From Octopus vulgaris (taxonomy: Eukaryota), in assembly GCA_951406725.2 (NCBI GenBank), contig OX597815.1:84382001-84446000 (forward strand): a stretch of 64,000 nt of DNA, in the 5' to 3' direction. Below the pieces are notes generated by a model. That model saw only the letters and a list, made by a program, of their open reading frames with translations. It did not search any database and was not told the origin of the DNA. Positions 1 through 64,000 of this stretch are shown piece by piece (position 1 is the stretch's first letter; each line of letters starts with the position of its first letter). The position numbers and the translations under genes were made by a program.

Positions 1-939
1 AAATACTGTATCAAGGATAGGAGTATTGGTTAATTTATTTTCAGGTCAGTAATGCAGACCGTATAAATCATGTGAGGCAGTTGTATTTTATGTTGCATTA
101 AGACACATAAAATACTAAAATATATATCTGGGCTAATTTAAAACGTAATGTATCGTTAAAATGTTGCCCACGCCAGGTTGATAAAACCTTATTGAGAATA
201 AAATTCCCAAACTTATATACTGTATTACATGATATAAAACTGCATATGCCTTTGTCTCGATTGCACGTCATTGCTCATTCTTAATATCATTTTCGCTGCT
301 TCCTTCTACATGTATTGTCCTATAACCATCTTATTCAATACAATGCGCTTTACTACTCTTTTGAGCATATTTATTTATTTATTTCCTAAACATCTTGTCA
401 TTTCCCACTACAGTTTTTTTTATTTTCCTGTATAACTGTTGGTTCCGTTTGTTACAATAATTTATTTTAAATTATTAATATATATTCTTTTTCATATTGT
501 TTCATATATTAATCTATGACTGGACGTTCTGTTCCACTCAATTTAATGCAAAATTAGTCAATCCATTTAACTGCACGTCTATATTTACTCCTTTCTATTT
601 TTTTTTCTCGTTTTCCGTTTTTGTATCTTTCATAATCCTCGCCTTGAATTTTTTTCTATCTCATTCTTTTACATATCTTAGCTACTTTGATGTTTATCCC
701 GACATAAACATCCGATTTAACTAATAAAATAACCCTTTGTGTATACTATTGTGTTGAATACCACCCTCACTTAAATACCGTCCCCTTTTCTCGATACCCC
801 TTATCTCGCCTAAGCTGTTATATCTGGCATGTTAATCCATTTCCCTAGTAGTATACAGGACTATTTGTCCATTGATAAATTTACTCTATACCTTTTTATA
901 GGCATTTCAAAATCGGTTACGACACTGTATACCATGGAG

Positions 940-1111
940 GAGGGCCTAAGTGGATTACATTGACCAGTACTCCACTGCTACTTATTTTATCGACTTCGAC
1001 TAAATGAAGGCAAAGTCGACTTCGGCGAAATTTGAACTCAGAATGTAATGAACGACAGATGAAAGGCTCTCAAGCATTTTGGCCGGCGTACTAACGATTG
1101 TCAGCTCACTG
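940..1111 (-). mobile_element. Nin-domain-like SINE, degraded copy
   Basis: Reverse complement matches the family core gagttcaaatt.cgccga.gtcgactttgcc(t)ttcat seen at 9788, 17547, 35140 and 61190. Confidence 0.8.
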
Positions 1112-1132
1112 TAATCTTGGTCTCTAATATTG

Positions 1133-1345
1133 TTTTCTAATCTTGCCACAAGGCCACCACATTTGAGGAAAGAGATAATCGATTAAATCGATCCCAGTGC
1201 TCAACTAGTACTTATCGATCTTGAAAGGGTGAACGGCAAAGTTGACCACGGCGGAATTTGAGCGCAGAACGAAAAGACGGACGAAATGCTGTTAAGCATT
1301 TTGCTCGGCATGCTAACGATTCTACCAGCTTGCTGCCCTCTCCGC
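1133..1345 (-). mobile_element. Nin-domain-like SINE, near full length
   Basis: Reverse complement runs from ggcagcaagctggtagaatcgttagc through the core to ggccttgtggcaagattagaaaa, collinear with 61190-61400. Confidence 0.85.
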
Positions 1346-2126
1346 CTTTATTATCAAGATATGATAAGATTTATAATACTCCATTGTTAACAATTCATAA
1401 AGAATATTAATTGGGATGAAGGAAAAAAAATTCCAAACTTCATGCAAACTAACACCAATACAGTGATATATTGTCTGTTGGATGTCACTGGGCAAATGCA
1501 TATGAGTTTTTTTATTAAAAGAAAACAATCTATATATTTCACACTATAAATAAGAATAATAGTTTTAGCATGAAAGTGTGCAGGGACAATTTGTTTGGAA
1601 TTTGAAAGTATACAGAATACAATGATAATACATATGAATTTTCAAGCATGTGTCTTTGTGCTTGTGTGTGTGAGTGTGTAGTGAGTGCGAGCGTGTTTCT
1701 ACAAAAGTTAATGTAGCATTGCTTGAGGCCAATCAAAGATAACATTTGTCGTAAAAAGAAATTCTCAAGTACTACGTTTCATAGAATTGTAGTATTCACG
1801 AAACATTTATAATTTCCGTAAAACTTGGCGAATTGTAATAACTACAAAAGGAAATGTAGTATCGCAGTATTGTATTTTTGATATAAGGAGATTATTGTGA
1901 ATGCTTGTCCCATTATCTGTGTGTGTGTGCGTGTGTATGTGTGTGTGTGTGTGCGGGCTTGTATGTGTCCGCGTGTGTACATATACATATGCATATATTG
2001 ATGTGCATATGTGCATATGAACATCTAGAAATGGTTATGTATATATACTTATATGCAATTGATATGTATGTATGTATGTATGCATGTATGTATGTATGTA
2101 TGTACATGCATATATATATATATATT

Positions 2127-2158
<32 letters not shown>

Positions 2159-3760
2159 TGTATGTATGTATGTATGTATGTACGTTTTTATTATATAAAA
2201 TGATTCTATAAAATTAGAAATTTGTTTTGAATAGCTGTGAAATACATCAGAGGTAATACATTCTACATATTAAGTGTACAACTGAAAAATATTGTTGTTC
2301 GGAAGTTAAATCCAATGGCTCTAAATAGAAATGACTTTAACATTGAATACCCGTATTTCTTAGACACTCTCTCCACAATATTATTAGTACCATGATTGAA
2401 AAATGATTTTGATGACAAAAGCTTTACGGACTTCTTTGGTGATAAGGCCTGATTTTTAATTCAATGTAAATTTGACCAGAATTAAAACCGATGAAAATAT
2501 GCTCGCATACAAACTCGCAGGCAAGCTCGCGCGATCACATATGCGTGTGCACATGCATGCACGCGCACATACACACGTACATATGTGTATGTGTGCGTGT
2601 GTGTCTGCGTTATATACAGATATATATTATGCATATGTTTGTATACACGTGCGCGTGTTTGTGCACACACTCATGCGCACATACTCATAAAGGCGAACGT
2701 GCACACGCACGCACGCACAGGCACTCCCACGCACAATACCTTATTCATACAAACATTTCCATGCATATATACACAGTACACGTAAGCATCACACCAGCCA
2801 TGCCAGCCTACCCGCAAATCCACACTCCTTGTATATGCACAGCTACACGAGTGTACATATATACACGCGCGCAATACACGCATACACATGTACACACACA
2901 CACGCATGCATATGCACACACATACATACACACACATACATACACAAACATACATACACTAATATATATATACACCCCCACATCCACACAATAACTATAT
3001 ACACAAATATATATACATGCACACACATACGCATACACTCGTGCACGCACAGACGCACACATACATAATTACACCCACCCACACACTCACACACACACAT
3101 ATGCGCTTGCACATACGCACACAAGCTCATAATCTCACAAGCCCCAATGAATCCCTTCCCAGACTCACGGTCGCCAACTTTTTCTTGTCCATCCAATGCA
3201 ACCGCTGTCACTTATTTAGGAATACTACTAACGCTGACATTACAGGACCTTCCTTCACCAATTTCAACCCATCCACTGGTAGCCACCTTGGACTTCTTTT
3301 CGGTACCCAAGCAAGCAACACAGAACCTCGTAACCTCCAAGAAACTATTTTGATGAAGGCATACAATCCTTTGTTTTTCATCACAGGACACCAGTCGTCT
3401 CTCACAAGCCGCCATGTCGACTGTTGAATGTTCCAATAATGTAAGATCATAAGAAGTAACTGTTAACCCATTAACAGTCTTCTAAACAACAAATGCCTCG
3501 ATTAGTAGTTCATTTTCTCTAAGTGAGGCTTAACTTTTGGCCACTGCAATTTGGAAGATTGCTTGTTATTTCCTCATAACTTACGAAATATCTATTTCAT
3601 TCACTTGAAATCTTCACAATAGATATCAGATGTATATAAATATGGGTAAAATATCTAGTCTCGACGTTTTGTTAATCTCCTATAATAACTATTTTAAATA
3701 CCTTAAATATCTAGGGGGTCTCTCCCAATCACTTGACCTTGTAGCGATGATCCAGTATTT

Positions 3761-4163
3761 TGTGAAACTTGGAGCGAGTATGAGGCTTGTTATGGTGTTT
3801 TGCGTCACGCTTACAAACTTCTACCAACTAAGCTACATTATTGGAGCACATTCAACTCCCTTTGGATGATATCAGAGCGATATAAAAGTTGGATCTTCCT
3901 GAGAATGTTCTTAGGGTTCATGAGTTTGCGCAGAATAGGTTTTATAGAATTTTTTATTCATGAGATTATGGTTAATTTGCAATTATTGTTGGTCACGCAG
4001 ATCCATCAAGTTCTTTTCCGTGTTGGAATTAGTTATATTCACTGAACAATACAATTGGAAGGTATAGCTGATAATCAACAATAACGTCAAAATTGTGTAC
4101 GTAAGGGTACGTAATATATATATATATATATAAATTCTTTTGTTGTTTTATTTGTTAAATTGT

Positions 4164-4213
<50 letters not shown>

Positions 4214-4466
4214 CAATTTAACAAATAAAACAACAAAAGAATTTTATTTAATTCATTTTGCAGGAAGGACTCCTTCGGCCGGATCGTGTTCTGCCCTTAC
4301 CTTCGAAACACGCACTGTGTCGAACCAGGGGCAGCTGATAAAGGAGAATAATCCTTGTATTGTTTGTCTTGTACTCTGTTTTTTCGTTGTTAAAAAGTCC
4401 GTTTCCTTGTTTGATTTTATGTTTTCGTTTCTCGTTGTGTTCTACGTTTATTTGTGGTGTCCTGTA

Positions 4467-4536
<70 letters not shown>

Positions 4537-4791
4537 TACAGGACACCACAAATAAACGTAGAACACAACGAGAAACGAAAACATAAAATCAAACAAGGAA
4601 ACGGACTTTTTTAACAACGAAAAAACAGAGTACAAGACAAACAATACAAGGATTATTCTCCTTTATCAGCTGCCCCTGGTTCGACACAGTGCGTGTTTCG
4701 AAGGTAAGGGCAGAACACGATCCGGCCGAAGGAGTCCTTCCTGCAAAATGAATTAAATAAAATTCTTTTGTTGTTTTATTTGTTAAATTGT

Positions 4792-4829
<38 letters not shown>

Positions 4830-5230
4830 ACAATTTAACAAATAAAACAACAAAAGAATTTATATATATATATATATTACGTACCCTTACGTACACAATT
4901 TTGACGTTATTGTTGATTATCAGCTATACCTTCCAATTGTATTGTTCAGTGAATATAACTAATTCCAACACGGAAAAGAACTTGATGGATCTGCGTGACC
5001 AACAATAATTGCAAATTAACCATAATCTCATGAATAAAAAATTCTATAAAACCTATTCTGCGCAAACTCATGAACACTAAGAACATTCTCAGGAAGATCC
5101 AACTTTTATATCGCTCTGATATCATCCAAAGGGAGTTGAATGTGCTCCAATAATGTAGCTTAGTTGGTAGAAGTTTGTAAGCGTGACGCAAAACACCATA
5201 ACAAGCCTCATACTCGCTCCAAGTTTCACA
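3761..5230. repeat. About 1.47 kb near-perfect palindrome centred on (TA)n
   Basis: 3761-4470 is the reverse complement of 4533-5230; visible differences are one substitution (3915 vs 5076), one change at a TA edge and TA tract lengths; ORFs 3800+ and 4946- give the same peptide. Confidence 0.97.
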
Positions 5231-6384
5231 TATATATATGCATGTATATATACATATAGATGTAGGTATGTACATATATGTATGTATGTATGCATATGTT
5301 TTATTTGTTTTATTTGTTAAATTGTCATTATATAATTGAACGCCTCGCGTCACTTTCTTATTTCTCCAAGTTTTTATTATATATATATATATATATGTCT
5401 CTACATATATTTCAATTTGCGCTAAATTTGAGTTTGTATCGGAAGCAAGTGGAAAACACGAATAATGCGCAGCCGCAGAGATGAAAGGAAGTAAAGTCAG
5501 AGAAAAAGACAATGTGTATTTCATGTAGACATTCGTAACATTTTTCTACACGCACATACACACGTACATATACATGTGCGCTTGAAGAAAAGTGTCACAC
5601 GTAAAAATACATATACTGCTGCAAAAGTGTGTCAATGCGAAGTAATAAGAATTATCCGCTCTTTCCTTTAAGCTTACATTTTTCTAACAGTCTTCGTTAT
5701 TGTCACCTCCCTTCTTCTCTTCCATCGCATTAAGACTAAGTGACAGTGGATGACAGAAAAGGAGAAACAATGCCAAAACGTCACTACAAATTTAGAGATT
5801 GTGAGGTTGTCCTGGAGGAATGGTGTCATTACTTAATACAATTTAGCTTTCTTATTTTTCATTCTAACAATAAAGACATGTATCTTTTAGCATTGTGCAT
5901 GCGTGTATGTGTATGTGTATGTGCATGCGTGCGTGCGTGTGTGTGTGTGTGTGTCTGTCTGTCTGTATGTGTATATATGTGTGGGGGGTATGTACGTCCG
6001 TGAGTATGTGTGTGTCTGTGTGTGTGTGTGTCTGTCTGTCTGTGTATTGGTAAACTACTAAAATTTCGCGATTTTCAATCCGTTGTTCAGTTTCATTATA
6101 GAACAGATAAAAGTCCATTATTTCGTTATTTATTTACAATTTCGAAAGATTATATTACAACAATTATTTAAAAAGTGTTCCGTTCCTAATATGTCTTACC
6201 ACATAAATTCGTGTAAAGCGATTGGCGCAAAGAAGTGAAATTTTAACGGTTTTGTGAAAGGGATAGCATCTACATAGATATATACATATATGCATACATA
6301 CATACATACGGAAAGACAGACAGACAGTCAGACAAAGACACACGCACGCAAACACACATATGTATATAGCCGATTTCTAGTTGT

Positions 6385-6980
6385 GCTGGGAACCTGTGGT
6401 AGAGATAGATCCAAGAAGACATGGAACGGGGTGGTGAAGCATGATCTTCGAATTTTGAGCCTCACAGAGGCAATGACTAGTCTAAGTCCTTTAGCGATGT
6501 GCTGTGCTTGAGAGGACCCGTCAGACCAAGTGAATTCGTGTTAGTAGTATGTAAAAAAAAAGACACATTTCGAACGTTGGACCTCACGGGGGCAAAGTGG
6601 ATGAGTTCTTTTCGAGTGCTGGGCCTCACACAGGCAAAATGGCTGTGTTCCCTTCGAGTGGCGAGCCTCACAGAGGCAATGACCAAGATCTTTGGCATCA
6701 TGTCGTGCTTGAGAAGACCAATCAAGCCGAGCAAAATCGCAGTCGTGGCAGATACCTGTGTCACGCAAACTGATACCCGTGCCGGTGGCACGTAAAAGCA
6801 CCCATTACACTCTTGGAGTGCTTGGCGTTAGGAAGGGCATCCAGCCGTAGAAAACCATGCCAAATCAGACTGGAGTCTGGTGCAGCCTTTCAGCGTACCA
6901 GCCTGGCCAAACCATCCAACCCATGCCAGCATGGACAACGGACGTTAAAGGATGATGATGATGATGTTGATAATAATGAT
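6385..6980 (+). mobile_element. RTE-clade LINE 3' end with internal short duplications
   Basis: TCGRDRSKKTWNGVVKHDLRILSLTEAMTS resembles the RTE C-terminal GRPRKTW...DL motif; ggcgttaggaagggcatccagccgtagaaa and a (GAT)n tail follow; cctcacagaggcaa recurs about 4 times. Confidence 0.7.
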
Positions 6981-7420
6981 GAAATGTATATATATCTTTA
7001 AAAATGGCGTAATTTGAAGGAATTGTAAGTGACATGAAAAATTCTGTTTTGTTGAGCTTCAGCGTGTTAAATCTTGATTCAAACTTTTGCGCATGAATTA
7101 TTTAATTGAAGGCAATAATGTAAATAAAATGCTTAAAATGTAGCTTAAATAGGGAAAGGAAAGAGCCAATAGCATCAGCAGCAATTATTTCAGTAATAAA
7201 ACCCAAAGCAGGTAAAAAAAAAAAAAATTGAATGGGGAAATTCAATACAACGTAGACGCCAGTACCTTATAATTTATGAACTATTTGTTTCGTTGTGTTC
7301 AGTAAAAAATAGTTTTCAGAATTTATCGCTACATTAAATGAGAAATCTTCAATGAAATATTGACAGCCTTAATTTAAAACAAAAATTATTTAATAATAAA
7401 CACTGATTTATATATCATAT

Positions 7421-7460
<40 letters not shown>

Positions 7461-8025
7461 CACACACACTTACACACTCACACACACATATAAATACATA
7501 CATATATATATATAACCATAACAAAAGATGTAACACCTTATTGAATACTAATTGGACCAGTGAAAGTCATATATAATCATGAACTTAAGAATTTTTATAT
7601 CACTAACTGATACAAAACACATTTCTCAATACTAAAATGCTATGTTATGTTATAAGCCCTACTTATATTTGGAAGTTGCAATCTATTTTAATTAATTTGA
7701 CATAAACAAGTGTAATTCCTTTGTGAAAATTCCAGTTGATATCATGTTGTCTTTAACTTCTCTTTAATTTTATTGGTTCATTAATCTCAATCAGATCTTC
7801 TTTTGAAACAGCAAAGATATTCAACGAGTATTTCGGAAAATTAAATAAACATTATATATTTTGTGCGTTGACAGAAAAACTATATATATATATATGTGTG
7901 TGTGTGTGTGATATATATATATATATACGCTATATATATATATGTAATATATATATGTAAATATGCATTTATATATATACACTTATATATATATATATAT
8001 ATATATTTATATACGTACTTATGTA

Positions 8026-8103
<78 letters not shown>

Positions 8104-8105
<2 letters not shown>

Positions 8106-8504
8106 AGGAAAACGCCCCCCGTCCAATGGACGGTGCTGAGTTGTCAAACATTTAAACCAAATTTTCTCAAAACAACTTGTCCCAACACTTATTTAACCTA
8201 AATTTGAGACACCAGCAAAATAAGAAATGAAGATAGACTTTTTTCTATTCCAAAGGAAAACGATTTTATTCGCACAACGCGTAGTATCGATCGCAACAAC
8301 TGATGTACTTGCGCGTACAAATGCACGTTCCCACGGTTTTATCGATCGCATTCTCACCTGCAATCGATTTTTGTAAATTTTTCAAGACTTATACACGCCC
8401 TGATACCGTCAGTATCTACATATCAAATTTGAGCGCAATCGAATGGAGGATGCCCGAGATCCTAGAAGACACACACACAGATAGACAGAACGGATTTTAC
8501 ATGA
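8104..8504 (-). mobile_element. Non-autonomous Helitron-like element
   Basis: Minus strand starts A|TC, has hairpin CCGTCC-att-GGACGG (8119-8133) and ends CTTG|T; flanked by (TA)n. Confidence 0.55.
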
Positions 8505-8779
8505 TATATATATTTATACATATATATATATATATATTCACCCTCTCTTGTGCATATATATGTACTCTTGATGTACTCCCATGCTTGAAGTACATCACAA
8601 AGAATCATAGAAGTGAACTTTTTACTGAGAATATTCTATGCATATAAACTATGTAGATGTATACGTAGATTAGAAAATTGCATAATAATAAATTATCATA
8701 TATAGTGTTTTTCATACATATATTACATATTTGTAATAAAGATGGCACTAGTCTGTAATAAAAAATCATTATGTTTCTA

Positions 8780-9600
8780 ATAAAAATGAAGGTCTCACTT
8801 AAAATGTGTAATGGATATCTAACAAAAGACTTCATTTTTTTAGTTTCGCGTCTACTGAGAGAAATTAGAGCCAGTCGTATGGGTTATGTAATGTAAAATA
8901 CAAATGAATGAATGGTTTTATTAACTTTTAGATTTCGTTTTGAGTGGGTGCCGTTAATCTCTCGAGCAGAATGTTGTTGAAAGAGTGCAGAGTAGATTCG
9001 GTGGTTACTCCTCTCACATAATCAGCTATCAAGTTATCAAGACCTAACTGAATGGAAAAGCAATTCGCCGAAATATCTATTTCAATTTCCTCAGAATACA
9101 ATGCATATGTTAATTTAGTTTCTGCTGATTCAAAGCCTTGTATATTGGGATCAAATGTAAAAATCAATGACTATACATTTAAACGCTATTTTTCTACCAC
9201 ATAGAAATTAGTTAATAAACATGTTGAAATAGGAACATATATATGTAAAGCGTACTTGTATTTTAATGTCAGATTTAAAACTGTTATATTTCCCAGTGCG
9301 AAACACACTATGTACCTACAAATCTCTCTAAGTAGAAAATTCCAACTTTGCATTATTGTGTACCTCACAAGAATAGTTATATACTCGAGGTGATGAGTTA
9401 ACAAAAATGATATATAGTAATTTATTGTGATTATTTCACTTATTTTCCAATAGCATCGCTTCAAGTTATTTGAATCATAAAGTTGTGCGCATTATTAATG
9501 CGACAGAAGTCATTTGGATGTTAGACAAGAGTAAAAGAAGTTTCTGTTAAAAATTTCACTTTCTCCGTTGATAGCAGAAGTATTGAACGACGATTTGTAC
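8780..9600 (-). pseudogene. Heavily decayed hAT (Charlie/SPIN-like) transposase
   Basis: Minus strand gives FGELLFHS-VR (cf. YGDLLYHTEVRWLS), preceded by ALNQ (cf. LNHR) and followed by LLERL...EI, in the expected order across frameshifts. Confidence 0.45.
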
Positions 9601-9787
9601 TGAGGTGAAATCCAAATATTACACCTATACAAAGTATTGAATATTGTTAGGTAAAATGGAATAACTTTTTTTTTATTTAAAAGAGAAATTGTGCGAGTGA
9701 CTAAATCATTCTCTCTTTCTCTCTTTCTCCCCCTCTTTCTCTTCTTCTTTCTCTCGCTCTCACTCTTTCTCTCACTTTATCATCACA

Positions 9788-10197
9788 GGCAGAAACGTTA
9801 GCACACCGGATGAAATGCTTAGCAGTATTTCGTCTGTCGCTACGTTCTGAGTTCAAATTACGCCGAGGTCCACCGAGGTCGAATTTCCCTTTCATTCTTT
9901 CGGGGTCGATTAAATAAGTACCAGGTACACACTGGTGTCGATATAATCGACTTAACCCGTTTCTCTGTCCTTGTTTGTCCCCTCTGTGTTTAGCCCCTTG
10001 TGGGTAGTAAAGAAATAGGTATTTCGTCTGTCTTTACGTCCTTCCTGAGTTTAAATTCCACCGAGGTCGACTTTGCCTTTCATCCATTCGGGGTCGATAA
10101 ATTGAGTACCAGTTGCGTACTGGGGTCGATGTAATCAACTGGCCCACTCCCAAGAAATTTCGAGCCTTGTGCCTAGAGCAGAAAATAATTATACGGG
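9788..10197 (+). mobile_element. Dimeric Nin-domain-like SINE
   Basis: Two successive core copies (9830-9955 and 10019-10190) joined by a tgtccttgtttgtcccc...gtaaagaaata linker. Confidence 0.85.
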
Positions 10198-10289
10198 CAG
10201 CAAAAGTCACTAATAAATGCATGGTACGTGCCGATACAATGTCATTCTATAAAGTGAATGACGGCCGTATACTAACATAGTCTTCTAAC

Positions 10290-10521
10290 TTTCACTTGTT
10301 TCATCATTGGTGTATCGCCATGCTGGTGCACCGTCTTGACAAGTTCAGTCGGGTAATTCAATCCCCAGTGCTTTTCATTTGCCTGGTATTTTTTTATCGG
10401 TTTCTTTTCTAAATCCCGAAGTTGCAGGGACGTAAACAATCCAACACCGATTGTCAAGCGACGCTGGGAGACAAAAGCAAACTATACAAACGTACATACT
10501 CACAAACACGCATATGTGTGC

Positions 10522-10557
<36 letters not shown>

Positions 10558-10670
10558 GATGGGCTTCTTTCAGTTTCCGTCAACCGAAACTGCAGACCAT
10601 GCTTTTGGACGACCTAAGGCTGTAGTAGAATACATTTGCCCAAGGTATCTTGCAGTGGGTCTGAACCTGC
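10290..10670 (-). mobile_element. CORE-like tRNA-derived SINE with internal (TA)n
   Basis: Collinear with 23565-23982; contains ccttgggcaaatg, ggaaactgaaagaagccc and the cagcatggc...tgaaacaag tail on the minus strand. Confidence 0.8.
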
Positions 10671-11295
10671 CTCTAGGTGCACTGAGGGAGGGACGATGCG
10701 ATCGATTTACCCCACCAAATATTCTGACATTGTGCCAACATTTGAAATCATTATTTCTTCATTCCCTTTGTGTCTCAGATTTAATCCTGCTATTGTTGGT
10801 TTAGCGCCTTTCAACAATCTGGTTTTTATAGAAATATGCGGTAGTCTTTGGTCAATTTTTTTGCTAGCGATGATTCTATTTATCCTCAGACCCCAGCAAA
10901 TACAGTCCTGTAACCTCCCCTTCTCTTTATATCTAATGCTACATTGTTACTTCTGCATTGACCTTTCTAAGGCGGTTTAATATGATTTGAGAGAGAATTG
11001 GTTACTATATCTGGTTGCTCGTACGAGCATCTTGCAACATCCTTATGAATTTCAGTTTCTTTTTTGCCGTTCTTTTTGCGGATACAAATGTAATTTTTAA
11101 CACTAATCATTATTTTCGAGACGCGTATTTTGGTTTTACTTTGGTTTTTGCTGATGTTTCTACTGACGTCAGCCTTTCTCTGTTATCTGCATTGCTTTTT
11201 ACTTGTACTACTTTTATTTCATGGTATTGTTATTTCTTTCATGCTATTGTTATCTATATCATTATTTTAATTTTTATTTTCTTTCTTTCTTTCTT

Positions 11296-11368
11296 TCTTC
11301 TTCTTCTTCTTCTTCTTCTTCTTCTTCTTCTTCTTCTTCTTCTTCTTCTTCTTCTTCTTCTTCTTCTT
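11296..11368. repeat. (TTC)n microsatellite
   Basis: About 24 pure TTC units. Confidence 0.98.
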
Positions 11369-11819
11369 GCAGATGTGACTGTTGACGTCATTGTCTTTCA
11401 TCTTTACGTCATTGATTTATATCTCTGATTTGCTTTTTAACTATTTTCTCAGTATTGCTGCATTAGAAGATTTCCTTATTGTCGCCATTGTGTTGTTCTT
11501 GATAATGATGATGACGATAACGATGATGATGATGATGGTCTTGGCGGTGGTGATGGAGGATCAGCAAAAGATTAGTGACGTTGTTGTACCTGACGTCCTT
11601 AGCTGCAAGACAACCTTTAATGAGCAGGCCCGTGATTAAAGCCATCTCAGTCAGGACTACCCCACTTTATTTTAAGATCTGGTGTCTCTAGAGCAACCTA
11701 ATTTAATACACCCTGTATTTATTTAACACAATAATATGTGATTTAACACAATAATATGTGATTTAAGCAAGATTTGACTGTTGCTTTGCAAACTAAGCGA
11801 CCACGTACAGACTCATTTG

Positions 11820-11894
11820 CTTATCACCATCATTATCATTCTCATCACCATCATCATTGTCAACAACATCATCATCATCATATTCATCATCATC

Positions 11895-11928
<34 letters not shown>

Positions 11929-12030
11929 TCATCTACATCATCAACACCACACTACCACCATCATCATCATCTTCATCATCAACTTCATCATCATTATCAT
12001 CATCATCATCTTCTTCATCATCATCATCTT
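11820..12030. repeat. (CAT/CAC)n imperfect trinucleotide tract
   Basis: Direct reading; source of the poly-His, poly-Ile and poly-Ser ORFs. Confidence 0.95.
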
Positions 12031-12224
12031 GGTCATAATGGCGTGGGGATTTGCAGAGTTCCTTGCGAGTTAGTTGAAAGGATTTGTGCAAATTTGTTGC
12101 ATAAATTTACACTATGAGTTCAAATCCTGTCACGGTCGACTTTCTCTTCATCGTTTTGATGCTAGTAAAACAAGATCATATTAGTTGCACTCTCAACTCA
12201 GCTCGGTCTTGATATGATATTTTA

Positions 12225-12552
12225 TGTGTTTCAGTCATTAGACCGCGGCCATGTTGGGACAACAACTTGATGTTTTTTTTTAGCCTCGTACTTATTCATT
12301 AGGTCTCCTTTGCCGAACAGCTAGGTTACAGGGACGTAAACACACCAACACCATTTGTGACGTGGCTGAGTGAGCGAACAAACAGAATGACACAACACAG
12401 ACATTTATTGTCCTCTTTCAGTTTTCGTCAACCAAATCCACTCACAAATCTATAGTAGAAAACACTTTCTCAAGATACTTCGCAGTGGGACTGAACCTGG
12501 AACCATGTGGTTGGGAAGGAAACTTCTTACCACACAACCACGTCTGTCCCTG
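12225..12552 (-). mobile_element. CORE-like tRNA-derived SINE
   Basis: Collinear with 23565-23982 (cgcagtgggactgaacc.ggaaccatgtgg; tttcagtcatt.gac.gcggccatg). Confidence 0.8.
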
Positions 12553-12699
12553 ATAAAACTATACTGAAACGCGTTTCATCCACACGCACAGGTTTATAGG
12601 GTCATCTAGGACTCATAGTCATTCAATGTTTCCTTTCTGTCTTCTTTGATTTCACGGAGTTTGCTATATCACATTCGTTACTCGATTACTCCCTTCAGT

Positions 12700-14830
12700 T
12701 TGAGAGCCTTATGGACAGATAGAAGGTGATCGATGCCCGCCCGGTACTATCCCTGTCAAGGAACTGCATCGCCATGCCGAAGCTGTTGTGTACACTCCGC
12801 AAAGCAGTGGTAATGCCTTTCGGAGACTCACGGCCAAAGTCTTATGTATCTCTGTCTGTAGGTGAGGGACTCAGCCCGGTACAGACGGGGATCGGCCTAG
12901 CCATTGAGTGTGAGGGAGCTGCCCATGCCACTAGACAGTTTTTCTCTGATTGCCCTCTAGAGCCGACATCGAGCGACTCCGAACGCCTCATTGTCAAAGA
13001 TCCGAGCGTGCCCCGCAGCACAAAGTCATACCATCTTCGACCGTTGTACAATAGGGAGATCCGTTGGGACCTATTCGCTCTTGGGATGGACAGCATCATT
13101 CGGAGCATCGGAGCTCTTTCAACATCTGGTACCTTGACGATATTAGGATATGTGGTCCAGTAGACAGTGTCTGCAACTATCTCTGCTCAGCGGCTCTCAT
13201 TCTAGTGAGGGTCGGTCACGAGATAATCTCGCCCAAGTTGGATGTTGTGAACGCCAACTAGATGTAGGGAGATTTACGGCCTCCGTCTCGGAAGTACGTT
13301 CACTACTTCGCCAGGTACAGGAGACCTCAAAGGAGGACGTCCTTATCCTAGCTTCGCTGATACTCCTGCCTGCCATTTGCTCCACCCTCAGGTCTAAGCA
13401 CCTCTTACGGACAGATAGAAGACGATCGTCGCCCACCCAGCATCTCTGTCTGTAGGTGAGGAACTCAGCCCGGTGCAGACGGGGATCGGCCTAGCCATTG
13501 AGTATGAGGAAGCCGCTCATGCCGCTAGACAGATTTTCTCTGATTGTCCGCTAGAGCCGACATCGAGCGACTCCAAACACCTCATTGTCAAACTTTGGCC
13601 ATGAGTCTCCGAAAGGTATTACCATTGCTAGACATTCCCGAGAGCGATTAGGCGGGCTGAAGAGGAGAGGCCTCGGGGATAAAGGTCCAGGGTGTCTAGA
13701 TACATCTGAAAAAATATTATAATTCATATATAATATTATATATAAGTTTACTGTCAAGAAACTGCTTCGCCATGTCGAAGCTATTGTGTACACTCCGCAA
13801 TGCCTCTTGCTACAACCACGTGCCTCTCCTCTCACGGGTTTCGATGTGTGTATCCAACGGGCCAGCGAGGAGATATGCAACGTTCGGTTTGACGACACTG
13901 GATGGCAACAGTGCACCTTATCCATCAAATACGGTGGCCTCACTCTTCGAAATTCGGTTTCACTACCTTGCCGACTTTCCTCTCGTCGGTGACCTTTTGC
14001 CACGTCCTCATTACAGAGTTCTTCACACAAAACTATGCGACATGGAGCCAGCTCGGCCTGCGCCACACTGACGCCCTCTCCTCTGTAGACGTCAAGTCCT
14101 CTTAAAAGAAATGGGACAGCATTCATGACTGCGGATGAGTTAGTGCGCCAACTTGACCAGCACCGTCTAGCAAGTTTTATCTCAGCCTTCGAATCTCACA
14201 GCGGAACTTGGTTCGATGCGGTGTCATCACTAGCAACTGGCACTCAATTCGATGGTGACTGCCTGCGCATTGGCGTTTTCCTGATGCTTGGTCTCCAGAT
14301 CTGTGAGCTTAATGAATGCCGCTGTGGATCCATTCTACATTCTTTCATTCCACCCACTGACATGTTGTCATAGTGCTGGCCACCTTCATGCCATACTGCC
14401 CATAACAAGATCATAACGTATGGTCTAGTTGTCGCAGGCTTCCATTCCCAGCTCGTACCAGTGGAGCCGGACGGTATAACAATTTACCTGTTCCGTGGCG
14501 ATAGGCCCCACATCGAGAATGCCATATGCTGACACCTTCTCCAGCAGCAGTTGGTGTTTTCAGCTACTAGCACAAGCTGCGCTGCTCGTCAGGCTGAGAA
14601 AAGCAAACTGTCAAAACATCGATCGTTCTCTGATAGGTTTATGGTTGTGCCTGTGGCAGCTGAGACCTCAACGTTCACCGCTATCAGAGCGAAGATCGCT
14701 TTCGGCAAATGCGAGCCTCATGAGTCAGAGTGACTGTTCCAGCGCATCTCCGTTGCTATCATTCGGGGTAAATCCTTTACCATTCTGCCTGCTAGTGCCA
14801 TGAAATATTTTTCTTTATTGTGAGAGGTAA
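12700..14830 (+). mobile_element. CRE-clade non-LTR retrotransposon relic (RT + zinc knuckle + restriction-like endonuclease), rearranged
   Basis: GNAFRRLTAK (12809), LSPVQTGIG..CEGAAHATRQF, Q*GDPLGP, NIWYLDD (13120-13140), QCTLSIKYGGL, HSGTWFDAV, CRCG, PDG (14467), VPVAAETS, FQRISVAIIRG. Confidence 0.85.
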
Positions 14831-15551
14831 GATTCTCCGCATTTGAGTAATACAACGTCTCTATTACTTAAACCTAAGATAGTGAAAACAACAAAAATCG
14901 GATATTTTACAAATTTATTCTATCATGACAACCCTAACACCTTGTACAGTAAACGCTTCTTTATATACGACAATACAGTGTTATTTAATGGAAATTTGGT
15001 TACTAATTCTGTCAAGTCAAGCCAAGCGATCGGTCATGATGGTGCCATTAGAGATAGCTTTGATAACCAATGACACCGCCGATACGATGTTCATATAATC
15101 GTTCTGATGACTACTATGATGATGAGAACCATGCTGTATATCATGGCCACCCTGATTATCAGTATTGTATTGATAGTGTTGGTCATGATTATAATATTGA
15201 TACTGATAAGCATGTTAATAACTCTGATGATGGTTTTGTTGATAATGCTCATGAAGCTGATAATGAAGACGATAGTAGATGTAAGCAACATATTGCCGCC
15301 AGGCAGGTGTCATAATTAACTCTATTTGATCCAGTCTCAATCAAATCTTGGATTTTGATGAATGCACCTGAGCTTGCTATTGTTGTTTGTTTTAGTTGCT
15401 TGTAATGAGACACAGGTCGACGGCAAATACGATGATATATATATATATATACGTTTGCATGTGCATGTTCTCTTTCTCCCTCTACCTCCCTCCTCCCTCT
15501 CTCTCTCCTTCTCTCTCACTTTCTCTTACACACACAATCATACACACGTGT

Positions 15552-15582
<31 letters not shown>

Positions 15583-15794
15583 CTTCTATGTCTGCGAGTA
15601 TGTGCGCGCGTAACTTATTTACATACGCCAACATTCTTCAGATTTTCAATGAACAACTCATGAAATAATCAGATTTCTGTATGTCGTCTTCGCCGTTTTA
15701 TTTTTTCCTCCTTGTCCCTCTCTAACATAGATACATACATATATGTGTGTGGGTGTGTGGGTGGGTGTGGGTGGGTGGGTGTGTATGTGTGTGT

Positions 15795-15848
<54 letters not shown>

Positions 15849-16361
15849 AGACAGTTGTATGCATACATATATGTACGTACACAAGTTAATATGCGAACAA
15901 GCATGGTTGGCATTGCATATGTACATCTTATACTGAATTTCTAGAATGCTTTATATTTTTAACAGTGCCTTTCATAACAAGTAGCTATTGTCTTCTAGTT
16001 AATCGCATTCTTCTTGGTTTTGAGAATCACAGTTTGTCAAGCATAGTATCGAAGCAATTAGTCATGTTGTCATATGCTGAAATAATTAGTAGAAATGTAA
16101 AGTTATAATCTCGATAGAGTACCGGCAGTTTTCTTATCACTGCAGCATAGATATTCACCGTTTCATTAATCTTTAACATTTACTTGACATACACTTGTAA
16201 TCTCCGTTGTTTTCTATTATGAGAATTCATTTGTTCAGTCTAATAAATTCTGTCAAATTTGAATTAAATAGCTAAATAACGATTAAATAGCTAATCATTT
16301 TACAGATCAGTATATCCTAGCCGTAATTCTCTGACAGGGTCAACGTGACAAATTGTAACAG

Positions 16362-17393
16362 AATCCATGAAGATATTCTGAGAACTTTAACAGACAATGC
16401 TCCTTCATATGCAACAGTCAAACGCAGGGTAAATGAATTCCAGCGTGGCAGGGAGATTGTGGAAGATGATCCCAGACCAGGGAGACCTCCAACTGCAACC
16501 ACCGAGGACAACATTGACCATGCTCTTGGTATGATAATGCAAGATCCTCAGATAGCCGAGAGACAGAGCATCTCAACTGAAAGAGCAGACAAAAGAACTT
16601 CGGTTCTCAAAGGTTTCTGCACGGTGGATCCCTCGCCTTTTGATTCCTGAACAGAAACGCACCAGGTGCACTTTGTCCACGAGCAATCTGCAACTGTTTG
16701 AAGCCGATAAAGAGAATTTTCTTGCTCGTTTCATTACTATGGACGAAAGTTGGGTTTATCACAACCAGCTTGAAGCCAAAGAACAAGCAAAGCAGTGGAA
16801 GCACACATCCTCTCCTGCCGCAAAGAAAGCCAATGTCATTCCTTCAGCTGCCAAGGTCATGGCGTCAGTATTTTTGGATTCTCAAGGTGTCTTGCTGATC
16901 GATTACCTTGAAAAGGGTCACACCGTGACAGGACTGTATTGTTCTCAGCTACTGAAACGCCTCCGAGAAGCAATCAAAGAAAAAAGGCCAGGAATGCTCA
17001 ACACAGGAGTCCTTTTTCATCATGACAATGCTCCAGTTCACACCTCAGTGGTTGCCATGGCAACAATTCGTGATTGTGAGTAAGAACTTGTTCCCCGTCC
17101 GCCTTATTCGCCAGACTTAGCCCCCTCTGACTTTTATCTGTTCCCAAAGATGAAAAAGCCCTGGCTGATCGCCATTTTGCCAGTGACAATGACGTCATAG
17201 ACGCTGTAGGAAGTTTCTTGGAGTCTCAAATAAAAGAGTTCCTCTACACCGGGATAACTGCGCTTCAGCACCGCTGGAGAAAGTGATCAATCATCGAGTG
17301 GGAAGGGGCTATGTTGAAAAATAAATCATCAGAAGTCTTGTAATATGTTTTTTTTATTTTTTGAGGTTCAAGACTCTCCATACACCCCTCGTA
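16362..17393 (+). mobile_element. Mariner (D,D34D-type) transposon, 5' truncated, transposase pseudogene
   Basis: PRPGRP, RWIPRLL, ITMDESW, HHDNAPVH, PYSPDLAPSDF and GYVEK* over frameshifts and stops; right end cacccctcg|TA resembles a mariner TIR plus TA target. Confidence 0.93.
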
Positions 17394-17398
17394 TATGT

Positions 17399-17451
<53 letters not shown>

Positions 17452-17479
17452 CATACATACATACGTACATACACACAAG

Positions 17480-17518
<39 letters not shown>

Positions 17519-17546
17519 ATATTAATATATATTTATATATATACAT

Positions 17547-17735
17547 AGCGGCGAGCTGGCAAAAACGTTAGCACGCCGAGCTAACCGATATTTTGTTTAC
17601 GTTTACGTTCTAAGTTCAAATATCGCCGGGGTCGACTTTGCTTTTCATCTATTTGGGGTCGATAACTTAAGCACCAGTTGCTTACTGGAGTCGATCTAAA
17701 TATTTCGGGCCTTGTGCCTGAAGTAGAAAAGAATA
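17547..17735 (+). mobile_element. Nin-domain-like SINE
   Basis: gcggcgagctggcaaaaacgttagcacgcc...gtcgactttgcttttcatc...gggccttgtgcctgaagtagaaaagaa. Confidence 0.85.
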
Positions 17736-17877
17736 TATGTATATATATATAATAATAAGGGTAAATAATTTTTCGATGGGTTTTCAGACAACCAACAATT
17801 ATTTACCGGTAGATTTCGGTATGTAAATATGACCTTTAGCGGCGGGAACTTCTGTGGAGTTCAGTATATATAGTATA

Positions 17878-18261
17878 CTAGCAGTATCGCCCGGCGTTGC
17901 TCAGGTTTGTAAGGGAAATAACTATAAAGCATTTTTAGAGAGTTATAGCCAAAATATAGCAAAAAAATGGAAAAAAAATGATGGTAAATTTTTTTGATAG
18001 TTAAAAAAGGTGGAGTTGCGTCCCCTAGACGGTCTGTGGTTTGTGTTTCTGATTCTCGACCCCATGTCGAATTTATCGATTTTTTTCAGAACTGGGGGAA
18101 CTTTTCAAAATTTTCGCTGCGTTAGTTTTGAATTATGACATTGGGCTATGTGTGTGTCAAGTTTCATCAGAATCGGTTGAAAGCCGTGGTCAGGGTGAGG
18201 GTACAAGCAAACAGACACACAGAAACACGCACAGACAAACTGCCGTTTATATAGAGAGAGA
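17878..18261 (-). mobile_element. Non-autonomous Helitron
   Basis: A|TC start, subterminal hairpin and CTAG|T end on the minus strand; mirror of 18800-19186. Confidence 0.85.
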
Positions 18262-18439
18262 TAAGTAAAAGGGCAGACAACAGATTGCTTTGCCGCATAC
18301 CGAAAGAATTAGAAATAGCAGTCAGAGACTGTTTATTTCCATTTTCTACAAGTGGGGGCTCCATATACGACATAACCCTGCAATTCACATATGCAAAATA
18401 GGAGGAGTAAATAAACGAAAACAATGCCTTACAGTTAAT

Positions 18440-18496
18440 GGCGAACATGTTTCTAGATCGGAGGCGAGAAGTTGCCTCATGTCTTTCTTCAGCACC
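18440..18496 (-). ncRNA. Minimal type I hammerhead ribozyme (mirror of 19501-19557)
   Basis: ggtg CTGAAGA a aga-cat-gaggc..gcctc-cga-tct a GAAA CATG TT cgcc. Confidence 0.8.
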
Positions 18497-18799
18497 GTCT
18501 TCATTAGATTTATTAAATGCCACCAGCCTCCACTTTTGACCAGGCGTCATCAAATAGTGGGGGGAGAGTGAGCATAGGCTACAGCTATGGAGACGATTGG
18601 ATCCGTAGTACGCATGGCAGAATTTTGGAGGGAAAATTGTTTTCGTTTATTTACTCCTCCTATTTTGCATATGTGAATTGATGGGTTATGTCGTATATGG
18701 AGCCCTCACTTGTAGAAAATGGAAATAAACAGTCTCTGACTGCTATTTCTAATTCTTTCGGTATGCGGCAAAGCAACCTGTTGCCTGCCCTTTTACTTA

Positions 18800-19186
18800 T
18801 CTCTCTCTATATAAACGGCAGTTTGTCTGTGTGTGTTTCTGTGTGTCTGTTTGCTTGTACCCTCACTCTGACCACGGCTTTCAACCGATTCTGATGAAAC
18901 TTGACACACACATAGCCCAATGTCATAATTCAAAACTAACGCAGCGAAAATTTTGAAAAGTTCCCCCAGTTCTGAAAAGGATCGATAAATTCGACATGGG
19001 GTCGACAATCAGAAACACAAACCACAGATGGTCTAGGGGACGCAACTCGACCTTTTTAACTATCAAAAAAAAATTTACCATCATTTTTTTCCCCCATTTT
19101 TTTGCTATTTTTTTGCTATAACTCTCTAAAAATGCTTTATAGTTATTTCCCTTACAAACCCGAGCAACGCCGGGCGATACTGCTAG
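18800..19186 (+). mobile_element. Non-autonomous Helitron
   Basis: A|TCTCTC... start; CCCGAGC-aac-GCCGGG hairpin; CTAG|T end. Confidence 0.88.
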
Positions 19187-19500
19187 TATACTATATATAC
19201 TGAACTCCACAGAAGTTTCCGCCGCTAAACGTCATATTTACATACCGAAATCTACGGGTAAATAATTGTTGGCTGTCTGAAAAACCATCGAAAAAATTAT
19301 TTACCCTTATTATTACATTACTAATTGGATTTTTCACTCCCTTACGACTATCCCGGTAGTACGCATGGCAGAATTTTGGAGGGAAAATTTACAGATTCAA
19401 TCGTCTACATAGCTTTAGCCTATGCTCACTCTCCCCCCACTATTTGATGACGCCTGGTCAAAAGTGGAGGCTGGTGGCATTTAATAAATCTAATGAAGAC

Positions 19501-19557
19501 GGTGCTGAAGAAAGACATGAGGCAACTTCTCGCCTCCGATCTAGAAACATGTTCGCC
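19501..19557 (+). ncRNA. Minimal type I hammerhead ribozyme
   Basis: Stem I GGUG/CGCC, core CUGAAGA (19505-11), stem II AGA+GAGGC/GCCUC+UCU, GAAA (19544-47), palindromic stem III ACAUGU, GUU cleavage triplet. Confidence 0.82.
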
Positions 19558-19731
19558 ATTAACTGTAAGGCATTGTTTTCGTTTATTTACTCCTCCTATT
19601 TTGCATATGTGAATTGAAGGGTTATGTCGTATATGGTGCCCCCACTTGTAGAAAATGGAAATAAACAGTCTCTGACTGCTATTTCTAATTCTTTCGGCAT
19701 GCGGCAAAGCAACCTGTTGCCTGCCCTTTTA

Positions 19732-19777
<46 letters not shown>

Positions 19778-19781
<4 letters not shown>

Positions 19782-20801
19782 ACATAAATGACCATTCCAG
19801 AGTCGTAAATCACTGCAAAGTGAAAATATTTGCTGATGACACTAAGCTCCAGCAAATCATCAATAAAGAAGAAGACCGAACTCAACTCCAGTATGATCTA
19901 TATGCTGAGAGTCAATGGGCAGACAAAAGCAAAATGCAACTGAGAGAAAATTTGAGCTGATGCATTTTAGAAGAAAGTCTATACTAAAACAGCCATACTC
20001 TCTTCCTTCAGGGGAACCGCTCACAGCATCTAACAATATATAATTGGGTATAATTGTAGATAACCATCTCAGTTGGAGTGCCCACAACAACAATAAGGTC
20101 GATATAGCTTGTAGGATGAGCTCCTGGATTTTAAGAACATTTCGGTCCAGAGAACTAGGTGTCATCATTCAAGTTTTCTCCTCCTTTGTACGGCCACACC
20201 TCAAATACTGCTGCCCCTTGTGGTCTCCCCATACAAAACAGAACATCTAGATGATTGGATCGCCCCAGAGGACACTCACTAAACGAATTGAAAGCATGAC
20301 TGATCTTGGTTATTGGGACCGCCTTAAAGCATTGAAACTCTACTCTCTCCAGCGCCGCCGCGAATGGTACATCATTTGTACAATGTTGAGAATATACCGC
20401 CAGCATTGCCCAAACGACCTGAATATTAGTTTCAAGGTTCATCCAAGGCTGGTACTACGGGCCTTACGTCCCCTGCCCAATTCAGGATCACAGCATATAG
20501 GTACACTGCAACATAATTTCTTTTCCTCAAGAGGCCCTGCCCTGTTTAACATTATCCCAAAAGAGATCAAAGAGGAAGAGGATCTCATCACCTTTAAACG
20601 GAGTCTGGACAGATTTCTTCAAGGAATACCGTATAAGCCACCCATACCTGGATACAACTCAACAAGATCTCACTACTTGAATAGACCATAAACAAAACTT
20701 TACTTAAACAGGGTTTAGATAATCCTATCAGGTGGTGCTATTAAGTTAGACATGGCCTGGATCAATCTTTGGTCGAAACATATCTAAGTTTATCTAAGTT
20801 T
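19778..20801 (+). mobile_element. CR1/L2-group LINE, 3' fragment of ORF2 and 3' UTR
   Basis: IYIND, FADDTKL (19829), LGIIVDNHLSW, FVRPHLKYCCPLWSP, SLQRRR; ends in the tandem tail (tatctaagtt)2. Confidence 0.9.
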
Positions 20802-21344
20802 ATATATACATACATACTCACACACACAAACGCACATATATGTGTATTAGGCTGGAATGAAAGTCCTGACGCATTTTAACACTTTGATAATAGCTTTTTC
20901 ACTACTTGCGTTACAATACGCATTAGTTTTTATATTATATTGTTGGGGGTTTGTTTTGATGTTTTGCTGTCGTCGTCGTCGTCGTTGTCACTGTTGTTGT
21001 CGTTGTTTTGTTTTGTTTTGTTTTGGGTTTTTTTTTAAAGGCACACTTCTCTGAAGGGCATCAAAGAATCACATCTGCTCAGCTTATACTACATTTCATG
21101 TACACCCGATAGCACGAGATTGGTGGTATCTCTTTCTCGCAAATAAATGCTACGCCGAGTGATACATAATTTCAAAACTCTCGGTCATAGGACATGTTTA
21201 CAAACATGATGCAAGATTAGTCGACATGGAATATTTGCAACGATTGTAAACTATATAATGGAAATAATATTGCAAACACCAATCTCTATTATATATATAC
21301 ATATAGATATATACTTATATATATATATGCATATATATATACGT

Positions 21345-21415
<71 letters not shown>

Positions 21416-21583
21416 TATATATATATGTATATGTATGTAACTATGTATAGGAATAAGTGTATATATATGTATATATGTATGTATATGCATGTATATATAT
21501 ATACACACATATATATATATACATACATATATATATATATACACATATATATATATATATTTATTTATATGTATGTATATACA

Positions 21584-21636
<53 letters not shown>

Positions 21637-21740
21637 ATGTATGTATGTTTGAATGTATTTAAAGATATGTGTATGTATGTATATATATATGTAAGTATAT
21701 ATGCATGCATGTATTTATAGATATGTTGTATTTGTATATA

Positions 21741-21776
<36 letters not shown>

Positions 21777-22436
21777 TGTGTATACGTACATACATATATC
21801 TGTGATATATGTGTGCGTATTTATGAGAGAGTCAGATTCCTATTATTCATCTTTGACCTCCAAGTCATCAATGCCATCATTCTATTGCGCCAATCTGTCT
21901 CACACAATTATTAGAGCTAGGCCTTCCCCGCTGTGTTTTGTTGTGGCCCTTATTGTTATTCGTCATTTCATTTTTGTTGTTAAAATGTTTACTCTCATTA
22001 TTTCTTAGGATATCGTAATGTACGTGTCGTCCGCTATTATATTTGTTTTATTCGTGGCACCATCGACAATAAAGCTGTTTATCGTTGCATTCATAAATTT
22101 ATAAATATTTTGAACTTAACAGTGGTATGTTTTGTTGCTGCTGTAGTCACTGATATTTTGATAACACGTGCACACTCAAATAAACTCACACGTATGTATG
22201 CTTATTTGTGTGCATGTCTCTGTATGTGTATATGTGAGTGCGTGTGTATGTGTATACGCGCGCGCATGCTTGCGTGTGTGTGTCATATATAAAATGCATA
22301 ACTTTTCTAGCTGGTTTCATATATATAACTGAATAAATGAAAAGCATGTGCGAGTAAAAAGAAGGTGAGTATAAATGCATATATATACATGCATATAGAT
22401 AGATAGAAAGATAGATAGATAGATAGATATAGAAAC

Positions 22437-22544
<108 letters not shown>

Positions 22545-22694
22545 GTATGTATTTATGTATGTATGTATGTATGTATATCAGTTGAATAAAGTTACATGGT
22601 CTGGTCTTCACGTTCTTTATTGTTGTATTTAAAAACAAATTTTTTACTATGTTCAAGTGTGTTAAAAATTAAAAAACAAAAATTGTAATGTTCA

Positions 22695-22732
22695 TCATAC
22701 GCTTTCATACTTTCATAGTAATCATCAGATAT
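22695..22732 (-). ncRNA. Degenerate minimal hammerhead in the Penelope 3' UTR/pLTR
   Basis: CTGATGA t TACT atgaa AGTA t GAAA gcg TA; core and stem II present, stems I and III imperfect; expected position downstream of the ORF. Confidence 0.5.
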
Positions 22733-23564
22733 CAGAGTATATTTAACTGACAGTTGAGTTCTTGACAGCTGTAGTAAACTGACTGACTTCTCCTTTTTAT
22801 ACCCCTAAAAAGGCTCTAACAAGCTGAATTGCTCGAATACGGTTTTGACTAGTCCGCATTTTCAAGGTTAACCGGGCGCACCGATATTACTGGTATAGAT
22901 CCCGCCTTTATTTTAACCAATTAGCTTGCAGTTTACTTGTAATGGTTTTATGAATGAGCAAACTTGGTTTCGATCGTTTTTATTTGAATTGGAAGAAGTC
23001 TTCTGTAATTTGTTTATATTTATATGTTAAAGATATTTTTTTAATCCACATCATTAATTGGTTGTTATATTATTGTTGTTATTTCCGTTCAGAACAGGTT
23101 TGATCATTTTAGTTTTTATTTTATCTTTCTTTCAACCTCACTTGTGTCATGTAGTTTGCGGAAAGTAAAAATTAGAAACATTTTCTGACCACGTTTCTAT
23201 GTGCTCGCTCAATGGAATTTAGTGAACATTAGGGTTCCGGATTTGTTGTCGGTGGACTCATGAGCGTTCCTATAATGCATTCCTTCTCTCTCCAATATAT
23301 AGTCCCCGCAATTAGGACATTAAATGCAATAGATCAAGTACCTGCTTTTGCTGTTCATATCTGCATCTCCGAAAATCTGTCCGTTTTCTTTTTAAATGGA
23401 TCTACCAGTATGCATGTATTGACACGTTCCACATGTATTATCATTACACTTGGATACTGTGAATGTTTCATCCTGCTAGTTCATGTTGAATTTAACCTTT
23501 GTTACTAGTTTCATTAGGTAATGTGGTTACCTTTTGCTTAAGATAAGTGTTTGATTAGTTATCT

Positions 23565-23982
23565 CTTTTACTCTTTACTCTTTTACTTGTTTCAGTCATT
23601 TGACTGCGGCCATGCTGGAGCACTGCATTTATTCGAGCAACTCGACCCCGGGACTTATTCTTTTGTAAGCCCAGTACTTATTCTATCTGTCTCTTTTGCC
23701 GAACCGCTAAGTAACGGGGACATAAACACACTAGCATCGGTTGTCAAGCAATGCTAGGGGGACAAACACACTCACACAAACACACACACGCATATATATA
23801 TATATATACATACCTACGACGGGCTTCTTTCAGTTTCCGTCTACCAAATCCACTCACAAGGCTTTCGTCGGCCCGAGGCTATAGTAGAAGACACTTGCCC
23901 AAGGTGCCACGCAGTGGGACTGAACCCGGAACCATGTGGCTGGTAAACAAGCTATTTACCACACAGCCACTCCTGCGCCTAT
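23565..23982 (-). mobile_element. CORE-like tRNA-derived SINE, full length, inserted in the Penelope element
   Basis: Minus strand: taggcgcaggagtggctgtgtggtaa (A-box-like), gggttcagtccc (B-box-like), ccttgggcaagtgtc, tail ctccagcatggccgcagtcaaatgactgaaacaag(taaaagag)n. Confidence 0.9.
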
Positions 23983-25276
23983 GATTTTTTTTAAAATAAT
24001 TTTTCACTGGCAAATTTGTTTCAATGATGGTAAAAATGTTTGAGTGAGCGGATTGTGTGTTACTAGAAATGGTATCGTGTTCCGTTGATGGGTTCGTCTT
24101 TCTCGTGTCCCTTTAAGTTGTTTTATAGGTATCTCTTTTGCTCGTTGTATGCTATATTCTAGAAGTAAGAGGGGTATTTTTGCTTGAGTAGAAATCCTCT
24201 GAGTTCTATAAGTCGTATGTTCTTGGTATTTGGATCATCTACTATAGTACAATTTTTCTATCTAGACATTGCGGGATGTTGCGTTTTGTATGTGTTGGGT
24301 GGCATGATTTGAAATTTAGGTACTGGTGTGTACCTGTACTTTTGTAATAAATATCAATAGGATTATTTTTAATTACCATTATGTCAAGAAATGGTAACTG
24401 TGTGTTGCTTATTTCTCTTGTGAATTTGAGAGTAAGGTGTAGATTGTTGAGGAGGGTGCTGAATTATTCCAGATTTTCTCGAGATTTGGTCCGAATTAGG
24501 AAACAATCATCGAGGTATCTTTTCCATATTTTCTGTATATGTCATCTGAAGGTTATGCCGTAGTTCTCTTCTATCTTTTTATATAGATTTTGTTCCAAGT
24601 ATCGCAATACTGAATTCGCGAAGAATGGAGCAAATCGCGTCCCAGTAGTTGTGCCCCGAATTTGGAGGTAGTTTTTTTCCGTTGAAAAGGAATGTATTGT
24701 TTTCGAGGATGAGGCTGGCTGTGTCTAGTATGTAGGTTACAGTAAGTCTACTGAGGATCACTTCTCTATGTTTCTCCATTCAATATTTTATGGCAGTAAT
24801 TCTCAAATCATGAGGAATATTCTTATATAAGTTTGTTACATCAAAACTAACAAACAGTGAATTGGATTCTGTTGCTTTGGGCTGATGTGACAGGAAATCG
24901 ATGTCATCCCGAATAAAACTGGGTGTGTGACTACATAGGGGTTTTAGGATAATGTCAATATATATCTAAATATATAAATACATACATCCATATATAAATA
25001 CAAATATACATACATAAATACAGCATACATACATTCATATACACACATACACATACATACCTATATGCATACATGCATAAATACATACTTAGATACATAC
25101 ATAAATACATAAATATATATATATATGCATGCATAATGCATACATACATACATACATACATATACATACATACATACATACATACATACATACACACATA
25201 CATACATACATAATACATACATACATACATACATACATACATACATACATACATACATACATACATACATACATAC

Positions 25277-26150
25277 AACCTGAGCACCCTCAAGCAGGAG
25301 CTAAAAGCTGTCAGTGAGAAACTCCGATATCAGAGCAGAATAACCGAGAGATAAAACAATAAACAAAATATTTAACCGGAACCAGGTAGCAGTATACAGA
25401 AACACGAGTAGAGAAGCAGTGAATAACAGAGAAGCTCCTTCACGCGAAGACATAGACTCCCTCTGGAGGAAAATCTAGAGCAAGGAAAAGTTTAGCCAAG
25501 ATGCTCTGTGACTTGAAAAAATTCGAAGTCATTGTACATGCATTACACCCAAGACATACAGCATTGATGGTGATACCCTTGGAACTGTGATCCAGAAACT
25601 TCAGGATGGAAAAACACCTGGAAGACACTTCACTGTTGGATATTGGTACAAGAAGCTAACCTTCTACAGACCATACCTTATTTACCTGTGCCAGCAGTCT
25701 CTCAATAGGAATAGTAGAATACCACACTAGTTAGCTCTGGCAGAGACGAAACTGATTCCCAAATGCAGAACCACTCGCATGGCAAAACACTACCGGCCAC
25801 ATGTATACCAGAGCATAATGTGTAAAATGTATACAGCATGTGTGGACCCCTTCCTCCAAGACGACTGAAAGGAATAACATCATCACAGCAGAACAAGCAG
25901 CTGAGAAGAAGAGAGTCTGGGATGTGCCGAGCAATTGTTAATAAACAAAACCGTAATGTCAGAGGTACGGAGACACTGAAGGAACTTAGATTTAATATGG
26001 CTAGACTACAAGAAAGATTTTGACTCTGTTCCCTACCCACGGATGCTAGAAGCCCCTCAACTTGCTAAATTTCCAGTGAAAATAGTCAAAGCCATAGCCG
26101 ACCTGATTTCACCGTGGACCACCGTTTTTAAATTAAACAAAAGGCGTGAT
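25277..26150 (+). mobile_element. R4/Dong-like non-LTR retrotransposon RT fragment
   Basis: YRP..TCASS, GCAEQLLINK (25920), WLDYKKDFDSVP (25998), across frameshifts. Confidence 0.7.
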
Positions 26151-26271
26151 TGCATTATCTGTTATAGAATACAATATATATATATATATATATAAATCCA
26201 TGTAAAATGTAACCACATGTGAATCGTTGGCGATTTTCTTCCTCCGTTTCCTTTCTATCGGACTTTTCTCT

Positions 26272-26308
26272 GTTCCTGAAGAAGGGCGTGTTGCTCGAAA
26301 CGTTAAAT
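26272..26308 (+). ncRNA. Minimal hammerhead ribozyme in a pLTR-like fragment (about 26190-26413)
   Basis: gttc CTGAAGA a GGGC gtgtt GCTC GAAA CG TT aaat; palindromic ACGU; weak stem I. Confidence 0.65.
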
Positions 26309-26409
26309 CATCTTTCTTTTCTTCCCTGAGCGTGTGCTACTAATACTGTACAAGTACCACATCCTCGCGTTGTTGCTTTTTGTGTTTATTCATCATCCTT
26401 TTGGGGATT

Positions 26410-26511
<102 letters not shown>

Positions 26512-26767
26512 CAACAATATTAAGAAATGGCCCTGATAGGCCATTCGACTCACCAGAAAGAGCAGCCAAACTCAAACCGCTAAATAGTAGTAATTCAGAA
26601 ATCAAAGGAAAATTAAAAAACATTTACTCTAATCATCTTTGTCCAAAGGGCCATTCCTTAATATTGTTGAAATTATATATATATAGTCTGTGACTATTTT
26701 CTCTTTCTCACTAGACCGCTGGTGGCGAAAAAAAATTCTATTGAATCTTTTGCTACCCTTATATTGA

Positions 26768-26810
<43 letters not shown>

Positions 26811-26905
26811 GGAAGCTTTATGAAAATAGACAAAAGACGAAGGCAGGTGGAAAACAAACAAACAAATGTATTAGTATGGCGCTCAGGAAATATAAATAAA
26901 ACAAG

Positions 26906-26943
26906 TCTTTAACGTTTCGAGCCTACGCTCCTCAACAGAAAGA
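26906..26943 (-). ncRNA. Minimal hammerhead-like motif in a pLTR-like fragment (about 26808-27090)
   Basis: tcttt CTGTTGA g GAGC gtag GCTC GAAA CG TT aaaga; 5-bp stem I, 4-bp stem II, but U at conserved position A6. Confidence 0.6.
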
Positions 26944-27098
26944 TACACAGAGAGAAAAAAACACAGAAAGAAGGAGAGAAAAAAATGCGTGCAGTAACTA
27001 ACGAATCAACATGGCGATCTGATTTCGGCCAGAGGTCAAAGATCAAACATGAGACGCGAGAGCGAAATAAGGGGAGATAATAGGGTTGAATGACCAGC

Positions 27099-27450
27099 TA
27101 TTAGTGCGTAGGAGAGGTCTGGACGTGTGTATGTATATGGTTGGTGTATGTATTAGTATGTATTAGTATGTATAAGGGTGTGTGTGTGTGTGTGTGTGTA
27201 TGAGAGAGTATTAGTGCGTAGGATAGGTCTGGACGTGCGTATGTATGGGGTTGGTGTATGTATTAGTATGTATTAGTATGTATTAGTACGTATTAGTATG
27301 TATAAGTGTGTGTGTGTGTGTATGAGAGAGTATAAGTGCGTATGAGGGGTCTGGACGTGTGTATGTATAGGGTTGGTGTATGTATTAGTATGTATTAGTA
27401 TGTATTAGTACGTATTAGTATGTATTAGTTGGTGTAAGTATTAGTATGGC
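27099..27450. repeat. Minisatellite, about 110-120 bp x3, with nested (tattagtatg)n and (TG)n
   Basis: agtgcgta.gag.ggtctggacgtg.gtatgtat recurs at about 27103, 27213 and 27335. Confidence 0.92.
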
Positions 27451-27489
27451 ACATCATATATGATGTGATGTGTAAAGTCGTGTGGTGTA

Positions 27490-27765
27490 GTGAGGAGAAG
27501 AGGGGGAGGAGAGGGGGGAAGAAGGGGGAGGAGAGGGGGAGGGGAAGAAGGGGGGAGAGGGGGAAGAGGAGAGGAGGGGGAGATGATGGGGGAGGGAAGG
27601 GGAGGAGGAGGGGGAGGAAGGAGGAGAGGAAGGAGGAAGGAGGAGGGGGAAGGAGGAAAGAGGGAGAGGGAGAGAGAGAAGGGGAGTGAGGGAGCAGAGG
27701 GAAGGGGAAGAGGGAAGGAGGGAGGGAGAAAGAGGGAAGAAGGGAAGGGGAGTAGGGTGAAAGGA
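27490..27765 (+). repeat. G/A polypurine tract with many G-runs
   Basis: About 275 nt almost free of pyrimidines. Confidence 0.95.
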
Positions 27766-27800
<35 letters not shown>

Positions 27801-27802
27801 TA

Positions 27803-27884
<82 letters not shown>

Positions 27885-27885
<1 letters not shown>

Positions 27886-28383
27886 TTATTATATATATAA
27901 GTCCGAAATCACAGAATAGCAGTAGATCAGAGTAGGAGAAAGAGTAGTATAAGTAAGGTGAGAGGAGAAGAGAAGTAGTGAGAGTAATGGCCCTGACTGA
28001 GAGAGAGAGAGAGAAAGAACGTAATAGCAATGCAAGAAAGGAAGGGGTGATAGATGAATACCGAAGGAATGGGCGAAAATCACCATTTCAACTCTGTGTG
28101 AGTATATGTGTGTATGTAAAAGGGAAGTATGCGAATGTGTTTGTGTGTGTGTGCGTGCGCGCGCGCGTGTGTGTGTGTGTGTGTGTGTGCAATGGAAATG
28201 GGATGGTGAATGTTCAATGCTGAAAAATCAAACAGCATTTCAACTCTGAGTAAATGTGTCTGCATGTACAAGGGAAATGAGTGAATGTTTGTATCCGATT
28301 ATTATGTACCTTATTTTATACCTTATTTATATTTAAAAAATGCCAGAAATAGCCGTCATTTTTGACGGCACAGGGTCAGCTAG
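27885..28383 (+). mobile_element. Non-autonomous Helitron-like element
   Basis: Hairpin GCCGTCA-tttt-TGACGGC (28352-69), then CTAG|T at 28380-84; 5' boundary uncertain within (TA)n. Confidence 0.6.
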
Positions 28384-28593
28384 TTACGCTAGTGTTATGC
28401 AACAATATAAGCAACTGGTGATACGTGAGGTATCATAGACAGAAAATGCATGACAGATTCTTGGGAATCATGCATAAACGTTATTTCCTAATAACGTTCA
28501 GGAAACAATTGTAAATCAATGAATTAAATGGACTTGCTCACTCTCCTTGTTTTTGTATATATAAATACACACAATCGCGCGCACACGCACAAA

Positions 28594-28690
<97 letters not shown>

Positions 28691-30531
28691 GTATATATAT
28701 ATATTCATATTATACACATATATACATATATATATACTATATATATGAATACCCACAGTTATATATACGTAATATATAAATACATGTACACATACACGTG
28801 TTTATGTATATTCATAGAGTTTTCTCACAGAGTTACGCAAAGAGCCACACGTTTAATGAGGAATTTATGCAATTTAGTAGCCGCCATACTTTTCCGAAAT
28901 GCATTTATCATATAAATGAACTGATAGAGCTTACTATATGGCCTTCACCACGGAATATTTGAAAATATATTGAATCCAACCAGAAAACCACAACCTTCAA
29001 ATACTATTAACCTGTTCTCCATCCGTCTTTTTACAGAAGTGTACTCACTTCAAGTACATGAAATTAATCATGGTGCCGTGGCTTTACTTAATAATCTCGA
29101 CAGCGCGTAAGATATTAATGTTATTTTCATGTGCAATCGACGTGGGTTAGATAAAATGGCTGAATAGAAAGCTACAGAATAAATAGTTGATTAGATTTCA
29201 GGCCAGCACAAAAGTACATGCTTTCAAGTTTACATTAACAACATGGCTTCGTGAATTAATTTTATAGCCTTCTAATGTTGTAACACGGCTACATTACATT
29301 GAAATCAGAGCTTCACCTGTTGTGACTGAAGTCATAAATCTCTGGGAGTCAGTACCTTACTAGAATAGTTAATGTTACGACAAAAATAAATGAAAAGAAA
29401 AAAAGAAAGGAATCGGTTTGACGTCAGGTAGGTGACGGTACAAGTACGAAGACTTAATAAATATATTTACCGTGCACTGAATTGGAGCGATCCAGCAGCA
29501 GCATGATAACCGGCTAGAGGTTGTTGCTTTTATTGTTCAGTGCTGAGCAACAAGACCTATGATCAAAGATGTTCCAGCTGTGACCATCCCGTTTTTTTCA
29601 ATATCTAAAATGGGCTTCTTTGTTTAAGAAGGTGGTTTTCAGTGAAATAACGTAGTCGTTATTCGTAGTAGCTTGAATCACGTACACGCTGAAAGAACGT
29701 AAAACCTGTCTCAAAGTCGCAGTGTTGTTTGATGTGAGACAAACTATTGGAATTATGTTATAAAGCAGACTAATTGGACATCTGAGTTGTGCGATGACCG
29801 GAACCAGTAGAAGTTGACTTGTTCTACCCGCGCAGGCATTACCGCATGACGTTTTTTAAAACGCCCATTTTACATATACTGACCACATTCCTTACTTCTC
29901 TTCTCTACGACGTTAATATGATAAGATGTGACTAATATTTATATAAGTCATGCACCAGTATAATAAAGAGATCTAATTGATTAATATTTTGTCGCGCAAT
30001 TTATTAACAAGTAATGAGCTCCATTCATTTCATCAGGTGTAAGCTAGTGAGAATTGCATCTTTCATATTTTTTTAACGTCGTTGGAGGATTAACAGAAAT
30101 GGCATAAAGGGTAATGGAAACTGAACTACAATGAAAAGTATTCACCGGGAAATTACTCCCTTAATCAGATGCATATTCCTATGAAAACGTATCATGACTG
30201 TACGTGTACGGGGTGTTTACAACCAGTCAGCGCTCCTTGAGTCAAACGGGCCAATGAGCAGCATCCATGACATCTCCCGACCTACTAACAAGAGTCTTCC
30301 GATTTCCGTTCACAATCCAAAAGTCAAACTGAGATCACAACGAAACACATCAGGCCAAGGTATCACACATCGGCTGGGAAACTTCTATTCGATGTTTAAC
30401 AAGTGAACATCTCGACTAGACGGCATATATGTCCCACCACCTCTCTCTTTCTTTCTCTCACACACGCACAGCCACTCGTCCTCTCTGTCACGTTTTCTCC
30501 CCTACTTTCTGTCATTGTACACACACACACG

Positions 30532-30572
<41 letters not shown>

Positions 30573-31176
30573 GTAAGTATGTATATATACACATACATAT
30601 GCATTCACATGAAGATATATATAAGTGTGTGTGTGAATGTGTGTGTGAGTGACAATGTGTATGTCTGTTTGTCTGTCTGTCTATTTGTCTGTGTGCAAAA
30701 TAAAACAGAAAAATAACACAGCGTGACCAATACCATATATTCGGACAACAAAGAGTAAATGCCATACAAGTCACTAATAGCAGTTTAGATGAATTTTACC
30801 TTACGTTATCATTACCTATACACTACTAATTTTTCGATGGACATAAGATGGATATTATTTCTCTGATGAAGATTCAATAAGACTAGAAACTATTACAGTA
30901 AATACCAATTTTCGGTTCATTAAGACATAACGTTCGTTGTATAATCAGTTTGCTTCTTCTCCAGAGGGAGGTTGAAACAGTAGATTTCAAAGTTATATCT
31001 ATATCTATGAGCGATTTAATATGTGTATGTATAAATGTATATCCGTTGCTTGCATGTATGTACTCGTGAGCATAAGCATACATTTGTGCGTATGCGTAGC
31101 TACATATGTAAGTATATATAATGCAGACACATATACTCATATACATCACGTCACACACACACGCACACACACACAC

Positions 31177-31213
<37 letters not shown>

Positions 31214-32315
31214 AATATATCATTATTTGGACTTTGGTGAAGATTTTCACTGTTTAGGCTTGCTGATGTCATCCACAGTTACTATATAATTGCCTCTGGA
31301 TATACGTCAGGAATTCCGCAGCGTTCATTGAGTTTGGATGCAACACAACTGGGTGTACTATATCCCACGCGTAAGGGATAGATGCAGGATGGGTCGAAAC
31401 GATCATTATGTTGCATAAATATTTTCGCTAAATTCATTTTCCGTTTCCTTCATTCATTATGTGTGTGTGTGCGTGTGTCTGTGAAAGGGTTGAATTCGAT
31501 TTCCTCCTTCACTTTCTAACACAGATTCTTCATATTTCATTGGTAGCTTACTGGCGAAAGATCTTAGTGAATATGAAATCATTACGTGTATATGGTGTGT
31601 GATGAGAATTTATTGAAAGGTTTCCCATAGAAATTCAACAAACTGTTAAAGATGGAAAAGAGAAGATGTTATAATTTTAAAATGTTAATACATGCATTCG
31701 ATCGTTTCGAACAGCAGTATTAACATGGAAATGAATTAAATTAAATTAAATTTAATTAATTACATATCACTGTTCTCCTCAATGCAAAAAAGAATATATC
31801 AAAAAATTATTATTATTGTTACAGAAGACTTGATGTGGGAAATAGCAAATAACATATTCGGATATACATATTTAATCCTTATGAAAGATTAAGAGCATAC
31901 TTAAAAATGCGTTGTTGAGTCTAGTTGTGAAAAAACTAAAACTGATGTGGCTAACGGTTATTTGAAAATATAAGTGAAACATGTTTAAGAAACATTCCAA
32001 CTATATAAAAATAAGTAGTTAAGTAATATACACTCCAAATAGAGAATACTTATACCGGTGTAAAGATAGGGCCAAAAAACGAATATATGAATAATATCAA
32101 TTAGATGTACATCACAAACAGATAAATAAAAACGATATCTGTAAGTGCATACATTGTGTAGAAGAGTAGGGCACCAAGAATTATTATATATGTGTAAACA
32201 CATATCAGCTGTAAGACGTAATTAAATATCAGATAGGTTGGCAAGCAACTTTAGACAATAATAAAATTGGAATAGTTGAGAGAGGTATGTTTTAAAGTAC
32301 ATATTATACAAATAG

Positions 32316-32703
32316 TGGAGGCGCAATGGCCCAGTGGTTAGGGCAGCGGACTCGCGGTCATAGGATCGCGGTTTCGTTTCCCAGACCGGGCGTTGTGAGT
32401 GTTTATTGAGCGAAAACACCTAAAGCTCCACGAGGCTCCGGCAGGGGATGGTGGTGATCCCTGCTGTACTCTTTCACCACAACTTTCTCTCACTCTTACT
32501 TCCTGTTTCTGTTGTATCTGTATTTCAAAGGGCCGGCCTTGTCACTCTCTGTGTCACGCTGAATATCCCCGAGAACTACGTTAAGGGTACACGTGTCTGT
32601 GGAGTGCTCAGCCACTTACACGTTAATTTCACGAGCAGGCTGTTCCGTTGATTTGGATCAACCGGAACACCCGTCGTCGTAACCGACGGAGTGCCTCCAC
32701 CAC
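32316..32703 (+). mobile_element. tRNA-headed SINE with target-site duplication
   Basis: tggcccagtggtt (A box), ggtttcgtttccc (B-box-like); tatacaaat at 32305-13 and 32704-12; paralogue at 59569-59915. Confidence 0.9.
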
Positions 32704-33248
32704 TATACAAATGGAATAGATTACCAAGAAGAAAGAAAAAAAAGAAAAGAAAAATTATATATGGGCAAATTGGACACCAAGAAGTATTATAAGTGTTTAC
32801 ATATATCAGTTGTAAGACGTAATTAAGTATCAAGCAGATTGTCAATTAGCAATTAAGATTAATTAATAATAATTAGAATAGGTAAGAGATGGGTGTGTCT
32901 AAGCAACATTATGCAAAAGAAAAAATATATAAAAAGAAGGTATATATATTAAGGAAAGATCTACAAATATATTGAGAGAAAGGGAGGTTTATGGAGATTT
33001 GGAAGAGATGTTAGATCAATATGAGGTGGGTCATGTAGTTACAAGAGGGGGTGGATAAGTAATAAGTATATATCCATATAGTATAAGATGAATTGAAGTG
33101 CCGAGTATTATAAGAATAATAATTTGATAGAATAGAGAAGGTTAGTATATAGAGAGAGGTATTTTAACAGAAATAATTATCAGAAAGAGAAGGAAAATGA
33201 TAATAAGGATTAAGGTAGGGTGTGGGGAAATATTATTTAAGATTTATT

Positions 33249-33715
33249 TAAAATTTATTCAACCCGTCACATTGAAGTCTGCTAGCGTTCTGAATTGTTT
33301 TGCGCCAAAATAAGAACAGCTTCAGCGTAAAAATACCAATAAGGAGCAAATATTCAGGAGTGAATATTTATATGGATATTATTATTACTATTATCCAGGC
33401 CAATAATAACAACAATAAGTTGTTGCAGGTCTAAAATAGCATTATTTAGCAGCAGAATTAAAATTTATATCAATCATAAGGGCACATAACTGTGCCTGCC
33501 TGCTAGCAATAAGAGTTAAAACCCTATATTATTGTTGCTATTATCAACTATTTATATTACTTTGGATAATAATAACAATAACAATTTCTCTATAAATATT
33601 TACTCTTGAATATTTGCTCTATTTTTTGGTATTTTTACACTGTGGCTGTTCGAATTTTGATGCAAAATAATTCTGAGCGACAGCAGATTTCAACGGGATG
33701 GATTGAATAAATTTT
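33249..33715. mobile_element. Diverged foldback/MITE-like inverted repeat (about 150 bp arms)
   Basis: 33249-33397 vs 33563-33715 (aaatttattcaa...gtaaaaatacca...gagcaaatattca.gagt..aatatttata...tattatcca). Confidence 0.75.
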
Positions 33716-33727
33716 TCAACCGGTAAT

Positions 33728-33777
33728 ACGTGCTGAGGAAGGTGAGACTCTACGTCAAACCAGAAACCGGTTCACGT
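33728..33777 (+). ncRNA. Minimal type I hammerhead ribozyme, intact core
   Basis: acgtg CTGAGGA a GGT ga GAC tctac GTC aa ACC a GAAA CCGG TT cacgt; 5-bp stem I, palindromic ACCGGU, GUU site. Confidence 0.85.
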
Positions 33778-33973
33778 GTATCCAAATACTAAGAAATATA
33801 TGACATTGGGCTATATAGGTATGTGAAATATTTTTTTGCTTTTTTTGGGCCCGTTCGCTCGACTACTGCCGATTTTCTGTCATAATTTTCAGTGTTATTA
33901 TTGGTGGCTTAAAAGAGGGTTTTACCCCTTATTTCTAGCAGGTAGGTGCATTTGTGTGTCCTTGATATATGAT

Positions 33974-34005
<32 letters not shown>

Positions 34006-34320
34006 CATATACATACATACATACATACATACATACATACATACATACATACATACATACATACATACATACATACATTGTCAAGTCGCTTAATGTGAGA
34101 TCTTCTGTTGAAACTGAAACCATTATATCGTGCAACCACCGAAAAGCAATTAAAAAGAGTTATATACACATTGTTTTATTTCTTGATAGCGTGATGTAGT
34201 ATTTAACACTTTCTAATTTACAATATTATGAAGAAATAAACAAGTGTGTATATGTCAATATGTGTGTCTGTTAAATAGCTATCACAATTCCTCAACAATG
34301 TAGTTTAAGGTGGTTGGCTG

Positions 34321-34371
<51 letters not shown>

Positions 34372-34409
34372 ATGCATATGTGTCCGTGTGTGTGTGTAAC
34401 GATGACGTT

Positions 34410-34662
34410 GATAATTATATTAATATCAATCAAGATTTCCTGCAATCCCATATGACATAGATTTCTTATCAAAATGTCAGTTTTCCAATATTCACTGGTG
34501 AAATGTTATGTATAGGTTAGAGTATGTGACTACGTGAGTGTGCGAGTGTGCATATTGATATTGAATAATTATATCGATATCAATCGAGTTCTTCAATCCC
34601 ATATGACATACAACTCTATTTAGATGTGTCAGTACTTTGATATTCATAGTTAAGATGATGTG
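34410..34662. repeat. Diverged direct repeat, about 153 bp period
   Basis: ataattatat..atatcaatc.ag...caatcccatatgacata at 34411 and 34565. Confidence 0.8.
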
Positions 34663-35139
34663 TGGCCATGAGTGTGTTTGTGTATGTGTGTTAGTGTAGT
34701 TATTGTGTGTGCGCGTGTATGCGTGTGTGTGTGTGTGAGTGTGTGTGTGCGTGAGTGCACGCTCACGCGCATGTGAAGAAGATGTAAGATGTCATCTTTA
34801 ACTGAGTTTTCTTAAACATTTCCGAAAGCTAAAGGGACCATTTTTTTAGTTCTTGTATATTTGCCAATGAGAACAGTAATGATGTTTACGAGACCAGCAC
34901 TTAGATAGCGAAGGCAGTACAATCCCTCTCCACATTATGTGCACATTTCTAGCATCGTATTCCAAAACTTAAATATTTTCAGCTATTATTTATATACTTT
35001 CATGTATATAACTTTTTGACAATCAATTCTGTTGATCTCGGGCTGCAAGCTGTTCTCTCTGGACTCCTGTAACTGGTCTCTTATGTCCAAGGTGAGATGA
35101 TCCCACATAACAGTGCTAACATTTAGTAACTTAAGAGGA

Positions 35140-35330
35140 CTGGGCCGTTAACACGCCAGGCAAAATGCTTGGCGGCATTTCGTCCGTCCTTCTGTTATGT
35201 GTCCAATTTCCGCCGATCGACGTTGCCTTTCGATGTCGATAAAATAAATACATGTTAAAAACTGAGGTCGATGCAATCGACTTGCCACTCCCTCAAAATT
35301 GCTGGCCTTGAGCTAAAATGCGAAACCAAT
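35140..35330 (+). mobile_element. Nin-domain-like SINE, degraded
   Basis: cgttaacacgccaggcaaaatgcttggcggcatttcgtcc...ggtcgatgcaatcgact...ggccttg. Confidence 0.75.
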
Positions 35331-36595
35331 ATTTAATAACTTAAAATTGTCTTTGAGAAGGGAAATCAATTTTTAATTTATATTGGCGACGTTTACCCAG
35401 AACGCTTTCAAAATGAAAATTGGATTCTGAAGTCACGAAGACTGATGACATAATCTACCTCTCAATAAGGTGAGGTTGTACTGAGAGAGTCTGCTCTTTG
35501 TCGGATAAAAAACATTTCCAACGTATTTATAATATATGCTTTAAAAGCATCTAGAGATATCGATATGGCATCCATATTTCAGAAATTATAGCAAGGAAGT
35601 GACCGTACAAGCGTCATAGAATGAAAGCTTGAGAAATGTTTTAAGTCCCTGTTCTCCCAAATACGTTCAGCAAATTTGACTTCAGCTTTCTCAAACCTTA
35701 AGTCTATCTCAGAATATTATGCTTTAACTCTGCAGTCAGAGCTACTGAGGCAAATAAAACAACCTTCTACATCGAGTCTCGTCTATTCAACATGTATATA
35801 TGTCTTAAAGTACGGCTCAGCTGCAGCAGGTATAAATATCACTCTAACTTACTTCAATCTAAAAGCAATACAGACAATGGAGAAGTGATTGATTACTTTC
35901 TGAATAACTTCCTCAAAATGAACCAGAAGATCACAATCTGTTGGAAACAAAAAAAAAACATTGAAAAGTAAACATATAAAGATCTTCCTTCAATTTAGCT
36001 TCAAAGCAATTCACATTAAACAGTTTAACTGTTGTGCGATAGCGGACAAAGAAACCAAGATCACAATCCTGAAACGATAGATCAGAATTCTGAACGAAAC
36101 TACTACTACTACTACTACTTAGCTGCAGCAGCAGCAGCAGCAGCAAAGTTGGCATATTTCAATTTACCTTTTCCTGTGCAAACTCTTTAACTACGTCTTA
36201 TATATTCACCAGACGCTTGAATTCTAAAGTATAAACTAGAACAAGCATAAAAAGAAGACACAATTGATATTAAACTCCTTAACTCCTTATTCATAAACAG
36301 TTACAAAAATATCCTTACTTTAAATTATATTGCATGGGTTTGTTGTTTGCTGCTGTTTGCTGTTGTTTGCCGTTCTTGTTTTAATTTATCTTCTTACTGC
36401 TTGAGTGTTTTATTTTTTAGATCTTCATGCTTAAAGTTATTGCTGTTTTTTTCATTCGCTTTCTGTTTATTCTTTCAACGATATATTCTGCTATGTTTAT
36501 TTCCTATCTTTATTTCTCACTTTATTATATTGTTTTCCTCCATTTCTAATATATATATGTGTGTGCGTATGTATGCATGCATGTATGTATGTATG

Positions 36596-36651
<56 letters not shown>

Positions 36652-36868
36652 ACTATTTTTCTATGTGATTTGGTATATATTTAATTTTTTTTTATTTGTT
36701 TTCATTTATTTTCACTTCAGTTTTTATCGTCGTTTCTCTTCTCACGCCTAATCTTCTCAGCAAACATAACTGACTCTCTTAAGCAGACGACATAAGATGA
36801 CTTTTTCTCTGTTTCGCTCTCACTCTGTCTTTCTCTCGCTTTACATATGTGTGTGCGCGTATACCTGT

Positions 36869-36914
<46 letters not shown>

Positions 36915-37056
36915 TAAATTCCATTGTCTCGACCACGGTCGAACAATGATGATGATGAAATATATATATAAATAATATATATATATATATTTATATATAC
37001 ATGTATGTATGTGTGTATATATATATATATACAACAATACATACATACATATATAT

Positions 37057-37127
<71 letters not shown>

Positions 37128-38145
37128 CTAAAATTGCTCACCGTCTTTCCCCGTATTTGTATTTTCTAGTTGATTTTTGTTTCATTTGTTCTATTTTTAT
37201 ACTTCCAGTTCTTTGTTATTCGTTAATTTACTTTCTTCCTTTTTATTTTTATTTTTAACTGGACTAAAATTGCGACATAGTTTTATAAGGTAACTGCCAG
37301 TCACTGATGCGTTATAAGTCCAAAGCTGAAATAGAAAATAAAATGCGTAAAAAGAACAGAACATTTCTGAATCTAAATTAAAAAAGAAAACAACATATAA
37401 ATTAAAAGTATCAAAAGTCGCACAAAACGAATATAAACAAAATTTCCATCCAAATAATAATAATCATTATTATTGTTGTTGCTATAGCTGCTGTTGTTGT
37501 TGTTGTTGTTGTTATTGTTGTTATTCTATGACAGAAACTGGGAGAAAAAAAAATAAAGAGACGAGGCAAGTTAAAGAAGTATAAAGGAAAATAAAATAGT
37601 TGAGAAAAAGATTTAAATTAAAGCATATTTACAAAAGACAGTCAAAATGCAGAAAAATCTATTGAAATGAAAGGAAAGCGGAAAGGCGAGAAGGAAGAAA
37701 GGAATGTAAAAAGTACAATTACGAAAGAAGGAAAATTAAAACAAAGGAAGCAGGAATTAGAGCAAGATGAGAAATATAAGAAGGATGAAAGAAGAGCAAA
37801 AATCTAGCAAAGAAAACTGCAAAGTGTAAAGATAAGAATACTAATATCAATTGTGAAAGGAAGAACGAATGAGTGAAGGAATGAACGATTGCGTGAATGA
37901 ATATAGGAAAACAAGTAAAGAAAAATAACTCGTGCAAAGGTGGAATAAAGACTAGAGAGAATAAATATTAACTGAAGTAGAAAATAAAGGACAAAATTAA
38001 AGGGTCGACACAACAACAATGTTGGAAATAGTAAATAAATGAATGAATTGTTAGGTGAATGAAAGCAAGCGAGAACAGTTTAAGGGAGGAAAAAAGTGGT
38101 ATATAAATACATATATAGATATATACATACATATATATATATGTA

Positions 38146-38188
<43 letters not shown>

Positions 38189-38228
38189 ACATAAAAACAT
38201 ACATACAATTATATATATATATACATAC

Positions 38229-38290
<62 letters not shown>

Positions 38291-38509
38291 ATGAGATGAC
38301 AAAAGAATAAACGATTATCTTATGAGTTTCATAAGCTTACAGTTGTTTCTGTTATAATATACTGTAGACTTATATATTCCTTCGTCGTCCAATTTTCTTA
38401 TATTACCGCTCTTTACTCGATGCAGTGTTACTTCGTTCTGAAGCTTATGTATATCGAGTTCTACAGCAGATTATTAGTTTCGCAATGCCTAAGCGATATA
38501 TACATACGT

Positions 38510-38690
38510 GTGTGTGTGTGTGTGTTTTTATGTTCCTGTAACTTAGCGATTCGGCAATAGCGACCGATAGAATAAGTACTAGGCTTACAAATAATAAGTC
38601 CTGGGGTCGATTTGTTCAGCTAAAGGCAGTGCTCCAGCATGGCCGCAGTCAAATGACTGAAACAAGTAAAAGAATATAAGAATCAAAGAA
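38510..38690 (+). mobile_element. 3' half of the CORE-like SINE
   Basis: gtaacttagcg.ttcggcaa...aataagtcctggggtcgatttg...gtgctccagcatggccgcagtcaaatgactgaaacaagtaaaagaa. Confidence 0.85.
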
Positions 38691-40104
38691 TATATAGAAT
38701 AAAATAATGATAGTAAAGGAAGGAGGGAAATAAGTAGAGTAGAAACGAATGTGAACGTTAGTAAATAGATAGAAAGAATAAATAACCCTAACTCAAAATA
38801 TCTAAATATATGATATAGTTAAAATTCTGTAAATGAATGAAAGACTGAAAGTGCAGTGTAAACAAAAATGGATGCTTAAAGAGTTTAAAAACGAATATAA
38901 AGATGCAGATTTAAGGTTAAAGAACGAAAATAAAACACAAGAAAGCTAGAAAAGCGCAAAATACGAAATTGGTTACGAAAACTAGAGTGAGAGAAAATAG
39001 AGACCCGAAAGAAAGGAAGGCAGACAGAAAGAGGGAAAGAAAGTAATAAACAAGAAATAGGCGAGGAAGGTGAGATACAAAGAAGTAAATGCTTAAGAGA
39101 AACAACACGCAACAATAAAACTCTGGAGGATTCTAGAGACACCAAGGTTCAGTGATTTTAGTGTCTTGATTGTTTACCTCTTACAGAGAAAACAGATTAA
39201 CGATCGCATATTGACATGACAATATGGCTGAGTGGAAATACGTCAGAGGATCAATCTGAACACTAAATGCACATGCGGTAGAGTGTCAGATATATAATAG
39301 AGTGAGCTGAAAACTAAGGTTATCTTTACAATTAGAAAACACAAAAACTCCATTTTCATTTATGGTTGTTTAAAGTGTAAACAAAAGAAGAATGGGAGAT
39401 AACTATAAGAATTCTATTTGATATTAAAGACTTTAAAAACTATAGACACCGTTGTTAGAATGAGTTATTTTCTTTAAAGCCAACCGTTGAAAGCACTGAG
39501 CATGCTTCGAGATTGTAGCATATTCGGTACAGTCTTTAAGACATACAAATGTTGATGCTCTACTGCATCGAATATTTAGCATGCACAACGCTCCATTGAG
39601 ATATTGCTTCGTCCGGTTTATTGTCGTGTGTGTGTGTTTAAGTGTGTACGTGTGTGTGTGTGTTTTCTTATACATATACATATATGAGAAATATGACTGG
39701 CGAGTGTTGGTGCCGCCACTTATGGTTGCTTTCGGAGTAAGAGGCAGAGAAAGAGAGTTTGCTGAGAATTGGAAGAGAAGTTGCAGTTTCCCTTTAAGGG
39801 GAGAGACCCACTCAGGGCTCCTAATTTTCGTTTTTTTTTTCTTTGCTTATTATTATGCACGGTCTTTTTCTTATAAATGAGAGAATATAGGAAATAATAT
39901 TTCCATATGAAATATTAATTCCCTGTAATTCATTTTTCTTCCCAATTTGAGTGTCCTAGTAGCTGCATATAACGTTATTTCGCTCCAATTGGAGCTTGTC
40001 AATACAACGAAACTTGGGATCATGAAAATGGTCTATGTTCATTTAAAACATTTAGTAATCATATAAGATCGATTTTCTTTTCTTCTTTTTTGTCTTACTA
40101 CTAC

Positions 40105-40137
<33 letters not shown>

Positions 40138-40546
40138 ATGGCCCTGTGATTATGTTAGGATCTGTTTGTTCTAAAGAGGAAGGGAGATAACTTCGAAATT
40201 TAAACTGATTGCAAATAATTAGGAGCAAGCATTCGGGGTGAATCCGATATTTGGTAAATACGAAGACAACTATGCATGTTTTGATCATTCTAGACCTTAT
40301 TACCAAAGAGTAGTTGAACATGTATTTATGTAATTGCTGAATGACATAGAGGATAGAATTAGATTTTATTCTTGTAATTTCTTTGTTGAGGCAATATGAA
40401 ATAATGATATCATATACACTGTGTCCATGCGTTCGAATACATAGTTGAACATGAACACTATTTTATTTTATAACCTTGTTCAATGGGAACACAAACTTAG
40501 TAACTCTCTATTGTCATGATACGGCACGTCTTACTTTCTTCTTTAA

Positions 40547-40577
<31 letters not shown>

Positions 40578-42429
40578 AGTCTCTCCCTCTCTCTCTCTCT
40601 CTCTCACTCAGTCTCTCCCTCTCTCTCACTCAGTCTCTCTCTCTCTCCCTTCCTTTGCAGACTAAATTTAACTGAATCAAGTGCAGTTATTGAAGTAATA
40701 TACCTTATTAAAAAATGCATAAAATGTGATTTTGCTTTAACAAAACAAAAATAAAAGTAACTAAGGTTAATTATATATTATACTACACAGCATGTGACAT
40801 AATCCAGTTGCAATAGTAGAACTGGTATTCAGGTGTTCTAATTAACTTGGGAAGTAGCAGAAAGGTTTCTTTTCTTTCCTTTTTTTTTGCGATGAATCAT
40901 ATTTTCATATGCAAAGTGTAATATATCACATACTGTGTTGCATAATATATACAATTATTTTTCTTTTTCGGATTTATTTTGTATTCCTTCAATAAAACAT
41001 ACGATTGTATACACCTCTAACGTTTACTTAACAGTGTCACGTTCTTTAGTTTGGAAAAGTATATCACCCTTTTGTTGTACATTTATACATGCGAAATTTG
41101 CAGAACTCACGTTAAATCTTGCTGGGTTATTTTTTTCTCTATTGTCCAAGTATACCAAGATCTTATGAATACTGTTTTGACATTAAATAAAATAACCAAC
41201 AAAATGATAATTAGTCTGTTTTCATACAGCGCATATATACACATGTATACACCTGTGTATGTAATTGTATGTATTTTATGCTTATATTGCGCTGCATGAA
41301 GTTAGCAATTTTTTAAACTTTTAAATGGAGCACAATTTTTAACTTCTATGAGTAGAGGTTACAGGGCTTTCCATGCAAATCAGTAAATACATGCAAGTTC
41401 ATGTGTCACTTCCTACAATCCAGTGGATTTGGGGACCTTCAATCTCCATTGGAATATATTGCTTAGAATGTTAGCATCAAGTTATGTACTATATTAAATA
41501 ACACTTGATGAGTTTTCATAATTCAAACCTATAGGTGGAGAGTAAGATGTTGAGGCAGTAGTTAGTATAAAGAGAAAGGCACACAATGTTTGCATATCTG
41601 AGGAATCAGTTACGTGGACTTTATTAACTAATGTAAATACGATTGCTGCGAGAAGTGATTTCTGACGTTTTGACTATAACCCCACAAAATTAATAAGTAT
41701 ATTAGGTCACTGTAGATGGGATTGCGCTGTGAAATAGTAGGGCACCAAAATGTGAACAATTTTATTCTTATTTCTTTGTGATGAAAAAAACTTACTTTTT
41801 CTCAAGTAACGACCTAAATAACAGCTTTAGTATGTGTGAACATTGAATGGTTTAGTAGTGTGGAGAATGTGGGAGCCACGTTCATGAGATTGTGATTGTA
41901 AAGAAAGGGACGCTTTTCAAATAGCTCTAACGCTTCAGTTGTGACCTAGGCAGAACATATTTCGTGCATTTTGCTTTCAAATAGTTTTTACATCAACGTA
42001 TACCATTTAGCAACATTTCATTTTAGACATAGTTCAACAATTTTTAGGAACAAAAAAAATCATCAAATTTCGTATAATATGGACATGAACTATAATTTCA
42101 AAAATGTTTGGTAAAAATGACATCTCGATAATTCCGACCTATAACAGAAAAATTCGTTGCTTTTCCACAAACAGTAACCAACAACAGAAGAAAATGCTCA
42201 AGAAAAAATACAGCATTAAAGCTATTCCGATGTATTAGCGATTACAGTAAACTGGGGAGATTTTTCTGTCAAGTCCCTTTCTCATACCCTTAAGCACTTT
42301 CTTGTGAAGGATAAATTCCGGTACTAAATCACATTTTTGTTGACCTAAATTGTGGAAATTATTGCAGCGAATAATCTGACTGAGAGTAGGATTTACTAAC
42401 ACGAGATTCTTATTAATTTATTGTAATTG

Positions 42430-43300
42430 TAGGTTGGGCCTAATTCACATACGAACTAAAACGACTATTATACAGGGATAGTGCTTTACTGATTATTTCA
42501 TGAAGTTTCTGTCCATGGGCAGTAAAAATAGATACTGCCTGGAGTTAGTTTCACATACTGACACAGATGGAACAGCGGTAAGAGAGGAACTGTTATGACA
42601 TCATGTTTGGTATTGGCAAGGTTAATAAAAGCTGACATTATATCTTACAAAAGTAGTTAACAAGAAGAGGCATAGTTTCAAGTTAATAACACTGTCCATA
42701 TAAGTATTAATGCATCATTGGAAACTTAGTAGCAGATATCTGGATATTATTCAAAACTTGGAAAAGAAATTGACTTCCTCAGTCTTATTGTCTCATCCTT
42801 AGGAGATACAACATGCAAAGCGATCGCTCTTTCTTTAGGATTTCTCTGATTTAGACTGTAGATCGGCTTTCGAGTTTTGAGAAAAACGACACTGTTTAAA
42901 GGCTAAGGACAATTTCTAACCGCCGCTATTATATTTTACCACAACAGAAAGAGCATATATCGTAGTTTTTCTCCAGGTTGTAATCGTATATTCCACTCAG
43001 AGTATGCTGATGCTTTACCACATGACCAGTGACGGAGAAAAATACTTCGAACAAGCGATGCCTTAGAGTAGTATACCAATAAGTTTGATTCCAATAAATT
43101 TGGATTATAGCTCAAGACTCAATGAAGTCTGTAAAGAACCATTGGATCAAGGCCGGATAGAGAAAAGCACGAGCTAGTACCAGCATGCACTGCACCACTC
43201 CCTGAAAAGAGTGTCGTTAATCTTGGTGTAAATAAATCCTGTACAAAGTCATGCTAACTGTTAACTGTGCTGCGCCAGTATCAAAATGCAAAATTCAGAT
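42430..43300 (+). pseudogene. Possible very old Academ-type (XPG nuclease + Cys-rich C-terminus) transposase relic
   Basis: HTDTDG (cf. DTDV), DCRSAF (cf. GCD.TSAF), LP..TS, PLDQG(R) (cf. P...GW), ELVP and NKSCTKSC, in the expected order with many stops and frameshifts. Confidence 0.3.
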
Positions 43301-44774
43301 GCACATTTTTATGTAATTTCAAATGTGTTAAATCAGTGACGTAGTGTTTCTAAGTTAACTGACATTAAAATGTTTTGATATTTGTATGCTTGTCACACAT
43401 CTAAAATATTTTTTCTACAATTTATGAAATTATTTAATGCATTTAAACATAGTTTTGCTATTTGGAGCTTTCAGTGGTTTTAAGGTGCAGTCTTGTTAGT
43501 TCATGTTTATATTATATAAACTTTGTTTGATATCAGGTTTCATTTTTTTTTGTTCCAAGAATTTTTGACTCTCAAATAACGAAAGTCACAAATAATTTCC
43601 ATATTCAATCTAACGAGTGGTCCTGTACACAGTCACTGTCCCTAGTAGAAACAAAAACACCCACATCTGTCTCTCGTATCACACCACAGTGTCTTAAAAG
43701 AAGGATACGTTGAAATGATACGATTTTTCACTCCACAGCAGAGGACTGAATGATTGAAGTTCATCTGGGGGAAAAAGTTAAAATTTTCAGCCATATATCA
43801 CCCCAAAAGAAGAGAGCATCTTGGTTTTCAAAAATATAAAGTAGTTACTTTTTGGAGTAAAATGTAAAAGATGATGGCTGAGGACAAGTGGGGTAAAAAA
43901 TTAAATTCCTGCCGTTACTAAAGTACTGCCGTATAAATGGGCAGAGATCGATGCATTTGCCGGTGGAGGCTTATAATGGAGCGTTCGTAAATCGTATAAT
44001 GAGTAAGGCCTTTGGAACTATACGCATTAGGTGACTGGGTAGAAGATTCATGAAGAACACATAGAGATTGCTGAGATAGCATCTAGATAGTTCTAGTTGA
44101 AAAGTTTTAATTGGTGTGAACAACAGAATAATGTTTGGACACAGACATTGGATTGATCAACTTCTGTCGGTTCGACATAGACAAATACAGGTATATTAAT
44201 TTCGCCTCTGGACGATATATCATAAGCACCAAATGGTAATTAAGAACAGCTCCAGGGAAGAGGGTAGATAATCTTCAAAATCAAGAATTCTCCAATTTGA
44301 CATACCTTAAAGTAAAGGTAAGATTTATTGTCTGGAGACAAGAGGAATTCAGGAACACTTATTTCTTAATGAACGGACGTTTGTCCAACGGACAATTGTC
44401 CCAACTTAACTCCAATAACTAAGAGATTATAGATATGTACCGAAAACATAATCGTCATGCAGTCATTATGACACATCAGACAGAGGTGGATATAATTTAA
44501 ATTAATCAAAATGGTTAAGAATTTACGTAGTATGGCATTTGATATTCCTGTATGTCGTGTTGGCTAGCTGAGTGTGTATGTTGTAGAAGCTGAAACAGCC
44601 AGTGACCCTAGTATACAACACTTACGACGTGTACAGGTATTACATCTGTAGATTATGTTGAACAATAGTTACCTATTTCTACAAGCACACGTACACATAC
44701 ACACAAATATATATTTCTTTTTTTTTTTCAGGATTAAATAAGAAGACGAAAACTGAAAATTTGACATAACTATA

Positions 44775-45235
44775 TATAATTTTATAAAAACGTGGAATAA
44801 ATAAACAAACGAACATATACTAAATACACAGGCGAACAGAAGACACAGGTCACCAACCCCTCATCAGTTTTCGACCAGAGGTTCAAAAGCAATTTCGGCC
44901 AATTATCGATAATATTGCTTCCATTCTGGAAGCACCGACAAGAAACTTGCCGGGAATTGGACCAAAACATAACAAAACAAGACGGACTCGAGACGAGACT
45001 GTTAGTGGACGGACGATGGACAAAACAATAAACAGGATAAAGGCTTAGGAAGAAGAGAAAGACAACAATTAATAATACTAATAATACATATACAACAAAA
45101 AAAAGCCGTGTGACTGCAAGACGGACAAAAGTTGGTAACGTAAAGGACACGAGAGTGGTAGAACGAGGAGCAAAGAGACTCTTGACCAGTCCAATCGAAG
45201 GTAACGCGAATAGGAATGACATCGCCTTAGATCAT
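44775..45235 (-). mobile_element. Unclassified repeat, Penelope pLTR-like
   Basis: T-rich 3' end running into TA; GAAA...gaacc...CTGATGAGGGG layout shared with the unit at 4243-4470. Confidence 0.35.
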
Positions 45236-45319
45236 GTATGTATGTTTGCGTATGTGTGTGTGCGCGCGTGTGTGGGTGTGTGTTTGCATGAATAATACAT
45301 TACGATTTAGAAAGGAGCA

Positions 45320-45700
45320 AGCGGCTGGCCACAATACCTTCGGCAAACGGTCCATAGTGTTGACATTCAATCCCACTGCGTGGCACCTTGGGCAAGTGTC
45401 TTCTACTATATCCTAGAGGCGACCAAAGCCCTGTGAGTGGATTTGGTAGAGGGAAACTGAAAGAAGCCCGTATTATATATATATATGAATATGTTTGTAT
45501 ATCTGTGTTTGTCCCACCACCCACCCACCATCGCTTGACAACTGATGTTGGTGTGTTTACGTCCACGTAACTAAGCGGTTCGGCAAACCCGACCAATAAA
45601 ATAAGTACCATGATTACAAAGAATAAGTCCTGGGGAAGATTTGTTCGACCAAAAGCAGTGCTCCGGCATGGCTACAGTCAAATGACAGACAAATAAAAAA
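45320..45700 (+). mobile_element. CORE-like tRNA-derived SINE
   Basis: ttcaatcccactgcgtggcaccttgggcaagtgtcttctactata...gtgctccggcatggctacagtcaaatgac. Confidence 0.88.
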
Positions 45701-45935
45701 AGATTAAGTTGTTACGGTTCATTTGTACTTTGATGCCCGAAGGATACCATGAGTAGTAAGTGAATTTCGGATGGTTGTCTTTCTAGGAACGAATAAAGGG
45801 AGATGGTAGTTTGAAGGTGACATCTGAGGGACGTATCGACTGGAATAGAATGCAGAATGAAAATTAGCTGCGCAGCAAGTAGAACGTGACATAGTGTGTA
45901 CATATTTATGTTGAAGAGTGTATTTTACAATTCTA

Positions 45936-46447
45936 CTAGCAGTATCGCCCGGCGTTGCTCGGGTTTGTAAGGGAAATAACTATATAAGCATTTTTAGAGA
46001 GTTACTTCCCTTATAGATGCCAATTCGGGCTTTCTTAGTCATTTCTGTTTTGGTGTCTTCAAGCCATGAAGTCGTTGTTCTAAAAGAACGCTGGTCTCCT
46101 TGACAACGCTTTACGACGTTGATTTCCTTACACTCCCTTCCCCACAGCTTCACGAGGGAGGGAAGGAGGGGGAGAAGCAAACAGGTGCAGGTGTGACCAT
46201 GGACGCCAACTCCGCCGCCATCGACACACGAAAAACTATGCATTAAAATAGAATAAAAAATGATGTTAAATTATTTTAAAATCGTAGACTCATCGTAGAC
46301 GCGCGCTAATACTCAGACGGGCTCGATAGGAATCACGACTATAAGATACCTGAATTTGGTTAAACTGCACCGCAAAATGTGGGAGTAGTTAGGAATATAA
46401 ATCGAAGGGGACAGACACTCACACAACTACAGTTTTATATATATAGA
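45936..46447 (-). mobile_element. Non-autonomous Helitron, same 3' end as 18800-19186
   Basis: A|TC start at 46447; ...cccgagcaacgccgggcgatactgCTAG|T end. Confidence 0.85.
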
Positions 46448-46456
46448 TATTTAATA

Positions 46457-46710
46457 GATGAGGAATTGTGTACATTATCTACATTTGACGGATATTTGTC
46501 CTCATCTTGTTTGTTAACACAACATTTCGGCTGCTATACCCTCCAGCCTTCATCAGGGTATTATTATTATTATTAATAATAAGCCTTGGTAGACGGAAAC
46601 TGAAAGAAGCCCGTATTATATATATGAATATGTTAATAATAAGCCTGGAATCGAACTCGGAATCTTGGAGTTAGTCCACGCTCTTAACCCCTACGCCATA
46701 TGCCCGTGGG
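46457..46710 (-). mobile_element. tRNA-like Pol III head + (TAA)n + hammerhead-bearing tail, interrupted by a CORE-SINE fragment
   Basis: A box tggcgtaggggtt (46686-98), B box gagttcgattcc (46647-58), hammerhead at 46516-46562; aataataagcct duplicated around the insert (about 46574 and 46635). Confidence 0.6.
46516..46562 (-). ncRNA. Minimal hammerhead ribozyme
   Basis: aatac c CTGATGA a GGCTG gagggtatag CAGCC GAAA TG TT gtgtt; 5-bp stem II; stem III AUGU is one CpG-type change from ACGU. Confidence 0.7.
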
Positions 46711-47952
46711 CAGTTATGGAGTGAATTTTTAGATTTTTTAAAGTGAGTGTATTTTACTTTGTTTTTTACAGAATTAAGTCTTTAGAATGTGGCTCAGCAG
46801 AGTCATCATTTTCAAGCGTTTTAATTCTGTTGCACACCGAGTGCATATTTGATTCTGAAACTTATATTACCAATTTCTATATATCAAATAGCAAATTTTG
46901 TTTCTTACTAAAATAAGTTGGTCTTATAACGGTTTAAATAATTTATCTTTATATGTATGTATTTATAGACAAATAGAATTTGATGTTACATTTTTATAAC
47001 TTAGAAAAGTAGAATGATCTTCCACCAATGTTTTTCTTTTCTCAAAGAATTTTATCTCTTTAGTTATATTGAATATAATTCTTAAAATGAACCAAAACTA
47101 AAATGTATTAATAAATTATAGCTTTCAGTTTTTCTTCCATATCTTAGACATCTAATATATTACTTGAAGGAAGCTAAGATTAAACAGTCCAATGTCTATT
47201 GAATATTGAATAGCATGCAGGAAATGGAAATTTAATAAAACTATATAGAATTTCATTTAATACGTCTGATTCGAAATAGCCGCCATTTTTGAGGATCGTT
47301 TCTACATGATTTTATGATAAATTGCGAGCGTTTTAATAAACTTATGCTGTTTTATTTTCAGTTAAATCATAAGTTTACATGTAATCCGATTTCCATATAA
47401 CAGGATACAAATGAATGTGTACACCTGACAAAATACAAATTTATTGTTTAAAATGTATGTATGTGTGTTTGTATCTGTATATCAATTTGTATGGTTGATG
47501 AGAGAGAAACACTAAAATGGAATTTTACATGCATTTTATAACGGGACATTTTTATTTATGCTAGAAGAGTGTTTACAGAATCAGAAATTGTCAGCATTTT
47601 GCAAATTAAGTGCTTTAAACATGACGTGTATGTATACGGGTGTGTTTATTTATTTGATTTGTAGTTTGACTGTACGTTTTATATATTTCTTCATGTTGTT
47701 ACGTTTACTATGTCTCCATTCCCAGTACTCCACCTGTCTTTTCTCCACTGCTCCCTTCTACTCTTTTATTATTCGTTTTACTTCACTTTTACTCTTTCAC
47801 TTTATCTTTACTTTTCATCCATTATTGCTTGTTCTACACACACACGCGTGCGCGCATAATTACATATAAATATACATATATTTATAAATATATATGTGCG
47901 TGTGTGCATGTATATACGAATACATGTGTGCACACTTATGCACACATATACG

Positions 47953-48003
<51 letters not shown>

Positions 48004-48042
48004 GTATATATATAAGTATATATATATATATGTATATATAAG

Positions 48043-48074
<32 letters not shown>

Positions 48075-48785
48075 CATATATATATATATATATATACATA
48101 TATATATACATATATATAATAGACAGATATATACATATATATATATATATGATAGATAGATAGACAAGATAGAGGTGTGCGTGTGTTGGCGTGTGTGTGT
48201 GTGTGTGTTTACGAGATTATTTCTCTCATTATCTCCTTGTCATATTCGCGTATTGATTTTTACGATTGCTTTCTTTCTCTTTTGCATTCCTTCCCCGCCT
48301 TCTACCCTTTTAATTATTACTCTATCTATTTATCAGCCCCAGCATTATTCCAGTTTCCACTACATGCAGCAGCAACACATATATTTCTTTGCAAGGCTTT
48401 TAATATTTAGTATTTTGAAGTTTTCAAAAATCAATTGTTTTTCGCTGTTATTGTCATATATGTTTTCATTTTATTATGCGCATTTCTTTTCTATTCGTTT
48501 TCTTCTTTATTTCACTTCCACTATTATTCAATATTATATATTACTATTTTCTTTGTTATCTCACCGGTTCACCCACCAACACCGCATTTTGTTGTCGTAA
48601 TTTTTGTGAGATTTTTTTTGCCTCATTTCGAACGCAACATTCAGTTCACTCGCAGACTGAAAATATTTGTTTATTATTTACATAAACCAAATGTTCGTAC
48701 TCTGTAATGTACAGTCGTTGCTTACCTGCACATACACACAAACTTACATATGCATACATACATACATACACACACACACCCACAC

Positions 48786-48823
<38 letters not shown>

Positions 48824-49039
48824 CGACAGTAGTTAGAACGTCGTCTAAAATGTTGAATGTTTTGCGGTATCGAAATATCTAATGAATTCCACAATACTTA
48901 TCATCTCTCTCTCTCTCGCTCACTCACTCTCTCTCTCTCTCGCCCCCTCTTTCTCTCCTCTCTCCCAATCTCCCCTATTTCTCTTTCTCTCTCTTTCTCT
49001 CTCTCTGTCTCTGTCTCTCTCTCTCTCTCCTTCTCTCTT

Positions 49040-49086
<47 letters not shown>

Positions 49087-49952
49087 AAGAAGAAGAAGAA
49101 GAAGAAGAAGAAGAGGAAAATTTGTGTGTGTGTGGTTATAACGTAATGAACAAGTTTCATGCTCGGATATTGCAGTAATAGGACGGGTCTGTATATTATA
49201 CAGTGCATGATCTATCAATCGTTTTGGTTCAAATGGGATGAACACTCCGCGGGGAAATAAGAGAGAAAGAGAGCGAGAAATGATGATGAGAGAAGGAAAA
49301 CGAGGATTTTAAGGGAAAGGAGAATAATTCTGTTCATAGAATCTACGTTATGTCCCTTTAATCCGCTAAATTAAGGATATTGTTGATATCGTGTGTTTAC
49401 ATCTCAACATAACTACGCCTAATAGGAGTAGCTGGATATGAGAAAGAGTAAATTACATTAAACACTGTGTCTAATCCGGTGAGGGGATGTCTTCCAATTC
49501 GTTAATAGAAACTTGTTGAGATGCATACATTTTACGAAAATTCTGATGATCGGTGCAGTTCTTTGATTTTACATAGATGCGTGTTCTTACAACTATACTA
49601 AACCAGCACTTTTTTGACTAGTTGATGTATCACCTATACCTCTCTCTACAATGCTCCACTAGATAATATGTGTCATACTGCTGCCCTTCAAATTCTAGAT
49701 ATGGCTTGCTACCTATGTACTTTTCTTTTTGTTTATGTGCTTAAAAGTAGACTGGTGATTGGCGTAGTCACGTCCCCGTGGCTCAGTATATATGTTTCTT
49801 TTTACTTCTCTTATTTGACGGGAAGAGATGATCTTGGTTTCGTAAATGACTAAACTAATCATGTATACCGAGTGCAGAAGGCATTGATCTGACTTTCCAA
49901 AGATGCAGTCTGCAGTGGTTATTTTGGTTCGCTTACGTTAAAGGACGTTGTC

Positions 49953-50037
49953 ATATTCGGTCTGCAGTTGAAGGTAACTTTCACATAACGTTTATAGATG
50001 TTTCATGAAAGTTACCTTCAGCTACGGACCTAATATA
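49953..50037. repeat. About 85 bp imperfect hairpin
   Basis: tgaaggtaactttca / tgaaagttaccttca perfect 15-bp core, with pairing extending on both sides. Confidence 0.9.
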
Positions 50038-50800
50038 TTTGTGTCTAGTGAGGAAATGTTTATCTACTAAGGCTAGGAATTTTTTACCTATTCTAGAAAT
50101 TTTGACGGAGAACCATATCACTTCCTTGGGTCTATTTTCATGTTTGGTTCTTGCTAGCGATGGAGCATATGGAATTTTCTCTTCATAGTCACTGTTGGCC
50201 AGGACTCCTTACCGACAATTTGTAGGGATTTTCCTTATAGAAAAATTTCTTTAGCGAAAGCGAAAATATATGGTATATTACAAATTTTAGCAATAAGGTT
50301 TCTAGAGACGATGAGAGTGTTGCAAGACAGTGTATGTTCTTAAGTTTATAATTTGGGTTATGTTAGGCTAGTAAGGGTTTAAATACGTATGAAGTTGAAG
50401 AGGATATATATTGTTTTCGTAAAGATATCGAGTGCATAGCCATCACAGCCGAGGGATATATATATATCATTGGTATTAGATCAAATATTTCAATATAGTA
50501 TATGATTCGAACGATATGTTTAGAACAGTTCGTCCGGGTCGGATTTCATTTAAGCAGAGTTTTTTAGTCAGTGGCAAAATCGGCAAAGAGATGCTTTCTT
50601 CCTACCCGATCGGTAAAATGCGTCCCAATCATCTATTGTAATTATGTAAATCGACTCATGCACCCCACTCTCCTTAGATATATGATCTACTTCTTATGTT
50701 ATTATGATTCCATTTTTGTTTATCTCAACTCAAAATTAGACTTGATTGAACAAAGCTACGTCGAAATGCACGCCCATTGTGACTGACCCATTTTTTATTC

Positions 50801-50830
<30 letters not shown>

Positions 50831-50836
<6 letters not shown>

Positions 50837-51368
50837 AATAGTAAAAAGTGAAAAGACTACAGAAGGCTTGTTTTAAAAGGTTAAAGATATATATTTGAGT
50901 CAATATGTCTGAAGAATATTTTTAATTTTTTTCTTACAATGACATAGTTTAGAAGAAATGACCGATTTCGCGTTTAGCTTTTCAAATTTCTTACGTCGTT
51001 ATGCTTATGTTGAGAAGAGTTATCGTTATGTTTATGTTGAAGAGAGTTCTAGATAAGGGGAGGTAATAAGTGATTTCTTCCGGTGTAAGGGAGATAATCG
51101 CTTAAAATTTTTTGCCTTTCCTTTGGGGTGAATTTCTCTGTATAAGTATGTTGGAATGGTTAAGTCTGGGCTTGTACTTTTCAATGAAGAATGTTTCCTT
51201 GTTTAGTCTAATTTGTGTTGGTGTTCCGATAGCACATTGGTAAAATGGAAAGATTAAAAATTGTGGTAGTAGTTGCTTTGCGCATTTCTCAATGTGCTCA
51301 CTAAAAGGTATCATTCTGTATTCTGAGAATGCAATCTGTTGTCGATGCAGTGTGCATCTACGTCTTTT
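50831..51368 (-). mobile_element. Penelope-like element 3' fragment (GIY-YIG C-terminus + pLTR)
   Basis: RRCTLHRQQIAFSEYRMIPFSEHIEKC...RLNKETFFIEKYKPRLN parallels HRQQI/SEHI of the 22575-24957 element; hammerhead downstream; ends in (TA)n. Confidence 0.88.
50953..50992 (-). ncRNA. 40-nt minimal hammerhead, U3-A8 variant
   Basis: aagaaat TTGAAAA GC taaac GC GAAA TCGG TC atttctt; perfect 7-bp stem I, GUC site. Confidence 0.78.
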
Positions 51369-51479
51369 TACTATTTTCTATATATTCAACCACGTGCTTA
51401 TTACTATTTTCTATATATTCAACCACGTGCTTTCACAAACCAACTTTCTCATCTATATATATATCTTGCAAACAACTTG

Positions 51480-51840
51480 CACATGCAAGTGCTACCAGTT
51501 AAAAGCTCCGTATATCGGAAGCTAGCAAGTGTATGGGGTCATCAGGAGAGAATGCGCGCCGTTTCGGGGCCTACCTCTCGACGACATCAATGCGCACCGG
51601 CCCCCCTCACTGATATGAGGCCCCGCTTGCTAGATCAGCTAGTTATGAAGAACTCAATATACTTCTAGCCATCGCTCATCGTCTCTTTTTAACCAAATCC
51701 AGTGGCTAACCTTCTCCACTGTAGATTGGATATCAGTCATGGTGGTATTGACTTTACGATGAGTTAGGCCTAACGATAACAACAGTCGTCTCACGCTGTG
51801 TCCTACAAACCCTCTACATCCGACTATCGGAGCAGACTGA
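51480..51840 (-). mobile_element. HERO-like non-LTR retrotransposon 3' fragment
   Basis: VGCRGFVGHSVRRLLLSLGL...VEKVSHWIWLKRDDERW* matches the EVGCRGF...S.WLW.KR C-terminus of HERO-type RLE elements; GC-richer 3' UTR follows. Confidence 0.75.
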
Positions 51841-51850
51841 ATAAATAATG

Positions 51851-51941
<91 letters not shown>

Positions 51942-52624
51942 CTATAATACAATGTTATTCAATACGTCGTACCCTTTAAAGATGTATATGTGTGTTTTTG
52001 AAAGAGATTTGTCGGTTAACTGTAGCAATTCCAACAATCGTTATTATCATATAAGGTAATTGAATGGAGGATCTGTACAGCGCCGGGCTAAATAATTTAC
52101 GTTACCTGGTTGAGGCCATCTTTTCAAACATCTCAGGACACTTGGGGTGGGGTTCTAAATTCGCTCTTGTTTTGGGGAAAGATATTCGTTTCCCTCTTGT
52201 TTTAGGTTATTTCTAATCATTCTTTATCTTTTAACTTCTTCCCTCTCTTTCTATATTTTTCTTATCCTCTATTTCTCGCCTCCCTCTCCCTCCCTCCCTC
52301 CCTCAGTTTCAATATATCCTCCTTTACTTACTTTCTCATATATCCCCACTGTTTCGTTATACTTACATTTCGTTTGTTTTAATTATGATATAAAATAGTT
52401 TCTGAATATTTTATTCCACAACTAAAAGATAGCATATCGGGTGTAATGAACCAATATTGAGCAAGGAATATCAGACAGTGGTGCGTTGGGGCCACCGGGT
52501 AAAGCAATCAGAATGTGACTAGATTTATATTTCACTAAGTGTTTCGAACATTTTTCCATTACACCTTACGCCGTCTATCACTATCACCATCCGCTCTTTT
52601 CCACGTATCGGAGCAGACTGAAAA

Positions 52625-52631
52625 AATAATG

Positions 52632-52671
<40 letters not shown>

Positions 52672-52714
52672 TAATAATAATAAAAATAATAATAATAAAA
52701 ATAATAATAATAAC

Positions 52715-52749
<35 letters not shown>

Positions 52750-52780
52750 CAACATTCATAATAATAATAATAATAATAAC
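52625..52780. repeat. (TAA)n microsatellite
   Basis: Direct reading. Confidence 0.97.
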
Positions 52781-53519
52781 TTAACAAGGCGAAGATAAAG
52801 GTGGGGCCATTACAGCGTACTTTGAATCATGCAGTTTTCTGATTTAATAGAAATGGAAAACAAGAAAAAAAAACTTTTCAAACCTTGCATTATATAATGA
52901 ATCATCAAACTGTTACAACTTGAATAAAAGTTTTTTTCTTTTTTCAGTTTTGTAAATGTATTTGCTTGTTTTTTATTTATTTCCACTTTTACTTTCTGTC
53001 ATTTGTTTCGATAGTATTCTAGTTTTATTTTCCTGTTTATGTGTTAGTGGTTTAGCTTGTTTTGTTTATTATTTATCTTTCCCTCCACTAATTGTTTGTT
53101 TTCCGTGTTTGTTTTGTTCGTGGTGTGCTGTGTTGCGTTTGTTATTTTGCAATATTTACAGTAGTTATATTTTCTTTTGTGCTGTTTTGCCCTATAAGAT
53201 TATATGTAATATATGTCTGAGCATATATATATGTGTGTGTGTGTGTGCGGTGTTTGTGTGTGTCTGTGCGTGTGTAGGCGCGTTTGCATGTATGAGTTTG
53301 TCTATTAGTGTCTGCATATATGTGTGTGTGTTTATGTATGTATCTATATATGTATGTATATGCATATATGCAAACAAAAGAGAGTGAGGACAGGGTGAAA
53401 AACAGACTGAAGTAAAGGACGGAAACACTGACACACTCGCACACACAAAATGCACATGTATACAAATTTATTCATACATCCACACATATAATGCACATAC
53501 ACACAGACTCACATATCCA

Positions 53520-53581
<62 letters not shown>

Positions 53582-54907
53582 CTGAGATATGGAATAAGAG
53601 ATCGAAAATATATATGAATATATACATATATATATATATATACATATTAATATTATTATATCTTTACATATATGTATATATATGTATATATATATATGTG
53701 TGTGTGTGTGTGTATGCCTGCGAGAGAGAGAGTATGAAATCGAAAATGTATATAAAAATGTGTGTGTTTATATACATATATATCTAAATCTATGCATATA
53801 CATATACGTATATACATATTTGAATTGCGTGTGTGTGTTTGTGTGTGTGTGTGCGTGTGTGTGTGTGCATGTATATGTATATATTTGTCCATATATATTA
53901 TGAACGTATATATTTACTGCATGCGTTTTATATATATATATATTTCATAAATGTTGTTCTATAGTGTAGTTTGTGCCTGTACAACATGTCTGATCTGTGT
54001 TGCGTATTGCTTCTCGTGCATTGTTTACAGTCGTTTGTAAAATATTCAATATGTTGGGTTTTTTGTGAATATTTAAAACAAACTTTCGGACTGTAACAAA
54101 TTGCAAGTTCACGCGTAGGTCTATGAAATATTGAATGTAAAACAATAGGAAAAACAGCAATAACAATTATTTCATCATAATTTTCATAATCATTGTCATC
54201 ATTAAAAATAACTATTTTGTAATTATATTCTACGATTTAAACATCAACATTTTTGACTCCATGTAAGCAACAAACAATAATAACACAGAAATTGGATATC
54301 ACTTCCATTTATTTGTTTAGTTAGTTAGATAGATAGATAGATAGATAGATAGATACATACATACATACATACATACATACATACATACATAGATACATAC
54401 ATACATACATACATACATACATGTATTAATGTATGTATATGTGTATGTGTGTGTTCGTGCCTCTGTGTGTGCATCTGCTTGCGTGTGTATATATATATTG
54501 TGAAGGATATTGATCATTTTATGAACGTTATTAGCTTACGTTTGTTTCCCCTATATGATACCCATGGACTCATCGTTCACTGCTTGAGTTTCATAAGAGC
54601 CTCAAACCTGAAATGCTATACATTTGGGAAAACAAGTAAATTTAAGCATATTTATAGGAAAGTATTATCAACGAGAAATCTGGTGGGGTATGAAAATCAG
54701 GGGCTCAAACCACAATTTAAATCGTATTAATTCTAAGATATGTATAAAGACAACACGTTTTGCACCCAAAAACTAAGGCCATCACCTTCCCTGTCGATAT
54801 AACTACCTTGGCATGTTTTGGAATATGTGAAGAGAAGAATTTCCGGTGCATGGATTCTTTCTCTCTTTCTCTCTCTCACTCTCTCTTTCTCTTTCTCTCT
54901 CTCTATC

Positions 54908-54938
<31 letters not shown>

Positions 54939-54939
54939 C

Positions 54940-55506
54940 CCTCTGGCTCAGAATTTGCGAGATGCGATCAACCTGGAGCGCTTTTGGTCAGGTGTCAGAA
55001 GACGTGGCACGCACTGAGCAGAAATGTTCGTCATGCAGATTTCATTGGGCAGAATATTCACAATTATCTCGCGAGATTTGTCAGTAGCGTTGGTCATTTG
55101 ATTTATAGTAAATCGCCTGTCATCCACCAACATGTGACATACACTATCAATATTCCCCTCGGTGGTGGCAGTTGCAGGACGTATAGATGTTGGATCATCT
55201 TGAAGACTCTCCTAAATTCAGCAGCCCACATTTGCGCTATTGATAAAGATAGAACGTCAGCCCCTAATGCAGAAATCTTGTCATCATGAATGTCCTTAAG
55301 GGCTAAATCCCTTTTCAGCACGTGCCAAATTTTGTCCATTGTCAACAGAGGTCACCGCTAGTTACTTGTGAGAAATCGGATGTCAGTTTACTTAGGAAGA
55401 AACAATGAGTTTTTTAAGAAGATTTCACAGCTTTTTAAGAAGATTTCACAGCTTTCGCATCATTCCTTCATAGTTACCCTATGAATTTTTCTACCCACTC
55501 TCGCGT
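54940..55506 (-). mobile_element. Mariner 5' fragment, transposase pseudogene
   Basis: KDIHDD..ALG, WAAEFRR, DRRFTI, SAQCVPRLLTPDQKRSRL; TIR-like end near 55500. Confidence 0.82.
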
Positions 55507-55591
55507 GTATATATATAAGTACATACATACACACACTGCTTGTGCTACGTCTTCACGTTTGTTTTTTCTCTTTTTCTTCTTTTTTTCTCTG

Positions 55592-55629
<38 letters not shown>

Positions 55630-55994
55630 ATATTTTTAATTCTCAAACGTCTGATAATACTATTAAAATAGCGTGAACGGGATAAATTATCCATACATTG
55701 CAGAAAAATACTTCACCGGTCAGCCATGAGACTTTATTTCTGTATCTTTCAATGCATCTCAACGCTTCTAAAAACAAACGTTGCTCTCATCATATATATA
55801 TATATACATATATATATCATTCACAATGACTTCAAAACGGTGAAATAGTCTTCGAGTCGGCATATTATGATGTCCCCATCATTATATATATATACATGTA
55901 CATATATATGAGTATATGTGTGTGTGTGTTTGTTTGTTTGTTTGTCTGTCTGTCCGTCTGTGTGCGTGTATGCGCGAGTTTGCATGCGCGCCTT

Positions 55995-56190
55995 TGTGTT
56001 TGTCTCCTATCGCTTAACAACAAGTGGTGGCTTGTTTACTTGCCAATCAACTAGCACTTCGGCAAACAGCGAGTGATAGAATAAGTACCAGATTTTAAAA
56101 GGCAAAATACGAAGTTCGATTTGATCAACTGAACCTTTCGTGTCGTGTTTCAACATGGCTGCAATCCCAGGAACAGCAGAATTAAAAGAA
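55995..56190 (+). mobile_element. Degraded 3' half of the CORE-like SINE
   Basis: ttcggcaaa...gatagaataagtacc...caacatggctgca. Confidence 0.6.
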
Positions 56191-56708
56191 TATCGTAAAG
56201 CGTTTGTCTTCTGTAGAATATTTAAATTATTGCTGTCCGTCTATCAAACGAACAGTATTAATAATATCAATAAATCTGTTGAATGTCGGACCACGATAAT
56301 GTATCTCGCTACTTTTTGCCATAACTCCTATTATTTTTTAGCTCAAATCTCCCTAAGTTTATCATTCTCGTTCAAACTATCCGGGTCTATGAATAAATAC
56401 TTGTCCAGTTCAGGGTCACAACAATTTTTTGTATTACCTTCCCCCAAACAGGTTTATTGTTAACGTTATTAGTTATGTCTGGTTTAGAGGTAGATCTATT
56501 TGCATAATTCCTTGAAACATATGAGATGCATGGAGTTTTAATATGGCAACCAATAAAGAATATTACTAATAATGTTTTCTATTTTTAGCACAAGTACAGG
56601 ACGTGTCTCTAAACTTGTTTCGCTTTATTCTGATCTCATCCTTAAAGTATAGTGTTTGGCATTGGTGTTACCTCTTACATAAAGCTTTATATATATATAT
56701 ATATATAT

Positions 56709-57426
56709 ATATTATATTAAATTAGAGATAAAACCACTACTAGGCAAATCAAACAGTGAAAATCATAAGCCAATACATAGAAATAAAATTTTAAAATATA
56801 TAAAAAATATAAAATATAAAATATAAAAATCCAATTAAAATATTTAAATTAAAGTTAAAATTTTAAAAAATTATTAAAATTAATAATTTTAACTTATAAA
56901 TATATATATATATATTTATTATTATTTTATTTAATTATTTTTTTTCATTATTATTATTTATATTTTTTATTTATTTATTTACCCTTTATCTTATTAAACT
57001 TTTAATACTTTTTGATAGTTTATGAAAAATAAATAAATAAATAAATAAATAAATAAATATAAAAATATAAAAATACAAAAAATATAATAAAAAACATTTT
57101 AATATAAAAAAATATAAAAATATAAAAATATAAAAATAAAAAATAAATAAATAAACAAATATAAATAATAATAAAAAAAAATAATAAATAATTAAATAAA
57201 ATAATAAAAATATATATATATTTATAATTTATAAGTTTAAATTATTAATTTAAATGATTTTTTTAAATTTTAACTTTAATTTAAATATTTTAATTGGATT
57301 TTTACATTTTATATTTTATATTTTATATTTTTTATATATTTTTAAATTTTATTTCTATGTATTGGCTTATGATTTTCCCTGTTTGATTTGCCTAGTAATG
57401 GTTTTATCTCTAATTTAATATAATAT
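56709..57426. repeat. Very AT-rich inverted repeat (about 270 bp arms) between (TA)n tracts
   Basis: attaaattagagataaaacca.tactaggcaaatcaaacag.gaaaatcataagccaatacatagaaat at 56717 is mirrored at 57350-57418; right arm extends about 80 bp further. Confidence 0.92.
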
Positions 57427-57506
57427 ATATTTATACTATAAAATTAGATTTAATCCTACCTCTAATTTTTCCCTGTAAGTTTGGATTTACTCCCTAATAT
57501 TATTAT

Positions 57507-57552
<46 letters not shown>

Positions 57553-57613
57553 GAAATATATACATATATATATGCATATATACAGCTGTGTGTGTGTGTG
57601 TGTACGTCTATAT

Positions 57614-58139
57614 ATAACAGTGCGCGACCTTCTTCAGTATGAGTTACTGGGCAAAAGTTCCAAATCCGCCACGTTAAAAGTTCATCAGCGTTCTGGGTTA
57701 TTTTGTGTCAAACAAACAAAAGAAAAATCAGTACGCGTGGCGCAAAATATTTATGAGCAAAAACTTTCGAATGTAAACATTGGTTGAATTGGGATTTTAG
57801 CTCTCAGTTCTAAATAGATTGATGCTTATTGCATCATAACGCTTCGTACTAATTTTATATTTTATACATATATAACGCTATTAAACCTGTGAACCGCCTA
57901 TGTTACTGCTGTTAATATTATCAATTAGAAATATTCACCATAAATTGTATTAAGAGTGGTAACATCTTATTTCGAATGTAGACATTCGAATGGCTTTCCT
58001 TATAAATATTTTGCACCACTCGTACTGTTTTTTGGGGGGTTTTTTGCACAAAATAAGCCACAACTCTGATGGATTTATAACGTGGCACATTTGGAATTTT
58101 TGCCCAGTAACTCATACTTGAAAAGGTTGCGTACTGTTA
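57614..58139. mobile_element. MITE/foldback element with about 170 bp diverged TIRs
   Basis: taacagt.cgc.acctt...agtatgagttactgggcaaaa.ttccaaat..gccacgtta at both ends in inverted orientation. Confidence 0.85.
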
Positions 58140-58236
58140 CTTTCTAATATTTTGGTGCCTTCCGGCGGTTGAATTCGTACTTTAACTCGCATTTCTAAGT
58201 AAGTTGATGTTTGTTGTATCCTAACGCTTCGTCTTA

Positions 58237-58282
<46 letters not shown>

Positions 58283-58344
58283 TAAAATGTTATAATATTA
58301 TAGAATATTATAATATTATAGAATATAATATCCCACTTCTGATA

Positions 58345-58420
58345 AATAACCAATGGTGGTGCCCCAGCATGGCCACAGCTCGTGGGCTGAAACTAGAAAA
58401 AAATGAAAAAAAAGAAAATA
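58345..58420 (+). mobile_element. Isolated CR1-like LINE/SINE 3' tail
   Basis: ggtggtgccccagcatggccacagc...gctgaaac followed by an A-rich tail. Confidence 0.6.
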
Positions 58421-58428
58421 TAATATAG

Positions 58429-58518
<90 letters not shown>

Positions 58519-58688
58519 GTAAAGTATAGAAGCCATCTTAACATGGCTAACCACATAGGGGAGGGGGTGTTACTGTAGCTTTATAGCACCAGGAGATCGT
58601 CGTCTCCAGCTGGCTTTAGATACCATTTCAGTGCCCTTGAAGTATTTGCAAAGGGAGGCCACCCCATTCCCTTCAAGCCTGAGTGATA

Positions 58689-58731
58689 CGCTCGGACTAG
58701 TTTCGGGATTTTTGTCCCTTGTCAACGGGCG
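58689..58731 (-). ncRNA. Minimal hammerhead, U3-A8 variant, copy 1
   Basis: cgcccg TTGACAA GGGA caaaaa TCCC GAAA CTAG TC cgagcg; palindromic ACUAGU, GUC site. Confidence 0.8.
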
Positions 58732-59045
58732 GTAACCACCAGGTCGCGATGAAAGAGAAGGCCGCTTTGCAAATATATAAGAGTTTTTCTAGTGACGTCT
58801 GCCACTGATTTCGAAAAACTGACAGTAAGCATTGTTAAATCTCAGAATGAGATTGAAACAGTAATCGCTCGATAATGTAAAATATAGAAGCCATCTTAAC
58901 ATGGCTAACCACATAGGGGAGGGGGTGTTACTGTAGCTTTATAGCCACAGGAGATCGTCGTCTCCAGCTGGCTTTAGACACCATTTCAGTGCCCTTGAAG
59001 TATTTGCAAAGGGAGGCCATCCCTTCCTCGCAAGCCTGAGAGATA

Positions 59046-59088
59046 CGCTCGGACTAGTTTCGGGATTTTTGTCCCTTGTCAACGGGCG
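59046..59088 (-). ncRNA. Minimal hammerhead, U3-A8 variant, copy 2
   Basis: Same sequence as 58689-58731. Confidence 0.8.
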
Positions 59089-59425
59089 GTAACCACCAGG
59101 TCGCGATGAAAGAGAAGGCCGCCTTGCAAATATATAAGAGAAAGGGCTGCTAAGCCTAAACGAGGTTTTGGTGGTGAACGTGTAAATCAAGCTTGGACAG
59201 GAGACAGACAAGAACACGTCTTCTTTGTTCCAGCTACAACGAAGAGAAACAAAGAAACACAAGTTAGGAGAAGAAAGGAAGTTGGCCGATGGTCACGTGA
59301 GAGCCACGTGAGCAAGGCATGAAGAGTGAGGGAGAGAGAGTGACAGAGTAATAGAATAGAATATTTTTGTTGTACACGTTTTATGACGTCTTGTGCCCGC
59401 GTATGTACATATACGTGTGTATATA

Positions 59426-59485
<60 letters not shown>

Positions 59486-59568
59486 ATTTATATTATTATA
59501 TGATTGAACGCCACGCATCCTCTTCCAAGTAAGTTTTATCTGATATATATATATATATATATAAGGAA

Positions 59569-59915
59569 TGGAGGCGCAATGGCCCAGTGGTTAGGGTAGT
59601 GGACTCAAGGTCGTAGGATCGCGGTTTCGATTCCCAGACCGAGTATTGTGAGTGCTTATTGAGCGAAAACCCCTAAACCTCCACGAGGACCCGGCAGTGA
59701 GTGGTAGCTGTACTCTTTCACCACAACTTTCACTATTTCTTCCTGCTTCTGTTGTACCCGTATTTCAAAAGGCCAGCCATATCATGCCGAATCTCCCCAG
59801 AGAAGGGTACACGTGTCTGTAGAATGCTCACCCAGTTGCACATTAATTTCACGATCAGGCTGTGCTGTTGATCGGATCTACTGGAACCCTCGTCGTCGTA
59901 ACCGACGGAGTGCCA
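59569..59915 (+). mobile_element. tRNA-headed SINE, paralogue of 32316-32703
   Basis: tggaggcgcaatggcccagtggttaggg...ggtttcgattcccagacc...cgtcgtcgtaaccgacggagtgcc. Confidence 0.9.
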
Positions 59916-61185
59916 CTATACTAACATAAAGAAATGGATATTGAAATACTAAAATAAAGGCAGACGGAAAAGCAATGTATGGATATATAGTGTATATTCG
60001 AGTGGGAATGATACAGACAACTAGTAAAAAGGAAAGAGAGATGGTATGATTAAGTAAATAATGGTGGAGCTTCAGTGAGGAATCTGGAAGGGTTAAAGTT
60101 GCAAATATAGCAAGACAGAGATGGAAGAAGAGTGATTAAGTCAGCAGCAGAATGAAAGGTTAGTGTTGAGAAATAAAGAAATAAAACGGACCGTCATATC
60201 ATAGACACAAACGAAAAGCTAAAGTGAGAGTGAAACAGTAAGAGGGTTTGAAGCGTGTGAAGAGTGTAAAATAGATTTTGTGACACGCAAGTAGACAGGT
60301 TCGGTAATAAACACAAAGTGAGACAGAGAGAGACTGTGTGTGTGATAGAGATAGGAGCAGAAAGTGAGAGAGAGCGAGAAAAGAAAATCACAAACAACTT
60401 ATGTTAGAAGTCTACCTTGAGGCCAAATGTTATTATTACATGTCACTGATTGTCTCCCGAAATATCCACCATATCATGTTTCATTCGAATCGACACGTGA
60501 AGGTAAATGGAATTCTTCACAAAACCCAATTTCTCTTTACCCCTTCCCACTGCCACCACAACTATTAACACAACCACTAACGTCGCTGATGCCGTCCCCA
60601 ACACCAAATAGAAACCAACGATAACAGCTTCAATAAGAATAACAGTAACAAAAAACAACTGTAATAACAACAACTATATCGGCAAAAGCAATAACAACAT
60701 CATCATTGTCAACAACATAAATTTCAAGATGACTTGCGTTATCATTCTCCTCTCACTTATTTTCCTGCCAAGCAAATAAGATTTTATGGTGTCGCTTGAC
60801 TTGCTCGAAATATCAAAGAACCTAAAAGGAAGTAAAAAATAGATCGTTTTGAGAAAAGGTGTGGCATCATGTGTGATGCTCTATATTTCAGCATATGAGA
60901 TATTCTATGCTAATTCTTATCCCCCTTCAGCGCAGAATCCGAATTCATGCATATGGATGCCACCAAGCTATTGGCCCAATCCAATCGACACTTCGCTTCA
61001 CAACACATCGCCAAAGGTCAATCGCCAAAGGTCTCTATTTACCAGTAAGAGGAAACAGTTTGTAACAGATGGAATTTGAACTTGCAATCCGAAGGTAGGA
61101 ACAGACAAAACAAGACATATTGTCAGTCGCGCTAACAATATGCCGTATCTATCTGCTTGGATTAATAATATTCTTATCGGTACTA

Positions 61186-61594
61186 AGGAAGCGAGCTGGC
61201 AGAAACGTTAGCACACCGGACGAAATTCTTAGCGGTATTTCGTCTGTCTTTACATTCTCAGTTCAAATTCTGCCGAAGTCGACATTGCCTTTCATCCTTT
61301 CGGGATCGATAAATTAAGTACCAGTTGCGTACTGGGGTCAATCTAATTGACTGGCCCCCTTCCCAAAAATTTCGGCCCTTGTGCCAAGAGTAGAAAAGAA
61401 ATGTTAGCGCACCGGGAGAAATGCCAAACGATATTTCGACTGTCTTTACGTTCTGAGTTCAAATTCCGCCGAGGTCGACTTTGCCTTTCATCGTTTCGGG
61501 AGTCGATAAATTAAGTATCAGTTGCGTACTGATGTTGATCTAATCGACTGGCCTCTCCCCAAGCATTTCGGGCCTTGTGCCTAGAGTAGAAAAG
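61186..61594 (+). mobile_element. Head-to-tail Nin-domain-like SINE dimer with a 19-bp TSD
   Basis: Monomers 61190-61400 and 61401-61594; aatattcttatcggtacta at 61167-85 and 61595-613. Confidence 0.92.
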
Positions 61595-61804
61595 AATATT
61601 CTTATCGGTACTAGACGAACGAAAAGTAAATATCGGTCCAGAAGGAAATACTGCAAGATATCGTATCTTTATTACCATGTATACTTAAATATGTGTGTAT
61701 TTGTATTTATGCGTGTATGTATATGTATACATGTATACATGCATAGATGTGTGTGTGACTCTATGTGTGTCTGTGTGTGCGTGTATGTGTACTGTGTCTG
61801 ATAT

Positions 61805-62495
61805 AGAAATTGATATGAGCAACAATACCTCCTTTCAAATATATATCACCAAGTTGGTAGCAGCGTGTAGGCGTATGGCTTGATGGATTCTGAGAGCCTT
61901 CAAAACAAGGGACCAGGAAACTATGCTGGTTCCATGGAGGACATTTTTACCAGGATTACTACTCTCAACTGTGGTCATTCCACAGTGTCAAGTTGATAGC
62001 AAAACTTGAGGCAGTTCAATAGTGATACACCAGGAAGATTTATCAGTGGAGCAGCTGAGCTACTGAGAGAGACTAAAAGAGTTACGAATCTACTCCCTAG
62101 AGCGAAGACTGGATGAATATGCAGTAATATATGTATGGAAGATCCTAGAGGGACTGGTACCAAACTTTATCGAGAGCTATACCAGCTCCTGAACTGGACG
62201 TCACAGCACTGTCCGAAAGGCCCCAACTATCTCATCTAGAGTGAGGACCTTATATGAAGGATCTTCATGGATTAGCCGTAAACGTTTTCAAGAAACAACT
62301 TGATCTCCCGTTATCCAAGGTTCCAGATGAACCAATATCAAGACAGAAGATTCAAATGAGGGCAGCGGTATCGCACTCCTTCCTTCACAAGAAGCCAATC
62401 ACATAAATTTGGCCATTGAAAAGGTCGTTACCCTGGTGGTGTTCCCTCATGACCACAGACTTAGGGCTAAAACATGTAAAAGAATAAAGGAAAGA
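61805..62495 (+). mobile_element. CR1-like LINE 3' fragment
   Basis: ACRRMA*WILRAFKTRD, DYYSQLWS, KLEAVQ, SY*ERLKEL, YSLERR, VWKILEGLVPN; 3' tail ggtggtg...catgaccacag...aaacatgtaaaagaa. Confidence 0.82.
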
Positions 62496-62609
62496 ATATA
62501 CGTGTGTGTATAAAAACACATGTATATGTATGTGTGTGTGTGTGTAACGGTATACTTTATGTAAATATATAATATATGGAAATATATAAGTAGAAAAGCA
62601 CTCAATCAG

Positions 62610-63160
62610 CTAAAAGCGTAAAGATAATCTTAAATTAAAAACCATAAATTTTGCATTTATAGCTACCCAGGTTTTCCTGGTAGAAATAATAATTTATTTC
62701 GCCGAAGTAAAACTGATTGTCAGTTGTCTTTTGAGCAGATAACGTTTAACAGACACAATAAAAGTTACATTTTCTTGTGCTAATATTAAGCAATGGACAA
62801 TTCTGGGACAAGAGTGCGACAATGGTTGTACAAATATAAAACGTGATATCGGAGCCGGGGAAGGAAAATTTAAATCTAGATATAATAACAATCTTCCGAA
62901 TTATAGGTACCATCATAAGAGACATTCAACAACCCTTAACTTTAATCTGGAATCTTAAAGACGAAGGAACCAATTTCGAAATCATGTTGAAAATTCTTTC
63001 TAAATCCAGATCCTATATTAACGGATCTAAAAAAATATTCAGTGTATTCGCCTGTAAAAAATGAATCTATTAAAATAATTGAGAACTTCCAACGCATACA
63101 TAAATTCCTGGAACGCGATTTTCTTTCATATTCACGTTAAAAAAAAAATAGATCTTGCCG
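62610..63160 (-). pseudogene. Possible very degraded Tc1/mariner-superfamily transposase
   Basis: Faint FTGE (cf. FSDE), SVN..IW and LPGKP...LW..LK-like segments in the expected order. Confidence 0.25.
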
Positions 63161-64000
63161 GAATACATCTTGCGCGCGCACACACTAAACAGATATATAT
63201 ATACGTGTGTATGTATTTAAGTTTGTATATGTATATATGCAATTTATGCAATCTATCTGAATATACATGTAATAAGATGAGTATATGTGTCAGATATCTT
63301 AACTATACTGAGGACTAATATACTCGATTGAATCGAGACTATCGTCTCCGTAGTACTCCCGTATGAGATTTCACAGATATAGGAGGCTAACGACGAAGTC
63401 GGTGAATTCGAAACGTTAATCAAAAACTTTTATCTATTGTGTTGTAGTACAATCGACTGTTGGGCATATTCTCAAGTGTAGTATAACACCCCAATACTTA
63501 GAAGGCATGAGCGCTAGTAATGGAGCTCACAGTTTGATAAGTACTGTCTTCTGGTAAAATACAATACGCGCGCCCCTTCCTGCTTTATAATGATTTTATC
63601 ATCGTTTTACGTATATATATCTGTGTGTTCGTGTATGCTTATACGTGTGTATTTATGTGTGTATATGTAAGTACATATACATTTAAATTTTAATTTTTGG
63701 AAGTGTGGAAACAAGTCATTTTGCGAATACTTCGAAGGAATATAGTTTTAAATGCTAGATCATAATAAATTGGGTTGAACAAAATAATTTTTGGACAGAG
63801 AAAACGGTGAACACCATCTCGTTTGGCATAAATCGACATCCACCGTCTTCCAATGGATATCTTAATTATTATTTAAAACTGTATTGCCAATTGAAATATT
63901 TCACAACACAAGACACACATACACACACACACACATAAATGAGGTGAGAAAATAGAATAAAATTCTATTTGTTTATAGCTGTTTCATAATCTCGTTTGTC

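Follow-up and report, generated by a model that had tools for sequence, protein, structure and literature searches.

What kind of element places two hammerhead ribozyme motifs, in direct repeats on one strand, in this part of the Octopus vulgaris genome, and which machinery inserted it there? Our window (the whole stretch of DNA analysed, 64 kb in length) is repeat-rich, with a GC content of about 35% and dense microsatellites. Two direct repeats at 58513-58783 and 58871-59140 are 95.9% alike (11 differences in 271 alignment columns) and are separated by a gap of 87 nt, termed the 'spacer' below, much as an initial annotation had described them (two direct repeats of about 270 nt), and no third copy of the repeat was found elsewhere in the 64-kb window. 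The locus amounts to 1.76 copies of a 357-nt non-coding unit with its 3' end in (TATC)n, and the element extends from approximately 58514 to 59140. Its features, and those at its edges, are as follows:

58466..58516, no strand assigned: (GATA)n / (TATC)n microsatellite at the 3' junction; (TA)n precedes it
58514..58870, minus strand: complete 357-nt unit (87-nt spacer plus repeat copy A), from the repeat comparison; the spacer is contiguous in differing copies elsewhere
58871..59140, minus strand: repeat copy B, a 5'-truncated second unit (270 of 357 nt) giving a partial tandem of 1.76 units, from the repeat comparison
58673..58743, minus strand: hammerhead A, canonical type I, with U3-A8 core and palindromic helix III; predicted cut 3' of 58695
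59030..59100, minus strand: hammerhead B, core as in A, with a private distal helix I change at 59041; predicted cut 3' of 59052
58695..59051, minus strand: predicted cut-to-cut monomer of 357 nt, 45% GC, computed from the predicted cuts
58828..58874, minus strand: Penelope-type 'tail', 43-47 nt between two 3' ends of family copies, with a predicted hairpin at 58833-58860
59142..59400, no strand assigned: fragment of a different many-copy repeat, outside the unit and joined directly to its truncated 5' end

As the 357-nt unit and its tandem junction also occur elsewhere, we read 58514-58870 as a full unit and 58871-59140, which precedes it, as a 5'-truncated one. The feature as first drawn ran to 59360, a boundary that has to be moved to about 59140: contigs from four public sequencing runs (50, 37, 9 and 5 per run) continue before 59142 into another shared sequence, which is absent from the 64-kb window, and consequently the last ~220 bp of that feature are a different repeat, to which 59142-59400 belongs. 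This second repeat joins the unit without a target remnant, and its copies enter (TA)n-like sequence at their right end; the direct joint may be the product of a two-template insertion or of a later rearrangement. The fragment 59142-59400 is left unassigned, its resemblance to a stretch at 44780-45200 being weak (score 27 vs 17.5 in shuffles). The latter stretch, on the minus strand, is T-rich, holds half a hammerhead core and ends in TA, and is possibly the 3' end of another Penelope-like element.

The earlier statement that the locus contains no credible ORF is borne out by a Pfam scan of the 150 longest filtered frames of the window (113 shorter frames lay outside the scan), in which the three frames that overlap the feature have no match. 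Tandem Repeats Finder gave no report of the locus and, given that it holds only 1.76 units, a pipeline based on tandem repeats would miss a retrozyme here.

Other elements of various kinds lie in the window, although tRNA genes are absent from all 64 kb. A mariner transposase remnant occupies two frames at 16327-17083 on the plus strand (Pfam Transposase_1, E 2.7e-18), while a frame at 20251-20688 (plus strand) is without a Pfam match, has six relatives in a protein search, and resembles what we take to be the end of a LINE ORF2. Decayed AT-rich DNA at 50568-50783 (plus strand) gives a weak reverse-transcriptase match (RVT_1, E 0.003, below cut-off). An (AT)n tract at 4470-4533 forms the centre of a long inverted duplication (~3700-5550) in which opposite-strand frames share text; the duplication is either a real fold-back or an assembly artefact. 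Adjoining elements are an AT-rich fold-back inverted repeat at 56700-57435, with arms that are 97% complementary, and a MITE-like inverted repeat (84%) at 57615-58139; at 61201-61596, a presumably SINE-like unit of 196 bp occurs twice, head to tail, the two copies being 85% alike.

The Rfam model HH9 matches the minus strand at 58673-58743 (33.1 bits, E 2.8e-6) and 59030-59100 (29.7 bits, E 3.5e-5), with E-values that refer to the 1021 nt searched and scores that are both below the family cut-off of 52. At gathering level there are 0 Rfam matches in the 64-kb window, and matches by E-value are otherwise to miRNA and snoRNA models and lie largely on microsatellites (150 of 180 listed). A descriptor scan of the window returned three hammerhead motifs, with cuts 3' of 59052, 58695 and an unrelated 39968, the first two being 357 nt apart in agreement with the cuts and spacing predicted from the sequence at the outset. 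Applied to 200 block shuffles, the same scan gave a mean of 0.155 matches, with two or more in 1 of 200 and three in 0 of 200; the motifs are far above chance. The third motif (39945-40022, minus strand, predicted cut 3' of 39968) has a U3-A8 core and a 10-nt palindromic helix III, scores 18.7 bits with HH9 (E 0.07), and is single copy, its likeness to the 357-nt unit not going beyond chance.

Both HH9 matches and descriptor scan confirm that the twin motifs have the same U3-A8 core, ACUAGU palindrome and GUC site. Helix I comprises six positions with one C.A mismatch, followed by an HH9-like internal loop and a long stem; helix II has 4 bp and a six-base CAAAAA loop; helix III is one pair capped by the palindromic tetraloop. 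The motifs had been called minimal, yet this architecture is that of the canonical animal type defined by Cervera & de la Pena 2014 (PMC4209133), whereas the minimal Penelope hammerhead is described there as having a long helix II, an extra base after position 9 and a short helix I. Predicted fold energies are -21.3 and -18.2 kcal/mol, and pairing probabilities for helices I and II in the precursor are predicted to be at least 0.85 at most pairs. For helix III, the palindrome duplex is computed at -4.8 kcal/mol and the monomer cost at +5.6; nested folding, a method unable to model the dimer fold, returns a dimer pair probability of 0.001. The helix is still palindromic in one variant contig (ACUGCAGU).

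The initial annotation also held that the ribozymes are identical while their flanks differ. A 43-nt core is indeed unchanged, but the twins differ in distal helix I at 59041/58684 (at 59041 the letter of copy B is private, all other contig depth having that of copy A), and an unchanged core of this length is within chance (P 0.14, or 0.35 with clustered changes merged), so that selective conservation of the two ribozyme cores is rejected. Among the variants listed (40 of 103, position 3 not being one of them), position 8 of the core is G, not A, in 68% (X3) and 73% (X7) of depth.

Folded as a circle, the 357-nt monomer has a predicted energy of -113.5 kcal/mol, compared with -84.3 +/- 5.7 in 100 shuffles (z -5.1); 66% of it is paired, with helices I and II formed and the ribozyme free. 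The long stem of the hammerhead arm carries most of this signal (z -4.4), and the fold outside the arm is modest (z -2.6, with 2 of 30 control windows scoring lower). The range 58663-58775 gives z -0.09, a value that should not be set against that of copy B, since one of the arm's two strands falls outside this range. Among 25 family variants inside the unit, six fall on unpaired and 19 on paired bases of the predicted fold; of the latter, ten break a pair, six keep it, and three are rescued by a change in the partner (two compensated pairs). Family variation supports the predicted fold in part only.

The wider family was sampled in contigs of four of 24 listed public runs, compared with 58784-59400 only, a range that leaves copy A outside. 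Two of the four runs are guessed to be RNA and none is recorded as RNA, contig depth gives no copy number, RNA level or RNA ends, and the records listed are 40 of 103 variants, 15 of 29 joints, 24 of 461 loose ends and 32 of 4395 pieces. Matching contigs number 2758, 1352, 138 and 77 in the four runs and fall into identity classes from 99+ to <90%, the largest being 90-95% in three of the four. The spacer is spanned by contigs with letters unlike the window (at 58824 and 58834, up to 41 and 51 letters from the contig end), and X17 records 9 and 10 bridge repeat and spacer. Furthermore, among the joints listed, one X3 contig, which carries variant letters, returns from 59120 to 58784, and in X7 at least three contigs run from 59140 into the spacer start. 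Because contigs that differ from the window extend across both the entire spacer and the tandem junction, the 357-nt unit is a trait of the family. A search for other copies with the same 87-nt spacer had been proposed along with the initial annotation: spacer and junction recur in contigs of the four public runs, and the repeat-spacer-repeat layout is thus found at other loci. The 357-nt repeat exists as many dispersed copies, and its tandem junction is not unique to this locus.

At no fewer than six positions (58950, 58957, 58982, 58983, 58988 and 59077), both twins carry a letter that is in the minority in X3, as expected from one template, and at three sites where they differ and a family letter is listed, it is copy A that has the family letter. 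One X17 contig of depth 1376 (monomer ends ~60-120) covers 58871-59030 with letters rare in the DNA runs; as contigs reveal neither the level nor the ends of an RNA, we base no conclusion on it. Exact and degenerate motif scans of metagenome, viral and prokaryote collections gave 0 matches, and short motifs of the unit and the adjacent repeat have no meaningful match in the accessible parts of the supplements of PMC8557442 and PMC13282606, where line breaks may hide matches.

Which machinery moved these copies is indicated by the marks they bear. Penelope elements are described as having inverted repeats, an optional 31-bp tail and target duplications of 8-10 bp (PMC3846280), Penelope-like elements as leaving partial tandems and using microsatellite targets (Craig 2021), and the tail has been explained by two adjacent start sites of the reverse transcriptase (RT) at a stem-loop (PMC11167929). 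Partial tandem, 5' truncation and head-to-head inverted copy are all present when this locus and the family contigs are taken together. At least four head-to-head junctions occur, in three of the four runs; X17 record 9, for example, has 58828-58963 on one strand and 59100-58916 on the other, and a joint in X3 links 58973 to 59048 on opposite strands. Behind the loose ends at 59078 (X17) and 58940 (X7) are short inverted 3' pieces, which map to 58875-58894 and 58831-58847, respectively.

The 3' ends fall at ~58875 (this locus and one X17 contig) and at 58828-58831 (X17 and X7, with a step in summed depth across 58826 in all four runs), and the 43-47 nt between them, a predicted hairpin, form an optional tail that is slightly longer than the 30-40 bp quoted for Penelope-like elements. 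Copy A ends at the equivalent of 58875 and gives way to (TATC)n, the first TATC of which equals the four nucleotides that follow the same point inside the unit, a match that may represent primer-template microhomology. A target duplication is lacking at this locus. In X17, the loose ends at 58828 and 59078, each known from a single contig and perhaps not from one and the same, have a 10-mer in common at the outer junction. We read the pair as a probable single insertion that is tailed at one end only and has a target duplication of 10 bp or more, a layout described for Penelope elements (PMC3846280, Craig 2021, PMC11167929). We have little doubt that the mobilisation of the family is of Penelope type, and the insertion marks in its copies uphold the initial view of a non-autonomous, non-coding hammerhead repeat likely to depend on a Penelope-like RT.

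Our preferred explanation, to which we assign a probability of roughly 0.65, is that the locus is one aged copy of a many-copy 357-nt non-LTR retrozyme, likely inserted by a Penelope-like RT and endonuclease and with a predicted circular RNA cycle. It is reasonably probable that the family makes RNA circles; that this particular locus is still productive is doubtful. Under the proposed cycle, a tandem transcript would be made from the repeat, two motifs would pair through the ACUAGU palindrome, so completing helix III as a dimer, and would excise the monomer, and a host ligase would close it (RtcB is reported to have closed axolotl and mussel monomers in vitro; PMC7229834). A Penelope-like protein would cut the target DNA and start reverse transcription at either side of the tail hairpin, at this locus from the (GATA)n end with 4 nt of microhomology, and copying would pass one unit and stop early to leave a partial tandem. 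Divergence of 4% between the twins points to an aged copy, differences in 11 of 271 columns meaning that either the locus is old or the template was not a single circle; the octopus calibration quoted in PMC13282606 would date the copy to a few million years. Counting against this explanation are the C.A mismatch in helix I, the distal change in copy B, the mostly G position 8 in X3 and X7, the modest fold outside the hammerhead arm and the ten family variants that break a predicted pair.

The insertion template covered both cut sites, and consequently was a circle or an uncut multimer, or else template jumps were involved. An alternative that we consider unlikely, though it is the main rival, is that a non-autonomous Penelope-like element moves via an uncut linear multimeric transcript, with no circle formed and the hammerhead being inherited baggage or acting at a different step. 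The cDNA at this locus does cross two intact cut sites, and in the anole Penelope, the one reconstituted system, cleavage is reported as not needed for insertion: insertion by ribozyme mutants was normal in vitro, with no reads terminating at the cut site (PMC11167929). Moreover, non-autonomous Chlamys elements are described as making pLTRs and head-to-tail arrays in a clade most members of which lack hammerheads (Craig 2021), and of nine Xenopus retrozyme dimers assayed in vitro, one cleaved and eight did not (bioRxiv 10.64898/2026.07.22.740005). However, the motif here is of the canonical retrozyme type, with tertiary-contact loops, and not of the minimal Penelope type; it is set on the long stem noted above, its palindrome is kept in a variant, and circles were made by all three animal retrozymes for which northern blots are reported (PMC7229834, PMC7761336). 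The published in vitro Penelope assay (PMC11167929) could tell a circle from an uncut multimer as the source of insertions longer than one unit.

Distinctly more improbable is a reading of the repeats as terminal repeats left by an autonomous Penelope-like element whose ORF has disappeared from this locus, or as an accidental joining of two truncated copies. Autonomous elements are known to leave a partial tandem, a tail and a truncation (Craig 2021, PMC3846280), and summed contig depth steps down left of 58826 in all four runs, indicating that most copies have no link to the next unit; yet contigs unlike the window span the whole spacer and tandem junction, as expected of a family-wide unit, that unit has neither ORF nor Pfam match, and its hammerhead architecture is canonical. 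The undescribed self-processing RNA system originally suggested is favoured by the lack of matches in Rfam at cut-off level and in the metagenome, viral and prokaryote collections, but its chance is very slim: every sequence-level feature tested, target duplication aside, matches published animal non-LTR retrozymes (PMC7229834, bioRxiv 10.64898/2026.07.22.740005), and U3-A8 cores are published for Schistosoma Penelope hammerheads (~1300 hits; PMC4209133).

If the retrozyme reading is retained, a more specific and tentative proposal is that retrozyme circles are the direct substrate of a Penelope-like RT/endonuclease via a portable tail hairpin, the target ends being primed independently and sometimes on different RNAs. 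Were this so, the locus would be one two-ended insertion that brought the retrozyme and an unrelated repeat together, one on either side, and the family would provide footprint-level evidence of the machinery that moves animal retrozymes.

The kind of element is already known and its sequence family is new: a limited literature search found no description of the 357-nt family or of any cephalopod retrozyme, and Repbase or Dfam may hold the family. With the class known, the element itself will be no surprise to a specialist. Animal non-LTR retrozymes have already been proposed as Penelope parasites; a 2026 preprint argues for Penelope-like elements from co-occurrence and sequence similarity (bioRxiv 10.64898/2026.07.22.740005), and according to a 2020 review animal retrozymes show no motif that reveals the mobilising element (PMC7761336). 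The use of the present family is mechanistic, in that the copies themselves bear Penelope insertion marks, the mobilisation question becomes testable, and the tail hairpin is a candidate RT-start signal.

Comparison with known systems places the locus more exactly. Like plant LTR retrozymes (PMC5680766, PMC7761336), it has two hammerheads in direct repeats that bound a non-coding monomer; theirs, however, are described as type III ribozymes with circles of 600-1000 nt, 4-bp duplications and Ty3-type priming sites, whereas here we find type I, 357 nt and Penelope marks. With its type I topology and 357-nt length, the locus is not a plant LTR retrozyme.

Penelope-like elements with an endonuclease (Penelope/Poseidon, Neptune, Naiad, Hydra; PMC3846280, Craig 2021, PMC11167929, PMC4209133) share with this family the partial tandem, 5' truncation, head-to-head inverted copy, optional tail between two start sites, microsatellite target, hammerhead in the repeat and U3-A8 variant, and are also described with 8-10-bp target duplications. 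Their quoted tail is 30-40 bp, in contrast to 43-47 nt here. Autonomous members differ further in having an RT and GIY-YIG ORF, where here 87 nt without a Pfam match lie between the repeats, and in their minimal hammerhead, which here is canonical. An autonomous Penelope element was rejected in view of the missing RT/GIY-YIG ORF between the repeats and the missing minimal hammerhead.

The closest likeness is to animal non-LTR retrozymes (Cervera & de la Pena 2020, PMC7229834; Li, Clavereau & Pollet 2026), with which the locus shares a canonical type I hammerhead, a non-coding sequence of many copies with GC below 50% (45% here), and a self-paired predicted circle that leaves the ribozyme free. 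The features by which they are recognised are found here too: a tandem unit of 150-450 bp, with two successive units each holding a complete motif, and a predicted motif fold below -5 kcal/mol. The unit has the size of mussel retrozymes (350-390 bp), matches axolotl retrozymes in size and layout, and has the same one-pair helix III with palindromic tetraloop as amphibian retrozymes, which are reported to cleave well only as a dimer (all PMC7229834). Their target duplication exceeds 4 bp when present; here one of at least 10 bp would apply to one other copy only. Differences are the new sequence family, the U3-A8 core and the 1.76 units, and Penelope tail and inverted-copy footprints are visible here that the portions of PMC7229834 and of the 2026 preprint available to us do not report for retrozymes. 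By the sequence-level features tested, target duplication aside, the locus is a member of the animal non-LTR retrozymes.
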